64,000 nucleotides of DNA from Rhodospirillaceae bacterium (GTDB lineage: Bacteria; Pseudomonadota; Alphaproteobacteria; CACIAM-22H2): positions 17,253 through 81,252 of the forward strand of contig JAIXXA010000132.1 of NCBI GenBank assembly GCA_027490975.1. Reading direction: 5' to 3'. Every line of letters begins with the position of its first letter. The stretch's first letter is position 1. Below the pieces are notes generated by a model. The model saw only the letters and a program-made list of their open reading frames with translations. It was not told where the DNA came from and ran no database searches. The translations under genes and the position numbers were made by a program. Below are positions 1 to 64,000 of the stretch, in pieces.

Positions 1-572
1 TCGAGCACGCGGCGCATCTCGTAGAGTTCGGCGATGTAGGCGCGCGACAGGCCGGGCGCGTACCAGCGCGATTTTCCATCCTTCTTGACCACGCCGAAAC
101 GCTGGAGCCGCACCAGCACGTCGCGCGCAACCGTCCGGCTCACACCGTGGTGGCGCGCGAGATCGCTCTCCACCACGCGCCAGGCGCAGAAAGCCGAGCG
201 CACCACGATCTCGGTTTCCACCTCTTTGTAGATGCGCTCCCAGCTTGCCGCACTGTTCAACTGCACCGGCGCCGACGGGACGCTTGCGGATTTGGGCAAG
301 GCGGCCGCCTCGATCACGACGTAGCCGCGGCCGGCGGCGTGCCGGATCGCGCCCGCAGCTGCGAGCTTTTCCAGGGCATGCCGGACCGGCGCGCGGCTGA
401 TGCCGAACTGGGCTGCGGTACGGGATTCGTAGAGGACCGAACCGGGCGCAAAAGTGCCGTCGGCGATCTGGCGGGTCAGGATTTCGAGCACGCGGGCCTG
501 AAGGCGCGGGGCTGCACCTCGCGTCTTCGCCGTTGCCCGTTCCAAGCGTTTGCCCGCAGCCTTCGCCATCAT
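1..572 (-). CDS. GntR-family (FadR-like) transcriptional regulator, C-terminally truncated by the window edge
   Basis: Minus-strand translation from the ATG at 572 gives MMAKAAGKRLERATAKTRG...RVLEILTRQIADGTFAPGSVLYESRTAAQFGISRAPVRHALEKLAAAGAIRHAAGRGYVV, a typical GntR winged-HTH. The ORF runs off the window start, so it is absent from the ORF track. Its start overlaps the stop of the next SDR gene. Confidence 0.75.
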   Translation of the reverse strand, partial: MMAKAAGKRLERATAKTRGAAPRLQARVLEILTRQIADGTFAPGSVLYESRTAAQFGISRAPVRHALEKLAAAGAIRHAAGRGYVVIEAAALPKSASVPSAPVQLNSAASWERIYKEVETEIVVRSAFCAWRVVESDLARHHGVSRTVARDVLVRLQRFGVVKKDGKSRWYAPGLSRAYIAELYEMRRVL

Positions 573-1336
573 ATCCCCGACGCCAGATAGCCTCCGTCGA
601 CCCGCAGCGTTGCGCCGTTCACGAAACGCGCGGCAGGCGATGCCAGAAAGACGGCCGCACCCACCAGTTCCGACACATCGCCCATTCGCCCCATTGCGCA
701 GCGCCGAATCGCTTCCGCCTTGCGCTCGGGCGGCATCTTGTCGCGATTGAGGTCTGTTAGGAAGAAGCCAGGCGCGATCGCGTTGACCCGGACGCCGCGC
801 GCCCCCCACTCCGCCGCGAGGGTCTGGGTCAATCCCGTCACGGCCCATTTGCTGGCGCAATAGGCGGCCGCGAGCGACCAGCCGGAATGCGCGGCCAACG
901 ACGCGATGTTGATTATCGTCCCGGAGCCGCGCGCCGTCATGCGCGCGCCGAATGCCGTGCAAGCGAAAAACACCGCCTTGACGTTGGTGTCCATAACCGC
1001 GTCGTACTCCGTTTCGTCGACTTCCAGCGCGGGCTTGATCGTCGTGGTGCCCTGGCAGTTGACCAGCACATCGACGGGACCGTGCTCGCGTTCCGCGCGG
1101 TCGGCCAATGCCCGGGCTGCGGCCGGCGCGCGCAGATCGGCGCAGTAGGCGACCGTCGCATCGCCCCCAAGCTCTGCGGCGACGGCGTCGAGCCGTTCGC
1201 GCCCGCGCGCCGCGATCAGCACGCGCGCGCCCGCCGCGCGCATGCCCAATGCGATCGCGCGGCCGATGCCGCTCGACCCGCCGATCACCATGGCGGTGGC
1301 GCCGCCCATCGAAAACGCATCCGTTTTGTCTGTCAT
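569..1336 (-). CDS. SDR-family oxidoreductase (short-chain dehydrogenase)
   Basis: 255-aa ORF with a GGSSGIGRAIA Rossmann motif and the SDR catalytic core (ASKWAVTGLT with YxxxK). High GC3 coding bias. Confidence 0.9.
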   Translation of the reverse strand: MTDKTDAFSMGGATAMVIGGSSGIGRAIALGMRAAGARVLIAARGRERLDAVAAELGGDATVAYCADLRAPAAARALADRAEREHGPVDVLVNCQGTTTIKPALEVDETEYDAVMDTNVKAVFFACTAFGARMTARGSGTIINIASLAAHSGWSLAAAYCASKWAVTGLTQTLAAEWGARGVRVNAIAPGFFLTDLNRDKMPPERKAEAIRRCAMGRMGDVSELVGAAVFLASPAARFVNGATLRVDGGYLASGI

Positions 1337-1413
1337 TGCGTGGCTCCTCCCGAGCGGCGCCGAAGTCGCGGCGGCGCGTGTTTGAATTCGATTGGCAGGT
1401 CAATAATGTTTAG

Positions 1414-1430
1414 TGTATACGATAGACACA
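1414..1430. promoter_or_regulatory. Candidate GntR-type operator (imperfect inverted repeat GTGTATACgatAGACAC) in the divergent SDR/SDR intergenic region
   Basis: AT-rich palindrome-like element seen between divergent genes adjacent to a GntR regulator. GntR operators are typically short palindromes around a GT...AC core. Inference only. Confidence 0.25.
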
Positions 1431-1483
1431 ACGTCCTGGAAGTCTGTCGTAAGCAATCCAACGGGCGAGCGGAGGAAACCAAC

Positions 1484-2227
1484 GTGACCGGCCGATTGGC
1501 GGGCAAAACGGCTTTCGTTACAGGTGCAGGACAGGGCATTGGCCGCGCTGTCGCACTTGCCTATGCGCGCGAGGGCGCCGCCGTCGTCGCCGCAAGCAGG
1601 TCGGGCGAAAAGCTCGCCGATCTGCCCGCCCTCGAACCTGCGATCCGCGTTCGGGCGCTCGACGTGACCGATCGGGCGGCGCTGCACGATGCGCTCGCGG
1701 CGGCCGAACCGATCGACATTCTTTTCAACGGCGTGGGCTGGGTGCATTCGGGCTCGATCCTGGCCTGCGACGAGGACGACTGGGCCCGCAGCTTCGAGAT
1801 CAATGTGACGACGATGTACCGCGCCATTCGTGCCGTTCTGCCCGGCATGATGGCGCGCGGCCGCGGTGCGATCGTAAACGTCGCGTCGGTCGCTTCCAGC
1901 CTCTCGGGCGTCGCGGAGCGCGCGGCCTACGGCGCCAGCAAAGCCGCCGTGATCGGCCTCACGAAGGCCGTCGCGCGCGACGCGATCGCCAGCGGGGTGC
2001 GCTGCAACGCGCTGTGCCCGGGAACCACGCACACCGCGTCGCTCGACGAGCGCATCGCGCGCGCTGCCGATCCGGATGCCCAGCGCCGCGCTTTCGTGGC
2101 GCGCCAGCCGATGGGACGCCTCGGCACCGTCGCGGAAATGGCCGAGGCGGCCGTGTTTCTGGCCGACGAATCGGTCCGCTTCATGTCCGGCACGGTTCTG
2201 GTCGTTGATGGGGGGCAAACGATATGA
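1484..2227 (+). CDS. SDR-family oxidoreductase
   Basis: GTG start at 1484 preceded by GGAGGA (1471-1476). Contains TGAGQGIGRAVA and the YGASKAAVIGLTK SDR motifs. The long upstream part of track ORF 887..2227 is low-quality translation. Confidence 0.85.
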   Translation: MTGRLAGKTAFVTGAGQGIGRAVALAYAREGAAVVAASRSGEKLADLPALEPAIRVRALDVTDRAALHDALAAAEPIDILFNGVGWVHSGSILACDEDDWARSFEINVTTMYRAIRAVLPGMMARGRGAIVNVASVASSLSGVAERAAYGASKAAVIGLTKAVARDAIASGVRCNALCPGTTHTASLDERIARAADPDAQRRAFVARQPMGRLGTVAEMAEAAVFLADESVRFMSGTVLVVDGGQTI

Positions 2228-3339
2228 AAAACTCGCCAGATCGCGCCGCAGCCGACGCCGCGGCGCTGGCACGATTCAGCCGCGCCGTTTTGCGCGCCGC
2301 CGGCGCCGATTCCGCAACGGCCGCTGCGGCCACCCGCGCGATGATGCATGCCTCGAGCCTGGGGATCGACAGCCACGGCATCCGGCTGCTCGGCCACTAC
2401 GTTCGCGCGATTGACGGCGGCCGCGTGAAAGGGCGGCCGCGACTGCGCTTTGCGCGGAACAAGGGTGCCGTGGCGATGCTCGACGCCGGACACGCGCACG
2501 GCGCGCTCGCCGCCTACCGCGCGATGGCGCGCGCGACGGCAATGGCCGCACGCCAAGGGATCGGCGCGGTCGGGATCGCCAATTCGTCCCACTTCGGCGC
2601 CGCAGGCGCCTACGCGCTGGCCGCCGCCGAAGAAGGATTCATCGGAGTCGCCGTCTGCAATTCCGATGCGTTTGTGCGTCTGCACGGCGGTGCCGCGCGC
2701 TTCCACGGCACCAACCCGATCGCCGCCGCGTGCCCTGTGGCCGGTGCGCGCCCGTGGCTGCTCGATATGGCGACCAGCGCCATTCCCTACAATCGGGTCC
2801 AGCTCTACCGCAGCCTCGGACGCGCGCTCCCTGCCGGAACCGCATCCGATGCGCGCGGCGCCGATACGCGCGCGCCGGAGGAAGCCGCGATGCTGGCGCC
2901 GCTGGGTGCCGCTTTCGGCTTCAAAGGGGCCGGGCTTGCGGGCCTCGTCGAGATTCTAAGCGCCGTCCTCACCGGCATGCGCCTGAGCTACGAAATCCTG
3001 CCGATGGGCGGCCCGGACATGCGCACGCCCAGACGCATGGGCGCGTTCGTCCTCGCGATCGATCCGCGCGCGTTCCTGCCGGGCGAGGCTTTCGCCAAAC
3101 GCATGGCGGTCTATCTGCGCACGCTGCGTCGGTCGCCGGCCGGATCCGGCGATGCGGCGATGGCGCCGGGCGACCGCGAATGGCGGCAGGCCGCCTTGCG
3201 CGCAGCCGCCGGCATTCCGATCGATCCGGAAACGCGCAAGGAATTCGCCCGTCTTTCCGAAACCTACGACGTGCCGGCGCCGTCGCTGCGAGAGTCGCCG
3301 AAAACCGGAAACATCCGCAAAGAAAGGAATGGGAGATGA
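2224..3339 (+). CDS. Ldh2-family (malate/L-lactate dehydrogenase family 2) NAD(P)-dependent oxidoreductase
   Basis: 371 aa with HGIRLLGHYV...GIANSSHFGAAGAY...LLDMATSAIPYNRV motifs typical of PF02615 (ureidoglycolate, sulfolactate and 2,3-diketogulonate dehydrogenases). ATGA overlap with dctP. Confidence 0.85.
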   Translation: MKNSPDRAAADAAALARFSRAVLRAAGADSATAAAATRAMMHASSLGIDSHGIRLLGHYVRAIDGGRVKGRPRLRFARNKGAVAMLDAGHAHGALAAYRAMARATAMAARQGIGAVGIANSSHFGAAGAYALAAAEEGFIGVAVCNSDAFVRLHGGAARFHGTNPIAAACPVAGARPWLLDMATSAIPYNRVQLYRSLGRALPAGTASDARGADTRAPEEAAMLAPLGAAFGFKGAGLAGLVEILSAVLTGMRLSYEILPMGGPDMRTPRRMGAFVLAIDPRAFLPGEAFAKRMAVYLRTLRRSPAGSGDAAMAPGDREWRQAALRAAAGIPIDPETRKEFARLSETYDVPAPSLRESPKTGNIRKERNGR

Positions 3340-4358
3340 ACCGTCTTGCCAAACTCGCGACTCTTGCATGCGTCGCGGTGGCTGTCGGCGCGCTCGCGCC
3401 GACGCGCGTCCACGCCGCCGAGCCCGCGCAACTGCTCGCACAGGCCAGTCCGACCGTGACGCTGCGCTTCAGCCACGTGCTGGGGCCCCGCGAGCCCTTC
3501 CACGAGGGCTTCCTCGCATGGGCGCGCGCGGTCGAACAGCGCACCAACGGCGGCCTCAAGATGGAGGTCTTCCACAGCTCGTCGCTGGGCCGCGAAGAAG
3601 ACATCATCGAACAGCTGCGCCAGGGCGCCAATCTCGGGCAGAACACGGACGCGGCCCGTTTGGGCAACTACGTGCCCCAGATCGCCGTCGTCAACGGCCC
3701 GTATTTCGCAGCAACGGCCGCCGACATCGAGCGCGCCGCCCGCACGCCGAGCCTCCAGCGCTGGCAGGCCGAGCTGGCCGAACGCCACGGCCTCAAGGTC
3801 GTATGCTTCAATTGGGTGCAAGGCGCACGGCACTTCTTCACGAACAAACCGATCCGCCGGCCCGAAGATCTGCGCGGGCAGCGTGTCCGCACGCCGCCGG
3901 CGCCGATCTGGCAGGAATCCGTCCGCGCGCTCGGCGCCGCGCCCGTCGCGATGGCCTTCAGCGAAATGTACCCGGCACTGCAGCAGCGCGCGATCGACGG
4001 GGTCGAACTCGTCTACAACAACATCCCGGCAGGCCGCTTCCACGAAGTTCTGCGCTACGCCAACGAGTCGCGGCACATTCTTCTGGCCAATTTCCAGGTT
4101 GTCGGCACCCGCTTCTTCAATTCGCTGCCGCCGGCCTACCAGACAGCACTGGTCGAAGAGTGCGAACGCGCAGGTGCCGCCACTTCGCGGCGCATCCAGG
4201 AACTCGAGGGCGAAGTCAAAGCCGATCTGCGACGCCGCGGCATGACGATCGTCGAAGACGTCGACCATGCGGCGTTCCAAGAGGCCGGCAAGCGCGCCTA
4301 CCAAGCGCTCAACCTGACAGAGGCCAAAGCCGCGATCGACCGCGAAATGGGCCGCTGA
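3336..4358 (+). CDS. dctP: TRAP transporter substrate-binding protein (DctP family)
   Basis: ATG at 3336 with upstream GGGAGA, followed by a signal peptide (MNRLAKLATLACVAVAVGALAPTRVHA) and a DctP-like body. Lies inside the longer track ORF 2730..4358. Confidence 0.9.
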   Translation: MNRLAKLATLACVAVAVGALAPTRVHAAEPAQLLAQASPTVTLRFSHVLGPREPFHEGFLAWARAVEQRTNGGLKMEVFHSSSLGREEDIIEQLRQGANLGQNTDAARLGNYVPQIAVVNGPYFAATAADIERAARTPSLQRWQAELAERHGLKVVCFNWVQGARHFFTNKPIRRPEDLRGQRVRTPPAPIWQESVRALGAAPVAMAFSEMYPALQQRAIDGVELVYNNIPAGRFHEVLRYANESRHILLANFQVVGTRFFNSLPPAYQTALVEECERAGAATSRRIQELEGEVKADLRRRGMTIVEDVDHAAFQEAGKRAYQALNLTEAKAAIDREMGR

Positions 4359-4404
4359 CGCGGCCCGCAATGCGCGCCTCGAGCCTTCAAACCGGGAGAC
4401 GGCC

Positions 4405-4899
4405 ATGAAAGATGGAAACTTCTACCGAACGGTCTGTCGGCTCGAGGCGGCAACGGCGGCCGCCTGCCTCGTCGCGATGGTGGCATTGGTTCTCGCAGGC
4501 GCCATCGCGCGGTCGCTCGAAAATCCGCTGAACTGGACGAGCGACTTCGCCACATTCTTTTTCGCCTGGGCGGTTTTTCTGAGCGCCGACGTCGCCTGGC
4601 GCAAGGGCAATCTGATGGCGTTCGATCTGGTCACGGACACCCTGTCGGCGCGACTCCGGCGGACCATAACACTCGTCAATCTGGCGATCATCGCGGGCTT
4701 TCTCGCCTACGTCGCGGCGGCAGGGCTCTGGCTCTCGTGGATCAGCCGCGCGCGCAGCTTCCAAGGCATTCCGGAGATCAGCTATTCGGTCGTCACGCTG
4801 AGCCTTCCGGTCGGCGCGTGCCTGCTCTTGGCGACGACGCTCTTCAAGATCCGCGACGTATGGGCGGATAGGGCCGCCGCCCACCATCAGCCCCAATAA
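4405..4899 (+). CDS. dctQ: TRAP transporter small permease (DctQ family)
   Basis: 164 aa, four predicted TM helices, in the typical position between dctP and dctM. Confidence 0.85.
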   Translation: MKDGNFYRTVCRLEAATAAACLVAMVALVLAGAIARSLENPLNWTSDFATFFFAWAVFLSADVAWRKGNLMAFDLVTDTLSARLRRTITLVNLAIIAGFLAYVAAAGLWLSWISRARSFQGIPEISYSVVTLSLPVGACLLLATTLFKIRDVWADRAAAHHQPQ

Positions 4900-4909
4900 A
4901 GGTCGCGCC

Positions 4910-6190
4910 ATGCTCGTCGTCGCCATCGCCTTCAGCGTATTCGTGCTTCTCGGCATGCCCGTGGCCTTCGCCATCGGCGTGTCCGGCGCGATCTTCTTCG
5001 TGCTGAATCCGGACCTTCCTTTCACCATTCCGGTCCAGCTCGGGGTCTCGCAGACCCAGAACTTCGCCTTGCTCGCGATTCCGCTGTTCATCCTGGCCGG
5101 CAACCTGATGAACTCCGCGGGCATCACCGAGAAACTGCTGAATCTCGCCTCGGTGGTCGCCGGGCGTCTGCGCGGCGGCCTTGCGCAGGTGACGATTGCG
5201 CTTTCCGCCTTCATGGGCGGCGTATCCGGATCGGCGATCGCGGACGCGGCGATGCAGTCGCGCATGCTCGGACCCGAGATGCTGCGCCGCGGCGTGAGCA
5301 AGGGCTATGCGGCCGGCATCCTCGCCTACAGTTCGATCCTCACGCCCATCATTCCGCCGGGCATCGGCTTCATCATCTACGGCACGATCGGCCAGGTTTC
5401 GATCGGCCGCCTGTTCGCGGCGGGTTTCGTGCCGGCAGCATTGCTGTGGATCGCGCTGTCGGTGGCCGTGACGGTCACCGCGCGCCGGCGCGGCTACCCG
5501 CCCGAACGCGCGACGGCACCCAGCTTGGGCGAAGCAGCGGCGGCTTTCCGCGGCGGGATTTGGGCGCTGCTGTTTCCGATTCTGCTGCTGGCCGGTTTGC
5601 GGAGCGGCGTGTTCACGCCCTCGGAGATCGGCGCCGTCGCCGTCGTCTACGCGCTTTTTGTCGGCGTCGTCGTGCACCGTCGCATGGGACGGCGCGAAAT
5701 GGCTGAATCGCTCGAAGGCAGCGTCGGCGACGTCGGCAGCACGATGTTCCTCATCGCGCTCTCGGCCATCTTCGCCTACGGCATCGTCTACGAACGTGTG
5801 CCCGATACGATCTCGGCAGCGATGCTCGACACGTCCTTCGGGCTCAACGGCGTGATGCTCATGATCGTCCTGTTCCTCCTGGTCGCCGGTTTCTTCATCG
5901 ACGCGACGGTGCTGATCATTCTGCTGACGCCGATCTTCCTGCCTTTGGTCCTCGATCTGGGCGGCGACCCCGTGCATTTCGGCGTCGTCTTCATCGTCGC
6001 GGCCACGATCGGCAATTTCACGCCGCCCGTCGGCGCCGCGATGTACGCGGTTTGCGCGATTCTGAAATGCCCGATCGCCGACTATACGCGGGAGTCGATG
6101 CCGTTTCTGGCGGCCGTCGCGTTCGTCGCGGTCTTGCTGATTTTCATTCCCGAGATCGTCCTGTCGCTGCCCAATCTGGTGTTCGGCTGA
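4910..6190 (+). CDS. dctM: TRAP transporter large permease (DctM family)
   Basis: 426-aa polytopic membrane protein with the DctM-like pattern MPVAFAIG...LAIPLFILAG. Confidence 0.9.
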   Translation: MLVVAIAFSVFVLLGMPVAFAIGVSGAIFFVLNPDLPFTIPVQLGVSQTQNFALLAIPLFILAGNLMNSAGITEKLLNLASVVAGRLRGGLAQVTIALSAFMGGVSGSAIADAAMQSRMLGPEMLRRGVSKGYAAGILAYSSILTPIIPPGIGFIIYGTIGQVSIGRLFAAGFVPAALLWIALSVAVTVTARRRGYPPERATAPSLGEAAAAFRGGIWALLFPILLLAGLRSGVFTPSEIGAVAVVYALFVGVVVHRRMGRREMAESLEGSVGDVGSTMFLIALSAIFAYGIVYERVPDTISAAMLDTSFGLNGVMLMIVLFLLVAGFFIDATVLIILLTPIFLPLVLDLGGDPVHFGVVFIVAATIGNFTPPVGAAMYAVCAILKCPIADYTRESMPFLAAVAFVAVLLIFIPEIVLSLPNLVFG

Positions 6191-6194
6191 GCGC

Positions 6195-6236
6195 TGCCGG
6201 GCCTTCCCTGCAAGCAAGGAAGGCCCGGCGTTCGTC
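6195..6236 (+). terminator. Putative intrinsic terminator after dctM (12-bp perfect stem GCCGGGCCTTCC/GGAAGGCCCGGC)
   Basis: Perfect inverted repeat at 6195-6206 and 6217-6228 directly after the dctM stop. The U-tract is weak (gttcgtcgctaatt). Confidence 0.45.
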
Positions 6237-6302
6237 GCTAATTCCGATGGACACTTGAGCTCGACGCACGGACAGGCTAGAAAAACGGCGGCGCTTCGCG
6301 AT

Positions 6303-6376
6303 GCGGGTGTAGCTCAATGGTAGAGCCGGAGCTTCCCAAGCTCAAGACGAGGGTTCGATTCCCTTCACCCGCTCCA
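6303..6376 (+). tRNA. tRNA-Gly(CCC): tRNA-Gly (anticodon CCC)
   Basis: GCGGGTGTAGCTCAATGGTAGAGC...CTTCCCAAGCTC...GGTTCGATTCCCTTCACCCGCTCCA folds as a cloverleaf: 7-bp acceptor stem, D, anticodon and T arms, TTCGATT T-loop, encoded CCA. Near-identical to E. coli tRNA-Gly(CCC). Confidence 0.9.
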
Positions 6377-6416
6377 GCCGCCCTCCCGCTCCGGCCCTGC
6401 TCGCCCTGGGGCGCGC

Positions 6417-7421
6417 CTAGCTGGCGCGCCCGGGCGCCGCTTCGCCCTTCGTCTTCCACAGGCTGAACAGGATGCCGGACGCCAGGATCGCGACGGTGAT
6501 GCCGAGCCCCCAGGCCGGCGGAAACTTCTCCCAGCCCAAGCCCCAGGCGACGAAGATCTTCGAGCCGATGAAGATCAGCAGGATCGCGAGCGCGTATTTG
6601 AGATAGTGGAAGCGATGGACCATCGCCGCGAGCGCGAAATAGAGCGCGCGCAGGCCCAGGATCGCGAAGATGTTCGACGTGTAGACGATGAACGGGTCCG
6701 TCGTGATCAAGAAGATCGCGGGCACCGAATCGACCGCGAAAATCACGTCGGCGATTTCGATCAGAATCAGCGCCAGGAACAGCGGCGTCATGAAACGCGC
6801 AAGCTTGCCCGATCCGGCCGGCGCTTTGGGGTCGGGAAGCTGCACGAAGAATTTCTCGCCGTGCAGCTTCTCGGTCACGTTGAAGCGCCGCTTGAGCCAG
6901 AGCAAAGCCGGATTGTTCGCAATGTCGGGCTGCTGGTCGCCCATATAGAGCATCTTCACGCCCGTGAAGACGAGGAAGAGGGCGAAGATGTAGAGCACCC
7001 ACGAAAAATTCTCGACGATCGGCGCGCCGATGCCGATCATGATCGCGCGCAGCACGATCACGCCGAGAATGCCCCAGAACAGCACGCGATGCTGGTAGAG
7101 GCGCGGGATCGCGAAGTAGCCGAAGATCATCGCGATGACGAAGACGTTGTCCATCGCCAGCGTCTTCTCGATCGCGAAACCCGTCAGGTATTCGACGCCG
7201 GACTGGGGCCCGAGATACCACCAGACCCACGCGCCGAACAGCAGGCCGAGGCTGATGTAGCCGGCCGACAGAATAAGGCTCTCCTTCGCCTCGATCTCGC
7301 GGTTCTCCTTGTGCAGAACGCCGAGATCGAGCGTGAGCAAAGCTGCGACGATGCCCATGAAGGCAAGCCACATCCACGCGGGTTTGCCGAGCCATTCGGC
7401 GGACAGGAAAGCGAATTCCAT
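6417..7421 (-). CDS. TerC-family integral membrane protein
   Basis: Internal ATG at 7421 (MEFAFLSAEWLGKP) with GGAG upstream. Multi-TM protein with the TerC signature region (AMDNVFVIAMIFGYF...DSVPAIFLITTDPFIVYTSNIFAILGLRALYF). The N-terminal extension of the track ORF is unlikely to be coding. Confidence 0.8.
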   Translation of the reverse strand: MEFAFLSAEWLGKPAWMWLAFMGIVAALLTLDLGVLHKENREIEAKESLILSAGYISLGLLFGAWVWWYLGPQSGVEYLTGFAIEKTLAMDNVFVIAMIFGYFAIPRLYQHRVLFWGILGVIVLRAIMIGIGAPIVENFSWVLYIFALFLVFTGVKMLYMGDQQPDIANNPALLWLKRRFNVTEKLHGEKFFVQLPDPKAPAGSGKLARFMTPLFLALILIEIADVIFAVDSVPAIFLITTDPFIVYTSNIFAILGLRALYFALAAMVHRFHYLKYALAILLIFIGSKIFVAWGLGWEKFPPAWGLGITVAILASGILFSLWKTKGEAAPGRAS

Positions 7422-7711
7422 CGGGAGATCCTTCGAGAATCGGCACGCGCATCGGGAGAGATCCGACATCGCGTTCGCGCCGACAGCGCACGCCAGAGGG
7501 GCCCGGATCAAGGGTTGGTTGCTATATGGGCGATAGTCCCGGCTTTTCAAGGCCCGTTTTTTCCGCGTGCCCGCTTGAATACTCGGCGGCGATCTTCCTA
7601 TTTCGCTCGCATCAGGGTCCGGGCCCCTCTGGTCGGCCTCTTCGGCGCGGCGATGTCGGACTCTTCCATCTCGGACGGGCGGAAAATGCCCGTCTCTCTT
7701 GGGAGAAGATC

Positions 7712-8122
7712 GTGACGCATTCCGGCTCCATCGATATCGACGGCGAGGTTCTGCCGCCGCCGCACAAGTCCCGGCGCACTGCCGACACCGACGCCGCACG
7801 CGAACGGCTCGAGGCCCTCGCGCGGACGCTCGACAGCGCCGTGCGCATCCCCGGCACGTCGATACGCATCGGCGCGGATGCGGCCCTCAATCTGATCCCG
7901 GGCCTCGGCACGCTCGCGGCCAAGGGGCTTGCGGGCTATCTGATCTGGGAAGCGCGCCGCCTCGGCGTGCCGACGCGCACGCTGCTGCGCATGGTCGGCA
8001 ATGTCGGCCTCGACGCGGCGATCAGCGCCATTCCCGTGCTCGGCTGGTTCGGCGACGTGTTCTGGCGCGCCAATGCGCGCAACATCGCCTTGCTGCGCGA
8101 CCATATCGACGCGCAAGCGTAG
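7712..8122 (+). CDS. DUF4112-domain membrane protein
   Basis: GTG at 7712 with GGGAGAAG upstream. Contains the IPGTSIRIGADAALNLIPGLGTLAAKGLAGYLIWEA motif characteristic of DUF4112. The upstream part of track ORF 7526..8122 has poor GC3 and is probably noncoding. Confidence 0.6.
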   Translation: MTHSGSIDIDGEVLPPPHKSRRTADTDAARERLEALARTLDSAVRIPGTSIRIGADAALNLIPGLGTLAAKGLAGYLIWEARRLGVPTRTLLRMVGNVGLDAAISAIPVLGWFGDVFWRANARNIALLRDHIDAQA

Positions 8123-8137
8123 GCCGCCCGACGGACC

Positions 8138-8920
8138 TCAGTAGCCGTCGTCGAGTTCGGCGCGCAGTTCCTCGAAGCTCGGCACGAAGCCGGTGGCGGC
8201 GGCCATCTTGGCACGTTCCGCATCGTCGAGATTTTCGACCGACGCGAGCCATGCGTCGAGCATCAGGCGAGCCTGGGCCGGCCCCACGATGTCGGTCGCA
8301 GCGGGCTTGCCCGTGCGCACGACGACGTTGGCCGACAGGCTGATCTGGCCCGAGCGCATGTTGAGGATGCTGACCATATGGGTGAGCCGCGCGTCGAAAT
8401 GCCGGAAGGCCGCCGGCAGGCGCACGGCGAACTGCCACCAGATCGGCTGCGCCAACCGGTAGAAGCGGTCCCAGTCGACGCCGCCGTCGCCCGCGCATTT
8501 CTTGGCCAGATCTTCGGCCTCGTGCACAAGCGCCTGTTCGAGCTCCTCGCCCAGAATGAGGCGCGCGAAATGCCGCACGCCGTGATGCACGGCGCGCGGG
8601 ACCTTCTCTTCGGCGAGCAGCGCGCTCAACGGCCGGAACAGAATCCGCCCGAACGGGTCTTTGCGCAGATGGCGCGCCCAGCGCCCTTCGAGTTCCTTGC
8701 CGATGCCGGCGAGCGCCACGCGCGCGATCTTGGCGATGCGGCCGTTGTTGATCATCTCGGCCATCGCGGCGTTGAGATCGCCGACCTCGAGCGGTTCGGC
8801 CTTGTCGGCTTGGCGCGCCTGCACCGTTTCGATGAAGCCGCACAGAATCTCGACGGCGAGAATCTCGAGTTTTTTCTGCTCTTCCGATCCTGCGCCCGAA
8901 ACGGAATCTCCGTCGGCCAT
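8138..8920 (-). CDS. Hypothetical protein (helical; possible ferritin-like/di-iron fold, family not recognised)
   Basis: 260-aa ORF with good GC3 bias and E/H-containing helices (EILAVEILCGFIE..., HHGVRHFARLILGEELEQALVHEAED). No confident family assignment. Confidence 0.65.
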   Translation of the reverse strand: MADGDSVSGAGSEEQKKLEILAVEILCGFIETVQARQADKAEPLEVGDLNAAMAEMINNGRIAKIARVALAGIGKELEGRWARHLRKDPFGRILFRPLSALLAEEKVPRAVHHGVRHFARLILGEELEQALVHEAEDLAKKCAGDGGVDWDRFYRLAQPIWWQFAVRLPAAFRHFDARLTHMVSILNMRSGQISLSANVVVRTGKPAATDIVGPAQARLMLDAWLASVENLDDAERAKMAAATGFVPSFEELRAELDDGY

Positions 8921-8997
8921 TGCGGATCTCCTTCTATAAGTGAAGATTATGCCGCTGCCGGATCAGGTCAAGAGATACCGCAGTGCAGCATCCGAAT

Positions 8998-10674
8998 TTA
9001 GGCGTGCTGCACCGCACACCAGCGCCGCCACAAAGCGCGGTAGAGACGTTCGTAATCGCGTGCATGGCGTTGCAGATTGCAAAGGGACGAGGCGGCGACG
9101 CGTGCGCGCAACGCCGGCCGGTCTTGGTGCGGGGCGGCCGCCGCAAGCCGTGCCGCAAGTTCGGCGAAACCCGCTTCGTCGTCGGCGGCCCAATCGGCAG
9201 CGCCGATGCGCGCCAGCAATGCGGCCGTCCAGCGCGCCATGATCGTCCGACCTCGCAAGGCTGCGATCGGCACGCCCATCCACAGCGATTCGAAACTCGT
9301 GGTGGCCCCGTTGAACGGCGTGGTGTCGAGGGCGAGATCGATGCGCTGGTAGAAGCGCAGATGCTCGATCAATCCGAGATTGCCGCGCTCGAACACGATG
9401 CGCTCCGGGGCGACGCCGAGTCCCTCGAAACGCTTGCGGAAATTCGCGACGGTCTCGGGATCGTCGTAGCGCTGCGCGGATTTGAGGCGCAGCTGCGAAC
9501 CCGGCACCGCGCGCAGCGCCGCCGCCCACAAGGCGAAAGTGCGTGCGGAGAATTTCGACGGATGGTTGGCTGAACCGAACGTGACGTGGCCGTTGGCGAC
9601 GCAGGGTGGGGGCAGAAGCTCGGGTGCGGACGCCAGATGCGGATGCACGAACATGGCGCGCGTGCGCAAAGGCCGCTCGGTCAAGCGGTCGTCGCCGCCG
9701 CCCGCCATCGCGGGATCGAGCACGATGCCGTCGAACACGTCGGTGCCCGTCGTGCTCGAATCGTAGATCGAGAGCTGGACGGGGGCGGGCCGATGCAATG
9801 CAACGCCGAGGCGGTTCTCGTCGAAATGGGCGGCACTCAGCACCAGAATGTCGATGCCGTCGGCGCGCATGCGCGTCGCAACTTCCGCATCCGACATGCC
9901 ACGCGTCGAGACCCAACCGTCGGCGAGCGCCTGAAAGCGCTTGGTGATCGCATCGTCGGCGCGCGTTTCGGAATACGCGAAGACCTCGAAGCGGCTGCGG
10001 TCGCGATAGGCGAACAGGGCTTCGAGCGGGCGGGCGACCGAATGGTAGCGGAAATCCGACGACACGTAGCCCACGCGCAAGCGCCGCTCGGGCTCGGGCA
10101 CGTTGCCGTGCGGTGCCGGCGGCTGCGACGGGGCGAGTGCGGCCGCGCGCCGGCGATTGAGCGCGAGGATCGCGTCGGGATCGCTCGCATCGTCGTAGGC
10201 CATGGCGAGAAGCTGGGCCTTATAGGCCCCGTCGCGCTCGGCACCGCTCGCACGTGCGGCCGCTTGCGCAAACGCCGCGGCCGCGCGTGCGGGCTCGGCC
10301 AAGCCCAGCAAAGCCTGGCCGAGCTCGTAGCGGATGCGCGGCGAATCGGGGGCCGCCTGCGCGCACAAGAGCCCGAGATTGACGGCAAGCTGGAAGCGGT
10401 TCGTGGCGCGCAGCACGTGGCCCAGCGCCACCATCAGATTGAGATTGGCCGGAGCGTCGCGCAACGCGGCATTCAGCATATGGGCTGCCCGTTCGCCCTG
10501 CCCCGCTTCGCACAGCGCAAGCGCATAGTCGCACAGGCACGCGACGTCGCGCGGGCGCAGGCGCAAAGCGCGCTCGAACAGGGCGAGCGACAGCGCGCTG
10601 TCGCCCGACTGCCGGGCCGCGACCGCAGCCGCCAGCAACACCTCGAAATCTTCGCGTTCGCCGTCCGAAGCCAT
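8998..10674 (-). CDS. TPR-repeat glycosyltransferase family 41 protein (O-GlcNAc transferase/SPINDLY-like)
   Basis: Start MASDGEREDFEVLL at 10674. N-terminal TPRs followed by the GT41 C-terminal catalytic region (RLRVGYVSSDFRYHSVA...GHVTFGSANHPSKFS...TTPFNGATTSFESLWMGVPIAALRG). The upstream extension of the 950-aa track ORF is an out-of-frame artefact. Confidence 0.85.
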   Translation of the reverse strand: MASDGEREDFEVLLAAAVAARQSGDSALSLALFERALRLRPRDVACLCDYALALCEAGQGERAAHMLNAALRDAPANLNLMVALGHVLRATNRFQLAVNLGLLCAQAAPDSPRIRYELGQALLGLAEPARAAAAFAQAAARASGAERDGAYKAQLLAMAYDDASDPDAILALNRRRAAALAPSQPPAPHGNVPEPERRLRVGYVSSDFRYHSVARPLEALFAYRDRSRFEVFAYSETRADDAITKRFQALADGWVSTRGMSDAEVATRMRADGIDILVLSAAHFDENRLGVALHRPAPVQLSIYDSSTTGTDVFDGIVLDPAMAGGGDDRLTERPLRTRAMFVHPHLASAPELLPPPCVANGHVTFGSANHPSKFSARTFALWAAALRAVPGSQLRLKSAQRYDDPETVANFRKRFEGLGVAPERIVFERGNLGLIEHLRFYQRIDLALDTTPFNGATTSFESLWMGVPIAALRGRTIMARWTAALLARIGAADWAADDEAGFAELAARLAAAAPHQDRPALRARVAASSLCNLQRHARDYERLYRALWRRWCAVQHA

Positions 10675-10679
10675 GAAGC

Positions 10680-11684
10680 CTAGAGCCAATCGGCCTTTCG
10701 GAACCGGTAATAGAGATAGCCGCACACCGCGACGATGACGCACAGCACGGCATAGTAGCCGTATTCGGTTTCGAGCTCGGGCATGTTCTTGAAGTTCATG
10801 CCGTAGATGCCCGCGATCGCGGTCGGCACGGCAAGGATGGCGGCCCAGCCCGCGAGCTTTTTGGTGACGTCGTTCTGGCTCGCCGCCGAAAGCATCATCG
10901 CCGCGTCGAAGGCCGAGGCCAGCGCTTCGCGCAGATTGTCGATCGACTCGTTGACCTGCAGCACGTGGTCGTAGACGTCGTGGTAGTAGGGCCGCATCTC
11001 GGCGTCGATGACGGGCAGGCTGTAGCGCTCGAGCCGCGCGCAGACTTCGAGCATCGGCGACACCGAGCGGCGGAAGCCCAAAAGCTCGCGGCGCAGCTGG
11101 TAGAGGCGGTTGACCTCGTCGGAGGTGAAGGTCTTGGCCAGAACGTGGCTTTCGATCTCCGCCACTTCTTCGGCGATCGTGTCGATCACCGGGAAAAAAT
11201 TGTCGGCCACGAAATCCATGACGGCATAGAGCACGTAGCCCGCCCCGCGCGCGAACATCTGGGTTTCGCGCTCGCAGCGCGTGCGCACCTCGCCGTACGA
11301 GATGGACGGGCCGTGGCGCACCGCGATCACGTAGCCGCAGCCCGCGAAGATGTGCGTTTCGCCGAACACGATCGCGTTGTCTTTGATCTGGGCGGTGCGC
11401 AAGACCATGAACAGCGCGTCGCCGTAGATATCGACCTTCGGGCGCTGGTGGGTGCGGTTGGCGTCTTCGACCGCAAGCGGATGCAGGCCGAAACGCTGCT
11501 GCACATGCGCCAGCACTTCTTCCGACGGCTCGTGCAGGCCGATCCACACAAAATCGCCGGCATCGAGGCGGTCGAGGGAAGCCTCGTCGAGCGGCAGATC
11601 GCGTTGCTTGATGCCGCCGCGATAGAGGGCACTGGCCACCACCATCGGCGTTCCGTATTCGGTCTTGAGATCGGAAAACGGCAT
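10680..11684 (-). CDS. corA: CorA-family Mg2+/Co2+ transporter
   Basis: Start MPFSDLKTEYG at 11684. Ends with two TM helices containing YGMNF and MPEL motifs. 5-nt gap to the downstream GT41 gene. Confidence 0.9.
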   Translation of the reverse strand: MPFSDLKTEYGTPMVVASALYRGGIKQRDLPLDEASLDRLDAGDFVWIGLHEPSEEVLAHVQQRFGLHPLAVEDANRTHQRPKVDIYGDALFMVLRTAQIKDNAIVFGETHIFAGCGYVIAVRHGPSISYGEVRTRCERETQMFARGAGYVLYAVMDFVADNFFPVIDTIAEEVAEIESHVLAKTFTSDEVNRLYQLRRELLGFRRSVSPMLEVCARLERYSLPVIDAEMRPYYHDVYDHVLQVNESIDNLREALASAFDAAMMLSAASQNDVTKKLAGWAAILAVPTAIAGIYGMNFKNMPELETEYGYYAVLCVIVAVCGYLYYRFRKADWL

Positions 11685-11864
11685 GTCGTGCCTTGCCCCG
11701 CCAGTTTCGCGCGCGGGACACAATAGGCCATCTCGCGCGCGAACGGGAGAGGGGCTGCTGCAACGGTCGACAGGCCCGGAAACGCAAGGTATAAGTGTGA
11801 CGTTTTCGCGAACAAACCACCGGAAAAACCCGGGGTGCCGCAAGAACCAAAGGGAGGAAAGCAG

Positions 11865-13232
11865 ATGAAGCGCAGTGTCGCTTTTGCCGTGTTGGCCGGA
11901 TTCATGGCTGCCGCCATGCCCGCCTCGGCGCAGGAAAAACTCGAAGTCTGGTGGGTCAAGGGCTTCTACAAGGCCGAAGACGACGCGCTGTTCGAAGCGG
12001 TGCGCAAATTCGAAGCCCGCACCGGCGTCAAGGTCGAGCTGTCGCAATACGCGATTCAGGACATGATCCCGAAGACCGTGGCCGCCCTCGAAGCGCGCAC
12101 GGTGCCCGACGTCGCCTACGCCGACGTCTACGATTTCCAGGTCACGAGCAAATGGGCCTTCGAAGGCCGCCTCGAGGATCTGTCGAGCATCCTGCGGCCG
12201 ATGGCATCGACCTTCGCGCCCAACACGCTCGAAACCACGCTGCTGTGGAACGACGTCGCCAAAAACCGCGCCTACTACGCCTTCCCGCTGCGCCAGCAGA
12301 CAATGCATGTGCAGATCTGGAAGGATCTGCTCGAACAGTCCGGCTTCAAGGAAAGCGACATTCCGAAGAACTGGGCAGAGTACTGGTCGTTCTGGTGCGA
12401 CAAGGTGCAGCCGGGCTTCCGCCGCGCCACGGGCACGCGCGGTTTCGCCATCGGCCAGCCGATGGGCGTCGATTCCAGCGACTCGTTCTATTCGTTCCTG
12501 ACGTTCATGGACGCCTACGGCGTCAAGCTCGTGGACGACGAGGGCAAGCTGCTGGTCGATCAGCCCGCCGTCCGCACGGGCCTCATCAACGCGCTCAAGG
12601 ACTATACCGACATCTACTCGCGCGGCTGCACGCCGCCGTCGGCCACGAACTGGAAGGACCCCGACAACAACGTCGCCTTCCACAACAAGACGACCGTGAT
12701 GACGCACAACGCGACCATCTCGATCGCCGCCAAATGGCTCGACGACTCCAACAACGCGTCGCTCACGCCGGCCCAGCGCGCCGAAGCGCTGGACAACTAC
12801 AACAACCGCATCATCACGGCAGGCTTTCCCAACCGTCCGAATGGCCAGCCAATGGTCTATCGCGCGGCGGTGAAAACCGGCGTGGTGTTCTCGGAGGCCC
12901 GCAACAAGGCGCGCGCGCGCGAGTTCGTGGCGTTCCTGCTGCAGGAGGAGAACCTCACACCGTACGTCGAAGGTTCGCTCGGCCGCTGGTTCCCGGTCAC
13001 CAAGAACGCGCAGTTGAGCCCGTTCTGGAACGCCGACCGGCATCGCCAGGCCGTACGCGACCAGTTCGCGGCCGGTACCGTGACGTTTGAGTTCACCAAG
13101 AACTGGAAGTTCTCGATGCTGAACAACGAGAACGTCTGGGCCAAGGCGATGAACCGCGTCGTCAACGAACGCGTGCCGGTCGAACGCGCCGTGGACGAAA
13201 TGATTGCCCGCATCAAGCAAGTCGCGGGCTGA
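11865..13232 (+). CDS. ABC transporter substrate-binding protein (family 1, sugar/carbohydrate type)
   Basis: ATG at 11865 with AGGGAGGA upstream. Signal peptide (MKRSVAFAVLAGFMAAAMPASA) followed by an SBP_bac_1-like body. Confidence 0.9.
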   Translation: MKRSVAFAVLAGFMAAAMPASAQEKLEVWWVKGFYKAEDDALFEAVRKFEARTGVKVELSQYAIQDMIPKTVAALEARTVPDVAYADVYDFQVTSKWAFEGRLEDLSSILRPMASTFAPNTLETTLLWNDVAKNRAYYAFPLRQQTMHVQIWKDLLEQSGFKESDIPKNWAEYWSFWCDKVQPGFRRATGTRGFAIGQPMGVDSSDSFYSFLTFMDAYGVKLVDDEGKLLVDQPAVRTGLINALKDYTDIYSRGCTPPSATNWKDPDNNVAFHNKTTVMTHNATISIAAKWLDDSNNASLTPAQRAEALDNYNNRIITAGFPNRPNGQPMVYRAAVKTGVVFSEARNKARAREFVAFLLQEENLTPYVEGSLGRWFPVTKNAQLSPFWNADRHRQAVRDQFAAGTVTFEFTKNWKFSMLNNENVWAKAMNRVVNERVPVERAVDEMIARIKQVAG

Positions 13233-13336
13233 CGATACGCGAAGTCGGCGGCTGCCCGTTTCGAACGGGCAGCCGCCGATGCCTTCAGCCACGCTTTCCA
13301 AGACGCAGCCGTTACCAGAAGCCAGGGCCGCCGGAC

Positions 13337-14215
13337 ATGTCGCAAGCCGCAACCGCCGATCTCTCCTCGTTCCCCTCGGCCGCGCCGGCCGCCGGGCGCA
13401 TGTCGAGCTGGCAGAATTGGGGCATGCTGCTGGTCCTGCCCTATCTCGCGGTGTTCTTCGTATTCGTGCTCTATCCGGTCGGCTACGGGCTGTGGCTCGG
13501 CAACGACCTGCAAAGCTATCGCGCGCTATTCGCGGACGACATTTTCTGGCGCTCGGTCGTCAACACGATCATTTTTCTCGGCGTCGGTGTGAATCTGAAG
13601 CTGGCGATAGCACTGCTGCTGTCGGGCTTTTTCGCAGTACCCCGCTGGTGGATCCGCGTGCTGGGGCTGCTGTTCATCTTGCCGTGGGCGGTGCCGTCGA
13701 TCCCGACGATTCTGTCCTTCCGCTTCATGCTGAACCCCGAATGGGGCGTCATCAATCAGGTCTACTACAATCTCACGTTCCTCGACGGGCCCAACTGGCT
13801 CAACAACCCGGTGCTCGGCCTGACGATGTCGATCGTCGTGCATATCTGGAAATCGCTGCCTTTCTGGACGCTGATCCTGCTTGCGGGCCGCCTTGCGATC
13901 TCGAAGGAAATGTACGAGGCCGCCGCCATCGACGGCGCTTCTTCCCTGCAGAAATTCCGCTTCATCACTTGGCCCGCGATGCGCCAGCTCTATTTGACCT
14001 GCACGATTCTGTCGATGTTCTTCACGCTCGGCGACTTCAACAGCGTCTACCTGCTAACCGGCGGCGGGCCGGCAGACCTCACGCATGTGCTGGCGACGCT
14101 CGGCATCCGCTACATCCGGCTCGACCAGGTCGATCTGGCGATGGCCTCAATCATCTGCGCTTTGCCGCTGATGGCGCCGCTGATGGTGTTCATGATGCGT
14201 CGTCTGTCGAAATAG
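13337..14215 (+). CDS. ABC transporter permease (MalF/UgpA-like)
   Basis: 292 aa, 6 TM, EAA-like loop (EAAAIDGASSLQKFRFITWP). Confidence 0.9.
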   Translation: MSQAATADLSSFPSAAPAAGRMSSWQNWGMLLVLPYLAVFFVFVLYPVGYGLWLGNDLQSYRALFADDIFWRSVVNTIIFLGVGVNLKLAIALLLSGFFAVPRWWIRVLGLLFILPWAVPSIPTILSFRFMLNPEWGVINQVYYNLTFLDGPNWLNNPVLGLTMSIVVHIWKSLPFWTLILLAGRLAISKEMYEAAAIDGASSLQKFRFITWPAMRQLYLTCTILSMFFTLGDFNSVYLLTGGGPADLTHVLATLGIRYIRLDQVDLAMASIICALPLMAPLMVFMMRRLSK

Positions 14216-14226
14216 GAACGGGTGCG

Positions 14227-15063
14227 ATGCGCAAATTCTTCACCGAAGCCCGCCTGCTGCTGGTTGCGATCCCGGTCTTTCTGTGGACCATGATCCCGCT
14301 CTACCATCTGATGCTGTTCGCGATATCGCCGCGCGACACGGCCTTCAAGGGCAAGCTGTGGCCCGACGATCCTACTTTTCGCAACTTCGAGCTCGTGCTG
14401 CAGCAGAAGCACTACTACCTCAATAATTTCTGGCACCAGATGTGGAACTCGCTGGTGATTGCACTCGCGGTCGGCTTCATCACTTTGTTCGTGGCGACGG
14501 CGGCGGCGTTTGCGATCAGCCGCCTGCGCGTGCGCGGCGGCCGGCTGATCATGAATCTGGCCCTGCTCACCTATTTCGTGCCGGCCGCGTTCCTGGCGCT
14601 GCCCATGTACAAGGCGATGGCGGTCTACGGCCTCCTCAACACGCAATGGGCGCTGATCTTCGCGATGGTCGCGATCGCCACACCCTATGCGATCTGGGTG
14701 CTCAAGCAGGCCGGCGACAAGCTGCCGATCGAACTCGACGAGGCCGCGATCATCGACGGCGCCACCGCCCCGCAGCTCTTCCGCTTCATCTTCCTGCCGC
14801 TGATGGCGCCCTCGATGGTCGCGGTCGGCACCTATGCGCTCTTGCTGGCATGGAACGAATATCTCTACGCGTTCCTGCTTTTGTCGCGCGACATCGACAC
14901 CACGCTGGCCGTGGCGCTGGGCGCGTTCCTGTCGGCCGACGATTCGCCGTGGGAATTGCTGATGACGGCGGGCCTCATCTACGCGCTGCCGCCCGCTGCG
15001 ATCTACTATGCGTTCCGCCGCTACATGGCGGCCGACTTGACCTCGGGCTCCGTCAAAAGCTGA
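14227..15063 (+). CDS. ABC transporter permease (MalG/UgpE-like)
   Basis: ATG at 14227 (MRKFFTEARLLL). EAA loop (DEAAIIDGATAPQLFRFIFLP). Confidence 0.9.
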   Translation: MRKFFTEARLLLVAIPVFLWTMIPLYHLMLFAISPRDTAFKGKLWPDDPTFRNFELVLQQKHYYLNNFWHQMWNSLVIALAVGFITLFVATAAAFAISRLRVRGGRLIMNLALLTYFVPAAFLALPMYKAMAVYGLLNTQWALIFAMVAIATPYAIWVLKQAGDKLPIELDEAAIIDGATAPQLFRFIFLPLMAPSMVAVGTYALLLAWNEYLYAFLLLSRDIDTTLAVALGAFLSADDSPWELLMTAGLIYALPPAAIYYAFRRYMAADLTSGSVKS

Positions 15064-15860
15064 TGCTGACGGCAGGCGAAATCGCCGCCTATGCGGAGCA
15101 AGGTTTCGTCGTGCCCGCGATGCGCCTCGACGCGGCGCGCGTCGCAGCGTTGCGCAGCACTCTCGACCGGCTCATCGCGGCCAATCCGCATATCCGGCCC
15201 GAGCGGCTCGTGAGCGCGCATATCGACGGCGAAAACGCCGAGGGCGTCAAAGGCTCGGCCGATTTCCTCGACCTCGCGCGCGATCCCGCGATCGTGGCGG
15301 CGGTTTCGCAGTTGATCGGCGCGGATGTGATTTTGTGGGGCTGCCAGATCTTCTGCAAACCCGGCAGCGACGGCATGGAAGTGCCATGGCACCAGGACGG
15401 GCATTACTGGCCGATCCGCCCCCTGGCGACCTGCACCGTGTGGATCGCCCTCGATCCCTCGAATGTGGCCAACGGCTGCCTGCGCCTGATCCCGGGCTCG
15501 CATCGCGACCGCACGCTGCTGCCCCACATGACCGAGGCGCGCAGCGACGTGGTGCTGAACCAACGCGCCGACGATGCGGGTTTCGATGCGTCCACGGCGA
15601 TCGACATCGAACTCGAGCCGGGGCAAATGTCGCTGCACGACGTCTACGCGATCCACGGCTCGAACCCGAACCGCTCGCCGCAGCGGCGCGCCGGCGTCGC
15701 GATCCGCTACATGCCGGCGACGTCGCTGTTCGCGCGCGATCTCATCGCGACGAGTGCGGCAAGCGGCTACAAGGTCGATTTTGCCACGCGGCCCATTTGG
15801 CTCGTGGCGGGCCGGGACCGTACGGGACAGAACGATTTCCGCATCGGCCACCGAAACTAG
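15063..15860 (+). CDS. Phytanoyl-CoA dioxygenase (PhyH) family Fe(II)/2-oxoglutarate-dependent oxygenase
   Basis: ATG overlaps the permease stop. Contains HQDGHYW...D...H metal-binding pattern (VPWHQDGHYWP, IHGSNPNRS) typical of PhyH. Confidence 0.8.
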   Translation: MLTAGEIAAYAEQGFVVPAMRLDAARVAALRSTLDRLIAANPHIRPERLVSAHIDGENAEGVKGSADFLDLARDPAIVAAVSQLIGADVILWGCQIFCKPGSDGMEVPWHQDGHYWPIRPLATCTVWIALDPSNVANGCLRLIPGSHRDRTLLPHMTEARSDVVLNQRADDAGFDASTAIDIELEPGQMSLHDVYAIHGSNPNRSPQRRAGVAIRYMPATSLFARDLIATSAASGYKVDFATRPIWLVAGRDRTGQNDFRIGHRN

Positions 15861-16507
15861 AATTTGCCGTATTTGAGGTAGGCCGCCTGCGGATCCATGC
15901 CGCCAAGGATGGCGCTGCGCACCGCGTTTTCCGTGCCGACGACCTCTTCGGTGCGCGTCACGGCCGCCTCGGCGATGGCTTGCGGGACCACGACGGCGCC
16001 GTCGGCATCGGCGAGCACATAGTCGCCGGTCGCGACCGTGACCGCACCGATCGTGACAGGTGCGCCGAACGCATCGGGGACCCAGCGTGCGCCGATATCG
16101 GCCGCCGTCGCAAAGCTGCAGAACACCGGGAAGCCGATTTCGACGATCATATCGACGTCGCGCGTCCCGCCGTCGACGAGATAGCCGAGCACGCCTTTGC
16201 GCTTGAGGGCGGCTGCCGACAATTCGCCCATCAAAGCGATTTCGTGCGTGTGCGGCTGGCAGACAACGACATGGCCCGACGGCGCCTTGGAGAGCAGCCC
16301 GGTCCAGGCAAGCAGCGTGTCGTGCGCGGTTTTGGTGCGGTCGATATGGCCGCTCACGGTCCACACAGGGCCGGCAAGCCGCATGCCGGGCGCAAGGGCG
16401 CGGATTGCGGGCGGCAGCACGCAGCGCTCGTGACCCATCGTACGCAGCACGTCGTGCACGGCCGAACTGTAGCAGCGGCCCAGCCTTTGGCTCAGCGTGT
16501 CGGTCAT
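15857..16507 (-). CDS. RraA-family protein (4-hydroxy-4-methyl-2-oxoglutarate aldolase / RNase E inhibitor-like)
   Basis: 216 aa with the RraA-like core GDYVLADADGAVVVP and LVDGGTRD motif. Confidence 0.85.
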   Translation of the reverse strand: MTDTLSQRLGRCYSSAVHDVLRTMGHERCVLPPAIRALAPGMRLAGPVWTVSGHIDRTKTAHDTLLAWTGLLSKAPSGHVVVCQPHTHEIALMGELSAAALKRKGVLGYLVDGGTRDVDMIVEIGFPVFCSFATAADIGARWVPDAFGAPVTIGAVTVATGDYVLADADGAVVVPQAIAEAAVTRTEEVVGTENAVRSAILGGMDPQAAYLKYGKF

Positions 16508-16598
16508 GGCAGTCTCCCGGAAGGATCGAACGGCTTGTCAGGTGCTTGGCGTCAAGATAAACCCCACGAACGCAATCTTGTAAAGGCGACACAACCCC

Positions 16599-16997
16599 AT
16601 GACGCAAAGTTTTGCGCTCTATTTTTGGATCGCGCTCGGCAGTGCGGTGGGCGGCGTGGCGCGCCATGCGGCATCGGCCGCAATTCTTGCGGTCGCGGAT
16701 CCGCAAGGCCTGCCGTGGTGGACGATTCTCGTCAACGTCACCGGCAGTTTTGCGATCGGGTTCGTCGCGGCCGCGACAGCGCCGTCCGGCCTGTGGCCGC
16801 AGAGCGACAATCTGCGCGTCTTTCTGACCGTCGGCATCTTGGGCGGCTACACCACCTTCTCGGCCTTTTCGCTGCAAACGCTCGATCTTGCACGCCAGGG
16901 CGAGATGGGGCTTGCCGGGCTCAATGTCGTTCTGTCGGTCGGGCTTTGCCTTGCCGCAGTCGCGGCGGGCCACTACGCCGCGCGCTTGTTCGAATAA
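16599..16997 (+). CDS. crcB: Fluoride ion channel CrcB/FluC
   Basis: 132 aa, 4 TM, conserved GGYTTFSAFS motif. Confidence 0.9.
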   Translation: MTQSFALYFWIALGSAVGGVARHAASAAILAVADPQGLPWWTILVNVTGSFAIGFVAAATAPSGLWPQSDNLRVFLTVGILGGYTTFSAFSLQTLDLARQGEMGLAGLNVVLSVGLCLAAVAAGHYAARLFE

Positions 16998-17019
16998 AGC
17001 CCCAAGGGAGACGCAAAAC

Positions 17020-18639
17020 GTGGCCGCAGAAAACGAACTCGGCGAATTCGACTACATCGTCGTCGGCGCAGGTTCGGCGGGCTGCGTGCTCGCCAACCGC
17101 CTGTCGGCCGATCCCGCCAACCGCGTGCTGCTGCTCGAAGCGGGCGGCAAAGACGACTATCTGTGGATCCATATCCCGGTCGGATATCTCTACACGCACG
17201 GCAATCCGCGCGTCGATTGGTGCTTCAAGACAGAAAGCGAGCCGGGCCTCGGCGGGCGCGCCTTGGGCTATCCGCGCGGCAAGGTGCTCGGCGGCTGCAC
17301 GGCCATCAACGGCATGATCTACATGCGCGGCCAAGCCGCCGACTACGACCATTGGCGCCAATTGGGCCTCAAAGGCTGGGGCTGGGACGATTTGCTGCCC
17401 TATTTCAAACGTTCGGAAGACAATGTGCGATTCGCCGACGACGCGCTGCACGGCACGGGCGGCGAAGTGCGCGTCGAAGAGATGCGCTTGTCGTGGGAAA
17501 TTCTCGACGCGTTCCGCGACGCAGCCGCCCAGACCGGCATCCCCAAGATCGACGACTTCAACGGCGGCGACAATTTCGGCTGCGCCTATTTCCAGGTGAA
17601 CCAAAACAAGGGCGTGCGCTGGACCTCGGCCAAGGGCTTCCTGCGCCCGGCGATGAAACGCGCGAATTTGCGCGTGCTCACGCATGCGACCGCGCACGGC
17701 CTCATCCTGGAAGACGGGCGCGTGGCGGGCGTGCGCGTTTCGCACGGCGGCAAAATCCACGCCGTGCGCGCGGCACGCGAAACCGTGCTGGCGGCCGGCG
17801 CTATCGGCTCGCCGCAGCTGCTGCAATTGTCGGGCATCGGCGATCCGGCCGAGCTCGCCAAACACGGCATTGCGTTGCGCCACGAAAGCAAAGATGTCGG
17901 CGCCAATCTGCAGGACCATCTGCAGATCCGCTGCGCCTACAAGGTCCACGGCACCAAGACGATGAACGAACGCGCCAATTCGCTGTTCGGCAAAGCCGCC
18001 ATGGCGCTCGAATACGCGCTGTTCCGGCGCGGGCCGCTGACGATGGCGCCGTCCCAGCTCGGTGCGTTCGCCAAGTCCGGCCCCGACAAGGCGACCGCCG
18101 ATCTCGAATACCATGTGCAGCCTTTGAGCCTCGACCGGTTCGGCGAACCCCTGCACCCGTTTCCGGCCTTCACGGCGTCGGTGTGCAATCTGCGCCCGAC
18201 AAGCCGCGGCCATGTGCGCCTCAAATCGGCGGACCCAGCGGCGGCCCCGGCGATCCAGCCCAACTATCTTTCGACCGACGAAGACAAGCGCATTGCGGCC
18301 GAAGCCATTCGCCTCACACGGCGCATCGTGGCGGCCCCGGCGCTGCAGCGCTTCCGGCCCGAAGAATTTCGTCCCGGCCGCGAGGCCGCGAGCGAAAGCG
18401 AACTCGTGGCGGCGGCGGGCCGCATCGGCACCACGATCTTCCATCCCGTTGGCACGTGCCGCATGGGGGCGGACGCAAACGCCGTCGTCGATGCGCGGCT
18501 GCGCTTGAACGGGCTTTCCGGCCTGCGCGTCGCCGACGCCTCGGTGATGCCGAGCATCACGTCCGGCAACACGAATGCGCCCACGATCGTGATCGCGGAA
18601 AAAGCCGCCGCTATGATCCTTGAGGACTCGCGCGGCTAG
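17020..18639 (+). CDS. GMC-family FAD-dependent oxidoreductase (choline/alcohol dehydrogenase-like)
   Basis: GTG at 17020 with AAGGGAG upstream. FAD motif DYIVVGAGSAGCVLANRL, GGCTAINGMIYMRG, C-terminal GMC signature (HPVGTCRMG...ADASVMP). Confidence 0.9.
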   Translation: MAAENELGEFDYIVVGAGSAGCVLANRLSADPANRVLLLEAGGKDDYLWIHIPVGYLYTHGNPRVDWCFKTESEPGLGGRALGYPRGKVLGGCTAINGMIYMRGQAADYDHWRQLGLKGWGWDDLLPYFKRSEDNVRFADDALHGTGGEVRVEEMRLSWEILDAFRDAAAQTGIPKIDDFNGGDNFGCAYFQVNQNKGVRWTSAKGFLRPAMKRANLRVLTHATAHGLILEDGRVAGVRVSHGGKIHAVRAARETVLAAGAIGSPQLLQLSGIGDPAELAKHGIALRHESKDVGANLQDHLQIRCAYKVHGTKTMNERANSLFGKAAMALEYALFRRGPLTMAPSQLGAFAKSGPDKATADLEYHVQPLSLDRFGEPLHPFPAFTASVCNLRPTSRGHVRLKSADPAAAPAIQPNYLSTDEDKRIAAEAIRLTRRIVAAPALQRFRPEEFRPGREAASESELVAAAGRIGTTIFHPVGTCRMGADANAVVDARLRLNGLSGLRVADASVMPSITSGNTNAPTIVIAEKAAAMILEDSRG

Positions 18640-20459
18640 AACCGCTTTGCGTGCGCGTCGTCAACGGCCGCGACTGCAGCGACCGCGGCTATCGGCAGCT
18701 CGACACGAAAATGCGAACCGTGGCCAGGTATGGAGTGGGCCGATACGCTGCCGCCCATCTCTTTCATGAGACCGGCGACGACGGCTAGACCGAGCCCAGC
18801 CCCGCCGAAGCGCCGCGTATTCCCCGTCTCGACTTGGTGGAACGGCTCAAAAATGCGCGCCAGTTGATCGGACGGAATTCCGATTCCGCTATCGTCAATC
18901 CCGACCGAAACATGGGTACGGCTCTGCGCCAGCACCACGCGGACCTCGCCTTCGTGCGGCGTAAATTTGATTGCGTTCTCGATGAGGTTGACGACCACCT
19001 GGCGGAAAGCGACGGGGTCGCCGAGCGCCAAATCGACCACGTCTTCGCGCAAGAAATCGACCGAAACGTTACGCTTTATCGCGATCGGACGAAGTATACC
19101 AAGGGCCGCTTCGATCTCGATCTTGACGTCGAACGCGACACGAGCAAGGGGCAGATGCCCCTGCTCAAGACGCACCGTATCGAGCAACCGGTTGATGAGT
19201 TCAAGCAGATGCGCACCCGACTGATGGATGTCGCGGACATACTGCGCTTGACGCGGCACAAGTGCCCCGCCGCCAATTCCCAGCTTCAGCATTTCGGTGA
19301 ACCCGATAATGGCATTGAGCGGTGTGCGCAACTCGTGCCCAAGCCTGCCGAGAAACTCGCCTTTCGCCGCATTCGCGCGCGCCAAGGCACTTGCCTGCGC
19401 GCGCAGATCGCGGTTTGCGGAACTTAAGCGTCGCGTGCGGACGAGCACGGCGCGCTTGAGCGCGCGCCGCTCGCCCAGCACGCGCGCCACGGCAAAGCCG
19501 GCCAGCATAGAAAGTACAATGCCCAACAAGCCAATCCAGAACGGCTCCGACTGCTCGAGAGCCTCCGAACTCGTCCGAACGCGCCAGAGGCGCCCCGCAA
19601 AATCGATACGGCGCTCGACGATATCTTCTTCCGGCGAGCCGCCCATTGCGAGCACAAGCCTGGGTGCTGTGCCGTTCGGAACGGTTCCGATATCCTCGAT
19701 CAGCAGCTTGAGACTGGTGCCCGAGACCGAACGCAAGGAGGGCACCAGCAGCCGTTCGATCGTGATTCCCATCGCAACCAATCCGAACGGACGGCCATTG
19801 GCGACGACAGGATGCAGCACCAGTACGCCGGGATTGCCGGTGTCAGCATCCTGCGTCAGCACCACGGGGGCCGAGGCTTGCGGGCGGCCTGTCGCAAAAG
19901 CGCGTTCGCCTGCCGCACGCCGATCAGCATTAGAATAAAAGTCGAAATTGTAGACTCTGGCATTGCCGATAGGTGGCTCGACAAGTACGACCGGTGCATA
20001 AACGTCGCGCGATCCCTCTGGCCACGGCAGGAACGTGGGATAACCGAGTGCCGCTCGCGATGTATCGCCTGCCTTTTCGGCAACGAGCTCGGCCAGTTGC
20101 GCGCCATCGACCAGTGGCGCAAAGGCCAATGCGCGGACCGAAGGAAGCAGATCTAGAATCCGCAATGTCGAGACGAAGTCGCGATAGGCGACCGCATCCG
20201 TCTGCGGGACGGCCCCGAGTTTTGCGGCAACCGACGACTGAAAGGCGAGCGCCATGTCGATTTCGCGCTGGATGCTGAGAACCACGCGGTCGGCGACGCG
20301 TTCTGCGCGCGTCCGTTGTTCCCTGGCAGCGACCGCAAGAAGGTCGGCATAGAGCCACCCAGTCAGCAAAAGGCCGACGGCGGCGGCGATGCCCCCCCAC
20401 AAGCCGGGGTGGTTCTGCCATCGCCGAAACGGTCGCCGCAAGAAATCGAGCGCCGCCAT
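18636..20459 (-). CDS. Sensor histidine kinase with periplasmic CHASE domain
   Basis: 607 aa: N-terminal TM, extracytoplasmic CHASE-like region (YNFDFYSNADRR...), second TM, HisKA (LGHELRTPLNAIIGFTEML) and HATPase_c (GGAGLGLAVVAGL). 4-bp convergent overlap with the GMC gene. Confidence 0.85.
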   Translation of the reverse strand: MAALDFLRRPFRRWQNHPGLWGGIAAAVGLLLTGWLYADLLAVAAREQRTRAERVADRVVLSIQREIDMALAFQSSVAAKLGAVPQTDAVAYRDFVSTLRILDLLPSVRALAFAPLVDGAQLAELVAEKAGDTSRAALGYPTFLPWPEGSRDVYAPVVLVEPPIGNARVYNFDFYSNADRRAAGERAFATGRPQASAPVVLTQDADTGNPGVLVLHPVVANGRPFGLVAMGITIERLLVPSLRSVSGTSLKLLIEDIGTVPNGTAPRLVLAMGGSPEEDIVERRIDFAGRLWRVRTSSEALEQSEPFWIGLLGIVLSMLAGFAVARVLGERRALKRAVLVRTRRLSSANRDLRAQASALARANAAKGEFLGRLGHELRTPLNAIIGFTEMLKLGIGGGALVPRQAQYVRDIHQSGAHLLELINRLLDTVRLEQGHLPLARVAFDVKIEIEAALGILRPIAIKRNVSVDFLREDVVDLALGDPVAFRQVVVNLIENAIKFTPHEGEVRVVLAQSRTHVSVGIDDSGIGIPSDQLARIFEPFHQVETGNTRRFGGAGLGLAVVAGLMKEMGGSVSAHSIPGHGSHFRVELPIAAVAAVAAVDDAHAKRF

Positions 20460-20466
20460 GCAGAAC

Positions 20467-20790
20467 TCAAACCGCCCGGATTTTCGTCAGGAAACGCTCG
20501 ACGTCGCCGCGCAGGGCTTGCGCCTGCCCCGTCACCGTCTCGGCCGCCACGCGCGCGCGGTCGGCCGTCATGCGCGTTCCGGCGGCAGACTGCGTGACGC
20601 CCCCGACATTCGACGACATGTCCTGCGTGCCGACGGCGGCCTGCTGGACATTGCGCGAATCGGCGTAATCGCCCCATGCCCCCGCCGCGTGCATGACAAG
20701 CCTGCCGAACACGAGCAGCGAGAATACGGCGACTATTGAGACCAGTGAATTTCGCACGCCAGCGGTGCGATGAAGAGTAACAATCGCCAT
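20467..20790 (-). CDS. Small MCP-like protein or pseudogene remnant (one TM plus the C-terminal signalling-domain tail of a methyl-accepting chemotaxis protein)
   Basis: 107 aa. Residues 45-107 (VQQAAVGTQDMSSNVGGVTQSAAGTRMTADRARVAAETVTGQAQALRGDVERFL) resemble the extreme C-terminus of MCPs. Lies 8 nt upstream of the CHASE kinase start. Confidence 0.45.
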   Translation of the reverse strand: MAIVTLHRTAGVRNSLVSIVAVFSLLVFGRLVMHAAGAWGDYADSRNVQQAAVGTQDMSSNVGGVTQSAAGTRMTADRARVAAETVTGQAQALRGDVERFLTKIRAV

Positions 20791-20799
20791 CGGGGGGCT

Positions 20800-20960
20800 C
20801 CGTTCTTCGGGCGGATTGTCGAGGCTACCACGATTATGCTTTTCTGGTTAAAAACCGGTTATTTGGTTAATCAAATTCGGTGTTTATTTGCTTCAGATTT
20901 GTGAATTTCCAATCCATGCGAACTGCCCCACCACAAGAGCGGCAAGTTTCTCCGAACATA
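20800..20960. promoter_or_regulatory. AT-rich intergenic/regulatory region with TGGTTAA direct repeats flanking an AACCGGTT palindrome
   Basis: About 40% GC in a 67% GC genome. TGGTTAAaaACCGGTTatttGGTTAA at 20845-20870. Sits between the MCP-like ORF / CHASE kinase and the Gfo-TPP-Ldh2 operon. Confidence 0.35.
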
Positions 20961-21064
20961 CTTTTGTAAGTCACCGAATACCGCGCATTTCTTCGACCGG
21001 GCCGGTTCCTTGACAGCCGCACACGCACATGCGCCGATAAGCGCAACAAGTTGGGGGAAACGTC

Positions 21065-22237
21065 ATGTCGGCAAATCGCATCCGCGCGCGCATCGGGCGG
21101 CGCCTGCGCCTCGGCTTCGTGGGCGGCAGCAGCTCGGCGATGATCGGGCCGGTGCACCGGCTCGCCGCCCGGCTCGACGATTTCTACGAGCCGGTTGCAG
21201 CCGCACTTTCGTCCGACCCGCAGCGCGGGCTTGCCGAAGGGACCGCCCTCGGGATCCCGCGCGTCTATCCGGATTTCGCCGCGCTCGTTGCCGGCGAAGC
21301 GGATCGCGCCGACAAGCCCGACGCGATCGCCATCGCGACGCCCAACGATCTGCATCGCGAACAAGCCTGTGCGGCCCTTGAAGCGGGCTATCCGGTGATC
21401 TGCGACAAGCCGCTTGCCAACGATCTGGCCGACGCGCGCGCGATCCAAGACGCCGTGCGGCGCACGGGCCTGCCCTTCGTGCTGCTGCACAATTATTCGG
21501 GCTATCCGATGGTGCGCGAGGCGCGTGCGGCCGTGGCGGCGGGCGAGCTCGGCAAGCTGCATCTCGCGCGCGTGAGCTATCTGCAAGGCAGCCTCGGCCA
21601 GTATGTCGAAGCGGATTACGACAATCTCAATCCGCGCCTCAAATGGCGCCTCGATCCCGCACGCGGCGGCAGCCATGTGATGGCCGACATCGGCACGCAT
21701 GCGCATCAATTGCTCGTCTACATAAGCGGCCGGCGCGTCGAGGCCGTGCGCGCGGATGTGGGCGCTTCGTTCGAAGCGCGCATTGCCGACGATACGGCAA
21801 GCGCGCTGCTGCGCCTCGAAGGCGGGGTGCGCGCAAGCTTCCTTGCAAGCAAAGCCGCGACGGGCGCCGAAAACGCGATTTCGATTGAGCTCTACGGCGA
21901 CAAAGGCGGGCTTGCCTGGGAGCATCGCGCGCCCAACGAACTCAAGATCATGCGCCCGCAAGCCGCGTTCGAGACGCGCACCCGCGGGCTTGCAAGCCTG
22001 CATCCGCTGGCGCAGCGCGCCGCGCGCATTTCGGCCGGCCACCACGAGGGCTTCTTCGAGGCCTTCGCCAATCTGATGTCCGATTTCGCCGACATTCTGG
22101 CCGCCCGGCTGCAGGGCCAATCCCCCGATCCGTTGGCGCTGCATATTCCGGGCATCGAAGACGGCGTTGCCGGAGCCGCCTTCGTCGAAGCGTGCGTGGC
22201 GTCGAGCCGCAGCGGCACGTGGCGCGATTGCGAATGA
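21065..22237 (+). CDS. Gfo/Idh/MocA-family NAD(P)-dependent oxidoreductase
   Basis: 390 aa. N-terminal Rossmann region RLRLGFVGGSS, then GYPVICDKP and the EKP-like motif region. The 500-aa antisense ORF 20867..22369 is an artefact. Confidence 0.85.
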   Translation: MSANRIRARIGRRLRLGFVGGSSSAMIGPVHRLAARLDDFYEPVAAALSSDPQRGLAEGTALGIPRVYPDFAALVAGEADRADKPDAIAIATPNDLHREQACAALEAGYPVICDKPLANDLADARAIQDAVRRTGLPFVLLHNYSGYPMVREARAAVAAGELGKLHLARVSYLQGSLGQYVEADYDNLNPRLKWRLDPARGGSHVMADIGTHAHQLLVYISGRRVEAVRADVGASFEARIADDTASALLRLEGGVRASFLASKAATGAENAISIELYGDKGGLAWEHRAPNELKIMRPQAAFETRTRGLASLHPLAQRAARISAGHHEGFFEAFANLMSDFADILAARLQGQSPDPLALHIPGIEDGVAGAAFVEACVASSRSGTWRDCE

Positions 22238-22283
22238 CGCCGAGGCTCGGATAGTCTCGGATGCGTCGAGGAGAACGGCCGAC

Positions 22284-23975
22284 ATGAACAATCCGAACGG
22301 GGCGGAAGCTTTCGTCAAACTTCTTTCCGCCCACAAGGTCGAGCACGTGTTCGGCCTGTGCGGCGACACGAGCCTGCCGCTCTACGACGCGCTGGCGCGC
22401 CTCGGCGGGCCGGGCGGCCATGGCATTTCCCACATCCTCACGCGCGACGAACGCTCGGCCGGCTACATGGCCGACACCTATGCGCGCCTCACCGGCAAGG
22501 TCGGCGTATGCGAAGGCCCGTCGGGCGGCGGCGCCACCTACATCCTGCCGGCCGTGGCCGAAGCCAACGAATCCTCGATCCCGATGCTCGCGGTCACGAC
22601 CGACATTTCGGTCTCCTCGCGCGGGCGCTACGTGCTGACCGAGCTCGACCAAGCAGCCTTGTTCAAGCCCGTGTCCAAATGGAACAAGGTCATCGACCGG
22701 GCCGGCGAAATTCCGGCAACGGTGCGCCGCGCCTTTCGCGAAGCCACGAGCGGCCGGCCTGGGGCCGTGCATCTGGGCCTGCCCTACGACGTGCAGAAAG
22801 ACCCCGTCGATGCCGCCGATGTTTGGGGCGAACCCCTCAATGCGGCGGCACCTTCGCATCGCGTCGCACCCGACGATGCCGCGATTGCAGCTGCCGTTGC
22901 GGCCCTCGCCAAAGCCAAACGCCCGGTCATCGTGGTCGGCGGCGGCGTCGTACTCGCGCATGCGGAAGCAGCCCTTGCGCGCGTGGCCGAAGCGCTCGAT
23001 GCCCCGGTGCTCACCACGATCTCGGGCCAAGGTTCGATCGCGGACGCGCATCCTTTGTCGGCCGGTGTGGTCGGCTCGAATGGCGGCACGATGCCGACGC
23101 GCGATCTCGTGGCTGAAGCCGATCTCGTGCTGTTCGTGGGCTGCCGCGCGGGCTCGGTCACGACCGAGCGCTGGCGCTTCCCGACGGCGGGCACGCCCAT
23201 CGTGCATATCGACGTCGATCCCGCCGTGATCGGGGCGATTTATGCGACGGCGGCGGGTGTGATCGGCGATGCGCGCCTTGCCCTCGACAAGTTGGCCGAT
23301 GCGCTGGGTGCCAAACGCAGCGGCGGCGATGCGGCCAGGCGTGTCGCCGCCGCGCGGGCGGCGCGCGAGGCTTCGTTCCTCGAATTGGCAAAATCCAACG
23401 CAACGCCGATCCGGCCCGAGCGTCTCGTGCACACGATGGCCGAATTGCTGCCCGAGGATGCCGTGATCGTCGCCGATCCCGGCACGCCGTGCCCGTATTT
23501 CTCGGCCTTCTATCCGAAGCGCCGCACCGGGCGCTGGTTCGTGACGAACCGCGCGCACGGCGCACTCGGCTATTCGCTGCCGGCCGTCGTCGGGGCCGCG
23601 ATCGCGCGCCCGGCCAGCAAATGCGTGGCCGTGATGGGCGACGGCAGTTTCGGCTTCGCCTGCGGCGAGATGGAGACGATCGCGCGGCTCGGCCTGCCGA
23701 TCACGCTCGTGGTCGTTTCGAACGCGGTCTATGGCTGGATCAAAGCCGGGCAGAAGACCGGCTATGGCGGCCGCTATTTTTCGGTCGATTTCAACCGCAC
23801 CGACCATGCGGCCGTGGCTTCCGCCTTCGGCCTCAAAAGCTGGCGCGTGGAAGATCCGGCCGATCTTGCGACCGCGCTCAAAGCCGCGTTCGAACATCCG
23901 GGTCCGACCTTGGTCGACGTGCTGTGCCAACCGCTGCACGAAGCCAAGGCACCCGTCAGCGAATGGGTGGCCTGA
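22284..23975 (+). CDS. Thiamine-pyrophosphate-dependent enzyme (acetolactate synthase / sulfoacetaldehyde acetyltransferase-like)
   Basis: ATG at 22284 (MNNPNGAEAFVKLLSAHKVEHVFGLCGDTSLPLYDAL). Has the three ALS-like domains including the TPP-binding GDGSF motif (VMGDGSFGFACGEMETI). Confidence 0.85.
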   Translation: MNNPNGAEAFVKLLSAHKVEHVFGLCGDTSLPLYDALARLGGPGGHGISHILTRDERSAGYMADTYARLTGKVGVCEGPSGGGATYILPAVAEANESSIPMLAVTTDISVSSRGRYVLTELDQAALFKPVSKWNKVIDRAGEIPATVRRAFREATSGRPGAVHLGLPYDVQKDPVDAADVWGEPLNAAAPSHRVAPDDAAIAAAVAALAKAKRPVIVVGGGVVLAHAEAALARVAEALDAPVLTTISGQGSIADAHPLSAGVVGSNGGTMPTRDLVAEADLVLFVGCRAGSVTTERWRFPTAGTPIVHIDVDPAVIGAIYATAAGVIGDARLALDKLADALGAKRSGGDAARRVAAARAAREASFLELAKSNATPIRPERLVHTMAELLPEDAVIVADPGTPCPYFSAFYPKRRTGRWFVTNRAHGALGYSLPAVVGAAIARPASKCVAVMGDGSFGFACGEMETIARLGLPITLVVVSNAVYGWIKAGQKTGYGGRYFSVDFNRTDHAAVASAFGLKSWRVEDPADLATALKAAFEHPGPTLVDVLCQPLHEAKAPVSEWVA

Positions 23976-23976
23976 C

Positions 23977-25029
23977 ATGCCCGCACTCGACAGAACCGAC
24001 ATCGAGATCGCCCCCGACCGGCTGCGCGCGTTTGCGCGTGCGCTTGTGGCCGCCGCCGGATCCGACGCAACCGAGGCGGCGTGCGTGGCCGACAATCTCG
24101 TCGAGGCCAATCTCTCCGGCCACGATTCGCACGGTGTGGGCATGCTGCCGATCTATTTGGATGCCGTGAAGCGCGGCAAGCTTGCGCTTGGTGCCACGCC
24201 CAAAATCGTCAGCGAGACGCTGGCGACGCTGGTCGTCGACGGCCAGCAGGGCTACGGCCAGACGATCATGCGCGCCGCCACCGACTTGCTGTGCGCCAAA
24301 GCGAAAACGGCGGGGGCCGCCGTGCTCGCCTTGCGCAACACCTTCCATATCGGCCGCGTGGGTGCGTGGGCCGAGCAGGCGGCAGCGCACGGGCTTGCCT
24401 CGTTTTTTGTGGTCGATGTGGCGGGCGTCGACGCCAAAGTCGCGCCGTTCGGCGGCATCGCCGGGCGGCTCGGCACCAATCCGATTTGCTTGGGCCTGCC
24501 GGTTCCCGGCTATCCGCCGATCGTCGCCGACATGGCGACGAGCCGCATTGCGGTCGGCAAAGTGCGCGTGGCGTTCAACAAGGGCGTGCCGGTCGCACCC
24601 GGCATCCTGATCGACCACGAGGGAAAACCCACGACCGATCCCGCAACGATGTACACGCAGCCCTCGGGCGCTTTGCTCGCAATGGCCGAGCACAAGGGCT
24701 ACGCGCTCTCGGCGCTCATCGAACTGTTTGCGGGCGCGCTCGGCGGCGGCGGAACCATCGCAACCTGGCAACCGAGCGAAACGCGCATCATCAACAACGC
24801 GATCGCGGTCGCGATCGATCCGGCGGCGTTGGGCACGGCCGAAACGGTCGCCGCCGAAGCCCAGAAGCTTGAAACATGGCTCAAATCCGGCCAGAGCGAC
24901 GTGATGCTGCCCGGCGAGCCCGAACGGCGCGCGCGCGCCAAACGTGCGGCTGCGATTCCGATCGATACTGGCAATTGGGGCCTGCTCGTCGAACTCGCCA
25001 AAAGCCTCGGCGTGGCCGTGCCCGCCTAG
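23977..25029 (+). CDS. Ldh2-family (malate/L-lactate dehydrogenase family 2) oxidoreductase, second paralog
   Basis: ATG at 23977, 1 nt after the TPP-enzyme stop. HGVGMLPIYL...NTFHIGRVGAW...ADMATSRIAVGKV motifs of PF02615. Confidence 0.85.
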   Translation: MPALDRTDIEIAPDRLRAFARALVAAAGSDATEAACVADNLVEANLSGHDSHGVGMLPIYLDAVKRGKLALGATPKIVSETLATLVVDGQQGYGQTIMRAATDLLCAKAKTAGAAVLALRNTFHIGRVGAWAEQAAAHGLASFFVVDVAGVDAKVAPFGGIAGRLGTNPICLGLPVPGYPPIVADMATSRIAVGKVRVAFNKGVPVAPGILIDHEGKPTTDPATMYTQPSGALLAMAEHKGYALSALIELFAGALGGGGTIATWQPSETRIINNAIAVAIDPAALGTAETVAAEAQKLETWLKSGQSDVMLPGEPERRARAKRAAAIPIDTGNWGLLVELAKSLGVAVPA

Positions 25030-25030
25030 C

Positions 25031-26023
25031 TCAGAACCAGCCGCGCTTCTTGAAATAGAGATAGGGCAGGATGGCGGAGGCGATCATGAAGCCGATCGCC
25101 ATCGGATAGCCGAAGCTCCAATCGAGCTCGGGCATCGACTTGAAGTTCATGCCGTAGACCGTGCCCACGAGCGTGGGCGGCATCAGCACGACCGAGACGA
25201 CCGAGAACAGTTTGATGATGCGGTTCTGCTCGATATTGATGAGGCCGAGCGTGGCATCGAGCAGGAAGTTCACTTTGCGGCTGTCGAAGTCCGCGTGTTC
25301 CATGAGCGAGGTCAAGTCGCGGTTGAGCGACTTGAAGCGCGCATGCATGTCTTTGGACTGTTTTTTGGTTTCGCCCTCGGCCGAAACGTCGAGGAAGCGA
25401 ACCACGCGCTGCAGGCCCAGCATGCTTTCGCGCGCAGTCGAGCACAGATCTTCGATGCGGCCGAGCTCGCGCAAGACGTCCTGCATCGATCGCTCCTGGG
25501 CCGCTTGCGCGGCCGGGCGCGCGCGATTGGCAAAGATCGTGCGCGAAATGCCGTCGAGGTCGGAACCGGCTTTTTCCAGAATGTCGGCGATGCGGTCGAC
25601 GAAGGCATCCATGAGGCCGATCATCGCCTCCTCGCCGTTCGCGCAACTGCCCGGCAGCCGCAGAAGGCGCGTGGCGAACTGCGTGACCGGGCGCGGGTCG
25701 TGGTAGCGCACCGTGACGAGGCAGCGATTGGTCAGCACGAAGGTGAAGGCATCGGCCGTGGGGTTCGGATCGTCGGCGCGCGCGAGGATCGTCGCGGTCA
25801 TGTAGAGGGCGCCGTTCTCCGAATAGAGCCGCGCCGAGGGTTCGATCTCGAGCATTTCGGCATGGGTCGGGATCGCCAGATTGAACGCCGCATCGACGCG
25901 TGCGCGGTCTTCCGGGGTCGGCGAATAAAGATCGATCCACAATGCCGCCGTCGGCACCGGATCGGACGCGCCGATTTCGCGTTTGACGATCGTGCCGTCC
26001 TGCGGGAGATAGGCGAAAATCAT
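25031..26023 (-). CDS. corA: CorA-family divalent cation transporter (second paralog)
   Basis: 330 aa ending in two TM helices with GMNF and MPEL motifs. Confidence 0.9.
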   Translation of the reverse strand: MIFAYLPQDGTIVKREIGASDPVPTAALWIDLYSPTPEDRARVDAAFNLAIPTHAEMLEIEPSARLYSENGALYMTATILARADDPNPTADAFTFVLTNRCLVTVRYHDPRPVTQFATRLLRLPGSCANGEEAMIGLMDAFVDRIADILEKAGSDLDGISRTIFANRARPAAQAAQERSMQDVLRELGRIEDLCSTARESMLGLQRVVRFLDVSAEGETKKQSKDMHARFKSLNRDLTSLMEHADFDSRKVNFLLDATLGLINIEQNRIIKLFSVVSVVLMPPTLVGTVYGMNFKSMPELDWSFGYPMAIGFMIASAILPYLYFKKRGWF

Positions 26024-26090
26024 GGCCGCTCAATTTCACACTTTGCGTCCGCGTGCAATCGCGGTGGGGCGCGAATCAAGATATAGCGAG

Positions 26091-26175
26091 TTACCCACAA
26101 CCTATTGTGTCTGGACCTTGACTTGGGCGACTCGATTGCTCACAATATGTTGTATTGCAAGTGGAGTTATCCACA
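26091..26175 (+). promoter_or_regulatory. gcrA promoter region with two DnaA-box-like motifs (TTACCCACA at 26091-26099; TTATCCACA at 26167-26175) and GANTC methylation sites (26073-26077, 26129-26133)
   Basis: Sequence shows one perfect and one 1-mismatch match to the DnaA box consensus TTATCCACA. The gcrA promoter in Caulobacter is DnaA-activated and CcrM (GANTC) methylation is cell-cycle relevant (established knowledge). Confidence 0.5.
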
Positions 26176-26223
26176 ACAGCTATGTCGAGCCGAAAAATCG
26201 GCAGTAAATCAAGGGGATGCGCA

Positions 26224-26709
26224 ATGGATTGGACGCCAGAGCAAATTTCAGACCTGACCCGCTTGTGGGGCGAGGGTCTGACGACGGCTGAAATCGGCAA
26301 GCGCCTGGGCATTTCCAAGAATGCGGTCGTGGGCAAGGCCCATCGCCTGCACCTGCCCGCCCGCCCGTCGCCGATCAAGCGCACGGGCCCGCGCCCGGCG
26401 GTTTACCGCCCGGCGACGCCGCGCCAGCCCGCCGCCCCGCGCGCGCCCCAAGCGCCGCGCGAGCCACGCGCGCCCTCGCAATCCGCGCAGACGAGTGCGG
26501 CCGCTTTGCGCGCCCTTGCCAACCAGCCTTCGGCCAAGCGCTTGCCGATGATGGCGCTGTCGGCCAGCACCTGCCGCTGGCCGATCGGCGATCCGGGCGA
26601 CACCGAATTCCATTTCTGCGGCGAGCGTTCGCTCGACGGCAAGCCCTACTGCTCGGCGCATGCCTCGATCGCCTACGTCAAGATGAAGCCGCGGACCGAA
26701 GCCGCCTGA
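26224..26709 (+). CDS. gcrA: Cell-cycle transcriptional regulator GcrA
   Basis: ATG at 26224 with AAGGGGA upstream. MDWTPEQISDLTRLWGEGLTTAEIGKRLGISKNAVVGKAHRLHLPARPSP, Pro/Ala-rich linker and C-terminal CSAHASIAY are the GcrA hallmarks (alphaproteobacteria-specific). Confidence 0.9.
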   Translation: MDWTPEQISDLTRLWGEGLTTAEIGKRLGISKNAVVGKAHRLHLPARPSPIKRTGPRPAVYRPATPRQPAAPRAPQAPREPRAPSQSAQTSAAALRALANQPSAKRLPMMALSASTCRWPIGDPGDTEFHFCGERSLDGKPYCSAHASIAYVKMKPRTEAA

Positions 26710-26737
26710 GACGGCGGTCTTCGCCTGCCCACGGCCC

Positions 26738-28237
26738 ATGGCTGACCCCGCACTGCTGATCGGCAAAGGCGAAGACGCGGCATTGCTGCGCCTTGCCATG
26801 GCCAACCGCCACGGGCTGATTGCCGGCGCGACCGGAACCGGCAAGACCGTCACGCTGCGCGTAATGGCCGAGCTTTTGTCGGAAGCCGGCGTGCCCGTGT
26901 TCATGGCCGACATCAAAGGCGATCTCTCCGGCGTTGCGCAAGCGGGCGCGGCGAACGACAAATTCGCCGCACGCGCAGCCGAACTCGGCGCCGACGATTT
27001 CGAATTCGCGGCGAGCCCCGTGCTGTTCTGGGACGTGTTCGGCGAGGCGGGCCATCCGCTGCGCGCGACGATCTCGGAAATGGGCCCGCTGATGCTCGCG
27101 CGCCTGCTCGATCTCAACGAGATCCAGACCGGCGTGCTCAACATCGTGTTCAAGGCCGCCGACGACGAGGGGCTGCTGCTGCTCGATCTCAAGGATCTGC
27201 GCGCGATGCTGGCCCACGTGTCGCAGAACGCGGCCGACTACGCGGCCAAATACGGCAACGTCTCGCCGGCTTCGGTGGGGGCGATCCAGCGCGGGCTGCT
27301 CGCCCTCGAAACGCAAGGCGGCGACAAGTTCTTCGGCGAGCCCGCCGTCGCGATCGGCGACCTCTTGAGCGTCGACGGCAAAGGCCGCGGGGTCATCTCG
27401 ATCCTGGCGGCCGACCGGCTGATGCAGCGCCCGCTGCTCTACGCCACGTTCCTGCTGTGGCTGCTGTCCGAGCTCTACGAAAACCTGCCCGAGGCGGGCG
27501 ATCTTGCGAAGCCCAAGCTCGCCTTCTTTTTCGACGAGGCACACTTGCTGTTCGCCGATGCGCCCAAAGCCCTTGTCGAGCGCATCGAACTGGTGGTGCG
27601 ACTCATCCGCTCGAAGGGGGTCGGCGTCTATTTCTGCACGCAGAACGCGCTCGACCTGCCGGACAACGTGCTGGGCCAGCTCGGCAACCGCGTGCAGCAC
27701 GGGCTTCGCGCCTTCAGCCCGCGCGACCAGAAGACCCTGCGCGCGACGGCCGAAACCTTCCGCGCGCGCCCGGGCCTCGACACCGCCAAAGCATTGCAGG
27801 AACTCAGCGTCGGCGAAGCGATCATCTCGCTGCTCGACGAAAAGGGGTCGCCTGTGCCGGCGATGCGCGCGCGCATCTGCCCGCCGCGCACGCGGCTTGC
27901 ACCTTTGTCCGACGACGAGCGCCGGGCGACGATCGACCGCAGCGCTCTGTTCGGCAAATACGAAGACGCGACCGACCGCGTCTCGGCCTACGAACAGATC
28001 GCCCAGGCCAAAGAGGCCCAAGCCAAACCCGGCGGCGGCGGCGTCATCGGCGAAGCACTCGGGTCCATTCTGGGCGGCGGCACACGGCCGGGATCGGGGC
28101 CGGGCCGCGGGCGGCCGCAGAAATCGGTTGGCGAACAGGTTGCAGGCGCTATTGTGCGCTCGGTTGCAAGCTCGGTCGGCCGGCAGATCGGGACCGCAAT
28201 CGTGCGCGGCGTATTGGGTTCGATCCTCAAACGATGA
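26738..28237 (+). CDS. DUF853-family NTPase (HerA-like ATPase, YjgR-like)
   Basis: 499 aa. Walker A GATGTGKT, and LANRHGLIAGATGTGKTVTL...VPVFMADIKGDLSGVAQ closely matches the E. coli YjgR family. 28 nt downstream of gcrA. Confidence 0.85.
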   Translation: MADPALLIGKGEDAALLRLAMANRHGLIAGATGTGKTVTLRVMAELLSEAGVPVFMADIKGDLSGVAQAGAANDKFAARAAELGADDFEFAASPVLFWDVFGEAGHPLRATISEMGPLMLARLLDLNEIQTGVLNIVFKAADDEGLLLLDLKDLRAMLAHVSQNAADYAAKYGNVSPASVGAIQRGLLALETQGGDKFFGEPAVAIGDLLSVDGKGRGVISILAADRLMQRPLLYATFLLWLLSELYENLPEAGDLAKPKLAFFFDEAHLLFADAPKALVERIELVVRLIRSKGVGVYFCTQNALDLPDNVLGQLGNRVQHGLRAFSPRDQKTLRATAETFRARPGLDTAKALQELSVGEAIISLLDEKGSPVPAMRARICPPRTRLAPLSDDERRATIDRSALFGKYEDATDRVSAYEQIAQAKEAQAKPGGGGVIGEALGSILGGGTRPGSGPGRGRPQKSVGEQVAGAIVRSVASSVGRQIGTAIVRGVLGSILKR

Positions 28238-28767
28238 AACGTCTACTTCCGATTCTTCTGGCGGCAATCTTGTTTGCCGTCGCGGCACCCGCATTCGCGC
28301 AAACGGCGCCGCAGGGTGCTGTCGTGCGCGTCGGCCCCGACAACATGCCGACTTGCGCCGTTGCAGACGTGGCGTGCGCGGTGGCGCGCTTCTATGCCTG
28401 TGCGGCTGCCCAAGACGCCGCCTATTGCGCCGAACTCGGCCTTGCGGAAATTCCGAAACTCGTCGAAGCGCCGCAGCCGGTCGAGTTCGCGATCGAGCGC
28501 ACGAGCACCATCGCGGCCAAAGACGTCACCGACGATCTCAAACATCTGCCGTGGTTCCGCCCTGGTTTTCTGCTGGTCGAAGCGCAGGTGCGCCGCTGCC
28601 CTGCCGACGGCAGCTGCGAGGGCGAGGAATGGGACGATTGGCAGATCTATATTCGCCGCGACGAAGCGACGGCCCAGATCGTCTATTGGCGCGGCGACAG
28701 CGAGCCCGACCAACCGCCGGAAATTCCGGAGAGTTTTCGCGCCCCCGCCGCCGCCACGGCCGAATAA
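28234..28767 (+). CDS. Hypothetical secreted protein
   Basis: ATGA overlap with the DUF853 stop. Signal peptide (MKRLLPILLAAILFAVAAPAFA) and several Cys residues. No family recognised. Confidence 0.6.
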   Translation: MKRLLPILLAAILFAVAAPAFAQTAPQGAVVRVGPDNMPTCAVADVACAVARFYACAAAQDAAYCAELGLAEIPKLVEAPQPVEFAIERTSTIAAKDVTDDLKHLPWFRPGFLLVEAQVRRCPADGSCEGEEWDDWQIYIRRDEATAQIVYWRGDSEPDQPPEIPESFRAPAAATAE

Positions 28768-28956
28768 AACCAGCCGAATAAAAGCGGCAATTTGCAGAGG
28801 CTTGGCGTAAGTTTGCCGGACAAGCCGGGTCCGTTCTGTTGCCCGGCGGCCACAGTTCCGAGGTTCCATCGTGACCGACCCGAATAAGAGCGCCAAGGGC
28901 GCGTTGTGCTTGTGTCGAACGGCTGCTTTCGGCGGCCTCGCAAGCGGAGCGCTTTC

Positions 28957-29493
28957 GTGAACGACGAAACGCTCAAGCAACTGCGCGCCGAAATGGTCGA
29001 ATTGCTGCCCCGGCTGCGGCGCTTTGCGCGCGGGCTCGCCGGAGCGCCCGACCAGGCCGACGATCTGGTGCAGTCCGCGTGCGAACGCGCCCTGGCCCGG
29101 ATCGACCAGTACCAGCCGGGTACAAGGCTCGACAGCTGGATGTTCCGCATCGTCCAAACCATCTATCTGGACGACCGGCGAGCGGTCAAGGTGCGCACCG
29201 GCGAAGGCCGGATCGACGCAAGCTTGGTCGAAGACGAACTTGCTTTCGACGGCGGACGCGGCCTGGAAGCGCACATGACCTACGAAGCCGTGCGCGCCGC
29301 GATCGCCCAACTGCCCGAGGAGCAACGCGTGGTGCTGACATTCGTTTGCATCGAAGGCCAGAGCTACAAGGAAGCCGCAGCGTCGCTGGGGATTCCGATC
29401 GGCACGGTGATGAGCCGCCTTGCGCGCGCGCGTGCGGCCCTTGCCAAGCGCATGGGCGAAAGCGGCGCGTCGCTTGCGGCCCCTGCCGAATAG
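28957..29493 (+). CDS. ECF (sigma-70 family group IV) RNA polymerase sigma factor
   Basis: GTG at 28957 after GGAG. Region 2 (DDLVQSACERALARIDQY...WMFRIVQTIYLDDRR) and region 4 HTH (QRVVLTFVCIEGQSYKEAAASLGIPIGTVMSRLARAR). Confidence 0.8.
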   Translation: MNDETLKQLRAEMVELLPRLRRFARGLAGAPDQADDLVQSACERALARIDQYQPGTRLDSWMFRIVQTIYLDDRRAVKVRTGEGRIDASLVEDELAFDGGRGLEAHMTYEAVRAAIAQLPEEQRVVLTFVCIEGQSYKEAAASLGIPIGTVMSRLARARAALAKRMGESGASLAAPAE

Positions 29494-29514
29494 AAGAGAA
29501 GGAAGACCGCCGCC

Positions 29515-30579
29515 ATGAACCAAGCCCGTTTCGACGACGAAAGTCTGATGCGCTATGCCGACGGCACGGCCGCGTCCGACGAAGTGTCGGCGATCGAAGC
29601 GGCCATGCACGGCGACGCTTCGTTGGTGCGGCGCGTGGCGATGTTCCGCCAAACCGCGGCCTTGGCGCATGCCGCCATGAACGAAGTGCTGCTCGAGCCA
29701 GTGCCCCAGCGCCTCATCGACACGGTGCTGCGTGCGCCCGCCGCGCAGAAGACCGCGATCGACGACGAAACGCTGATGGCCTATGCCGACGGCGCCCTCG
29801 ATGCCGCGGCCGCAGCGCGCGTTGCAGCGCGTGCGGCCGGCGACCGCGACACGGCCGCGCGCATCGCGATGTTCCGGCAGACCGGCGCAATGGCGCGTGC
29901 GGCTTTCGCGCCGGTTCTCGACGAGCCGGTGCCGGCCCGCCTCGTGGCCGCGATCCAGAACACAAAAGCGCCAACCAATCTCGTCGCGTTCGCGCCCAAA
30001 TCCGCCGCACGCGCGAAGACGCGCACCTGGGCGGGGGCGGCGATCGCGGCCTCGCTGCTGCTGTTCGTGGGCCTGGGTGCCGGCGGCGTGTTCACGGGCA
30101 GGCTCGATCCGGTGCTGGGCGGCCTCCAGCTTGCGTCGAGCGACCGCTGGCTTGAGAACGTGGCGGGCTTCTACGCGGTGGCCGAAGCCACGCAAGCCAG
30201 CGAAGGCCGCTTGCTCGTGGATTTCACGGCCGCCGACGTGCCCGAACTCGGCAAGTGGTTCGGCGCCAAGCTCAACCGCAATCTCGCCATTCCCGATCTG
30301 GCGCCCCACGGCTTCGAGTTGCAGGGCGGGCGCATGGTAATCGTCGGCGGCCGGCCTGCGGCCCAGCTCATCTACACCAACAGCGCCAACGAGATGGTCG
30401 GCCTCGTGATCGCCTTCTCGCAATTCAGCGAACGCGGGGCGCGCAACGAAGCGCGCCAGGGCGTCAATCTCGTGCACTGGCATCGCGGCGGCTACGGCTA
30501 CGCCTTCGCCGGCCGCATCGCCCCCGACCGCCTCAAGGCGCTTGCCGACCAGGCCTGGAACGACCTCGAAGCGATTTGA
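29515..30579 (+). CDS. Anti-sigma factor with tandemly duplicated N-terminal cytoplasmic domain, one TM helix and a periplasmic domain
   Basis: Directly downstream of the ECF sigma. Two copies of a DDE[ST]LM.YADG...AMFRQT...VL.EPVP.RL module (aa 7-70 and 84-150), TM helix WAGAAIAASLLLFVGLGAG, then a periplasmic C-terminal domain. Confidence 0.75.
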   Translation: MNQARFDDESLMRYADGTAASDEVSAIEAAMHGDASLVRRVAMFRQTAALAHAAMNEVLLEPVPQRLIDTVLRAPAAQKTAIDDETLMAYADGALDAAAAARVAARAAGDRDTAARIAMFRQTGAMARAAFAPVLDEPVPARLVAAIQNTKAPTNLVAFAPKSAARAKTRTWAGAAIAASLLLFVGLGAGGVFTGRLDPVLGGLQLASSDRWLENVAGFYAVAEATQASEGRLLVDFTAADVPELGKWFGAKLNRNLAIPDLAPHGFELQGGRMVIVGGRPAAQLIYTNSANEMVGLVIAFSQFSERGARNEARQGVNLVHWHRGGYGYAFAGRIAPDRLKALADQAWNDLEAI

Positions 30580-30585
30580 CGGCGT

Positions 30586-32046
30586 TCAGCGCTGGCCGAG
30601 CAGGGGGTCCGTGAAGGTCGCGTAGGCGTGGAAGAAGCGGTAGATGTTGGCGACGTAGGCTACCGTCTCGTCGCCCACGCTCTGCTGCACGACGCGCTCC
30701 ACATTGCCGAACCAGCTGTTGGGATCGAGGCCTTGCGCGCGCGCGCGCGCGCGCAGGCGCTGGATGCGGTTGGGGCCCGCATTGTAGGCGGCGATCGCGA
30801 ACAGGATGCGCTGCGAGGGCTCGATCTCGGGATCGTTGAAATAGCGGTCGCGGATGCGCGCCATGTAGGCGATGCCGGCGGCGACGTTGGTTTCTTCCTC
30901 GCCGATGTCGGCGAACCCGATCTCGGCGGCCGTCGGCGCCATCAGCTGCATGATGCCGATCGCGCCTACCGGGCTGCGCGCCTGCTGGTCGAGCCGCGAT
31001 TCCTGGAAACCTTGGGCGGCCATCAGCATCCAGTCGAAACCGTGCGTGTCGGCATGGGCGCGAAAATAGGACGAGAGCCTTGCAAGCTTGGCGCGCTCGT
31101 CGCCGGCCAGCGGATTGGCGAGGCTGCGCACGCTCTGGAAATACTGGCTCAGCAGCTGCGCGTCGCTGGCGGGCTTGGCCTTCTGTCGCCGCGCAAAAAA
31201 CGCGTCGGCGGCAGCGCGCAGCGCTTTGTCGCCCGGCCGAAAGCCCCAGGCGATGGAACCGCCTTGCGCGATCTTCACGTTCGTCGTCGCGATGTTCGGC
31301 AGCACGCGCGTCCACAGGGCGGCCAGATGCGAGTCGACGACCGTGATGTCGAAAATGCCGGCCGAGACCATCTCGAGCTTGTCCTCGTCGGCAAGAACAG
31401 GATCGAGCGCCGCGATTTCGATCGGGGCGCGGCCCTCGGCGACAAAGCGGCGGTTGAGGGCCTGCAGATGCTCGTAGTAGCTCGTGGCAACGCGCACCGA
31501 CAGGCGGCGACCGGCCAGATCCTCGAGCGTGCGCGGCGCATCGGCGCCCGAACGCGCGACGATCACCTCGTCGACATTGCGCAGATAGGGGCGCGAAAAA
31601 CCGATCTGGGCGCTGCGCGTCGGCGTGACCGTCATGCCCGAGGCGATCACGTCGCCGCGCCCGGCGAGCAGCGCCGGGATCAGATCCTCGAAGGCGAGCG
31701 GCACGAACAGCACGCGGATCTGCGGCTGGCCGCGCTTGCGCTCGCGATTGAGGTAGCGCGCGAATTCGTGCGCGAGCTCGGCTTCGAACCCGCGCACCTC
31801 GCCGCGCACGAGCTGGAAATCGGTGCGCGTCGGCGCGACCAGCACGCGCAGCATGCCGCGCTTGCGGATCTCGGCAAGGTCGCCCGTATGGCGCAGGTCC
31901 GAAAGATCGAGCAGTTCCGAGCCGTCGGGCAGTTCTTCCTCGATTTCGGCGTCCGGCTTCTGCGCAAAGGCGACTGCGACCGGCGCGAACAGCACGATCG
32001 CGGCGGCGAGCACAACGCGGCAAGTCGCAGAGATGCGCGGCAGCAT
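30586..32046 (-). CDS. MltF-like membrane-bound lytic murein transglycosylase (solute-binding domain + SLT domain)
   Basis: 486 aa. Signal peptide, SBP_bac_3-like region, and C-terminal SLT catalytic region (GAIGIMQLMAPTA...AYNAGPNRI). Confidence 0.85.
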   Translation of the reverse strand: MLPRISATCRVVLAAAIVLFAPVAVAFAQKPDAEIEEELPDGSELLDLSDLRHTGDLAEIRKRGMLRVLVAPTRTDFQLVRGEVRGFEAELAHEFARYLNRERKRGQPQIRVLFVPLAFEDLIPALLAGRGDVIASGMTVTPTRSAQIGFSRPYLRNVDEVIVARSGADAPRTLEDLAGRRLSVRVATSYYEHLQALNRRFVAEGRAPIEIAALDPVLADEDKLEMVSAGIFDITVVDSHLAALWTRVLPNIATTNVKIAQGGSIAWGFRPGDKALRAAADAFFARRQKAKPASDAQLLSQYFQSVRSLANPLAGDERAKLARLSSYFRAHADTHGFDWMLMAAQGFQESRLDQQARSPVGAIGIMQLMAPTAAEIGFADIGEEETNVAAGIAYMARIRDRYFNDPEIEPSQRILFAIAAYNAGPNRIQRLRARARAQGLDPNSWFGNVERVVQQSVGDETVAYVANIYRFFHAYATFTDPLLGQR

Positions 32047-32055
32047 GGCCGGCCT

Positions 32056-32787
32056 CTATCCCGCCAGCGCTTGCGCGATGTCCGCCGGGCGGTCGGTGAT
32101 GATGCTGTCCACCCCCCAGGCGACGAGTTCGCGCGCGCGCGCCGGCTCGTTGACGGTCCACACGAGCGCTTTGAACCCCGCTTCCTTGACGTCGCGCACA
32201 AGCTGGCGCGTGAGATGTTTCCATCCCGGATGGATCGCGATGCACCCGAGCGCCTCGGCCTCCGTGCGCCAGCTGCGGCCGAGCTCTTCGGCCAAATAGC
32301 CGCGCGGCAAGGAAGGTGCCGAAGCCTGTGCCGCCGCCAGCGCCTCGCGCTTGAAGCTCGAGACGATGGGCGTGGGGCCGCGCCAATGGGCAAGCACGGA
32401 CGCGCAAGCGCGTTCGGCCGTTTCGGCTTCGCGGCCCGGACAGGGTTTGATTTCGATGTTGAAGCCCATGCCGAGGCTTGCCATCAGCGCCATGGCTTCT
32501 TCGAGCGTGGGGACGGTTTCGCCCTTGAACGCGGGCCCGAACCAAGCGCCCGCATCGAGCTTCTTTATTTCGGCGAGCGTGGCCTCGGCAACCGGGCCTT
32601 TGCCGTTGCTGGTACGGTCGAGCGTTTCGTCGTGCATCAGCACGACTGCGTTGTCTTTGGTGAGTTTGGCGTCGAATTCGATCCAGGCCGCACCTTCGTC
32701 GTAGGCACGGCGAATGGCGACGAGCGTGTTTTCGGGCGCGTTGGCTTTCGCACCACGATGGCCGACGATGCGGGGCGGGTTGGGCAT
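32056..32787 (-). CDS. Glycerophosphodiester phosphodiesterase (GDPD/UgpQ family)
   Basis: IVGHRGAKANAPENT...IEFDAKLTKDNAVVLMHDETLDRTSNG catalytic motifs. Start taken at MPNPPRIVGH (32787) because the pnp terminator hairpin overlaps the longer 32814 start. Confidence 0.85.
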   Translation of the reverse strand: MPNPPRIVGHRGAKANAPENTLVAIRRAYDEGAAWIEFDAKLTKDNAVVLMHDETLDRTSNGKGPVAEATLAEIKKLDAGAWFGPAFKGETVPTLEEAMALMASLGMGFNIEIKPCPGREAETAERACASVLAHWRGPTPIVSSFKREALAAAQASAPSLPRGYLAEELGRSWRTEAEALGCIAIHPGWKHLTRQLVRDVKEAGFKALVWTVNEPARARELVAWGVDSIITDRPADIAQALAG

Positions 32788-32811
32788 CGAGAGCGATCCT
32801 AAGGGGAGGGT

Positions 32812-32850
32812 CAAAAGAAAAACCCCGCCAGAGCGAACGCTCCGGCGGGG
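32812..32850 (-). terminator. Rho-independent terminator downstream of pnp (stem CCCCGCC...GGCGGGG followed by U-tract)
   Basis: Minus-strand reading: CCCCGCCGGAGCGTTCGCTCTGGCGGGGTTTTTCTTTT, immediately after the pnp stop at 32884. Confidence 0.6.
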
Positions 32851-32883
32851 CCTGGTCGGTTCAGAAGGCGCGCATCCCGAAGC

Positions 32884-35019
32884 CTATTCGGCCGAAGGCG
32901 CCGGCTTCTTGTCGAACTGGTCGGAGATGTCGGCACCCGTCGCCTGGTCGACGCGGCGCATCGACAGCTTGACCTTGCCGCGGTCGTCGAAGCCGATGAG
33001 CTTGACCTTGACCGAATCGCCGACCTTGACCACGTCGCCGGTCTTCTCGACGCGGCGCGGGGCCAGTTCGGAGATGTGGACGAGGCCGTCCTTCGAGCCC
33101 ATGAAGTTCACGAAAGCGCCGAAATCCATGATCTTGACGACCTTGCCCGTGTAGATGGCGCCCATTTCGGGTTCCGACACGATGCCCTTGATCCAGTCGA
33201 TCGCCTTCTTGGCGTTTTCTTCCGAGACCGAAGCGACCTTGATCGTGCCGTCGTCTTCGATGTCGATCTTGCAGCCCGTCTGTTCGACGATCTCGCGGAT
33301 GACCTTGCCGCCAGTGCCGATGACTTCGCGGATCTTGTCCTTCGGCACCTGGAAGGTGGTGATGCGCGGCGCGTTCTTCGAGACTTCCTGGCGCGGGTCG
33401 TTGAGACCCTTGGCCATTTCGCCCAGAATATGCAGGCGCCCGTCCTTGGCCTGGCCAAGGGCGATCTTCATGATGTTCTCGTCGATCGACGTGATCTTGA
33501 GGTCCATCTGCAGGGCGGTGACGCCCTTTTCCGTGCCGGCCACTTTGAAGTCCATGTCGCCGAGATGGTCTTCGTCGCCGAGGATGTCCGTGAGCACGGC
33601 AAAGGCGCGGTCTTCCTTGATGAGACCCATCGCAATGCCGGCCACCGGGCGCGGCAGCGGCACGCCCGCATCCATCATGGCAAGCGACGTGCCGCACACG
33701 GTCGCCATCGAGGACGAACCGTTCGACTCGGTGATCTCCGACACGACGCGGATCGTGTAGGGGAACTTGTCCTTGGGCGGCAGCAACGGGCGGATCGCGC
33801 GCCAGGCGAGCTTGCCGTGGCCGATTTCGCGGCGGCCGGGCGAACCCATGCGCTTGGCTTCGCCGACCGAGTAGGGCGGGAAATTGTAGTGCAGCATGAA
33901 GTGTTCGCGATACTCGCCTTCGAGCGCGTCGATGATCTGCTCGTCGTCGCCCGTGCCGAGCGTGGCCACGACCAGCGCCTGGGTTTCGCCGCGCGTGAAC
34001 AGGGCCGAGCCGTGCGTGCGCGGCAGGAAGCCCACTTCCGTCACGATCGGGCGCACCGTCTTGGTGTCGCGCCCGTCGATGCGCCGGCCCGTGTCCAGGA
34101 TGTTGTCGCGCACGACCTTGGCTTCAAGTTCCTCGAACAGGCCGCCGAACACGGCGGCTTCTTCCGGGATTTCCTTCACGGTCGCAAGGGCCGCGGCCTT
34201 GACGGCGGCAACCTTGTCGCGGCGCGCGAACTTGACGGGTTCGGCATAGGCCTTGCCGAGATCGCCCGCAAACGCCGCGATCTTGGTTTTGACGGATGCG
34301 GCAACCGGCGAGGCTTGCGTGAGCGGCCACGGATCCTTGGCGGCCGTTTCGGCGAGCGCGATGATGAGATCGATGACCGGCTGGAACGCGCGGTGGCCGA
34401 ACATCACGGCCCCCAGCATCGTCTCTTCCGTCAGTTCCTTGGCCTGCGATTCGACCATCAGCACGCCGTCCTTGGTGCCGGCCACGACGAGATCGAGATC
34501 ACTCGCCTCGAGATCGGTCTGCAGCGGATTGAGACGGAACTCGCCGTTGTAGACGCCGACGCGCGCAGCGCCGATCGGGCCCATGAACGGAATGCCCGAG
34601 ATCGTGAGCGCGGCCGAACAGCCGACCATCGCGACGATATCGGGATCGTTTTCGAGATCGTGGCTCAGCACGGTCGCGATGACCTGCACTTCGTTGCGGA
34701 AGCCCTCGGGGAACAGCGGACGCACCGGACGGTCGATCAGGCGCGAGACCAGCGTTTCCTTTTCCGTCGGGCGGCCTTCGCGCTTGAAGAAGCCGCCGGG
34801 GATCTTGCCGGCCGCGAAGGTCTTTTCCTGGTAGTGGACGGTCAGCGGGAAGAAATCTTGGCCGGGCTTCGCCGATTTGGCGCCCACGACCGTGCACAGC
34901 ACGACCGTATCGCCGTAGGTGGCCATCACGGCCCCGTCGGCCTGGCGCGCGATCTTGCCGGTTTCGAGGACGAGCTTGCGCCCGCCCCACATCATTTCCT
35001 TGCGAACGACGTCGAACAT
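32884..35019 (-). CDS. pnp: Polynucleotide phosphorylase (polyribonucleotide nucleotidyltransferase)
   Basis: Start [31 protein letters not shown] at 35019. Two RNase PH domains, KH, and S1 ([15 protein letters not shown]) domains. Highly conserved. Confidence 0.95.
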
Positions 35020-35213
35020 GGAATTACTCTCTTTCTTTCTGCCGCGTACGGACCCGCCGACGCGCATCCCGTGATGCGCGCGACGTGGCGACGGTTGCGA
35101 AAGCCCGGATGGCCCTCGCCCCAACCGGCGCCGCCCCTGTCGATCGGGACGTCGAATATGGGTTGCGCGGCGTCGTACGACGGACCGCCGCGCGGGGTGT
35201 TTGGCTGGAATCG

Positions 35214-35270
35214 GAAAAAAGCGCGCGCCGCATCTGCCCCGGCTTCGGGTACAGACGCCGCGCGCGCTTC
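35214..35270 (-). terminator. rpsO terminator / pnp leader GC-rich hairpin followed by U-tract
   Basis: Minus-strand GCGCGCGCGGCG...CGGCGCGCGCTTTTTTCC directly downstream of the rpsO stop. In E. coli the equivalent rpsO-pnp intergenic hairpins are the rpsO terminator and the RNase III autoregulation site (established knowledge, by analogy). Confidence 0.5.
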
Positions 35271-35298
35271 GGTCGGTGGAAGGTCAAGCAGTCGGCTT

Positions 35299-35568
35299 TT
35301 AGCGACGCAGGTCGAGGCGCCCGATCAGCGTCTCGTAGCGCTTCTTGTCTTTCGACTTCAAATAGTCGAGCAGCGAGCGACGCTGGCCGACCATCATCAG
35401 CAGGCCGCGGCGCGAATGGAAATCCTTCTTGTGCGTCGTCAGATGCTCGGACAGTTCCTTGATGCGCTCCGACAGGAGGGCAACCTGGACTTCCGGCGAA
35501 CCCGTGTCGCCCTTCTTGACGGCATAGGCTTCGACGATTTCGGTCTTGCGTGCGGCGTTCATCGACAT
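35299..35568 (-). CDS. rpsO: 30S ribosomal protein S15
   Basis: 89 aa [43 protein letters not shown]... with AAGGAGAGA RBS. The track ORF is N-terminally over-extended. Confidence 0.95.
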
Positions 35569-35585
35569 CGGTCTCTCCTTGGACC

Positions 35586-36494
35586 CTAGAGGTTGAAGAC
35601 GCGCGTGGGGCGCAAAGTCGCACCGTCGGACGCTGCAAGTGCGACCAGCTTGCCGTCGCAAAAGACGACGAGCACGGGCGCCTCGAGCGGGGATGGTTCC
35701 ACGCGGGGGTCTCGCAAAGCCTGGCCCCTTCGAAGGGCGGCGGCTTGTTCCACGGTCACGGCCAGAGCCGGGATGTCGTCCAGCACGGTCTCGACCGGGG
35801 CGAGGGCCCCAAAGCGGGCGGGACTATGCCCAAAACCCTCCAGTTTTTCCAGGGAAATCGCGGCCGCGAGGCGGAATCGCCCGACCGCCGTGCGCCGCAG
35901 TTCCGTCACATGGGCGCAAGTCCCCAGGGCAAGCGCCAGATCGCGGCCAAGGCTGCGCACATACATGCCCTTGCCGCTGGCGACCCGGAACCGCGCGCCA
36001 TCAGCATCCGCTGCCCCCAGATATTCGAGCTTGTGGATCAAGACCTTGCGCGATTCCATCGCGACGTCTTCGCCGGCCCTTGCGCGCGCATAAGCGCGCT
36101 CGCCGTCGATTTTGATGGCCGAATAGACCGGCGGAGTCTGGTCGATCTGGCCGACAAAGCGGCCCAGAACGCCCGCAATCTGGGTGTCTGTCGGGCGAAT
36201 GTCGGAGGTGGCGACAACCGCCCCTTCGCGGTCGTCGGTCGCCGTCGCCGCCCCCCAGCGCACGGCAAATTCGTATTCTTTGTCGCCGTCCACAAGATAG
36301 GGCAGCGTCTTGGTGGCCTCGCCAAGGGCGATCGGCAGCACGCCCGTGGCCAGCGGATCCAGCGTGCCGGCATGCCCACCTTTGGCCGCGTTGTAGACGC
36401 GCCGCACGCGGCCGAGCGCTTGGGTCGAAGACAGGCCGAGCGGTTTGTCGAGCAGCACCCAGCCGTCGATTTTGTCGCGTTTGGCGCTGCTCAC
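35586..36494 (-). CDS. truB: tRNA pseudouridine(55) synthase TruB
   Basis: GTG at 36494 overlapping the rbfA stop by 4 nt. [13 protein letters not shown]...[22 protein letters not shown] catalytic Asp motif. Confidence 0.85.
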
Positions 36495-36934
36495 GCTTTT
36501 TTCTTGGTCCGGCGCTTGGGTGCCGGCTTCTCCGGCGGCGGCGGCGAAATGTCGGCGGCGACCTTGGGATCGCGCAAGGCGCGATCGATGCGCTCGGCAT
36601 AGTCGAACGAGGTGTCGCGCTGGAAATGCCATTCGGGCGCCACGCGCAGATCCACGCGCCTTGCGATCTCGCCGCGGATATAGGCGCGCGCCCGGCCGAG
36701 TGCCGCAATGGCGGGCTCGGCCCCGACGCTGCCGAGCGTGGTCACGAACGCGGTCGCGTGTTTGAGGTCGGGCGCGACGCGCACTTCGCCGATCGTGATG
36801 CTGAGCGTGTCCTGCAGATCGGGATCGCGGAAATGCCCGTCGCGCAGCACCTCGATGAGGGCGCGGCGCAAAGCTTCGCCCACGCGCAATTGGCGCTGCG
36901 AGGCCCCTTCGCTCGAATGTCCGTCACGTTTCAT
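36491..36934 (-). CDS. rbfA: Ribosome-binding factor A
   Basis: Start MKRDGHSSEGASQRQLRVGEALRRALIEVL at 36934. RbfA KH-like fold sequence with a basic C-terminal tail. Confidence 0.9.
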   Translation of the reverse strand: MKRDGHSSEGASQRQLRVGEALRRALIEVLRDGHFRDPDLQDTLSITIGEVRVAPDLKHATAFVTTLGSVGAEPAIAALGRARAYIRGEIARRVDLRVAPEWHFQRDTSFDYAERIDRALRDPKVAADISPPPPEKPAPKRRTKKKA

Positions 36935-37047
36935 GGCCGTCCTTTTAGCCCAAATGCGCGCAAGCGCAAAGCGGCCGGGCGGCGATTGACAGGCCGTATC
37001 TCGCTTGGTACCGTCTTTAGGGTGTATCAATATGGGGGATACATACA

Positions 37048-38325
37048 ATGGTATTGCATCGGATCGTGTTTGCAGCACTCGCCCTGCTGCTGTCTACCGC
37101 CGCCGCAAGTGCCCAATCGGTGCACACGATGCCGGTGGGCAGCGTGTTCGAAGGCAAGGTCGCGTTCGCGCGCTCCGAAGTGCCGCTGCCGCCGGGCAAG
37201 TGGACGCTCGCGAGTGCGGGGGAAGAATTGACCGCAATAACTGCCGGTGCGGCAACATTCCGCCTCGCCTTCGCCAATCTCGTCCAGATCGAGGGCGGCA
37301 AATTGTCGGCGCTCGTCGCGATCCACGGCACGCGCAACGTCGAAGCCGTCGGCTGGACGCGCGACTCGACCTGCGACCGCAGCGACATGCTCTATGTTGC
37401 GGCCGACAAAAATTTCCGCGCGACGGACCAATGGTGTTCGTATATTTCCCACAATATTCGAAGCTGGGTCGCGACCGAGCAGACGCCACCGAGATCGGCC
37501 ACGTTGTTCGAGTATCTGCGCAAAGAAAACATCAAAAAACCTTGGACGATGCTGGCCACGACGTCGCGTCTTGTGCGCAACGGCGAACTGATCGTCGTCA
37601 GCTACGAGGTCGATCCGCAGATGCATGGCGGGCCAGCGACAAAGATCATTGCGCTGCAGACGAGCGAATGGCATCCGCAGCGCATCCAGGACTATCCAGC
37701 ACACCGGGCCTATGCCGACAAATGGATCGAATGGTCCAAGCCCCTTCTCGACGGACTCAAAGAAGGATTCGGCAGGACGCTGCGCACCGCCAGATTGCCG
37801 ACGTTTCCGAAAATGGGCCTGGCTGCGATGGGCATCCGGCACGCCCCGGTCGGAACGCATTTCGTCACGGAGAATGGCGGTTTGCGCATTCAAGCCTTGG
37901 AAGGCACGGCGGTGACGACGGTCAATGCGCGCAACAACACGACACAATGGCAAGTCGGCGGATTGGTTCCCGTCGGCAGCAACCGCGTAACCGACCCCGA
38001 AAGAGCCGAACGCATCTTGCCGCTGCAAGTCGGTAACAAGACGGTCTTCGAGCGCTCGGCCACCGTCGGTACGCTCAAATGGCGGCATACGATGGAAGTT
38101 GTCCGGACCGAAACCTTGTCGGTCGACGGGCGCGACTATGCGACGTTTGTCGTGGAAGATCGAATCGAGGGGCTGTCGCCGTCGCAGCAGGGCTTTGTCA
38201 TGAAGCGGACCGCGTGGTTCGCGCCCGAGGCAGGTTGGCTGCTGCGGATGGCTGAAGAGCAGCTCGGCGGCGAGCCGGTAACGATGAACAATTGGCGGGT
38301 CGTCAAGATCGTGCCGCCCAGCTAA
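37048..38325 (+). CDS. Hypothetical secreted protein (no recognised family; locally lower GC)
   Basis: 425 aa, signal peptide MVLHRIVFAALALLLSTAAASAQS. Codon usage includes AAA/ATT/TAT-rich stretches (about 37400-38000) unlike its neighbours. A TTGACA -35-like element lies upstream at about 36990. Confidence 0.7.
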   Translation: MVLHRIVFAALALLLSTAAASAQSVHTMPVGSVFEGKVAFARSEVPLPPGKWTLASAGEELTAITAGAATFRLAFANLVQIEGGKLSALVAIHGTRNVEAVGWTRDSTCDRSDMLYVAADKNFRATDQWCSYISHNIRSWVATEQTPPRSATLFEYLRKENIKKPWTMLATTSRLVRNGELIVVSYEVDPQMHGGPATKIIALQTSEWHPQRIQDYPAHRAYADKWIEWSKPLLDGLKEGFGRTLRTARLPTFPKMGLAAMGIRHAPVGTHFVTENGGLRIQALEGTAVTTVNARNNTTQWQVGGLVPVGSNRVTDPERAERILPLQVGNKTVFERSATVGTLKWRHTMEVVRTETLSVDGRDYATFVVEDRIEGLSPSQQGFVMKRTAWFAPEAGWLLRMAEEQLGGEPVTMNNWRVVKIVPPS

Positions 38326-38334
38326 GGCGCAAAC

Positions 38335-39315
38335 CTACCGCCGCACGTCGACGACAACGCGGCCTTGGATTTGGCCCGCGACGATGGCCTCGGCGAGTTT
38401 GGGCAGATCCTCGAGGCCACACACGGTGAGCCCTTCGCCGGGCAGGCCGTCGGGCAGCAGGGCCGCGAGTTTCCGCCACGCATCTTCGCGCTCGGGCAGC
38501 GGGCACAAAACGGAATCGATGCCGATCAGTTTGACGCCGCGCAGGATGAACGGCATCACCGTGGTCGGCAGATCGGCCGAGCCTGCAAGGCCGCAAGCGG
38601 CAACGGCGGCCCGGCGCGCGCACCCTGCCAGCACGCTTGCAAGCGTCGTCCCGCCGACCGAGTCGATGGCCCCGCCCCAGCGCTCGGTCATAAGCGGCTT
38701 CGAGGGGGCTGCAAGTTCGGCGCGATCGACGATGCTGGCCGCGCCGAGGCTGCGCAGATAGGGCTCAAGCTGGCGCCGGCCGGTGGAAGCGGCGACCTTG
38801 TGGCCGAGCTTGGCGAGCAACGCGACGGCGACCGAGCCGACGCCGCCGGCGGCCCCCGTCACCAGAATTTCGCGGTCGCGGCGCAGGCCCGCGGCTTCGA
38901 GTGCGTGCACGGCCATCATCGCGGTGAGGCCGGCGGTGCCCATGCCCATCGCCCATTTTTCGTCGGTACCCGCCGGCAGTTTCACGAGCCAGGCCGCCTG
39001 CGCGCGCGCCTTTTGCGCCATGCCGCCCCAGTAGCTTTCGCCCACCCCCCAGCCGGTCAGGATCACGCGGTCGCCGGGTTTGAACGACGCATTGCTGGAG
39101 CTTTCGACCGTGCCCGCCCAATCGACGCCCGGCACCATCGGGAAGCTGCGCACGATCTTGCCTTTGTCGGCGATCGCGAGCCCGTCTTTGTAGTTGAGCG
39201 AGGAATAGGCGACGGCAACCGTTATCTCGCCCTCGGGCAACGCTGCCTCGTCGAGCGATTTGACCGACGCTTCGACCTTGCCGTCCAGTTTGTCGAGCAC
39301 GAGTGCACGAAACAT
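38335..39315 (-). CDS. MDR-superfamily NADPH:quinone / acryloyl-CoA reductase-like oxidoreductase (YhdH/AcuI family)
   Basis: 326 aa. MFRALVLDK..., GAAGGVGSVAVALLAKLGHKV nucleotide-binding motif. YhdH-like pattern. Confidence 0.85.
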   Translation of the reverse strand: MFRALVLDKLDGKVEASVKSLDEAALPEGEITVAVAYSSLNYKDGLAIADKGKIVRSFPMVPGVDWAGTVESSSNASFKPGDRVILTGWGVGESYWGGMAQKARAQAAWLVKLPAGTDEKWAMGMGTAGLTAMMAVHALEAAGLRRDREILVTGAAGGVGSVAVALLAKLGHKVAASTGRRQLEPYLRSLGAASIVDRAELAAPSKPLMTERWGGAIDSVGGTTLASVLAGCARRAAVAACGLAGSADLPTTVMPFILRGVKLIGIDSVLCPLPEREDAWRKLAALLPDGLPGEGLTVCGLEDLPKLAEAIVAGQIQGRVVVDVRR

Positions 39316-39419
39316 CGAAGCCCCTCCGGTTGGCCGGTAAACTCGGGCGCTTATGCGTTTTCGTCAAGCCTTGAGTGGCCGCCCTTGAGTAGCTGTCTGC
39401 CGTACGGCATCCTTGCCCC

Positions 39420-40532
39420 ATGGATTGCATTTCCGACTGGCTGGTCGCCGAGGGTCCGCACGTGGCAGACATGGGCGCGCTGCTGAGCGGCTTGGCCGAG
39501 CGGCTGCTGGCGGCCGAGATCCCCGTGGCGCGCATGGCAACCATGATCGAAACGCTGCATCCGCGCTTCATCGGCGCGATGCGCGTCTGGGAACCGAACG
39601 GCGACGTGAAGCTGCGCCGCGCCACGTTCGACGACCCGGTCATAACGGCGGCCCCCAAACGCTTCACGATCGACGAGCTGCAGGAAACCGGCGATTGGGT
39701 CGAATTCAAGCTCGACGATCCGCGCATCGACGCCTACGACCTGCTGCCGCGCCTGGCACAGGAAGGCCACACGCATTACCTGCTGATGCCGCTCCGGTTC
39801 CGCGAAGGCCCGCTGCAGGGGATGTCGTTTTCCACCAAACAGGCGGGCGGCTTCACGGCCGCGCAGAGCCGTGCCATCCGCACGCTGCAGCCGAGCCTGG
39901 CCTTGACCGCCAACGTGATCGCCACGCACACGATGTGGCGCGAGGTGCTGAAGGCCTATGTCGGCGAAGTGCCGGGCGATTTGATTCTGCAAGGGGCGAT
40001 ACGGCGGGCGGACGTGCGCCGCGTCCAAGCCGCTTTGATCATGACCGACATGCGCGGCTTCACGCGGCTTGCCAATGCGAGCACGCCCGAGGCGACGGTC
40101 GCCGCCCTCAACGCCTATCTCGACAATGTGGTGCCCGCGATCGCGGCGGCGGGCGGCGAAATCCTCAAATTCATCGGCGACGGCGTGCTGGCCACGGTCC
40201 CATTCAACGATGCCGGGAACGCTGCGGCGGCCTGCGCAGCGGCTTTTGCGGCAGCCCAAGCGATTCGCCAGGCCGCCCCCAATGTCGGCATCGCTTTGCA
40301 TGTGGGCGAGGTCGCGTTCGGCAATATCGGGGCGGGCGACCGGCTCGACTTCACGATCATCGGGCGCGACGTCAATCTGCTCGCGCGCATCGAAAAAATC
40401 TGCGGCGAATTCCACGAAGACATCGTGATGTCGCAGGCTTTTGCCGCTTTGTGCGGTGCGCCAGCGCGCCTCGTCACGCGCTTCACGCCCAAAGGCTTCG
40501 ACGGCGAAGAGGCCGTGTTCGCACCGGCCTAA
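39420..40532 (+). CDS. Class III adenylate/guanylate cyclase with N-terminal sensory domain of unknown type
   Basis: C-terminal CHD domain (IMTDMRGFTRL...KFIGDGVLA...GEVAFGNIGAGDRLDFTIIGRDVNLLARIE). The N-terminal roughly 190 aa are unassigned. Confidence 0.85.
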   Translation: MDCISDWLVAEGPHVADMGALLSGLAERLLAAEIPVARMATMIETLHPRFIGAMRVWEPNGDVKLRRATFDDPVITAAPKRFTIDELQETGDWVEFKLDDPRIDAYDLLPRLAQEGHTHYLLMPLRFREGPLQGMSFSTKQAGGFTAAQSRAIRTLQPSLALTANVIATHTMWREVLKAYVGEVPGDLILQGAIRRADVRRVQAALIMTDMRGFTRLANASTPEATVAALNAYLDNVVPAIAAAGGEILKFIGDGVLATVPFNDAGNAAAACAAAFAAAQAIRQAAPNVGIALHVGEVAFGNIGAGDRLDFTIIGRDVNLLARIEKICGEFHEDIVMSQAFAALCGAPARLVTRFTPKGFDGEEAVFAPA

Positions 40533-42250
40533 GCGATCCCCAACCGCCGGTCGGCCACGTTCCAGAACTGCGTGTGGAACGCGCGCAAGGACGGGCGATG
40601 GCCGATGCTGACGATCGCCGTGTCGGGCAGGCTGCGATCGAGCAGTTCGTAGATATGCGCTTCGTTGGCGTCGTCCATCGCGGCGGTCGCTTCGTCGAGG
40701 AACAGGAAGTCGGGCTTCGCCAGCAGCGCGCGCGCGACGGCCAGGCGCTGCTGTTCGCCCGGCGACAAAGTCTGCCCCCAATTGGCGTGTTCGTCGAGGC
40801 GCGCGCCCAATGCCGGCAGGCGCACAGCCTCGAGCGTGGCGCGCAAGGTTGCGTCGTCGGCCCCACCATTGTGCGGATAGAGCAAGGCCTCGCGCAGCGT
40901 GCCGATCGGCATGTAGGGTTTCTGCGGCAAGAAGAGCGGCCGCGCGGCCTTCGGCAGCAGCACGGCGCCGCGCCCGAACGGCCAGATGCCCGACAGCACG
41001 CGAAACAGCGTGCTCTTGCCGCTGCCGGACTCGCCGGTCAGCAGAATGCGCGCACCGGGCGCGATCGCCACGCCGGCATCGGCAATCAGCACGCGCCCGT
41101 CGGGCAAAGCCACGTCCACGCCCGCAAGGCGCAACTGCCCGTCTTGCGAAGCGCCGTGCACAAGCGGGGCGGCCCGCTCCGCCTTCGCGGCGGCGGCCAC
41201 GGCCGCTTCGAAATCGAGCAGCCGGTCCACGACCGCCTTCCAGTCGGCCAGCTGCGAATAGGCTTGCACGAAGAAGGACAAGGCACCCTGCACCTGGCCG
41301 AAGGCGGACGCCGTCTGCATGAGGCCGCCCAGCTGCATCGAGCCCGAAAAATAGCGCGGGGCCGCGACGATGAACGGGAACACGATCGCGATCTGCGCGA
41401 ACAGGCTCGTGAACAGATTGAGCTTGAGGCCCGCCCACATGAGATCGCGCCAATTGGCGACGACGGCGGCAAAGCGCGCCAGAAAATCGCGCCGCTCGCG
41501 CGCTTCGCCGCCATAGAGGGCGACCTGTTCGGCGTTTTCGCGCAAGCGCATCAGCCCGTAGCGGAAATCGGCCTCCACGCGCTGCTGCGCGTAGTTGAGC
41601 GGAACGAGCGGCTTGCCCACTTTGTGCGTGAGCCACGTGCCGACGACCGAATAGACGAGGGCAAACCACACCATGTAGCCCGGGATCGCGATCTCGCGGC
41701 CGAACAGCGTGAAGCCGTAATCGCCCGACAGGCCCCACAAAATGCCCAGGAACGCCACCAGCGTGAGCACCGAATTGACGAGCTGCACGAACAGCCCGAG
41801 CGTGGTCGCAACGAACAGGCGCACGTCCTCGGCGATGCGCTGGTCGGGATTGTCGGTATCCGCGCCGGTCAGCTGGAAACGGTAGTAGATTCGCGCCTTG
41901 AGCCAGCCGTCGATGTAGCGCTTGGTGAGCCAGTCGCGCCAGCGTATCTGCAGCCACAGGCTGAAATAACGCGTGGCGACGAAATTGCCGATGAAAAGCG
42001 CCGCAAGCCAGCCGAACACCGCGAATTCGGCCCAGAACGTGGCTTCGTCGCGCTCCTGCAGCGCGTTGTAGAAATCGTTGTTCCAGCTGTTGAACAGCAC
42101 CTCGAGATAGACCCCGCCGACCGTGAGGCCCATCACGGCGCCGAACAGCAGGCAGGCCGGCAAGCGATCTTCCGACACCCAATAGGGGCGCGTGAGGCGC
42201 CACAGCCGTGCCGCAAATCCCGCCGGTTTTTCGCCCGTCATGTTCGGCAT
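40529..42250 (-). CDS. ABC transporter fused permease/ATP-binding protein (SbmA/BacA-YddA-like)
   Basis: N-terminal 6-TM domain plus C-terminal ABC ATPase (GESGSGKSTLFRVLSGIW, LSPGEQQRLAVARALL, LFLDEATAAMD). Start at MPNMTGEKP (42250). The upstream track extension is unlikely to be coding. Confidence 0.85.
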   Translation of the reverse strand: MPNMTGEKPAGFAARLWRLTRPYWVSEDRLPACLLFGAVMGLTVGGVYLEVLFNSWNNDFYNALQERDEATFWAEFAVFGWLAALFIGNFVATRYFSLWLQIRWRDWLTKRYIDGWLKARIYYRFQLTGADTDNPDQRIAEDVRLFVATTLGLFVQLVNSVLTLVAFLGILWGLSGDYGFTLFGREIAIPGYMVWFALVYSVVGTWLTHKVGKPLVPLNYAQQRVEADFRYGLMRLRENAEQVALYGGEARERRDFLARFAAVVANWRDLMWAGLKLNLFTSLFAQIAIVFPFIVAAPRYFSGSMQLGGLMQTASAFGQVQGALSFFVQAYSQLADWKAVVDRLLDFEAAVAAAAKAERAAPLVHGASQDGQLRLAGVDVALPDGRVLIADAGVAIAPGARILLTGESGSGKSTLFRVLSGIWPFGRGAVLLPKAARPLFLPQKPYMPIGTLREALLYPHNGGADDATLRATLEAVRLPALGARLDEHANWGQTLSPGEQQRLAVARALLAKPDFLFLDEATAAMDDANEAHIYELLDRSLPDTAIVSIGHRPSLRAFHTQFWNVADRRLGIA

Positions 42251-42266
42251 TCCTCGGTGGCGCCTG

Positions 42267-42737
42267 TCAGACCGCGCGTTCGAGCGGGTCTTCGAAGGGC
42301 GTTTCGCTGGGGTCTTCGAAGCGCTGCAGCCGCGCTGCCGCAAGCCTTGCAAAGCGCAGCGTGAGGGCGCGGCGGCGCGGTGCAGCCAGCGGCGCGCAGA
42401 TCTGGAACGGCCGCCGCAACGCCCCGTCGAACGCGTCGGCCACGATGAGGCCGGCGGTTTCCGGGATCAGACGGTCGGGAAAATCGGCCGGGACCGCAAA
42501 CGCAAACGCGTCGCACCATTCGAGATATTCGGGCCATTTGGCGTCCGACTGGAAATCGGCGGCCGACGATTTGATTTCGACGATCGCAAAGCGCCCGTCG
42601 TCGGCGAGGGCCAGAATGTCGGCGCGCCTGCCGCTCGCAAGCCCCGCCTCGGCAATGCCGACATAGCCGAGATTGCGCAGAAGCCTGAGGGTGCCGCGCC
42701 GGACCTGGCGTGCGACAAGATCGTCGCGCGGCTTCAC
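42267..42737 (-). CDS. MmcB-like / PD-(D/E)xK nuclease-fold protein (DUF1052-like)
   Basis: GTG at 42737 overlapping the upstream gene stop (GTGA). 157 aa with a D...EIK motif (ADILALADDGRFAIVEIKSSAADFQSD) matching PD-(D/E)xK / MmcB family proteins. Only this C-terminal frame segment of the long 742-aa track ORF looks protein-like. Confidence 0.55.
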   Translation of the reverse strand: MKPRDDLVARQVRRGTLRLLRNLGYVGIAEAGLASGRRADILALADDGRFAIVEIKSSAADFQSDAKWPEYLEWCDAFAFAVPADFPDRLIPETAGLIVADAFDGALRRPFQICAPLAAPRRRALTLRFARLAAARLQRFEDPSETPFEDPLERAV

Positions 42738-44464
42738 ATGAAACCGGCTTGGCGCATCAGCACGAACAGGTCGCGCTGGGCGCGCGCCTTTTCGGCCGGA
42801 TCGACGATGTCGGCCACCACTTCGCCTTCGAAATTGGGCCGCTTCAGCATGCCCACGATGATGGCGCGCGCAAGGTTCGACGCCTTGCCCGGCGGCAGCG
42901 AAGTGGGCAGGCACATTTTCATCAGCATCATCGTGCGCATGCGCAAGGGCCGCGCCGGATCGTCGATCTTTTCGAGGATGCGCTCGGACTTGACGAAATG
43001 CACGAGCAGGTCGTCGAGGCGCGTGCAGATGCGCTCGACATGTTCGGGCGGCAGCGGCGAACTGCGGATCTCGCCCCAGACTTGCGTGATGCCGGCCATC
43101 TTCTCGTTGGGGGGCACGCGCGCTTTGACGATGTCGGAAATCGACTCGACGTTCACGAGCACGTCTTCGATGAGGCCGAAGGCCTCGTCCGGATAGAGGC
43201 GGGCGGTCGGCGTCTGCGTGAGCGCGATCAAGAACCGCGTCTTGCGCAGCGGATTGAGCATGACCATCGCAATCCACGCGGCCGCGGCCCGGAACCCCCC
43301 CGCGCCGCCGCGATTGAGGATGCGCATCTTGCGTTGCACGAGCGCATCCACAAGATAGCTGCCGCCGAGCGGCGGAGCCGCATCCGGCATCAGCCGGTCG
43401 AGGATCTGGCGGAAGGTCGGGATTTCCTGCTCGGGATCGCTGCGCACGAGCGGATTGGCGCCGCTGAGCTGGATGCGCACGCGCTCGATCAGCACCTGGC
43501 TGCAGCCGGGCAAGCGCCCGGCCTGCACGAGGCGCGCGATCTGCACGATGCTGTCGTCGGTCCCGCCTTCGGCGGCCGCCGGTGCGACGCCGGGCGGCGG
43601 GGCTTGCCATTGTCCGAGGGCAACGTCGAGCAGCTTGTTGACGGCGGCGGCAAGGCTCGGCTGGTCGCCGAGCAGGTCCTGGATCACGCTCGCCGTGCCC
43701 AGAATGTCCGCCACGAAATCGTCGAGCCGGCGAGCGGCCGCGTCGTCCTGGCTGTCGTTGATCCAGAACAGCAGGCGCTCGAGCTTGCCGAGATAGTTGC
43801 GAATTTCGATGAGTTCGCGGCTGACGGCCACGCGGAACAGAAAATCGGCATTGGCCGGACTGTCGCCAGCGCCTGCCGCGACTTTGGCGACCGTGGCGTC
43901 GAGTCCGAGCTGCTTGATCGACGGCAGTTGCAAGGTTTCGACGTCTTTGGTGCGCTTGCCGATCTCGGTCGCAAAACCGAACAGCGCATCGCGACGCTGG
44001 GCGACCGTCGCCCCGCCGGCCGCGCCTTCGGCCTGCAGCGTGGCGACCTGGTTGAGCGCGCTGCCGACCAGCGAATCCTGATCCTGCAGCCGCTTGTATT
44101 CGCGGTAGTTGTGCAGCACCTCGATCGGCGTCAGGCTCTGCTTGTCGAGATACATGCGCATGAGCCGGTTCATGGCCATGCGCGCCTGCAACTGCAGGCA
44201 ATCGTCGGCCGTCTGGCAGGCCGGGGCGGCGTCGATGCGACCGACCGTCAGTTTCTCTTCGCGCTTCTCTTTGATCTTGGTGAAGACCGCCGTCTGCGAG
44301 CCGCCGCTTGCCTTTTCGCGGAAAACCTTGACGCCCTCGACCTCGCGCTTTTCGAGCATGCGGCGCGCGAACGCTTCGGCCTCCGCCTGGTTGGGCAGGC
44401 TCGTTTCGATAATCCATCGGCCTTCTTTGAGGCACTGGACCTCGAAAATCTCTTTTTTGAACAA
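42734..44464 (-). CDS. Conserved hypothetical protein (576 aa, soluble, alpha-helical; family not recognised)
   Basis: Balanced amino-acid composition (K/E/I present) and strong GC3 bias, unlike the overlapping R/G-rich antisense ORFs. Translationally coupled to the MmcB-like gene. Confidence 0.7.
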   Translation of the reverse strand: MFKKEIFEVQCLKEGRWIIETSLPNQAEAEAFARRMLEKREVEGVKVFREKASGGSQTAVFTKIKEKREEKLTVGRIDAAPACQTADDCLQLQARMAMNRLMRMYLDKQSLTPIEVLHNYREYKRLQDQDSLVGSALNQVATLQAEGAAGGATVAQRRDALFGFATEIGKRTKDVETLQLPSIKQLGLDATVAKVAAGAGDSPANADFLFRVAVSRELIEIRNYLGKLERLLFWINDSQDDAAARRLDDFVADILGTASVIQDLLGDQPSLAAAVNKLLDVALGQWQAPPPGVAPAAAEGGTDDSIVQIARLVQAGRLPGCSQVLIERVRIQLSGANPLVRSDPEQEIPTFRQILDRLMPDAAPPLGGSYLVDALVQRKMRILNRGGAGGFRAAAAWIAMVMLNPLRKTRFLIALTQTPTARLYPDEAFGLIEDVLVNVESISDIVKARVPPNEKMAGITQVWGEIRSSPLPPEHVERICTRLDDLLVHFVKSERILEKIDDPARPLRMRTMMLMKMCLPTSLPPGKASNLARAIIVGMLKRPNFEGEVVADIVDPAEKARAQRDLFVLMRQAGFM

Positions 44465-44530
44465 CGCACGCCCCCGGTCCTAACTGCTTATCCATATTAA
44501 ACGCGACGCGTTGCGGGTTACAATGGGGCC

Positions 44531-45298
44531 ATGTTGGCGGTCGAGCGAATTCCGTGTTTGCAGGACAATTACGTCTGGCTGCTGCGCAGCGCCGGCGGCG
44601 AAGGCGTTGGCGTCGTCGATCCGGCCGAAGCGGCTCCGGTCGAGGCGGCCTTGGCGCGGCACGGTCTTTCCTTGACTCACATCTTCAACACGCACCACCA
44701 CGGCGACCATGTCGGCGCCAATCTGGCGCTCAAGGCGAAACACGGTGCCGCGATCGTGGGGCCGCGCGCAGATCAAGCGCGCATTCCGGGCATCGATGTG
44801 GCGCTGGGCGACGGCGAGACCTACACGTTCGACGGCGAAATCGCCACGGTGCTCGACGTGCCCGGCCACACGCGCGGTCATATTGCGTTCTGGTTTGCCG
44901 GCAGTGCTGCGCTGTTTTGCGGCGACACGCTGTTTGCGCTCGGCTGCGGGCGCATGTTCGAAGGGACTGCGCCGCAAATGTGGCAGTCGCTGGCGAAGAT
45001 CCGCGCCCTTCCCGACGCGACGCAAGTTTACTGCGCGCACGAGTACACGCAGAGCAACGCAAAATTTGCGGTCAGCGTCGATCCGGACAATGCGGAACTG
45101 CGCGCGCGGGCCGCCACGATCGACCGCCAGCGGCATGCCGGCGAAGCAACCGTGCCCTCGCTGCTGGGCCTCGAAAAGCGCACCAACCCGTTTTTGCGTG
45201 CCGACGATGCAAACCTTGCGCGCCGCATGGGACTGCCCGCGACGCAGCCGGCCGCGGTCTTCGGCGCCTTGCGCGCGGCCAAGGACGCGTTCCGATGA
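44531..45298 (+). CDS. gloB: Hydroxyacylglutathione hydrolase (glyoxalase II)
   Basis: 255 aa. NTHHHGDHVGAN metal-binding motif and the GloB C-terminal region. Confidence 0.9.
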   Translation: MLAVERIPCLQDNYVWLLRSAGGEGVGVVDPAEAAPVEAALARHGLSLTHIFNTHHHGDHVGANLALKAKHGAAIVGPRADQARIPGIDVALGDGETYTFDGEIATVLDVPGHTRGHIAFWFAGSAALFCGDTLFALGCGRMFEGTAPQMWQSLAKIRALPDATQVYCAHEYTQSNAKFAVSVDPDNAELRARAATIDRQRHAGEATVPSLLGLEKRTNPFLRADDANLARRMGLPATQPAAVFGALRAAKDAFR

Positions 45299-45654
45299 CC
45301 AGCGAATACCGCGTCGTGTTTTTCGACGATCGGGAGATCGTGATGGCGCTCATCGAACATGCGCGCACGCAAGGCACGAAACTGCCCGCGAGCAAAGCGA
45401 TCAAGCTCGAAATCGACCGCGCCACGCTGACGGCAAAACTTGCTTTTGCGCGCCGCAGCACCCCGAACGAGGCGCCGATCGAGTTCAACTCGGCAGCGCT
45501 CGCACAAGCGCTGATCCGCTACTGCAAAAAGGCCGGCATTCCGCTGCCCGTGAAGTCCAACAAGGAACTGCGCGTCATGGACGACCGCGTGGCTTTCATC
45601 GTCGAACTGCAGCGCGCGCCCGCCGATGCGCTGGTCCCGGTCGAATACGAGTAG
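45295..45654 (+). CDS. Hypothetical protein (119 aa), translationally coupled to gloB
   Basis: ATGA overlap with the gloB stop. Good GC3 bias. No family recognised. Confidence 0.55.
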   Translation: MTSEYRVVFFDDREIVMALIEHARTQGTKLPASKAIKLEIDRATLTAKLAFARRSTPNEAPIEFNSAALAQALIRYCKKAGIPLPVKSNKELRVMDDRVAFIVELQRAPADALVPVEYE

Positions 45655-45717
45655 CTTGAAAAAGCAGCGACCCCGCCGGACACCGGATCCGGCGAGGCCG
45701 CACGCGACGTGCTGCGT

Positions 45718-46698
45718 TCAATTGCGCTGGCTGATCGACACCGCATAGGCGGGCTGGCGCGCCGTGAAGAGCGGATCATTTGTCGGCCCCGCAATGCCGT
45801 CGGCGAGATTGAGAGGATCGAAAATGCGCTCGTCGCAGGCTTCGTTCTTCGCAAGAGCCGTGAAATTCATGCGACCGAGCCGGGTCGTGGGCCGCTGTTC
45901 TTCGTCCGGCCATTGCTGGGTCGCATTCGTGGCCTCGTCGCCGGGGCGGCCGAAAACGACAACCATGTCGAAAGCAGCGGTATTGGCGGCGATCCGCGCT
46001 TTCATGTCGTCGACGAGGAAATCGGCGGGCTTGGCGGCGGCTTCCGCGTCGGTGAGACCGACTTCGCCGCCGACCGGCACCATCTTGAATTTGACCAGGC
46101 GATTGACGCCCGCCGCATCGGTCAAGGTGTAGCCGTGGATGCCCCAATAATTGACGCCGACCCAGGAACCCGGCACCGGTTTGCTCGCAAGATACCGACC
46201 TTGCGCGGTGGTTTCGGGGTTGGCTTCGGTGAAGGCGCGGATCTTCTCCGCATCGGGGCGGCCGTCGGCACCCGGTACGCGCGCTTGCAGGAAAGCCAGC
46301 ATCTGGTCGGGCGATTTCACGAAATTGATCGGCGCGTTGACCATCACGAACTCGGTCTCGGCGCGGCCGCCGTCGTCGATCCGGAAGGAGAAACCGCGAT
46401 TGACCGTCTTGGTCGCGTCGGCGACCTTCGGATTGCCGCCGCCGACCGACAGGCGGGCTACAACCGGCGAAGTCTTTGCGAAAATTGCGGATTTGCTGAG
46501 GGCCGCGGCTTCCGCCGTGGGCGTGAACGTGCCTGCAAAACACTGGCCTTTGGCGCCGCTCGGCCGCGCCTTTTGGTTGCCGGTGAGTGCACGCTGGATT
46601 TCGACGATTTTGCCCGGATCGGCGGTTTGGGCGAAAACCGGTGCGCTCGCGGCGACCAAGGCCGACGACAGCGCAAAAGCGGCGAATTTGAGTTTCAC
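45718..46698 (-). CDS. Catalase-related peroxidase (small haem catalase-like protein, SrpA-like), secreted
   Basis: 326 aa with signal peptide. The catalase-core-like N-terminal region (RGFSFRIDDGGRAETEFVMVNAPINF) is typical of catalase-related immune-responsive domain proteins. Confidence 0.75.
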   Translation of the reverse strand: MKLKFAAFALSSALVAASAPVFAQTADPGKIVEIQRALTGNQKARPSGAKGQCFAGTFTPTAEAAALSKSAIFAKTSPVVARLSVGGGNPKVADATKTVNRGFSFRIDDGGRAETEFVMVNAPINFVKSPDQMLAFLQARVPGADGRPDAEKIRAFTEANPETTAQGRYLASKPVPGSWVGVNYWGIHGYTLTDAAGVNRLVKFKMVPVGGEVGLTDAEAAAKPADFLVDDMKARIAANTAAFDMVVVFGRPGDEATNATQQWPDEEQRPTTRLGRMNFTALAKNEACDERIFDPLNLADGIAGPTNDPLFTARQPAYAVSISQRN

Positions 46699-46765
46699 GG
46701 GGGTGCTCCTTCAAACGGCTTGCGAAAGATGTCGCACTTGCCGTTCGCTTGGCGGAATTCGCAGG

Positions 46766-47614
46766 TTACGCGCCGTCGGTCGGAATTTCGTTCGCGGGAT
46801 CGTCCGTCGGCTCGAACAGCAAGACGCCGCCCAAGCTTGCCGGCAGAACCACGCTTCGGGACGCGCTGCCGGGCGGCGTCGCGAGCGCATAACCCGCAAT
46901 CCACGGCAAGCACGGCGGTGCGACGCCCAAGCGCCGTTCCGTGGCGGACGGATCGCGGAACACGAGCGTACCGCGCGCCGTTGCAAGTCCCGGCGCATCG
47001 TCGATGCGGATAGGCGCAAGGCCCGTATAGGCGGCATAACGCAGAACCGCCGCATGCGGGTCGGCCACACAGATCTCGACGTGTTTCAAGCGCGTCGCCT
47101 CGTTTTTGTGGCGCAGCCATCGTGCCTGCCACAGATGTTCCGGCGTGTGCTGTTCGACGAACTGCACACGGCCCTCTTCCATCACGCCCGGCTTGGTGCG
47201 CACGACCGTGAAGCGCGCTTCGCGAAAACCGTCCGGCGTTTCGATCGGGCGGCGCAAGGCGACGGGCTCGAGCGGCGCAAAGCCGTTGGCCTGCAGGCGC
47301 GCCTGGTCGCCCGCCGGATCGACGGTGCCGAACGCGATCAGATGCACGCCCGTGTAGCGCGCGATCCCGGCGCGCAAGGTGGCGGCGTTCGGCGTGTCGG
47401 CGATCGGCGCCAGGAATTCGAGATAGCCGCCTTCGAGCATCACGCAATGGTTGCCGGTCCCGGCCGGGATGGGCGGATCGCCGACGCTTTGCGCCGAAAA
47501 CGGCGTCACACAGAAGCCGAGATCGGCCAACGCGGCGGCCGCCGCCGCCGGGTCCGGCACCCAATGCGCAATATGGTCGAGCACGAGTTGGCCACGTTCG
47601 GGGCGCTGGCTCAT
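46766..47614 (-). CDS. VOC-family (glyoxalase/bleomycin-resistance/dioxygenase fold) protein
   Basis: Start MSQRPERGQLVLDHIAHWV at 47614 (ATGA overlap with the upstream MBL gene). Two VOC-like modules. The N-terminal extension of the 563-aa track ORF is an artefact. Confidence 0.7.
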   Translation of the reverse strand: MSQRPERGQLVLDHIAHWVPDPAAAAAALADLGFCVTPFSAQSVGDPPIPAGTGNHCVMLEGGYLEFLAPIADTPNAATLRAGIARYTGVHLIAFGTVDPAGDQARLQANGFAPLEPVALRRPIETPDGFREARFTVVRTKPGVMEEGRVQFVEQHTPEHLWQARWLRHKNEATRLKHVEICVADPHAAVLRYAAYTGLAPIRIDDAPGLATARGTLVFRDPSATERRLGVAPPCLPWIAGYALATPPGSASRSVVLPASLGGVLLFEPTDDPANEIPTDGA

Positions 47615-48492
47615 GGCTTGCGCCCGAGCTGCAGATGGAAATCGCGATGCGCCACGCGCCGCGTGGCACAGTCGAAGCGCATCAGATCTTCGCCGACCGC
47701 GATCGGCCCCGCATAGTCGCGCGCGACCTCGGCCAGCACCGCATCGCGATCGAAGCGCGTCGGCACAAAATGGTTCAGCACGAGCAGCTTCGCGTTCGCC
47801 TGGGCTGCGACACGCCCGACTTCGTCGGAGCGCGTATGGTATGAGGCCACGGCCGCAACCGTCGCGGCCGAGCGCACGCCGTGCACGGGCTGCAAGTCGC
47901 GATGCACAAAACATTCGTGCACCAGCACGTCGGCTTCGCGCGCGACTTCGATCAAAGCCGGGCAGAAAGCGGTATCGCCGCTGAAGGCGGCTTTGAGGCC
48001 TTCGGCTTCGAACACGAAGCCGAAGGCGTGGCGCACGGGCGCGTGGGCGACGGCGACGGCCGTCACGCGCACGCCGCCTTCGTCGAACACCGTCCCCGGT
48101 GCGATCTCGACCGTTTCGATTTCGAACGCGGCGACCGAGCCGCGCTGCTCGTGCGCGATGCGCAAGCGCCGCTCGGTTTCCCACAAAGCCATCGTGCCTT
48201 CGACAAAAGCCTTGGTGCCCGGCGGCCCGAACACGCGCTGCGCACGCGGCCGACCCTGATGCCAGCTCGAAATCACGAGCTGGTAGAAGTCGACGACATG
48301 GTCGGTGTGCAGATGCGTCAGAAACAGCGCGTCGATGTCGGCCCCGCGGCTGCCCGCTTCGACGAGGCGCTGGGTGACGCCCGAGCCGCAATCGACGAGA
48401 AACTGCTGCCCGCGCGCGCGCACCAAATTCGACGGGCCGCGACGCGCCGGGTCGCATTGCGGACAGCCCGTTCCCAGCAGCACGATTTCCAT
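47611..48492 (-). CDS. MBL-fold metallo-hydrolase (RNase Z / beta-lactamase superfamily)
   Basis: 293 aa. HLHTDHVVDF (HxHxDH) motif. Confidence 0.85.
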   Translation of the reverse strand: MEIVLLGTGCPQCDPARRGPSNLVRARGQQFLVDCGSGVTQRLVEAGSRGADIDALFLTHLHTDHVVDFYQLVISSWHQGRPRAQRVFGPPGTKAFVEGTMALWETERRLRIAHEQRGSVAAFEIETVEIAPGTVFDEGGVRVTAVAVAHAPVRHAFGFVFEAEGLKAAFSGDTAFCPALIEVAREADVLVHECFVHRDLQPVHGVRSAATVAAVASYHTRSDEVGRVAAQANAKLLVLNHFVPTRFDRDAVLAEVARDYAGPIAVGEDLMRFDCATRRVAHRDFHLQLGRKP

Positions 48493-48567
48493 CGCCGAAG
48501 ATCCCCCGCGTTCAAAGAACGCAAAGGATAGCGGCGTTCGGTCCGCGTTGCGAGATGCGCAAGCGTC

Positions 48568-49467
48568 TCAGAGGCCCCGGCGCGTGCGCTGGTTCTCTTC
48601 GATCATGCGGATCATGTCGTCGTATTCGCTGCGCGCGGCCGGCACAGGCTTCAGCATCTTGCCGTCGACGATGCCTTTCCACACCTCGGGTGCGTCGACC
48701 GGCATCGCGAGCAACGCGTCGCGATAGGCGGCCACCAGATCGTCGGGCAGTTTGCGCGCGACCCACGGCGAATTGGGAATGAGCGGCGAGCGCCAGACGA
48801 TGCGCACCGCCCCTGCCGGGATCATCTTCTTTTCTTCCATGCGCGTGATGTTGCTGCGCTCGGCATTGTTCCACCAGGTCGCGGCCGCGTCGTACTGGTT
48901 GCCGACCACGGCCAGAACGCCGGTCTCGTGGTTGCCGGCAAAGCCCGTGCGCGCGAAATGGCGGGCCGGAACGAGGCCTTCTTTGGCCATGAAATAGCTT
49001 GGTGCGACGAAGCCCGAGGCCGAATTGGGATCGGCGAAGGCGATGCTCCTGCCGCGCAGATCGGCGAGCGAGCGGAAGCTCGAATCCGCGCGCACGACCA
49101 CGACCGAGTGGTAGCCGACAGCCCCGTCGAGATCCATGTCCTTGGCGATCGGCACGATGTCTTCGCCCATCAGCTGCACGGCGCGCGCATAGGCGGCCGG
49201 CCCCATGCGCGCGAACTCGACCTGGCGTGCGGCCAAGGCTTCGACGACGGCGGCATAGTCGTTGCCGCGCCGCACCGTGACCGGCACGCCGAGCTTGGCG
49301 CGCATGTAGCCTGCAAAAGCGTCGAACCGCACCAGCGTGTCAGCTTCGTTTTCGGCACTTGTGATGCCGAAGCGCAGTTCTTTGAACGAGGCGCGCCAAT
49401 CTGCCTTGGCCGGCAGGGCGCCGAATGCGGCAAGTATGGCGCAGGCCGCAAGCAGATGCTTCAGCAT
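48568..49467 (-). CDS. PhnD/SsuA-type ABC substrate-binding protein (phosphonate/phosphite-binding family), orphan
   Basis: Start MLKHLLAACAILAAFGALPAKA (signal peptide) at 49467. PhnD-like body (RFGITSAENE...GYHSVVVVRADS). No cognate phnC/phnE adjacent. Confidence 0.8.
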   Translation of the reverse strand: MLKHLLAACAILAAFGALPAKADWRASFKELRFGITSAENEADTLVRFDAFAGYMRAKLGVPVTVRRGNDYAAVVEALAARQVEFARMGPAAYARAVQLMGEDIVPIAKDMDLDGAVGYHSVVVVRADSSFRSLADLRGRSIAFADPNSASGFVAPSYFMAKEGLVPARHFARTGFAGNHETGVLAVVGNQYDAAATWWNNAERSNITRMEEKKMIPAGAVRIVWRSPLIPNSPWVARKLPDDLVAAYRDALLAMPVDAPEVWKGIVDGKMLKPVPAARSEYDDMIRMIEENQRTRRGL

Positions 49468-49632
49468 GGCGAATCCTCCCTCTCGAACGGGTTGAACCGG
49501 GTCTAAGTGTGCGCCGACGCCGTGGCGGTCGCATGACGGCTCGAATAACCTTGTGCGACGAAGTCCCTCGATGGCACGGCGCTTGCTCACCCGAATGCGG
49601 CCGTCTAACGCTGCAGAAAACAAAGGAAATCG

Positions 49633-50673
<1,041 letters not shown>

Positions 50674-50704
50674 TTTTGCGCTTCGAAAAAAGAGGAGTCC
50701 GACC

Positions 50705-51760
50705 ATGAAAAAACATCTGAACCGTCGCCAGTTCGGCACGGCCCTGCTGGGGGCGGGTGCCGCCACGCTCGCCTCGCCCGCAATCTTCGGCCTCAATGCC
50801 GTGGCGCAGATAAGGCGCGGCGACGAACTCGTCGTCGGCATTTGGGGCGGCGCGCAGGAGCGCATCACGCGCCAGCACATCGTGCGCCCGCTCGAGGAGA
50901 AGCACGGCGTCAAAATCAACTACGTGCTCGGCGGCACGCCCGAGCGGCGCGCGCGCGCCTACCAGGAACGCGGCCGGCCCTCCTTCGACCTGCTCTATCT
51001 GAACATTTTCGAAAGCCGCCAGGCCGTCAAAGACGGGGTCACGCAAGCGCCCGCCCTCGACCGCGTGCCGAACGCCAAGTTCCTCTACGAGCCCGCCAAG
51101 CTCGGCGGCTACGGCGTTGCCTTCAATCCCGTCACGATCGTCTACGACAAGCGCAAGGGCTCGGTTGCGTCGTGGAAGGATCTGTGGAAGCCCGAATGGA
51201 AGGGCCGCATCGCTTGGCCGAGCTATCCGGGCGCGCAAGGCACGGCCGGCCTGCTGATGGCCGCCAAAGTGTGGGGCGGCTCGGAGCGCAATATCGACAT
51301 CGGCTTCCAGAAGATCCGCGAGCTGAAGCCGTTTGCGGCGATCCAGGGCAGCCAGGACCAGCTCTACACGATGTTCGACCAGGGGGTCGCCGACATCTCG
51401 ATCGAATTCGGCTCCTTCACGCGCAGCTACGCCGAAACGCGCAACGCCAATATCGAGATCGCCAACCCGGCCGAAGGCCAGGCTTTGGCGCAGAACGTGG
51501 CGTGCCCGACGGTCGGCACCACCAAGCAAGCGCTGGTCGAGGCCTTCATCGACCTGCATCTGGGCGAAGCCTGCCAGCTCGCTTACGCGCGCGAGATCTA
51601 CTATTCGCCGACGGTGAGCAACCTTGCGATCCCGGCCGACCTGCGGCCGAAGCTGGTACTCGGCGACGACGTCAAGAAGCTCGTCGATTTCGACTGGGAT
51701 CATGTGATTTCGCAGCAGACGGCCTGGTCGTCGCGCTTCAACCGCGAAATCGCAGGCTGA
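50705..51760 (+). CDS. ABC transporter periplasmic substrate-binding protein (PotD/PotF-like, Tat signal)
   Basis: ATG at 50705. Twin-arginine signal MKKHLNRRQFGTALLGAGAATLASPA. Confidence 0.85.
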   Translation: MKKHLNRRQFGTALLGAGAATLASPAIFGLNAVAQIRRGDELVVGIWGGAQERITRQHIVRPLEEKHGVKINYVLGGTPERRARAYQERGRPSFDLLYLNIFESRQAVKDGVTQAPALDRVPNAKFLYEPAKLGGYGVAFNPVTIVYDKRKGSVASWKDLWKPEWKGRIAWPSYPGAQGTAGLLMAAKVWGGSERNIDIGFQKIRELKPFAAIQGSQDQLYTMFDQGVADISIEFGSFTRSYAETRNANIEIANPAEGQALAQNVACPTVGTTKQALVEAFIDLHLGEACQLAYAREIYYSPTVSNLAIPADLRPKLVLGDDVKKLVDFDWDHVISQQTAWSSRFNREIAG

Positions 51761-51801
51761 CGAAACACGGGCCCAGCCAAGCGCGGAAGGACCACGACAG
51801 C

Positions 51802-53517
51802 ATGACTCGCGACCGCGCTTGGTTGGGCGTTCTCCTCTCGGCTCCGGCGACGGCATGGCTTGCCGTCGCCTTCGCCGCCCCATTGGCCGTCGTTGCCCTG
51901 CTGTCGCTGCAGGAAACGGCCGATCCTTTTGCGGCCCTGTCGCTCGTTCCGTCCTTCAAGCAATTCGCCGACATTCTGGGCGACCGCTATTTCCTCGGCA
52001 TCATCGCCGAAACGATCCTGCTGGGCTTGGGCGTGACATTGGGTGCGGTTGTGCTCGGCTATCCGCTGGCGATGTGGCTGGCGGGCTTGCCGCAGCGCTG
52101 GCGCTCGGTTGCGTTTGCGGTGGTGCTGATCCCGCTTCTCACCAACGTGGTCGTGCGCTCGCTCGGCATCGTGCTGCTGCTCGCACCCGACGGCCTCTTC
52201 AACGGTTTCTTGCGGCCTTTCGGGCTCGCGCGCCCGCAAGGCTATGTATTCACGCATTTCGCCGTCGCGATCGCGTTGATCCAGGTGTTTTTGCCGTTCA
52301 TGGTGCTGTCGCTCTACGATTCGCTTGCCAATCTCGACGGCCGCTTCAAAGAGGCCGCGGCCTCGCTGGGCGCGTCGCGCGCGCGCATCTTTTTTGCGGT
52401 GACCCTGCCCTTGTCGCTGCAGGGCCTGCGCGCAGGCGTTACCATCGTGTTCCTGCTGTCGTCGACTGCCTACGTGTCGGCGACGATCCTGGGCGGCAAG
52501 AAGGTGTGGACCACCGGCATGATCGTCTGGCAGGAGGCGCTGCAGAATCTGAACGCGCCGACGGCTGCTGCCCTTGCGATGATCATGCTGGCATGGGGCA
52601 TCGGTTTTGCGTTTCTGGCCGAGCGCATCGTGCGCCGCTTCTCGCCGTGGCTTGCCCCCGACAGGCCGCGACAAGCGCCGATCGCGCTGCCCGCCGCGTT
52701 CGAGCGCGTGCTGGTGCGCGCAGCCGATTTCTGCGGCCAAGCGCTGTGGCACCTGCTGCTGGCACTCGGCATTCTTCTGCTGCTGTTCCCGCTGATGCTG
52801 GTGGCCGTGCAGTCCTTCAACGACGTGCCGCAGGCAAGCGTGGCGGGTTTCCGGGCCTTTACGTTCAAATGGTATGCGGCCGTGTTCGAGGTGGGCGCCT
52901 ATTTGCGCGCCTTCGAGATCTCGGCGCAGCTTGCCGCCGCCTCGGTCGCCTGCGCGCTCGCTTTGGCGCTGCCGGCCGCCTTCGTGCTCGTGCGCTTCGG
53001 CTATCCCGGACGCGGCGCGGTGCAGGCTTTCTGGATGCTACCGCTCGCCCTGCCGCATGTCGCGATCGGCGTGGGCATGCTGCGGCTGCTGCAATGGTAC
53101 GTCGCGATCCCGCCTTTCATAGGGCTGCTGCTCGTGCATGTGGTGCTGATCGTGCCGTTTGCGATCTCGCTGCTGCGCAGCTCGGTTCTGCAGCTCGACA
53201 CGGCCCTCGAGCAGGCGGCGGCGTCGCTGGGTGCCAATCCGGTGCGCGTGTTTTTCCTGATCGTGCTGCCCAATCTCGCGCCCGGCCTCGCCGTTGCCGG
53301 CATCATCGGGTTCCTGATTTCGTTCGGCGAGGTGACGGTCACCTCGTTCCTCACCACAGCACGGCTCACCACGCTGCCGGTGCGCATCTATGCCGAGGCG
53401 AGTTTCAGCCTCGAGCCGACCGTGCACGCGGTCTCGACCCTGCTGATTCTGGCGACCGTCGCCCTGCTCGCGATCGTCAATCGCTTCGTAAAGCTCGACC
53501 GCGTCTGGGCAAAATAG
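51802..53517 (+). CDS. Fused two-domain ABC permease (PotB-like + PotC-like in one 571-aa polypeptide)
   Basis: Two consecutive 6-TM permease modules, each with its own EAA loop (EAAASLGASRARIFFAVTLP and EQAAASLGANPVRVFFLIVLP). Start MTRDRAWLG at 51802. The upstream part of the 891-aa track ORF is out of context. Confidence 0.85.
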   Translation: MTRDRAWLGVLLSAPATAWLAVAFAAPLAVVALLSLQETADPFAALSLVPSFKQFADILGDRYFLGIIAETILLGLGVTLGAVVLGYPLAMWLAGLPQRWRSVAFAVVLIPLLTNVVVRSLGIVLLLAPDGLFNGFLRPFGLARPQGYVFTHFAVAIALIQVFLPFMVLSLYDSLANLDGRFKEAAASLGASRARIFFAVTLPLSLQGLRAGVTIVFLLSSTAYVSATILGGKKVWTTGMIVWQEALQNLNAPTAAALAMIMLAWGIGFAFLAERIVRRFSPWLAPDRPRQAPIALPAAFERVLVRAADFCGQALWHLLLALGILLLLFPLMLVAVQSFNDVPQASVAGFRAFTFKWYAAVFEVGAYLRAFEISAQLAAASVACALALALPAAFVLVRFGYPGRGAVQAFWMLPLALPHVAIGVGMLRLLQWYVAIPPFIGLLLVHVVLIVPFAISLLRSSVLQLDTALEQAAASLGANPVRVFFLIVLPNLAPGLAVAGIIGFLISFGEVTVTSFLTTARLTTLPVRIYAEASFSLEPTVHAVSTLLILATVALLAIVNRFVKLDRVWAK

Positions 53518-53588
53518 GGTTAACGAATATCGCTTGCCGGTTTTGGGCGCTGCGCTAGAATGTACGTCTTGCTTTCGGGAGAATTTCG

Positions 53589-53804
53589 ATGGCTTCGAGC
53601 ATCAGCGACAGCGTGCCCGGCGGCACGCCGCAGACCCAGCGCCCGACCGAAACGACGCAGACGGCGCCGTCCAGCGCCCCGCGCGACGGGATCACGCGCC
53701 GCGACACCGTGCCCGCGAGCCAAGAGAGCGTCACGCGCGCCGATGCGCCCCCGCCGCCGCCGGCCGGCACCCAGCGCGGCCAGACGGTCGATATCAGCGT
53801 CTAA
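53589..53804 (+). CDS. Possible small (71 aa) low-complexity S/T/P/Q-rich protein
   Basis: GGGAGA RBS 7 nt upstream of the ATG. Almost every codon ends in G/C, consistent with coding in this genome. No homology recognised, and it could be noncoding. Confidence 0.3.
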   Translation: MASSISDSVPGGTPQTQRPTETTQTAPSSAPRDGITRRDTVPASQESVTRADAPPPPPAGTQRGQTVDISV

Positions 53805-53828
53805 TCGTAGCCGTTCGGCCGCGGCGCT

Positions 53829-55415
53829 TCAGTTCGCCGCGAGCCACACGCCGCCCAAATCCTGACCGAGAAGATGCGACGGCGTGATGTGCCAGCCGCG
53901 CACGTTCGATGCCAGCGGCACAATGCGCGTGAACCAGAATAGCGGCACGGTATAGGCCAGATCGAACGTATGGATCTGGAAGTCGCGCACCAGCGCCTTG
54001 CGCTTGGCGAAATCGGTCTCGCGCTCCTGCGCGTCGAAGATTTCGTCGAGACGCCGGTCGAGATGGCGCGACACGTTGAAACCCGGCACGCGGTCGATTG
54101 AGATGAAGCGCCGCAGCTGGAAATTCGGTTCGTCGGCGAACTCGGTCGTGAAATCGAGCATGACCTGGAACTGGCCCGAGGTGCGGGCCGAGAAATAGGT
54201 CGCCCGCTCGGCCTGGCGCTGCTCGACCGTGACGCCGATCTGGCGCCATTGGTCGATCGCCCACACGGCCACGGTCGGGAAGGGCGGCAGCGACATCGAA
54301 ATGATCTCGAAGCGCAGATTGGGCACGCCCGCCTCCTGCAAGAGGCGGCGCGCTTCGGCGCGATTGCGCGCCATGTCGCGTCCCATGCCGGGGTATGTCG
54401 CAAGTTCGGCTGCCGTCGGCGCATAGGCATAGCCCGGTCGCAGCAGCGAGCCAACCGCACTCACCTGCGACACGCGGGCGAGCGCCTCGACCGAACCCCA
54501 ACGGTCGAGCGCAAGGTTGAGGGCGCGGCGCACGCGCACGTCGTCGAACGGCTTTTGTTCGATATTGAAGGAGAGGATCAGGCCCGAAAGCCAAGACTCT
54601 TCCTGGAAGGCGACGCGCGGGCCCGCCACGCGGGCCTTTTCGGCCGGACTGATGCCGCGGAACTCGGCCATCACCTGCCCGCCTTGGATGGCGTTCAGCA
54701 TTGCAGCGCCGCTCATCGTCACGGCGCGGAAGCCGTCGAGATAGGGCTGGCCCGCACGGAAATAGCCGTCGAAGCGCTTGCCGGTCCAATGCGAGCCGCG
54801 CACGCGTTCGCCGAACACGAACGGGCCCGAGCCCATCGTTTCCTTCTCCGGATAGACCGGATCTTGGGCGAGCTTGGCGGCCGAGTAGATGCAATTGAAC
54901 GGCGCCGCGAGATACGTCATGAACGCGGGATTGGGATTGTTGAGGCGGAAAACGACCGTGTCGGCGCTGGGTGCGTCGATCGCGGCCACGTCGGCGAAAT
55001 GGTCGCGCCGCGCCGAGCGCGCGCCGCCGGTCGGGTTGCGGATGCGCTCGAAGCTCGCTTTGACGTCGGCCGCCGTGAGCGGCGAGCCGTCGTGGAAGCG
55101 CACGGGCTGCGCGATTTTGAAGCTGTAGGTCTTGCCGTCGGGCGACACGGTCCACGACGTGGCGAGATCGCCCTCGATTTCGGGATATTTTGTCGCGTTG
55201 AACCGCACCAGGGTCGAATAATGGGGGGCGAGATGGTGGATGACCGCGAAATTCGTCGCCGCGTGGCAGTCGGTGGTGTCGGGCTCGCCGCCGACCGCAA
55301 AAATCATCTCGCCGCCGCGCCGCGGCGTTTCCTGCGCCGAAGCAGTGCCGAAGCCCGAAATGCCGACGAACGCCAATCCAGCGAGGGCAAGCCCCGCGAC
55401 TGTCCGAAACCACAT
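53829..55415 (-). CDS. ABC transporter substrate-binding protein, family 5 (peptide/nickel/opine type), orphan
   Basis: Start at MWFRTVAGLALAGLAFVGISGFGTASA (signal peptide). SBP_bac_5 body. No permease or ATPase genes adjacent. Confidence 0.85.
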   Translation of the reverse strand: MWFRTVAGLALAGLAFVGISGFGTASAQETPRRGGEMIFAVGGEPDTTDCHAATNFAVIHHLAPHYSTLVRFNATKYPEIEGDLATSWTVSPDGKTYSFKIAQPVRFHDGSPLTAADVKASFERIRNPTGGARSARRDHFADVAAIDAPSADTVVFRLNNPNPAFMTYLAAPFNCIYSAAKLAQDPVYPEKETMGSGPFVFGERVRGSHWTGKRFDGYFRAGQPYLDGFRAVTMSGAAMLNAIQGGQVMAEFRGISPAEKARVAGPRVAFQEESWLSGLILSFNIEQKPFDDVRVRRALNLALDRWGSVEALARVSQVSAVGSLLRPGYAYAPTAAELATYPGMGRDMARNRAEARRLLQEAGVPNLRFEIISMSLPPFPTVAVWAIDQWRQIGVTVEQRQAERATYFSARTSGQFQVMLDFTTEFADEPNFQLRRFISIDRVPGFNVSRHLDRRLDEIFDAQERETDFAKRKALVRDFQIHTFDLAYTVPLFWFTRIVPLASNVRGWHITPSHLLGQDLGGVWLAAN

Positions 55416-55493
55416 GGCCGTTTCTCCCAAAACAACTTTATGAGACACAGCTTATAGGGCAAGCGGGGGCCAGGGCAAGCGGAGGACCGGGCA

Positions 55494-56291
55494 ATGGAAC
55501 AAAGCATTCTGAAACGTCCGGGCGCGGACCTGCACTATTGGAGCTTCGGATCGGGACCGGCTCTCGTTTTTGCGCACGGGCTCGGGGGCAACGCACTGTC
55601 CTGGTGGCAGCAGATCCCATACTTCCAGCGCAGATGGCGCTGCATCACGTTTTCGCATCGCGGCTTCGCACCTTCGACGGTAGCAAGCGGCCTGCCTGAT
55701 CCCGCCGATTACGCGGGCGACCTTGCGGCCCTGGTCGACCATCTCGGTCTCGGCGATGTGGCGATCGTCGCCCAATCGATGGGCGGCTGGGGTGCGGTCG
55801 AATTCGCGCTGCAGGCGCCGAAGCGCGTGCGCGCGATCGTGCTGGCCGCCACGAGCGGAACGTTCGACGCGCGTGCGGCCGATCCAAAGGCTTTTGCGGC
55901 ATGGGAGGTTTGGGCCGCCGCCGAACGCCTGCGCCTCAACGCCGCTTCGATCCATCCGGCGGCAGGCGAAGCCATGGCCCGGGATCGGCCCGACCTCAAA
56001 TTCCTCTACAGCAGCATCGACGCGATGTCGCAGGGGCTCGACAAAGAAGCCCTGCGCAAGCGCCTGTTTGCCGCCCGCGTGCGCCCGCTTGGCGATGCCG
56101 CGCGTTTGCCCATGCCCGTGCTCGTCGCGTGCGGGGAAAAGGACCCGGTCTTCGCCTCGCCCCTGGGGGCTGCGTTTGCTGCCGCTTTCCCGCAAGGCCG
56201 GCATATTGAATTTGCAAAAGCCGGGCATTCGGCCTATTTCGAAATCGCGCCCGAATTCAATCGCCGGATAGAGGCTTTCCTCGCCCCATGA
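55494..56291 (+). CDS. Alpha/beta-fold hydrolase
   Basis: 265 aa. HGLGGN oxyanion region, nucleophile elbow AQSMGG, C-terminal GHSAY (His). Confidence 0.85.
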   Translation: MEQSILKRPGADLHYWSFGSGPALVFAHGLGGNALSWWQQIPYFQRRWRCITFSHRGFAPSTVASGLPDPADYAGDLAALVDHLGLGDVAIVAQSMGGWGAVEFALQAPKRVRAIVLAATSGTFDARAADPKAFAAWEVWAAAERLRLNAASIHPAAGEAMARDRPDLKFLYSSIDAMSQGLDKEALRKRLFAARVRPLGDAARLPMPVLVACGEKDPVFASPLGAAFAAAFPQGRHIEFAKAGHSAYFEIAPEFNRRIEAFLAP

Positions 56292-56989
56292 AAGCGCCGA
56301 TCTTCTACAGCAAACCGGTCCCGCTCGCGGCCGAAATCCACGGCACCAAGCGCTTTCGCGCGATCGCCGATTTCCGCTTCGCGCGCGCGGCCAACGCGGT
56401 TCCGCTTGGGGCCAGCGAAATGGGGATTGCAGCGCGCCACTATCCGCTCGTCTTCGCTGCAACCGAGCCCGGCGGCATTGCCGCGATCCTGGGCGTGCAG
56501 ACGGGCGAAAACCTTTTCGTCGATGCCGACGGCAAATGGGCGCCGGACGTCTACGTACCGGCTTTCGTGCGCCGCTATCCGTTCGCCTTCGCCGAGCAGG
56601 ACGACAAACTGATCTTGTGCATCGACGAAGCGGCGAACGCGCTCGACGACGCAGAAGGGCCGTGGCTGTTCAACGTCGACGGGACCACGACCGGGTTCAC
56701 CGACCAGGTCGTGCAGTTCAACCGCGAATTCCAGATCCAAGCGCGAAGTGCCGCCGAATTTGCGGCTGCCGCCGCCGCCGCGGGCTTGCTCGCCGAAAAC
56801 CGAGCGGAGATCGAAACCCGCAGCGGCAAAAAGATGACGCTCGGCGGGTTCCGCGTGATCGACCGCGCCAAATTCGAAGCGCTGTCCGACGAAACCTTCC
56901 TCGATTGGCGCAAGCGCGGCTGGCTCGACATGGCGGCAGCGCACTTCCTGTCGTTCCATTCCTGGCAGAATCTGATCGCGCGCGCCTGA
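56288..56989 (+). CDS. SapC-family protein
   Basis: 233 aa with ATGA overlap with the hydrolase. NAVPLGASEMGIAARHYPLVF...YVPAFVRRYPFAF matches the SapC family (PF07277). Confidence 0.7.
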   Translation: MKAPIFYSKPVPLAAEIHGTKRFRAIADFRFARAANAVPLGASEMGIAARHYPLVFAATEPGGIAAILGVQTGENLFVDADGKWAPDVYVPAFVRRYPFAFAEQDDKLILCIDEAANALDDAEGPWLFNVDGTTTGFTDQVVQFNREFQIQARSAAEFAAAAAAAGLLAENRAEIETRSGKKMTLGGFRVIDRAKFEALSDETFLDWRKRGWLDMAAAHFLSFHSWQNLIARA

Positions 56990-56992
56990 CGT

Positions 56993-58951
56993 TTACTTCT
57001 CGGCCATGGCGAAGACTTCGCCTGTCTCGCCTTCGCGCAGGCGCTCGAGATGGTATTCGGCAAGCGCATCGTCGGGATAGCGCCGGCACAGATCCTCGAA
57101 CGCCGCGAGTGCTGCCGGATCCGCGCTTTTCATGAGTTCGAACGCGGCCAGATAGAGCGTCGTGTTTTCGTCTGCGGCACGTGCACCGGTCAGCGGTTCG
57201 AACACGTGGATGGGTTCGGACTTGCCTTTGACAATCACGCCGCCGACCTTACGGCAGGGAACTTCGGGCGAGGCGTCGCGCGTCTGCTGCGTGATCAGGA
57301 TGCGCGTGCCGAAATACTTGTTGAGACCTTCGAGGCGGGCGGCCGTGTTCACGGCGTCGCCGAGCGCTTTGTATTCGTAGCGGTCGAGCGAGCCGAAATT
57401 GCCCACGTTCGCTTCGGCCGTGTGCACGCCGATGCGCGTCACGCCGAAATCGACGCCCTTGGCGCGCTCTTCGGCGCGGAAGCGTTCGGAGAACCGGTCG
57501 ATGTCGAGTGCAGCCTGCAAAGCGCGCTTGGCGTGGTCGGGCTGCTCGCGCGGCGCGTTGAACATCGCGTAGATCGCGTCGCCCGTGAATTGGTTGATGG
57601 TGCCGCCGAACTTCCAGATCTCGCGGCAGCCGCCGTCGAGATAGCGGTTCAGGATATCGGCAAGGTGTGCGGCTTCGAGCTTTTCGGACAGGGTCGTGAA
57701 ACCCTGCACGTCGGTGAAGATCAGCGACATCGGCCGGCGGCTTGCCGACAGGTCGAGCTTTTTGGGATCCTTGACGATCTCCTGCAGCAGTTCGCCCGAC
57801 ACGTATTTGCTGAAAACGCCTTGGATGAATTTCTTCTGCTGGCGTTCTGCGCGACCCGACCACGCATCCGACAGCCAAAGCGCAATGCCCAAGGCCACCA
57901 CCGGCTCGATCAGCGGCAGCAGCAGTTGCCTGTCGCGGAACAGATAGAAGGCGCCGACCCACAGCGCGGCGATCGCGACGACGGCCCCGCTCGCGCGCAG
58001 CCAGATCGGCACGCCCGTATTGCCGAGCGCTGCCCCGATCAAGGCGAGCAGCGCCAAGGTCGTAACGAGCGGAACCAGCGCCCGATCCTCGGGCGCAACA
58101 CGGCCCTCGAGCAGCTGGGCCAGAATATGCGCCTGGATCACGATCCCGGCGATGGTGCCCTCCCGCCCTTCGCGGGCGACCGCAAACGGCGTGCGATGGC
58201 GGTCGGTCAGCGACAGATCGGCCCCCAGCAGCACGATCTTGCCGGCGATCCAAGCGTCGGGCAGCACAGGCACGGCATGCGAGGGGAAAATGCGGAAGGA
58301 CGGCGTCTGCGCATCGGGCTGGCCGCGCCACGCGATGATGCGCCGCGTTTCGGGAATCGCCGCCCCAAGCCGCTCGGCAAGGCGCGCGGCGACGTTGGGC
58401 AGGCGCGTGCCGTCGTGGCCTTGGCGCGGCTGGGGCACAAAACGGATCGTGCCGTCGCGAATGTCGGGCTCGATGTCGGCGAGGCCCCGCCATTCGGGCA
58501 CCACGAATTCGTCGAGATAGGCGCGCTGCTCCTCGGTCACGTAGAGCGGGGAGTCGCTGTAGCTGATCGCAAACGGAATCTTGAGGGCGGCCAGGACCGC
58601 GCGCAGTTCGTCGTCTTTGTCTTCTTCGGTTTCCTGGTCGAGCAGCACGTCGAGCAGCAGGGCTTTGGCACCTTTGGCAGCCAGCGCTTCGATCGTCTTC
58701 GCCAGAAACCGACGGTCGATCGGCGAGCGGTACGGAAACGAAGACAGCGTTTCTTCGTTGATGGCGGCCACGACGATGTCGGGATGCTGTGGCTCGGGTG
58801 CCGTCACGGTCGCGATGCGGTAGTCGGTCGTCCAGCGTTCGGCCGTGCCCACGAACGGAAACAGCCGGAAGATACCGAACGCGACCGTCGCGGCCACAAC
58901 CGCAATCGCAACCGAAATGCCGATGCGGCGAAAAACGAGTGCGGCACTCAT
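56993..58951 (-). CDS. CHASE2-sensor class III adenylate/guanylate cyclase
   Basis: N-terminal TM, periplasmic CHASE2-like domain of about 300 aa, three TM helices, then CHD cyclase domain (SLIFTDVQGFTTL...KFGGTINQFTGDAIYAMF...NTAARLE). Start at MSAALVFRR (58951); an alternative ATG lies at 58978. Confidence 0.85.
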   Translation of the reverse strand: MSAALVFRRIGISVAIAVVAATVAFGIFRLFPFVGTAERWTTDYRIATVTAPEPQHPDIVVAAINEETLSSFPYRSPIDRRFLAKTIEALAAKGAKALLLDVLLDQETEEDKDDELRAVLAALKIPFAISYSDSPLYVTEEQRAYLDEFVVPEWRGLADIEPDIRDGTIRFVPQPRQGHDGTRLPNVAARLAERLGAAIPETRRIIAWRGQPDAQTPSFRIFPSHAVPVLPDAWIAGKIVLLGADLSLTDRHRTPFAVAREGREGTIAGIVIQAHILAQLLEGRVAPEDRALVPLVTTLALLALIGAALGNTGVPIWLRASGAVVAIAALWVGAFYLFRDRQLLLPLIEPVVALGIALWLSDAWSGRAERQQKKFIQGVFSKYVSGELLQEIVKDPKKLDLSASRRPMSLIFTDVQGFTTLSEKLEAAHLADILNRYLDGGCREIWKFGGTINQFTGDAIYAMFNAPREQPDHAKRALQAALDIDRFSERFRAEERAKGVDFGVTRIGVHTAEANVGNFGSLDRYEYKALGDAVNTAARLEGLNKYFGTRILITQQTRDASPEVPCRKVGGVIVKGKSEPIHVFEPLTGARAADENTTLYLAAFELMKSADPAALAAFEDLCRRYPDDALAEYHLERLREGETGEVFAMAEK

Positions 58952-58967
58952 GCGCGCCTGGGCGCGC

Positions 58968-59684
58968 TCACGGAGCAACGGCGCGCGCCAGCGCGCGCGC
59001 TTGGTCGTTGCAGCCCTTTTCGATCATCCAAGCCGCCTGGAGCAGCGGATCGCTGAAGCTTGCAGGCATGCGGTGGATGACGACGTTGGCCGCATTGCCG
59101 CCGACGTCGAACACGTAGCCGCGCCCGTCGGCAAGCGGGATGCGTGCGGGCAGGGCAAATCGGTCGCTTTCGGCCGGCCACTGGCCGCGCGCACGCCAGC
59201 TGCGGTCGGCCGGTTCGATCGCGAGCCCCGTCGCCTCGGCAAAACGCGGCCCCCACAGCACGGGCGTCGCGTCGCCCGCAATGCAGCGCGCACCCGAGCG
59301 GCTCACATCGAGCACCCACGGATCGGGCAGTTCGGCCGCGTCGCCGCCCGCGCGCACGACACCGAGTGCGGCCGTGCCGGCGACGCGCTGGTTCATCAGA
59401 TTCTTGAGCGCGTCGCCGACATTGGCGCCGCCCGCCGCCGCCTGCCCCGGGGCGGGCGCTTCTTCGTAAGGGCCGCGCAGCTTCAAAGAGCGCCCGTCGG
59501 CCGCAATCAGCGTAAGGCGCTGGCCGGCGGCAAGCACCAGCACTTTGGTGCCGTCGACCTTGGCGCCGGGGGCAAGTTCGATGCCCCTGGCTTCGACCAC
59601 GACAAGCTCGTTCGCCGTCGCCGCCCCGGCGAGGCCGACGAAAAGCGCGATGGCGGTACAAAACGATCGGGCAAAACGACGCAT
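58968..59684 (-). CDS. Hypothetical periplasmic protein (signal peptide; possibly FecR-like partner of the CHASE2/CHAT module)
   Basis: Start MRRFARSFCTAIALFVGLAGAATA at 59684. The remainder of the 360-aa track ORF is an artefact. Sits between the CHAT and CHASE2-cyclase genes with 10- and 16-nt gaps. Confidence 0.6.
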   Translation of the reverse strand: MRRFARSFCTAIALFVGLAGAATANELVVVEARGIELAPGAKVDGTKVLVLAAGQRLTLIAADGRSLKLRGPYEEAPAPGQAAAGGANVGDALKNLMNQRVAGTAALGVVRAGGDAAELPDPWVLDVSRSGARCIAGDATPVLWGPRFAEATGLAIEPADRSWRARGQWPAESDRFALPARIPLADGRGYVFDVGGNAANVVIHRMPASFSDPLLQAAWMIEKGCNDQARALARAVAP

Positions 59685-59694
59685 AACTGCGAGT

Positions 59695-62600
59695 TTAGCT
59701 TGGATTGCGTGCAGCCGGCAATGGTTCGGCGCTGCGGGCCGCCGCACCGTCGCCCTGAAGCACGAATGCGCCCCAGAAGAACGGATGGGCGCTGGCGGCC
59801 TCGTCGGCCAGCGCCATCTGCGATGCCGCAAGGGCGCGCGCAATGCCGCCGCGCGTATTGCCGCCGAGCCGGTCGAACATGCCCGTGGTGAGCTGCACGG
59901 TCTGCTGCGAGGGCACTTGCCAGTGCGTGACCAGAAGGCCGCGGGCCCCTGCAAAGAAAAACGCTTCCGCCAAACCCGACAGCGATTCGCCGCCAAGCCG
60001 CGCGCCCGAGGCCGCCGTGTTGCAGGCCGAGAGCACGACGAGATCTGCATCCAGGCGCATCGCGGCGATCTCGCTTGCTTCGAGGAGCCCGTCTTCGGCC
60101 GGGTCGGCCACGTCGGCGGCTTGTGCGCTCAGGGCAAGGCCCGGCTGCGCTTGGCAGCGCAATTCGCCGGGCAGCAGCCCGTGCGTGGCGAAATACAGAA
60201 CGCGATAACGCTCGAGCTGCTGGCGGCGCAGATTGGCGGCCGTGGCATTCGCACCCAGCAGCAGCGCGTCTGGCCCGGCATTGAGCGAAGCCGCCACGCG
60301 GCGCACCTCGTCGGCGGTTTCCGGCAAGGGGGCAAGCGCGCGGATCATCGCTGCGGGCACGGCGCCGTCCGAGCGGCACGCGTCGGCAAGCGCACCGAGC
60401 CCGTTGGCAGCGCCGCCGCCTTGCGGTGCGCCGCCAAAATTCGGATTGGCGAGCGCAAAAAACGGCTCGGGGGCGGCCGGGCGAGCCGCCAGCGTGCGAA
60501 GGTTTAGGAAGGCGCGCACGCTCGGCGGGCTTGCGGTCGCAACGCGGCGCGCCAGCCACGCCGTCTGCCGGTAATCGCCCGCCACTGCCGCCTGCGGCGG
60601 CGCTTGCGTCGCCAAGACGGCAAAAGGCAGGCTCGCAAGTGCGCCATTGGCGACGACGAACAATTGATCGACTTCCGCCAGCGCCGCATCGAACGGCCCC
60701 AGCAAAGTGCGGTAAAGCCGGTGCGACAGCGCCACGTCGAACGGGGCCACGTCGCTGCGGCCGCTGATCTCGAAGGCGGCGCGCAGGATGCGCACCTGGT
60801 CGGCGAGCTGCTCTTCGTCGGCCGCCAAGCGAGCGGCCTGGATCCCGTCGCGGCGCACGAGGAATGCAAACGCGCCGTCGGGCCCGGTCAAATAGAAGAC
60901 GAGCGCCTCGCGCGGTCCCAAGGCGGCGCGCAGTTCGTCCGGCGCGACAGGCTGCGGCGAGACGAGGCGCGAGAAGCCGGGGGCGGCAGATTCAATATCG
61001 GCTTCGAGTGCGGCGGCTTTCGCCGTCGCGGCGTTGAGGTCGTCGCGCAGCTTGGCCACGCGTGCGGCATCGCGCAGCGCCGTCGGCTTGCCGAGCTCGC
61101 CGGCAAGATCGAGGCCCAGACGGTCGCGGCTGCGCAGCGCGTCTTCGTGCGCGCCCACGACGGGCGCCAGACGCGCATCGTCGCGCGCGAGGCGCTGGGC
61201 GGTGCGCGCAACGGCGCGCCCGGCCGTGCCGTCGCGCATCAATTGGGCGACCGCGAACATTTCGGCATGCAAGGCCGCGGCTGCCGCCGGATCGCGCTTG
61301 GCTTGCGCATCGGCCGCCTCGAGGAACGGGCGCACTTGAGCGAAGGTCAGCGTGCGCACCGGCACTTGCGCGAGCACGATGCGGAACGCATCGCGGTAGT
61401 TCTCGATCGCGGCTGCATAGCGCCCGTCGCCGCTTTGCTCGCGCGCGAGCGTCATCAGGCTTTGCGCGACCGGCCAGCCGCCGCCGAACACGCGCAAGGT
61501 CTGCTGCGCCGAGGCCGCCAGCAGGCGCTCGGCATTGACGAAATCGCCGCGCGCACCGAGCACTTGCCCGAGCTGCGACAAGGCGCGCGGCTGCCACCAG
61601 GGCGGCAGGCCCGGAATGCTGTCGATGATGCGGCGCGCTTCGAGGGCGGCGGACTCGGCCCCCGCAAGATCGCCGGTTTCGAGCGCCATCGACGAGGCGA
61701 AAAGAAGTGCGTGCGCGAGTTCGGCCTGCAGCACCACGGCGCTGCCGAAAATCGAGCCGCCGCCGCCGGCATCGAGGCTCGCCGGGATGCCGCCGCCCAG
61801 CGTTTCGATCAAGGCGCGCCGCCGCTGGATCGTGTCGCGCGCACTCGCAAGGGCCCGCTCGTACTGGCGCTGGTTGGCGGCATGCAGCGCGAGAAAGGTC
61901 TGCAGGCGCGGATATTCGCCGGGGTCGGGCGAGCGCAAGATCAGCGCTTCGGCACGCTGGAACAACGCATCGGCCTCCTCGAACCGGCCTTGCGCCGATA
62001 CTTCGAGCGCAAGCGAGCCCATCGTCGTCCCCGTGCCCGGATGGTCGGGGCCGAGTGCCGCCGTCTGCAGAGCGAGCGAGCGCCGATAGGCAGCCTCGGC
62101 CCCCGCATTGTTGCCGACGCTGTTGTAGAGCCGCGCAAGCTCGACAAGATCCTGATAGCCGCCGACCGCATCGCCGCTTGCGACCGCCGCGCCGAACGTC
62201 GCCTCGAGATGGCCGCGCAGCGCCGCGACGTCGAACGGCCCCGGTGCGGCATCCCCCAACGACAGGCGCATCGCTTCGACCAAAGCCGGCAAGGCGGCAG
62301 GCTGGCCCTCGGCGACCGCCAGGCGATTGCCCGATACGATCGCCGCCGCAACAAGCGGCCAGCCGCCGTCTTTGAGCGAACAGGCGGCGACCATCAACGT
62401 CGTGTCCGCGCCGACCCATTCGGGCGACTTGCACGCCGCACGCAAGCCGAGCGTGCGGATCGGCGCGCTCGTCTCGAACCCGCGCGTCAGAAACGCCCGG
62501 CGCGCATCGGGCTCTTGCGGCACGTTGCGCAATTCCGCCAGAGCCTGCGCCGAGCCGTAGACGCGCGGGCTGTTGGCGCAGAAAACTTCGCGCAGGTCGG

Positions 62601-62748
62601 GCTGCAGGCGGTTGGGCACTGCCCGGCACGCTTCGCCCGACAAGGCCGTGCCGACCGGCGTTTCGGGGCCTTGCCCCCCGCGCATCGCTTGGCAACCGGC
62701 CAAGGCGGCCGCGAGCACGCAGACCGCGATTTGCGGAAAGAGCCTCAT
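59695..62748 (-). CDS. TPR-repeat CHAT-domain (caspase-like peptidase) lipoprotein
   Basis: Start MRLFPQIAVCVLAAALAGCQ (lipobox LAGC) at 62748. TPR region. C-terminal CHAT domain with His (YFATHG) and Cys (LVVLSACNTAASG) catalytic dyad. Confidence 0.85.
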   Translation of the reverse strand: MRLFPQIAVCVLAAALAGCQAMRGGQGPETPVGTALSGEACRAVPNRLQPDLREVFCANSPRVYGSAQALAELRNVPQEPDARRAFLTRGFETSAPIRTLGLRAACKSPEWVGADTTLMVAACSLKDGGWPLVAAAIVSGNRLAVAEGQPAALPALVEAMRLSLGDAAPGPFDVAALRGHLEATFGAAVASGDAVGGYQDLVELARLYNSVGNNAGAEAAYRRSLALQTAALGPDHPGTGTTMGSLALEVSAQGRFEEADALFQRAEALILRSPDPGEYPRLQTFLALHAANQRQYERALASARDTIQRRRALIETLGGGIPASLDAGGGGSIFGSAVVLQAELAHALLFASSMALETGDLAGAESAALEARRIIDSIPGLPPWWQPRALSQLGQVLGARGDFVNAERLLAASAQQTLRVFGGGWPVAQSLMTLAREQSGDGRYAAAIENYRDAFRIVLAQVPVRTLTFAQVRPFLEAADAQAKRDPAAAAALHAEMFAVAQLMRDGTAGRAVARTAQRLARDDARLAPVVGAHEDALRSRDRLGLDLAGELGKPTALRDAARVAKLRDDLNAATAKAAALEADIESAAPGFSRLVSPQPVAPDELRAALGPREALVFYLTGPDGAFAFLVRRDGIQAARLAADEEQLADQVRILRAAFEISGRSDVAPFDVALSHRLYRTLLGPFDAALAEVDQLFVVANGALASLPFAVLATQAPPQAAVAGDYRQTAWLARRVATASPPSVRAFLNLRTLAARPAAPEPFFALANPNFGGAPQGGGAANGLGALADACRSDGAVPAAMIRALAPLPETADEVRRVAASLNAGPDALLLGANATAANLRRQQLERYRVLYFATHGLLPGELRCQAQPGLALSAQAADVADPAEDGLLEASEIAAMRLDADLVVLSACNTAASGARLGGESLSGLAEAFFFAGARGLLVTHWQVPSQQTVQLTTGMFDRLGGNTRGGIARALAASQMALADEAASAHPFFWGAFVLQGDGAAARSAEPLPAARNPS

Positions 62749-63260
62749 GCGCCGGGAGCCGGCGGCAGGCGCCGGCGCGTGTAGTCGCACAGCATGTTCA
62801 TGAGCGCCTTCATCATCGAATCCTTGAGACCGTACGATTCGACCACGTGCGGCGGCGGCAGCATCATGCGCGCATGCCGGTCGGCGGACGTTTCGTCGAG
62901 CGGCAAACCGGCCTTGGTGCGCGAATCGAACGGCACGGTCGAGCGGCAATACTCCATGAGCGACGTCATCAAGCGCACGATATCGGGCTCAAGCGACATC
63001 ATGCGCTGGGTGAGCTGCTGGCTGTTGACGACGATGCAGACCGTGTCTTCGCCCGCGACCGCCGTCGCCATGCGCAGGCCGCCGTCGATGATCGCCATTT
63101 CGCCGAACAAGGCGCCCGGCCCCAGGCTTGCCACGATGATCGGCGCATCCACCCCTTTTTTGAGGATAAGGACTTTGCCCTTTTCGACCAAAAAAGCTTC
63201 GGCGCCGATTTCGCCTTCCTTGAAGATGATTTTTGCCTTGGCGTAGGTGCGTTTGAACAT
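62745..63260 (-). CDS. Standalone cyclic-nucleotide-binding (cNMP/CAP-effector) domain protein
   Basis: 171 aa. Phosphate-binding cassette FGEMAIIDGGLRMATAVA. No HTH. Stop overlaps the CHAT start (ATGA). Confidence 0.8.
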   Translation of the reverse strand: MFKRTYAKAKIIFKEGEIGAEAFLVEKGKVLILKKGVDAPIIVASLGPGALFGEMAIIDGGLRMATAVAGEDTVCIVVNSQQLTQRMMSLEPDIVRLMTSLMEYCRSTVPFDSRTKAGLPLDETSADRHARMMLPPPHVVESYGLKDSMMKALMNMLCDYTRRRLPPAPGA

Positions 63261-63265
63261 GGCGG

Positions 63266-63967
63266 CTAGAAGTCGCCCTTGCGGATCTGGAACACGTCGG
63301 GATTCTGCGGATCGCGAATGTACGAAACTTGCAGCGTCGGCGGCACGGTCGGGCGCTGGCCTTCGGGGGCTGCCACGCCGGCGAGGGCCGCGATCGTTCG
63401 CCGGCCTTGCGTGTCGTCGCCGCGGAAGACCAGCACGGCCCCGTCGGGCTGGGCCAAATTGACCGCGACCGTGTCGGCTTTGTAGCCCACGGAAACGAGA
63501 TGGGTCTGCAGCATGCGCGCCAGATCGACGGCCGTGGCAGGCGCGAGCTGCGGATTGGCGGCCCCGCCGAAGGTGACGGTCACCTGCACAAGCTGGCGCG
63601 AGCGGAAGCCAATGACGTAGGCGACCTGCGCGGGGCCGCTGCCGGGCAGCAGGTCGGGCACGGTGATCGCCAGAATCTGCGTGCGCTCGACCCCGTTTTC
63701 GACGGTCTCGATCCGGTCGGCGGGAATCGAAAAATCGCGCCGAATGGCTTGGCGCACCTGGTCCGGCGTCATGCCGAACAAGGCCGAGCGGAAGCCGGTC
63801 AGGCGAAATTCAGGCTCGGCCGCGGCGGGTGTTCCCGTCGCAGGCGGCGTTGCCGGGCGATTGGGTGCGGGGGCCTGCGCAAGAACGGCGCCGGCACCAA
63901 ACGCCAGCCCGCAAAACGCGACCAAAACGCCGACAATGGCGCGGATACGCTGAATTTTTCTTCCCAT
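63266..63967 (-). CDS. Hypothetical secreted protein
   Basis: 233 aa. Signal peptide MGRKIQRIRAIVGVLVAFCGLAFGAGAVLA and Pro/Ala/Thr-rich linker. First gene of the minus-strand cluster, 5 nt upstream of the cNMP-binding gene. Confidence 0.6.
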   Translation of the reverse strand: MGRKIQRIRAIVGVLVAFCGLAFGAGAVLAQAPAPNRPATPPATGTPAAAEPEFRLTGFRSALFGMTPDQVRQAIRRDFSIPADRIETVENGVERTQILAITVPDLLPGSGPAQVAYVIGFRSRQLVQVTVTFGGAANPQLAPATAVDLARMLQTHLVSVGYKADTVAVNLAQPDGAVLVFRGDDTQGRRTIAALAGVAAPEGQRPTVPPTLQVSYIRDPQNPDVFQIRKGDF

Positions 63968-64000
63968 TTGCCTACCCCATTTCTACCAAATACCGCCGTT

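Follow-up and report, generated by a model that had tools for sequence, protein, structure and literature searches.

The window, the whole 64,000-nt stretch of Rhodospirillaceae DNA that we analyzed, carries on its minus strand an operon of five genes in the order F233, cNMP-binding protein, CHAT, F238 and CHASE2 cyclase, with spacings of 5, -4, 10 and 16 nt, respectively:

63266..63967, minus strand: F233, a 233-aa protein encoded by the first gene of the operon, predicted from its signal peptide to be secreted
62745..63260, minus strand: cNMP-binding protein of 171 aa, predicted cytoplasmic (Pfam cNMP_binding, E 1e-17)
59695..62748, minus strand: gene for a putative TPR-CHAT lipoprotein (ORF and start codon, Pfam CHAT/TPR, AF2 model, Foldseek)
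58968..59684, minus strand: F238, a 238-aa protein of an unannotated family, predicted from its signal peptide to be secreted
56993..58978, minus strand: CHASE2 receptor class III nucleotide cyclase (Pfam CHASE2 and Guanylate_cyc); likely ATG at 58951, giving 652 aa

The initial annotation had described a 1017-aa TPR-CHAT product for 59695-62748, and we recovered the same ORF, with an ATG at 62748 and a stop codon at 59697..59695. This start is supported by an ATGA overlap with the end of the cNMP-binding gene that lies upstream, an overlap which recurs in the orthologous loci L002, L003 and L006, by the position of the next in-frame methionine (M22), unconserved and past the lipobox, and by the longer TTG or GTG extensions of the ORF, all of which fall within the upstream gene. 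A true start further downstream had been raised at the outset as grounds for rejecting the signal peptide; no conserved one exists. The protein is organized as a signal peptide, an N-terminal beta-rich domain, a TPR solenoid, a small beta unit and a CHAT domain, and the main features map as follows:

62692..62748, minus strand: predicted lipoprotein signal peptide, aa 1-19, with lipobox LAGC (Cys19 encoded at 62694..62692) and Gln in the +2 position
62305..62661, minus strand: N-terminal beta-rich domain, aa 30-148 (conserved C41, C57, C106 and C123)
60949..62301, minus strand: TPR/helical-repeat solenoid, aa 150-600 (Pfam TPR_12/TPR_10, PDB matches, model)
59749..60816, minus strand: CHAT caspase-fold domain, aa 645-1000 (Pfam 674-1000; His856 at 60183..60181, Cys909 at 60024..60022)

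The AF2 model of the protein (pLDDT 83.9, pTM 0.80) rendered the solenoid as all-helical; its TPR_12/TPR_10 matches lie at approximately residues 200-270 and its PDB matches were kinesin light chain TPRs. DdvA, Csx29 and separase were the top Foldseek matches (E 1e-12 to 1e-8) and, together with the model, identify a TPR/helical solenoid attached to a caspase-hemoglobinase fold. The N-terminal beta-rich domain retrieved no match in a Pfam search, even at E<=10. Its cysteines (C41, C57, C106 and C123) sit on neighboring strands in the model, are invariant in a 29-sequence alignment and are 98% conserved in 50 orthologs. Counting the extra conserved cysteines of the CHAT domain (Cys791 and Cys865), six non-catalytic cysteines are 98-100% conserved and grouped as three neighboring pairs, an arrangement that fits disulfides in an oxidizing compartment.

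The N-terminus (MRLFPQIAVCVLAAALAGCQ) provides Arg2, an uncharged hydrophobic core and L16-A17-G18-C19, followed by Gln at +2. This sequence (M-R-LFPQIAVCVLAAA-LAG-C19) has the parts of a bacterial lipoprotein signal (Lgt/LspA/Lnt substrates): the n-region is basic, the h-region is uncharged and the lipobox fits [LVI][ASTVI][GAS]C, its Cys falling within positions 15-35. It also matched a PROSITE-style lipoprotein pattern coded for this analysis. Of 50 orthologs, with identities as low as approximately 33%, 90% retain the lipobox Cys, and a lipobox or other hydrophobic export-type N-terminus is present in 110 of the 120 best homologs. Among the 37 full-length family members recovered from genomes, approximately 20-22 have a lipobox and 15-17 an ordinary signal peptide, and all 37 have one or the other. 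Export is by these signals a predicted trait of the family, and the TPR-CHAT protein of the window is very probably exported. The canonical lipobox and extracytoplasmic location proposed initially both hold in this respect. The outer-leaflet placement suggested alongside goes further than the sequence supports. The lipoprotein designation fits the window's clade, in which the protein is probably lipid-anchored via Cys19, but not the family as a whole, because the ordinary signal peptide in ~40% of the full-length members makes the anchor a likely clade variation on a periplasmic location. The accompanying remark that CHAT proteins are mostly cytoplasmic also needs qualification, since there is precedent for a periplasmic TPR-CHAT protein with a His-Cys dyad in DdvA, described in 2024 and proposed to signal by proteolysis (PMC11506125).

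The CHAT domain matched Pfam CHAT (PF12770) over profile positions 3-289 of 289, scoring 178.8 bits where the curated threshold is 24 (E 2e-52). Both motifs of the dyad, YFATH856G and LVVLSAC909NTAASG, are present in the translation, and H856 and C909 are 100% conserved across 50 orthologs and invariant down to 28% identity. As judged from the alignments, the conservation of the lipobox Cys, H856 and C909 is more than chance. C909 occupies the family position of the catalytic Cys, where a hydrophobic strand leads into Ala-Cys (LVVLSAC909NT), and the His-Gly and Ala-Cys motifs are at strand ends in the confident AF2 model; H856 lies in strand 848-858, 53 residues ahead of the Cys (the dyad spacing in DdvA is 45). 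These findings bear out the intact dyad of the initial annotation. Its alignment to the CHAT family was confirmed in part: C909 aligned with DdvA C907 and Sb-Csx29 C627 (profile-to-PDB alignment), with the His outside the aligned region, as the local alignments to solved CHAT structures took in the Cys region only. We infer that the TPR-CHAT protein is a cysteine protease. It could instead be a non-catalytic adaptor of CHASE2 or TpsB that keeps the dyad for structure or binding; large TPR solenoids are typical of protein-binding scaffolds and DdvA combines an intact dyad, including C907, with an incomplete active site, from which three CHAT helices are absent, and an activity that has not been demonstrated (PMC11506125). 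The strict invariance of H856, C909 and the clan-CD-type motifs (a hydrophobic block followed by H-G or A-C) at such low identities and the full-length match to the Pfam CHAT profile argue against such an adaptor, which we regard as improbable.

The translational coupling of the cNMP-binding and CHAT genes through the ATGA overlap is what would be expected of a cytoplasmic CHAT effector with a miscalled or nonfunctional signal peptide and under direct regulation by the neighboring cNMP-binding protein. Both CBASS and type III CRISPR systems include nucleotide-activated, caspase-like effectors of the cytoplasm. PMC11506125 makes mention of a CHAT-SAVED effector. The 171-aa protein, whose orthologs in L002 and L003 are 65-75% identical, has neither a signal peptide nor a transmembrane segment. 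However, essentially all members of this TPR-CHAT family have a lipobox or signal peptide and no conserved downstream start, and the conserved cysteine pairs, the predicted secretion of the partners F238 and F233 and the predicted periplasmic location of CHASE2 also speak against a cytoplasmic effector. Further, the cNMP gene is placed after the cyclase gene in some other loci, and the stand-alone cNMP reader gives way to an MscS-cNMP channel in L004 and to a Crp/Fnr regulator in L093. Direct regulation of a cytoplasmic protease is, accordingly, highly improbable and, on the sequence evidence, close to refuted.

Pfam assigned residues 32-314 of the cyclase to CHASE2 and 416-589 to Guanylate_cyc, and the region aligned with orthologs begins between residues 10 and 17 when the ORF is numbered from its TTG, which favors the ATG at 58951 as the start. 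Hydropathy and charge predicted transmembrane segments at residues 19-37, 300-318, ~325-347 and 352-370, preceded by a basic N-terminus. The predicted topology has the N-terminus inside, a first transmembrane segment, a periplasmic CHASE2 domain of ~260 aa, three more transmembrane segments and a cytoplasmic cyclase domain. This is the layout of CHASE2 receptors, in which CHASE2 is flanked by an N-terminal transmembrane segment and three others and followed by a cytoplasmic output. The initial annotation had pointed to a topological conflict between a cytoplasmic cNMP signal and a periplasmic protease. The conflict vanishes with a receptor whose predicted periplasmic sensor and cytoplasmic catalytic domain connect the two compartments, and we judge right the first of the solutions that it had offered, namely that the cNMP-binding protein is not the direct regulator of the protease. 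The CHASE2 receptor cyclase, the secreted partner F238 and the two-partner-secretion (TPS, type Vb) context had been overlooked at that stage.

The closest relative of the cyclase in the PDB is the catalytic domain of the P. aeruginosa adenylate cyclase CyaB (E 4e-30). The substrate-specifying pair is of the adenylate type (K...T) in 21 of 30 related cyclases and an unusual Q...K in the window's clade. In the Pycsar system, PycC makes cCMP/cUMP and the effector joins a cNMP-binding domain to a transmembrane or TIR killing domain. The operon shares with Pycsar a class III-type cyclase encoded with a cNMP-binding protein; the best match of the cyclase domain to the PycC models of PADLOC had E 5.5e-24, the cNMP-binding protein weakly matched the cNMP-binding part of PycTIR effectors, and DdvA, the best structural match to the CHAT protein, controls a CBASS/CRISPR defense island. 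Along with the Q...K pair, these similarities could be accommodated by an anti-phage or conflict system in which a DdvA-like TPR-CHAT protein detects a foreign periplasmic protein and a Pycsar-like cyclase activates a cNMP-binding effector by raising the level of a cyclic nucleotide. Yet the PycC models represent class III cyclase homologs and are matched by any such cyclase, the operon's own cyclase is a membrane receptor with a CHASE2 domain and most of its relatives have, as noted, adenylate-type residues. Searches with Pfam and PADLOC models recognized no toxic effector domain (TIR, transmembrane or nuclease) in the cNMP-binding protein and no PADLOC model matched CHAT, F238 or F233. Furthermore, the operon is flanked, with conserved synteny, by genes for housekeeping transporters, for SapC and for a hydrolase, not by a defense island. 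A role in conflict is, in our view, unlikely. Membership in Pycsar itself was rejected, given the cNMP-binding protein without an effector domain and a cyclase that also matches CyaB.

F238 was modeled as two beta-sandwich domains with a flexible linker between them (pLDDT 83, falling below 50 at residues 107-113). The linker motif G108-x-x-R111 is near-invariant among 141 representatives (G108 97%, R111 99%), and the cysteines C134 and C225 do not vary. The family numbers 1718 representatives, with every homolog named 'hypothetical'; F238 matched no Pfam or NCBIfam family, and a PDB fold search returned no significant match. F233 also lacked a Pfam match and is clade-specific, with orthologs in L002, L003, L006, L010 and L011 only. 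No relation to TPS domains was detected in F233, F238 or the N-terminal domain of the CHAT protein.

The CHAT-F238-CHASE2 triad recurs across Proteobacteria, usually beside TPS genes, either TpsB alone or TpsB plus a giant TpsA. In the 37 family loci counted, which correspond to the full-length members in genomes with flanks as fetched, F238 is present in 23 and the CHASE2 cyclase in 22, nearly always directly 3' and on the same strand. The three proteins diverge in parallel across loci (CHAT at ~40%, F238 at 39-43% and the cyclase at 41-48% identity), and L091 retains the triad with 4-nt gene overlaps. In L092 the triad is kept with a CHASE2 protein that is a PAS-histidine kinase instead of a cyclase, which ties the link to the CHASE2 sensor and not to cNMP chemistry. 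TpsB and/or TpsA genes are found in 23 of the 37 loci, and complete TpsB-TpsA-CHAT-F238-cyclase operons in Niveispirillum cyanobacteriorum and Sphingobium herbicidovorans; eight loci have neither CHASE2 nor TPS genes within the fetched flanks. The window itself contains no gene for a TpsB transporter (POTRA_2 + ShlB barrel), and its end lies 33 nt beyond the F233 start codon. In the syntenic L006, which is 94% identical, a divergently adjacent TpsB gene occupies the position corresponding to just outside the window's end, and L002, L003, L010 and L011 have one as well. There is no gene for a TPS-domain protein (TpsA) in the window or its clade; more distant members have it.

The TPS linkage could mean that the CHAT lipoprotein processes or releases TpsA (F233 in this clade), with the cyclase only co-regulated or acting as a feedback sensor. 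In many loci (L004, L005, L015, L046, L047, L087 and L090), a giant TpsA gene ends directly before the CHAT start codon or overlaps with it, and one sub-branch has TPS and CHAT genes and lacks a CHASE2 gene. In E. coli, lipoproteins without Asp at +2 are sorted to the outer membrane, a rule that would bring the lipid anchor near TpsB; sorting rules for Alphaproteobacteria are not established. Periplasmic or lipid-anchored proteases beside adhesins include LapG, which acts on LapA/CdrA in Pseudomonas, and SphB1/CtpA, which act on FhaB in Bordetella. The LapD-LapG system also resembles the operon in pairing a protease beside a TPS or type I adhesin with an inner-membrane cyclic-nucleotide protein that has a periplasmic domain. 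LapG, however, belongs to the C93 (DUF920) proteases and SphB1 is an autotransporter of the subtilisin type, so CHAT is represented by neither, and LapD is a c-di-GMP receptor that works inside-out, whereas the CHASE2 protein has a signal-generating output. Further, the window's clade has CHAT, F238 and cyclase genes but no TpsA, and across the loci compared the CHAT-F238-CHASE2 order is a more tightly conserved unit than the TPS linkage and survives the change to a histidine-kinase output. Maturation of an exoprotein as the main function is, on balance, doubtful. This function and that of a sensor protease are not mutually exclusive.

We found no paper describing the CHAT-F238-CHASE2 combination. 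The operon is widespread and unstudied, its closest precedents being DdvA and the NsrA/CHASE2-cyclase/Clr cascade of S. meliloti. DdvA gave the top Foldseek match to the CHAT protein (E 1e-12), and proteolysis has been proposed as the means by which it passes a protein signal from the periplasm on to the cytoplasm (PMC11506125). Identity between the two is only ~15%, and three active-site helices of CHAT are absent from DdvA, whereas the operon's protein covers the Pfam CHAT profile from end to end. In DdvA, moreover, the TPR-CHAT part is fused to a transmembrane helix and an N-terminal zinc anti-sigma domain in the cytoplasm, and signaling runs via RseP and an ECF sigma factor, whereas the protein of the operon is predicted to be a free lipoprotein (soluble and periplasmic in relatives) with a separate CHASE2 cyclase as transducer. 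A DdvA-type anti-sigma factor was ruled out: the N-terminus is a 19-residue signal peptide, and no anti-sigma or sigma-70_r2/r4 Pfam matches were found in the operon.

Csx29 and eukaryotic separase resemble the operon's protein in TPR-CHAT architecture, in fold (Foldseek E 1e-10 to 1e-8) and in the aligned catalytic Cys, but are cytoplasmic or nuclear; the export signal, the conserved cysteine pairs and the unique N-terminal domain set the operon's protein apart. Activation of Csx29 depends on an RNA-guided complex with Cas7-11, that of separase on the degradation of securin. A type III-E Craspase, in which cytoplasmic Csx29 is associated with Cas7-11/gRAMP and a CRISPR array, was discarded, with no cas genes in the operon or its flanks and an export signal present.

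[quoted passage not shown] The operon has in common with this alphaproteobacterial cascade the CHASE2 receptor cyclase, a dedicated cNMP-binding reader and small periplasmic proteins encoded alongside. A CHAT protease has not been described there, the ~1200-aa NsrA has not been shown to be a ShlB-type TpsB and what is encoded beside the cyclase is not F238 but a FecR-domain protein and SMc02178. A tblastn search with F238 found no Sinorhizobium replicon and the secreted TPR protein SMb20495 had no detectable homology to the CHAT protein. The periplasmic proteins encoded beside cyaD1 are dispensable for signal perception, which calls for caution in viewing F238 as an input component.

The operon suggests that a proteolytic event in the envelope is converted to an intracellular second-messenger signal. 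We favor, with slightly better than even confidence, a periplasmic sensor-protease arm that feeds the CHASE2 receptor and has the cNMP-binding protein as its downstream reader. The TPR-CHAT protease would work in the periplasm with F238, on or beside the CHASE2 domain of the receptor cyclase, and a protein-level event in the envelope would alter the state of this domain. In most relatives, the event would be tied to the TpsA exoprotein and its outer-membrane TpsB transporter; such a trigger cannot work in the same way in the window's clade, as it has no TpsA. CHAT-mediated cleavage is the most likely event and the G-x-x-R linker of F238 the best candidate site, although the motif could be a binding site instead. 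The cytoplasmic cyclase domain would then produce a cyclic nucleotide to be read by the co-encoded 171-aa protein or, in relatives, by a Crp/Fnr regulator or MscS-type channel. The presumed direction is outside-in, because the output of the CHASE2 protein, whether cyclase or kinase, generates a signal; the protease substrate and the nucleotide are likewise presumptive.

To our knowledge, no ligand has been known for CHASE2 domains since they were defined in 2003. A bolder and rather speculative version of the sensor-protease arm, which we offer as no better than a long shot worth stating, has CHASE2 reading out caspase-like proteolysis in the periplasm and not a small molecule: the state of TpsA/TpsB, for example on surface or cell contact, would trigger the protease, F238 would be cleaved at its G-x-x-R linker and the resulting or liberated fragment would switch the receptor on. 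If true, a relay from contact to cAMP (or to a kinase) would operate in more than 1000 sequence clusters of environmental Proteobacteria. The Q...K pair of the cyclase in the window's clade may indicate a non-canonical nucleotide product.

The TPR-CHAT gene lies in an operon of five minus-strand genes spaced by 5, -4, 10 and 16 nt. All results on this operon and its relatives are computational.

63967..63266, minus strand, F233, a secreted protein of 233 aa
63260..62745, minus strand, a cNMP-binding protein of 171 aa without an export signal
62748..59695, minus strand, the TPR-CHAT lipoprotein (CHAT) of 1017 aa
59684..58968, minus strand, F238, a secreted protein of 238 aa
58978/58951..56993, minus strand, a CHASE2 class III cyclase, the last gene of the operon

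The CHAT open reading frame runs from an ATG at 62748 to a stop codon at 59697..59695, and its start shares the sequence ATGA with the stop of the upstream cNMP-binding gene. The same 4-nt overlap is present in three orthologous loci from other genomes (L002, L003 and L006). We rejected two longer starts, TTG 62949 (from a mechanical ORF list) and GTG 62790, as both lie within the cNMP-binding gene. Starts further downstream were rejected too, because downstream initiation would delete the conserved lipobox; Met22 is not conserved. A promoter and terminator scan of the operon was uninformative, with sites no commoner than in shuffled sequence. Spurious long ORFs abound in other frames and on the opposite strand of the real genes between 52000 and 64000 of the window, where G+C content is ~66-71%; they are composition artefacts, as exemplified by a 726-aa ORF (60604..62784, plus strand) within the CHAT gene.

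The N-terminus of CHAT (MRLFPQIAVCVLAAALAGCQ) has the canonical lipobox that the initial annotation predicted: Arg2 is followed by a hydrophobic, uncharged core and the lipobox L-A-G-C19, with Gln at position +2, and the whole fits a PROSITE-style lipoprotein pattern. Orthologs from 94% down to ~33% identity keep the lipobox, with the cysteine conserved at 90% across 50 aligned orthologs, while the remaining signal peptide varies and stays hydrophobic. More distant family members carry an ordinary signal peptide in its place (e.g., ...AGAARA|EP). Among 37 full-length family members from species-representative genomes, ~20-22 have a lipobox and the others an SPI-type peptide; every one of them has a hydrophobic N-terminus. 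The best 120 TPR-CHAT homologs, classed with a crude predictor, divide into 53 with a lipobox, 57 with another hydrophobic export-type N-terminus and 10 with neither. Of these 120 nearest homologs, 110 appear exported; the locus is part of a far larger unannotated group. Work outside the cytoplasm is thus predicted to be a general trait of the CHAT family, of which the lipid anchor is a clade-specific version.

Pfam searches identified a full-length CHAT domain at residues 674-1000 (E 2e-52) and TPR_12/TPR_10 repeats near residues 200-270. The AlphaFold2 model of the protein (pLDDT 83.9, pTM 0.80) resolved the following regions.

N-terminal, signal helix
18-26, disordered tether of ~10 residues (pLDDT <50)
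30-148, beta-rich N-domain
150-600, helical solenoid
614-641, small beta unit
645-1000, alpha/beta CHAT domain

A Foldseek search of the PDB with this model returned the periplasmic TPR-CHAT anti-sigma factor DdvA as the top match (E 1e-12), followed by Csx29, the TPR-CHAT protein of the type III-E CRISPR Craspase, and separases. Both catalytic motifs quoted in the initial annotation (YFATH856G and LVVLSAC909NTAASG) are present, and neither H856 nor C909 varies across 50 orthologs or across a 29-sequence alignment reaching down to 28% identity. When compared with PDB sequences, the single CHAT sequence reached TPR proteins only; DdvA and Csx29 were reached with a CHAT-domain profile, which aligned LVVLSAC909 to LVVLAAC907 of DdvA and to VILGAC627 of Sb-Csx29. 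In the Craspase literature, C627 is the catalytic cysteine of Csx29. C907 is the dyad cysteine of DdvA (PMC11506125). The alignment therefore places the cysteine of the proposed dyad at the catalytic position, and it does not extend to the histidine. Because the local alignments stop short of this residue, the assignment of His856 is based on its strict conservation, on the H-G motif and on where it lies in the fold, in which the His-Gly and Ala-Cys motifs each terminate a beta-strand of the CHAT domain. Six further cysteines (C41, C57, C106, C123, C791 and C865) are conserved at 98-100% among orthologs and, together with the lipobox Cys19, a poorly conserved Cys10 in the signal peptide and the catalytic residue, account for all the cysteines of the protein. 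The first four sit on adjacent beta-strands in the model. This is the pattern expected of periplasmic disulfides, although the pairing itself is inferred.

The gene downstream of CHAT encodes a partner that belongs to a large family without a Pfam entry. An exhaustive profile search for F238 retrieved 1718 cluster representatives, 1204 of them at E<=1e-10 and nearly all 220-270 aa long, and each of its 78 word-index homologs was named "hypothetical" and lacked a Pfam domain. F238, F233 and the CHAT N-terminal domain had no match in Pfam (to E<=10), NCBIfam or PADLOC. We rejected the possibilities that any of the three is a cryptic TPS (two-partner secretion) domain or that they are relatives of one another (hhalign probabilities <1% in both cases). 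The F238 model (pLDDT 83) has two beta-sandwich domains, joined by a poorly ordered linker, and a C-terminal helical pair; it had no significant match in a search of solved structures. Two cysteines are conserved across 141 representatives (C134 in 100%, C225 in 99%), as is a [LVI]-G-x-x-R motif (G108 in 97%, R111 in 99%) within an otherwise variable linker. This G-x-x-R stretch (window 59354..59365, minus strand) coincides with model pLDDT below 50 between the beta-sandwich domains and may be a site of cleavage or docking. R111 would be a natural candidate for the cleaved residue, because an invariant arginine stands in a flexible linker and the gene lies beside that of a clan-CD protease. 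Separase, metacaspases and gingipain R cleave after Arg or Lys.

Protein identities of 94% to a Magnetospirillum sp. and 91% to a Telmatospirillum sp. metagenome-assembled genome place the source organism of the window in the Rhodospirillales. Gene-neighborhood comparisons recovered the same gene core around CHAT homologs. CHAT, F238 and the cyclase have diverged in parallel: against Niveispirillum lacus and a relative from a metagenome, their identities are ~40%, 39-43% and 41-48%, respectively. Across the 37 full-length family loci, F238 is present in 23 and the CHASE2 cyclase in 22, nearly always directly downstream on the same strand, a TpsB transporter and/or TpsA exoprotein gene in 23 and a cNMP-binding gene in 16. 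These counts are lower bounds, since several contigs are short and our in-house profiles are less sensitive than Pfam (the CHASE2 profile missed a divergent protein that Pfam detected in locus L008); a second HMM iteration for the CHASE2, F238 and TPS neighbors barely altered them. The output of the module varies. In one locus (L092; GCA_030830345.1, contig JAURNE010000182.1, 1-4400), a CHAT C-terminus (E 8e-151 against the family profile) is followed by F238 and then by a CHASE2-PAS-HisKA-HATPase histidine kinase, which ties the CHAT-F238 pair to the CHASE2 sensor rather than to cNMP signaling. The cNMP reader also differs by locus: it can be a protein that stands alone, a fusion of an MscS-type channel with a cNMP-binding domain (L004 13661-15091; Pfam MS_channel_2nd and cNMP_binding) or, in Sphingobium, a Crp/Fnr regulator (L093 14005-14643).

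The window and five other loci (L002, L003, L006, L010 and L011) form a clade with a shared gene order and shared flanking SapC-family, alpha/beta-hydrolase and SBP_bac_5 solute-binding genes (in the window at 55494..56989, plus strand, and 53829..55448, minus strand). The order of these flanks is repeated in L006 and largely in L002, and the operon is therefore in conserved chromosomal synteny and not on a mobile island. In the five other loci, a TpsB gene (ShlB/POTRA_2) lies just upstream of F233 and is divergently transcribed from the operon (L006 6950-8647; L002 4990-6672; L003 323-1993). Only 33 nt of the window remain past the start codon of F233, so the window's own TpsB very probably lies just past position 64000. 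We found no gene for a TPS-domain exoprotein within 10 kb in this clade, making TpsB an orphan, and the operon is headed instead by the clade-specific, secreted F233. This arrangement bears on the main rival explanation for CHAT, a LapG/SphB1-like maturation or release of the TpsA exoprotein. Such a role fits a sub-branch that has TPS genes only, but leaves unexplained why the window clade lost TpsA and kept all else.

The initial annotation noted a topological conflict between a cytoplasmic cyclic nucleotide signal and a periplasmic protease. The conflict dissolves once the cyclase is considered, which has a basic N-terminus, one transmembrane segment, a CHASE2 domain of ~260 residues, three transmembrane segments and a catalytic domain. 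This layout places the sensor in the periplasm with CHAT, F238 and F233 and makes the catalytic domain cytoplasmic, like the cNMP-binding protein. The cyclase spans both compartments, and the cyclic nucleotide signal would not have to get to the protease; flow from the protease side into the cyclase is more likely. The nucleotide made may have changed in the window clade, whose cyclases carry an unusual Q...K pair (GTINQFTGDA/YEYKALGDAVN; ~Q454 and ~K528 in the window, numbered from ATG 58951) at the substrate-specifying positions. Of 30 related CHASE2 cyclases linked to CHAT, 21 have the adenylate-type K...T pair, which Pseudomonas aeruginosa CyaB has as well. Another class III cyclase-domain ORF of the window (39420..40532, plus strand), 19 kb from the operon, has the adenylate-type K...T pair and no CHASE2 domain. 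The cyclase matches PADLOC PycC models, as a DdvA/Pycsar-like defense system would, but such matches are expected of any class III cyclase, the nearest solved structure is the adenylate cyclase CyaB and no toxic effector domain is present, so we regard a defensive role as improbable.

We favor instead a signaling mechanism in which CHAT would be a periplasmic sensor-protease, lipid-tethered in the window clade, that works with F238 at the CHASE2 domain or next to it, so that a protein-level event in the envelope would lead to cNMP synthesis. The trigger would be linked, in the majority of relatives, to a TPS exoprotein or transporter, and the co-encoded cNMP-binding protein would read the signal. 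We lean modestly toward this overall logic and hold its details with less assurance. Two precedents make it plausible: DdvA, a periplasmic TPR-CHAT protein proposed to initiate signaling by cleavage (PMC11506125), and the Sinorhizobium meliloti CHASE2 cyclases CyaD1/D2/K, whose protein signal is relayed by NsrA in the outer membrane and whose output passes through the cNMP receptor Clr. A genome survey that records a caspase-CHASE2 fusion protein from a cyanobacterium hints independently at a functional link. We also considered SMb20495, which is secreted, contains TPRs and belongs to the S. meliloti Clr regulon, as a CHAT homolog and rejected it: among the 126 plasmid records hit, Sinorhizobium is outside the ten leading genera (unlisted genera have at most three records each), compared with 162 Sinorhizobium records matched by the cyclase; F238 had no Sinorhizobium match either.

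To our knowledge, nearly everything known about bacterial CHAT and caspase-like proteases concerns cytoplasmic effectors, and DdvA is the only periplasmic case studied, with a signal and substrate that we do not know to have been reported. An extracytoplasmic CHAT protease is in itself precedented by DdvA, described in 2024. A literature search of 8 million papers, subscription journals not included, retrieved no description of TPR-CHAT proteins as a family of free lipoproteins or secreted proteins, of F238 as a TPR-CHAT partner or of TPR-CHAT coupling to CHASE2 receptors or two-partner secretion. The gene layout suggests a testable circuit of protease, adaptor, CHASE2 receptor, cyclic nucleotide and reader. 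It would provide a handle on the signals that CHASE2 sensors detect and on the substrates of periplasmic caspase-like proteases, and would tie two-partner secretion (adhesins, contact-dependent exoproteins) to second-messenger signaling. Experiments are feasible because cultured carriers exist. Niveispirillum cyanobacteriorum TH16 has a complete operon (TpsB, TpsA, CHAT, F238 and CHASE2 cyclase), in which the 2937-aa TpsA combines a TPS domain with nine MBG_2 repeats. The operon of Sphingobium herbicidovorans MH is complete too, and its genes are named in RefSeq as Crp/Fnr regulator, CHAT, CHASE2, hypothetical (F238), ShlB/FhaC/HecB and a 2092-aa hypothetical protein.

Follow-up and report, generated by a model that had tools for sequence, protein, structure and literature searches.

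A stand-alone cyclic nucleotide-binding protein with a conserved C-terminal tail encoded in a CHASE2 cyclase operon of Rhodospirillales

The window analysed here, a stretch of DNA of 64,000 nucleotides taken at its full length, carries a short gene (Table 1) whose product joins a complete cNMP-binding (CNB) domain to a C-terminal tail, and this tail is a conserved module that matched no known family in profile and structure searches and that defines a small CNB-linked protein family. The gene lies between those of a secreted protein (g1) and a TPR-CHAT lipoprotein, in an operon that ends with a CHASE2 class III nucleotidyl cyclase, and the recurring neighbour of the distant tail-bearing CNB genes is a class III cyclase, not CHAT. 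These observations suggest a receptor that would serve the cyclase rather than a partner of the CHAT protein.

Results

The reading frame opens with an ATG at 63260-63258 and closes with a TGA at 62747-62745, as seen by inspection of the sequence. Comparative evidence indicates that it is a genuine gene and not a chance ORF of GC-rich DNA, because 23 close full-length homologues (169-172 aa) with 61-98% identity to the CNB protein were found in a homology search, and because dN/dS against orthologues stays at 0.10-0.34 in the CNB part and at 0.11-0.67 in the tail. By the latter range, the tail itself is under purifying selection. The proteins that came next in the first homology search (P0025-P0029, 203-206 aa) have the CNB domain alone in common with these homologues and occur in an unrelated context; they were left out of the family comparisons.

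Table 1. Features of the CNB gene and of its operon in the window
Feature	Position	Strand	Basis
CNB gene with tail, 171 aa, stop included	62745..63260	-	ORF list, sequence, Pfam PF00027, orthologues
CNB beta-barrel, eight strands, residues 1-79	63024..63260	-	AlphaFold, Foldseek, Pfam
Phosphate-binding cassette FGEMAIIDGGLRMATA	63060..63107	-	translation; alignments of relatives
alphaB and alphaC (hinge/lid) helices, residues 80-107	62940..63023	-	PDB sequence alignment, AlphaFold
Family-specific tail, residues 108-171, 64 aa	62748..62939	-	AlphaFold, Pfam, PDB, Foldseek, hhalign, profile search
C-terminal motif YTRRRLPP	62760..62783	-	translation; alignment A5
ATGA start/stop overlap of CNB and CHAT genes	62745..62748	-	sequence
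g1, 233-aa secreted protein, no Pfam family	63266..63967	-	first operon gene
TPR-CHAT lipoprotein, 1017 aa	59695..62748	-	Pfam CHAT E=2e-52, TPR_12
g4, 238-aa secreted protein, unnamed family	58968..59684	-	translation; no Pfam match
CHASE2 - class III nucleotidyl cyclase, 661 aa	56993..58978	-	Pfam CHASE2 E=1.6e-26, Guanylate_cyc E=5e-14

The TGA of the CNB gene overlaps the ATG (62748-62746) of the downstream TPR-CHAT gene, and both the ORF and this overlap are present in the sequence as a preliminary description of the same DNA had reported. The description had further read the overlap as a sign of stoichiometric co-expression, which is not supported: among 19 surveyed loci the spacing is -4 nt in five only and ranges from -1 to +17 nt in the others, so that the overlap is no conserved device. 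The spacing of the two genes fits co-transcription, not a conserved means of setting stoichiometry.

Pfam assigns residues 4-87 of the protein to the cNMP_binding family (PF00027; E=1e-17, 64.3 bits, gathering cut-off 27.5), where they align with profile positions 2-86; only three residues stand ahead of the match, and the alphaA/N3A helices are absent at the N-terminus. In the AlphaFold prediction, for which one of five full-length models was confident (pLDDT 85; the others 56-67), all strands fall within residues 2-79, and they are followed by alphaB (80-88) and alphaC (92-107). In canonical CNB domains, a Gly-Glu pair contacts the ribose 2'-OH and an Arg-x-Ala-[Thr/Ser] motif contacts the phosphate. 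The cassette of our protein reads F52-G53-E54-M55-A56...R63-M64-A65-T66, of which F52-G53-E54...R63-x-A65 is invariant in the complete sequences of both close and distant relatives (alignments A1 and A5), and position 66 is mostly Thr, with a few cases of Ser, His or Lys. The best sequence matches in the PDB are the CNB-A and CNB-B domains of PKG I (E=4e-18), the CNB domains of PKA-R, CRP and Bdellovibrio Bd1971 are matched as well, and the phmmer alignment with PKG CNB-A extends to residue ~113. With Foldseek, residues ~1-107 superpose on the CNB domain of Bd1971 with an rmsd of 1.7-1.9 Å and on solved CNB domains generally with 1.7-2.3 Å. Alignment and structure prediction together show that the CNB domain is complete, and the residues expected to contact ribose and phosphate are in place.

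The N-terminal CNB domain of Bd1971 (PDB 6hq2-6hq7, among which are structures with cAMP and with cGMP bound) comes closest in structure (36-38% identity over 103-107 columns, sequence E~1e-13), and the two are alike in being minimal domains almost without an N-terminal helical extension. In Bd1971, however, the domain is fused to the EAL phosphodiesterase that it regulates, whereas in the window protein only the helical tail of 64 residues stands behind it. Fold and cassette are also shared with the CNB domains of PKA-R, PKG and Epac, but the latter proteins carry their domains in tandem, possess N3A helices and have a kinase or a GEF as known partner, while ours is a single domain with no N3A. 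Neither a DNA-binding nor an enzymatic domain was found in the protein by Pfam, NCBIfam or PADLOC, NCBIfam returning CNB-level matches and nothing else, in keeping with the earlier account of it as a stand-alone cNMP-binding protein without an output domain. It has no signal peptide and is predicted to be cytoplasmic.

What had been described as an uncharacterised extension of 80 residues falls into two parts. Residues 80-107, the first third, are the ordinary alphaB/alphaC hinge/lid of the CNB fold according to the PDB alignment, AlphaFold and Foldseek, an outcome that the preliminary description had itself foreseen as a possible refutation; the other 64 residues (108-171) are not, and stay unclassified. 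No Pfam family, HTH families included, matches residues 108-171 or 81-171 at E<=10, and a profile of the tail found no match among PDB sequences (the best E, 0.6, is meaningless). Foldseek agrees with the earlier statement that this part is unassigned, as a model of the tail alone has no PDB match at E<=1 (one at E=8.8) and no real match in BFVD (best E=1.5). The predicted helices of the tail lie at 125-133, 137-143 and 148-164, and the tail-only AlphaFold run gives the same three as the full-length run.

The tail has a pI of about 9 and shows 24 invariant positions among its 67 alignment columns in the close family. Even at 25-41% overall identity the elements R106-x-T108-x-P110...R114 and Y160...R164-L-P-P are kept, with Y160, R164, P166 and P167 invariant (alignment A5). 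When a profile of residues 105-171 was run against 1.84 billion representatives, about 10 further clusters were retrieved; in every full-length one the tail follows a CNB domain and its match sets in at residue ~103-151 of the protein, and on no domain other than CNB was it found in this search. Three long matches (P0037, P0042 and P0044) were discarded as repetitive proteins with many short matching stretches. The family seeded by the window protein can be described as a CNB domain of ~105 aa followed by Y-x-R-x-T-x-P-[FYWL]-x-x-R ... D ... Y-x-x-x-R-L-P-P at the C-terminus, with a total length of 165-220 aa; many of the relatives retrieved are stand-alone CNB proteins of 110-125 aa that lack a tail altogether. 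The proposal that the tail is an interaction module survives in so far as a conserved segment under purifying selection could be an interaction surface, but not in the CHAT partner that had been named for it.

All 18 species genomes that encode the CNB protein (Rhodospirillales) share the locus TpsB / g1 - CNB - CHAT - g4 - CHASE2 cyclase, the gene of the TpsB-type outer-membrane transporter being divergent beside the operon in related genomes. Gene g1 is upstream of the CNB gene in 18 of 18 genome loci, and in the window its stop codon is 5 nt ahead of the CNB start. The TPR-CHAT protein has a lipobox (LAGC, residues 16-19), a catalytic His in YFATHG and a catalytic Cys in LSACNT; an equivalent lipobox, [LVA]-[ASG]-[GA]-C, is present in every CHAT orthologue, and a lipoprotein signal peptide in 19 of 19 loci. 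In every case g4 separates the CHAT gene from that of the CHASE2 cyclase, and it holds the same position in the related loci L030, L035, L037 and L039. Its homologues form 78 clusters, all annotated as 'hypothetical'. An assignment of g4 as FecR, prompted by FecR + CHASE2 clusters in Burkholderia and Campylobacterota, was considered and is not claimed, there being no Pfam match at E<=10 and no Pfam domain in any of the 78 clusters. Signal peptides are also predicted on g1 and g4, and the CHASE2 domain is extracytoplasmic. The CHAT lipoprotein and the other secreted products are therefore predicted to reside in a different compartment from the signal-less CNB protein, and a direct interaction of the latter with the CHAT/TPR protein is topologically unlikely. 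Literature searches returned nothing specific on this operon or on an association of CNB with CHAT.

The start codon of the cyclase is uncertain (TTG at 58978 or ATG at 58951). Its best relative in the PDB is the adenylyl cyclase CyaB of P. aeruginosa (E=4e-30). At the substrate-specifying positions it has Gln463 and Lys537, where related adenylyl cyclases have Lys and Thr, and because of this Gln/Lys pair the identity of its cyclic nucleotide is uncertain. The cyclase is presumed to be the source of the CNB ligand. NsrA, which in Sinorhizobium meliloti is the partner of the CHASE2 cyclases in the outer membrane, has been described as a protein of ~1200 aa with a beta-barrel at 600-1200 (PMC7529298); it was considered as an analogue of TpsB and set aside, as this architecture is not that of a TpsB, and we claim no equivalence.

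The distant members of the family point to the cyclase as well. In three loci (L032, L033 and L034) the tail-bearing CNB gene is 200-240 bp upstream of a Guanylate_cyc+FHA gene, in L031 it lies 3.4 kb from a Guanylate_cyc+AAA_16 gene, and in L030 it lies 1.7 kb from a CHAT - g4 - CHASE2 operon, outside it and on the opposite strand. No CHAT gene was called near the tail-bearing gene in the 8-18 kb of sequence available for L031-L034. Two further distant members have no cyclase on their contigs, which are of 1.8 and 5 kb only.

Other operons of the same type carry a different CNB protein. In L039, a CHAT - g4 - CHASE2-cyclase operon, the gene directly after the cyclase encodes a fusion of an MscS-type channel with a CNB domain, and in Niveispirillum cyanobacteriorum TH16 the same place is taken by a stand-alone CNB protein of 148 aa with a different, shorter tail, which is 38% identical to the window protein over residues 1-98. 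MscS-CNB fusions belong to the known bacterial channels that are gated by cyclic nucleotides. Both proteins belong to the same operon type as ours and have the same presumed role, that of receptor of the operon cyclase; they differ in gene position, after the cyclase rather than ahead of CHAT, and in output, which is an ion channel in L039 and a tail without YTRRRLPP in Niveispirillum. The Campylobacterota version of the cluster carries a cAMP phosphodiesterase (PMC9239204). Taken at the level of gene content, the CNB position behaves as an exchangeable 'effector slot', which may be filled by the tail described here, another tail, an MscS-CNB protein or a phosphodiesterase.

Discussion

On balance we favour, with moderate confidence, the reading that the CNB protein is a cytoplasmic cNMP receptor dedicated to the CHASE2 cyclase, with the tail as its output or lid module. 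The ligand would very probably be the cyclic nucleotide made by the cyclase, which is encoded three genes downstream. The g1 product, the TPR-CHAT lipoprotein, g4 and the CHASE2 sensor, with TpsB nearby, may constitute a sensing module in the envelope by which the cyclase is controlled, so that the only cytoplasmic parts of the system would be the catalytic domain of the cyclase and the CNB protein. Nucleotide bound at the cassette would shift the alphaB/alphaC hinge as in other CNB domains; in PKA-R, PKG and Epac, the general mechanism is that movement of hinge and lid helix exposes or hides an interaction surface. This shift may reposition the three-helix tail, which would then engage or release a cytoplasmic target. 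No gene of the operon appears to encode a recognisable partner of this kind; the candidates that call for the fewest assumptions would be the cyclase itself, through its cytoplasmic part, or some other conserved protein of the cell, and the periplasmic CHAT/TPR protein is not a plausible one. It counts against a receptor that the N-terminal helices which relay allostery in PKA and Epac are absent, and the closeness of the CNB gene to the cyclase gene fits any receptor role, passive buffering included.

The nearest counterpart in terms of logic is Clr of S. meliloti, the output of the CHASE2 cyclases CyaD1/CyaD2/CyaK (PMC13001267). Clr is likewise a receptor for CHASE2 cyclases in which the CNB domain is followed by alphaC, and thus occupies the same logical position; its gene, however, lies elsewhere, whereas that of the CNB protein is inside the cyclase operon. 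A bolder version of the favoured reading, which we regard as improbable, would have an undescribed trans-envelope pathway in which a CHASE2 cyclase is under the control of a periplasmic TPR-CHAT protease linked to two-partner secretion. In this clade the cyclase, with its exchanged substrate-specifying residues, would make a nucleotide other than cAMP, with the CNB domain tuned to that nucleotide and the YTRRRLPP tail acting as a new output domain on a conserved cellular target.

Among the alternatives, the one that fares best, although we think it fairly unlikely, is that the protein only sequesters the cyclic nucleotide or binds back to the cyclase as a feedback element, the tail being a lid or dimerisation bundle. 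The protein would then act as a 'sponge' that shields or dampens the signal, and M. tuberculosis Rv1636 offers a precedent for an abundant cAMP binder without output. The co-transcription of the CNB gene with the cyclase, the failure of every search to find an output domain and the frequency of tail-less relatives would all agree with this, as would the Niveispirillum protein, whose other, shorter tail implies that the present tail is not needed for operon membership. A mere lid, on the other hand, would not need 64 residues and an invariant YTRRRLPP motif that is kept at such low overall identity and across genomic contexts, and the tail is predicted to form its helices by itself.

It is considerably less likely that the protein is a small CRP-like transcription factor, in which the three tail helices would be a degenerate HTH that binds DNA in the nucleotide-bound state. 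Homologues are labelled 'CRP/FNR family' in the source annotation, Foldseek alignments to full-length CRPs extend over 170-200 columns, the segment VESYGLKDSMMKALMNML resembles the CRP HTH segment by eye, and the tail is basic in an operon that has no other regulator. But the long Foldseek alignments have an rmsd of 10-17 Å, and hhalign, although it picks the same register as the eye, gives a probability of 0.08% for the tail profile against a CRP-family HTH alignment. The tail-only model retrieved neither an HTH nor any other PDB structure, and Pfam no HTH family, at the thresholds given above. Furthermore, hydrophobic residues (M, M, L, M, M, L, C, Y) make up most of what would be the recognition helix. 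CRP/FNR regulators, Clr included, have a winged HTH, whereas the CNB protein has no wing and a short predicted alphaC of 16 residues (roughly 26 in E. coli CRP).

The model put forward in the preliminary description, in which the tail binds the TPR part of the CHAT protease and equal amounts of the two proteins are secured by the ATGA overlap, has very little left to commend it. TPR arrays bind peptides, RRLPP at the terminus might serve as a linear motif, and the two genes are adjacent with a 4-nt overlap in the window; yet the overlap recurs in so few loci, and the CHAT protein carries a lipoprotein signal peptide in every locus surveyed, while the CNB protein has none. Moreover, distant tail-bearing genes lie outside CHAT operons (L030) or have no CHAT gene called around them (L031-L034), and the CNB proteins of Niveispirillum and L039 are encoded after the cyclase, not beside CHAT.

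Equally implausible is a Pycsar-like anti-phage pair of cyclase and CNB effector that kills or arrests the cell: a class III-type cyclase and a CNB protein are encoded together in both systems, the substrate-specifying residues are non-standard here, and PADLOC matches PycC models to the cyclase domain (best 82.9 bits) and PycTIR/effector models to the CNB domain (E=7e-7 to 7e-5), but these matches do not reach beyond the cyclase and CNB domains that both systems have; in the CNB protein they take in residues 6-100, aligned with model positions 42-135 of ~300. Pycsar effectors combine CNB with TIR or TM, whereas our protein has no such toxic module, lacking a TIR domain in Pfam and, on inspection, any hydrophobic stretch long enough to cross a membrane; the cyclase belongs to the CHASE2 receptors, and its closest solved relative is CyaB; and in place of a compact two-gene cassette in variable defence context there is a six-gene envelope-linked locus, syntenic across the whole clade (18 genomes), with housekeeping-type neighbours and not those of a defence island.

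Conclusions

Little is known of what CHASE2 domains respond to and of the onward signalling of CHASE2 cyclases, the pathway from CyaD1/CyaD2/CyaK to Clr in S. meliloti being the best studied. The CNB protein departs only modestly from a very widespread domain, and the gain would be incremental unless the target of the tail or the ligand proves unusual. The locus described here would nevertheless represent a different wiring of CHASE2 signalling, with a receptor that has no DNA-binding domain and is encoded within the cyclase operon. A small protein family marked by a new and conserved C-terminal module emerges from it as well, and the putative effector slot may offer a handle on the output of a widespread module made up of TpsB/TpsA, a TPR-CHAT lipoprotein, a secreted protein of ~235 aa and a CHASE2 cyclase.

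The CNB domain and its C-terminal tail

The open reading frame of the cyclic-nucleotide-binding (CNB) protein is, on sequence grounds, a real gene. Among 5.8 billion protein clusters searched, 23 full-length relatives of 169-172 aa (61-98% identity) were found, and in a codon comparison with 14 orthologues dN/dS was 0.10-0.34 over residues 1-107 and 0.11-0.67 over residues 108-167. Pfam cNMP_binding covers residues 4-87 (E=1e-17); only three residues precede the match, and the domain is without N-terminal alphaA/N3A helices. NCBIfam returned Pat, CRP and similar models only, at a sub-threshold, domain level, and homologues are labelled just 'CRP-like cAMP-binding protein' or 'cyclic nucleotide-binding domain-containing protein'. 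By fold and cassette the protein is a member of the CNB superfamily.

In phmmer searches of PDB sequences, the CNB-A domain of PKG I aligned up to residue ~113, and the CNB domains of Bd1971, PKA-R, CRP and MlotiK1 up to residues ~95-105. An AlphaFold prediction from a 21-sequence alignment, used cautiously (best model pLDDT 85, pTM 0.73; the other four 56-67), placed beta strands in residues 2-79, alphaB at 80-88, alphaC at 92-107 and three further helices at 125-133, 137-143 and 148-164. With this model, Foldseek against the PDB returned CNB domains alone; the top superposition, and the nearest structure, was the regulatory CNB domain of Bd1971 (rmsd 1.7-1.9 A, 103-107 columns, 36-38% identity), with PKG, PKA and CRP domains also among the best. 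Alignment, predicted helices and superposition together indicate that residues 80-107 (SQQLTQRMMSLEPDIVRLMTSLMEYCRS) are the normal hinge/lid helices of the fold.

The preliminary description had proposed a cNMP-binding domain without known output, followed by an uncharacterised 80-aa extension. The first part agrees with the Pfam match and with a tail that matches no known family; the extension is real and unclassified, but comprises 64 aa (residues 108-171), residues 80-107 being ordinary CNB helices. Structural comparison of the C-terminal half divided in the same way, the full-length model matching CNB domains including 80-107 and the tail-only model giving no significant match. No Pfam family matched the tail at E<=10, and a profile of 19 tails found nothing better than E=0.6 among all PDB sequences. 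Modelled alone (pLDDT 79), the tail formed three helices as in the full-length model; for this tail-only model Foldseek gave no real match in the PDB (a single entry at E=8.8) and a best E of 1.5 in BFVD.

A search of 1.84 billion representative proteins with the tail profile, run at full HMMER sensitivity, returned 14 proteins at E<=0.001, three of them repetitive artefacts. Every full-length match carried the tail behind a CNB domain, starting at ~103-151 in a protein of 165-220 aa, and the other genuine matches were fragments of 24-124 aa spanning the tail. In distant members (25-41% identity to the window protein), R106, T108, P110, R114, D127, Y160, R164, P166 and P167 are invariant, and the motifs Y-x-R-x-T-x-P-[FYWL]-x-x-R, directly past alphaC, and Y-T-x-R-R-L-P-P, at the terminus, are present. 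Occurrence solely behind CNB domains, together with these motifs, marks the tail as a conserved family-specific module, seen on no other domain so far.

Many other stand-alone CNB proteins, as well as CNB-REC and CNB-GGDEF fusions, were found in Rhodospirillales and relatives by a profile search with a broadened alignment (P0064-P0135). Tail-less proteins of 110-125 aa exist, e.g. a Magnetospirillum 'cAMP-binding protein', and a second stand-alone group of 190-207 aa has another conserved tail (...NLRNVHEIYMKRPRS...).

Features of the CNB operon and of related loci (window positions unless a locus is named)
Feature	Position	Strand	Basis or remark
CNB gene, 171 aa	62745..63260	-	ORF; ATG 63260-63258, TGA 62747-62745
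CNB cassette FGEMAIIDGGLRMATA	63060-63107	-	translation; cited in the preliminary description
Tail, residues 108-171	62748-62939	-	part beyond the hinge/lid helices
YTRRRLPP, C-terminal motif of CNB protein	62760-62783	-	translation
ATGA overlap	CNB TGA 62747-62745; CHAT-gene ATG 62748-62746	-	sequence; three bases shared
Lipobox LAGC of CHAT protein	62692-62703	-	motif; [LVA]-[ASG]-[GA]-C across 19 loci
CHAT catalytic motifs with His (YFATHG) and Cys (LSACNT), as a pair	60016-60033, 60178-60195 (ascending order)	-	motifs; caspase-type
Gln463 in GGTINQFTGD of CHASE2 cyclase	57578-57607	-	substrate-specifying position
Lys537 in RYEYKALGD of CHASE2 cyclase	57356-57382	-	substrate-specifying position
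SapC-family gene	56288-56989	+	PF07277, E=3e-58; converges on cyclase gene
CHAT lipoprotein - g4 - CHASE2 cyclase block	L039 1-14220; L035 2-14387; L037 1-13387; window 56993-63967		

Operon organisation and topology

In a scan of one genome per species over 185,579 species, the CNB protein was found in 18 genomes, all metagenome-assembled Rhodospirillales, labelled mostly Tagaea and otherwise Telmatospirillum, Azospirillum, Asaia or unclassified. All loci long enough to judge share one arrangement (tblastn with the window's neighbour genes): a divergent POTRA_2/ShlB (TpsB-type) outer-membrane protein, then g1 (~230 aa) - CNB - TPR-CHAT - g4 (~235 aa) - CHASE2 cyclase. As the window ends 33 nt past g1, the TpsB gene would lie outside it. 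The products of g1 (MGRKIQRIRAIVGVLVAFCGLAFGAGAVLAQA...) and g4 (MRRFARSFCTAIALFVGLAGAATA...), both ~235 aa and secreted, carry signal peptides and matched no Pfam, NCBIfam or PADLOC family. Homologues of g4 form about 78 clusters, all 'hypothetical' and none with a Pfam domain, and g4 always lies between the CHAT and CHASE2 cyclase genes; g1 is confined to Tagaea-type loci among those seen, in the position of a large TpsA-like protein in other lineages.

CHASE2 is an extracytoplasmic sensor domain. Since signal peptides or a lipobox are found elsewhere in the operon and the CNB protein has no signal peptide, this protein and the catalytic domain of the cyclase are predicted to be the only cytoplasmic components. 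The gene downstream of CNB encodes a 1017-aa TPR-CHAT protein beginning MRLFPQIAVCVLAAALAGCQ (Pfam CHAT E=2e-52, TPR_12 E=2e-20), which, with its His and Cys motifs kept and a lipoprotein signal present, is probably an active envelope-anchored protease. There is one characterised precedent for a periplasmic TPR-CHAT sensor, the anti-sigma factor DdvA (PMC11506125).

The ATGA overlap had been taken to imply stoichiometric co-expression with CHAT, and the C-terminal half had been suggested as a possible partner-interaction module. The overlap exists in the window, but among 19 loci the CNB stop lies -4 nt from the most plausible CHAT start in only five (window, L005, L007, L008 and L009), -1 nt in two, 0 nt in two and +2 to +17 nt in the rest. 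Tight linkage, and hence co-transcription, is kept, the overlap itself is not conserved, and some translational coupling probably is. Given the topology, co-expression is no sign of physical association: with a CHAT lipobox in all 19 loci and a CNB protein without signal peptide, the two should occupy different compartments.

At the two substrate-specifying positions the window cyclase has Gln and Lys, where the adenylyl cyclases CyaB and CyaC, its closest solved relatives, have Lys and Thr. The pair is kept in 18/18 orthologous loci and in L030, the locus of a distant tail-bearing relative; homologous CHASE2 cyclases have the usual residues (Niveispirillum Lys/Thr; S. meliloti pSymB Lys/Ser; L037 Thr at the second position). 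This unusual pair makes the nucleotide produced by the window cyclase uncertain.

Homologous operons and distant relatives

A tblastn search of plasmids and chromids with the window cyclase identified a 49% identical CHASE2 cyclase in the cultured Niveispirillum cyanobacteriorum TH16, in the order filamentous-haemagglutinin-like protein (>2754 aa) - CHAT lipoprotein - g4 - CHASE2 cyclase - 148-aa stand-alone CNB protein (Pfam E=3e-18). The latter shares 38% identity with the window protein across residues 1-98, and its tail differs. Two loci of distant g4 members extend the comparison: L039 reads ShlB/TpsB - TPS-domain TpsA - 432-aa protein - CHAT - g4 - CHASE2 cyclase - MscS-type channel fused to a CNB domain (Pfam cNMP_binding E=2e-21), and L037 reads 4463-aa protein (no family assigned) - CHAT - g4 - CHASE2 cyclase - secreted 208-aa protein, with no CNB. 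The CHAT - g4 - CHASE2 block is preceded by genes of two-partner secretion, namely TpsB and TPS-domain TpsA (L039), a giant haemagglutinin-like protein (L035) or the 4463-aa protein (L037), and followed by a variable gene for an MscS-CNB channel, a stand-alone CNB protein or the 208-aa protein. A cluster described in Campylobacterota combines a CHASE2 adenylate cyclase with a cAMP phosphodiesterase, a protein that has a FecR domain, and a TPR protein (PMC9239204). The envelope module is widespread and tied to two-partner secretion, and its cytoplasmic accessory gene is exchangeable, usually encoding a cNMP-binding or cNMP-degrading protein. Our literature search found no description of the CHAT - g4 - CHASE2 system, the window operon or the tail.

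Distant tail-bearing relatives on longer contigs came from a profile search with a broadened alignment. The gene of P0047 (45% identity, L030) follows DUF6065 and SapC, 1.7 kb from a divergent CHAT - g4 - CHASE2-cyclase operon; those of P0048 and P0050 (36-37%, L032-L034) lie 200-240 bp upstream of a small Guanylate_cyc+FHA cyclase with the canonical Lys/Asp pair; and that of P0057 (36%, L031) lies 3.4 kb from a 1362-aa Guanylate_cyc+AAA_16 protein. No cyclase is visible near P0032 and P0043, on contigs of just 1.8 kb and 5 kb. What recurs near the tail-bearing genes is therefore a class III cyclase rather than CHAT.

L032 also encodes a second CNB protein (137 aa) and a large Peptidase_C14 (caspase-family) protein near the tail-bearing CNB/cyclase pair (1-3081 and 9001-10649), so that the proximity of a caspase-like protease to a cyclase and a CNB protein is not limited to the CHAT operon. 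Within retrieved flanks of up to 10 kb, a SapC gene is present in 11 of the 18 related genomes, and the co-directional block DUF6065 - SapC - tail-bearing CNB beside the CHAT operon in L030 (7409-9591) suggests that SapC is functionally part of the system.

Possible role of the CNB protein

The best explanation of these sequence comparisons is that the CNB protein would act as receptor for the product of the operon's own cyclase. The strongest argument comes from the homologous operons with their exchangeable cNMP-related gene; in addition, the CNB domain is complete with canonical contacts, its linkage to the CHASE2 cyclase is obligatory in the close family, and the tail evolves under purifying selection and ends in an invariant motif. 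By analogy with PKA-R, Epac, CRP and Bd1971, a nucleotide in the cassette would reorient the alphaB/alphaC hinge, and the attached three-helix tail might then change exposure and bind or release a target. One candidate target is the cytoplasmic part of the cyclase, as feedback; in S. meliloti, a CRP-type receptor in complex with the cyclase CyaC has been reported (PMC10463352). Another candidate is a conserved housekeeping protein, since the YTRRRLPP motif persists in different contexts. Functionally, the closest analogue is Clr, which acts downstream of the CHASE2 cyclases of S. meliloti (PMC13001267).

The main rival to such a receptor is a passive buffer, in which the same conserved tail would serve as lid or dimeriser. 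It is less likely that the protein binds DNA as a miniature CRP: VESYGLKDSMMKALMNML resembles a CRP-type helix-turn-helix by eye and hhalign picks that register, but with a probability of 0.08% when the tail profile is set against five aligned DNA-binding domains of the CRP family, and the C-terminal helix-turn-helix that defines CRP/FNR regulators was not found. A Pycsar-type defence role is also less likely, the PADLOC matches being domain-level only and the toxic module of Pycsar effectors absent. Docking of the tail on CHAT, suggested in the preliminary description, is likewise less likely: its predicted periplasmic location makes the TPR-CHAT protein an implausible target, and on the likely partner that description is wrong.

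To a specialist, the CNB protein alone is no surprise. What is new is that a stand-alone CNB protein carries an output or lid module not classified before and belongs to an envelope-to-cNMP operon that is itself uncharacterised; the exchangeable effector slot and unusual Gln/Lys pair make this operon a reasonable experimental entry into CHASE2 signalling.
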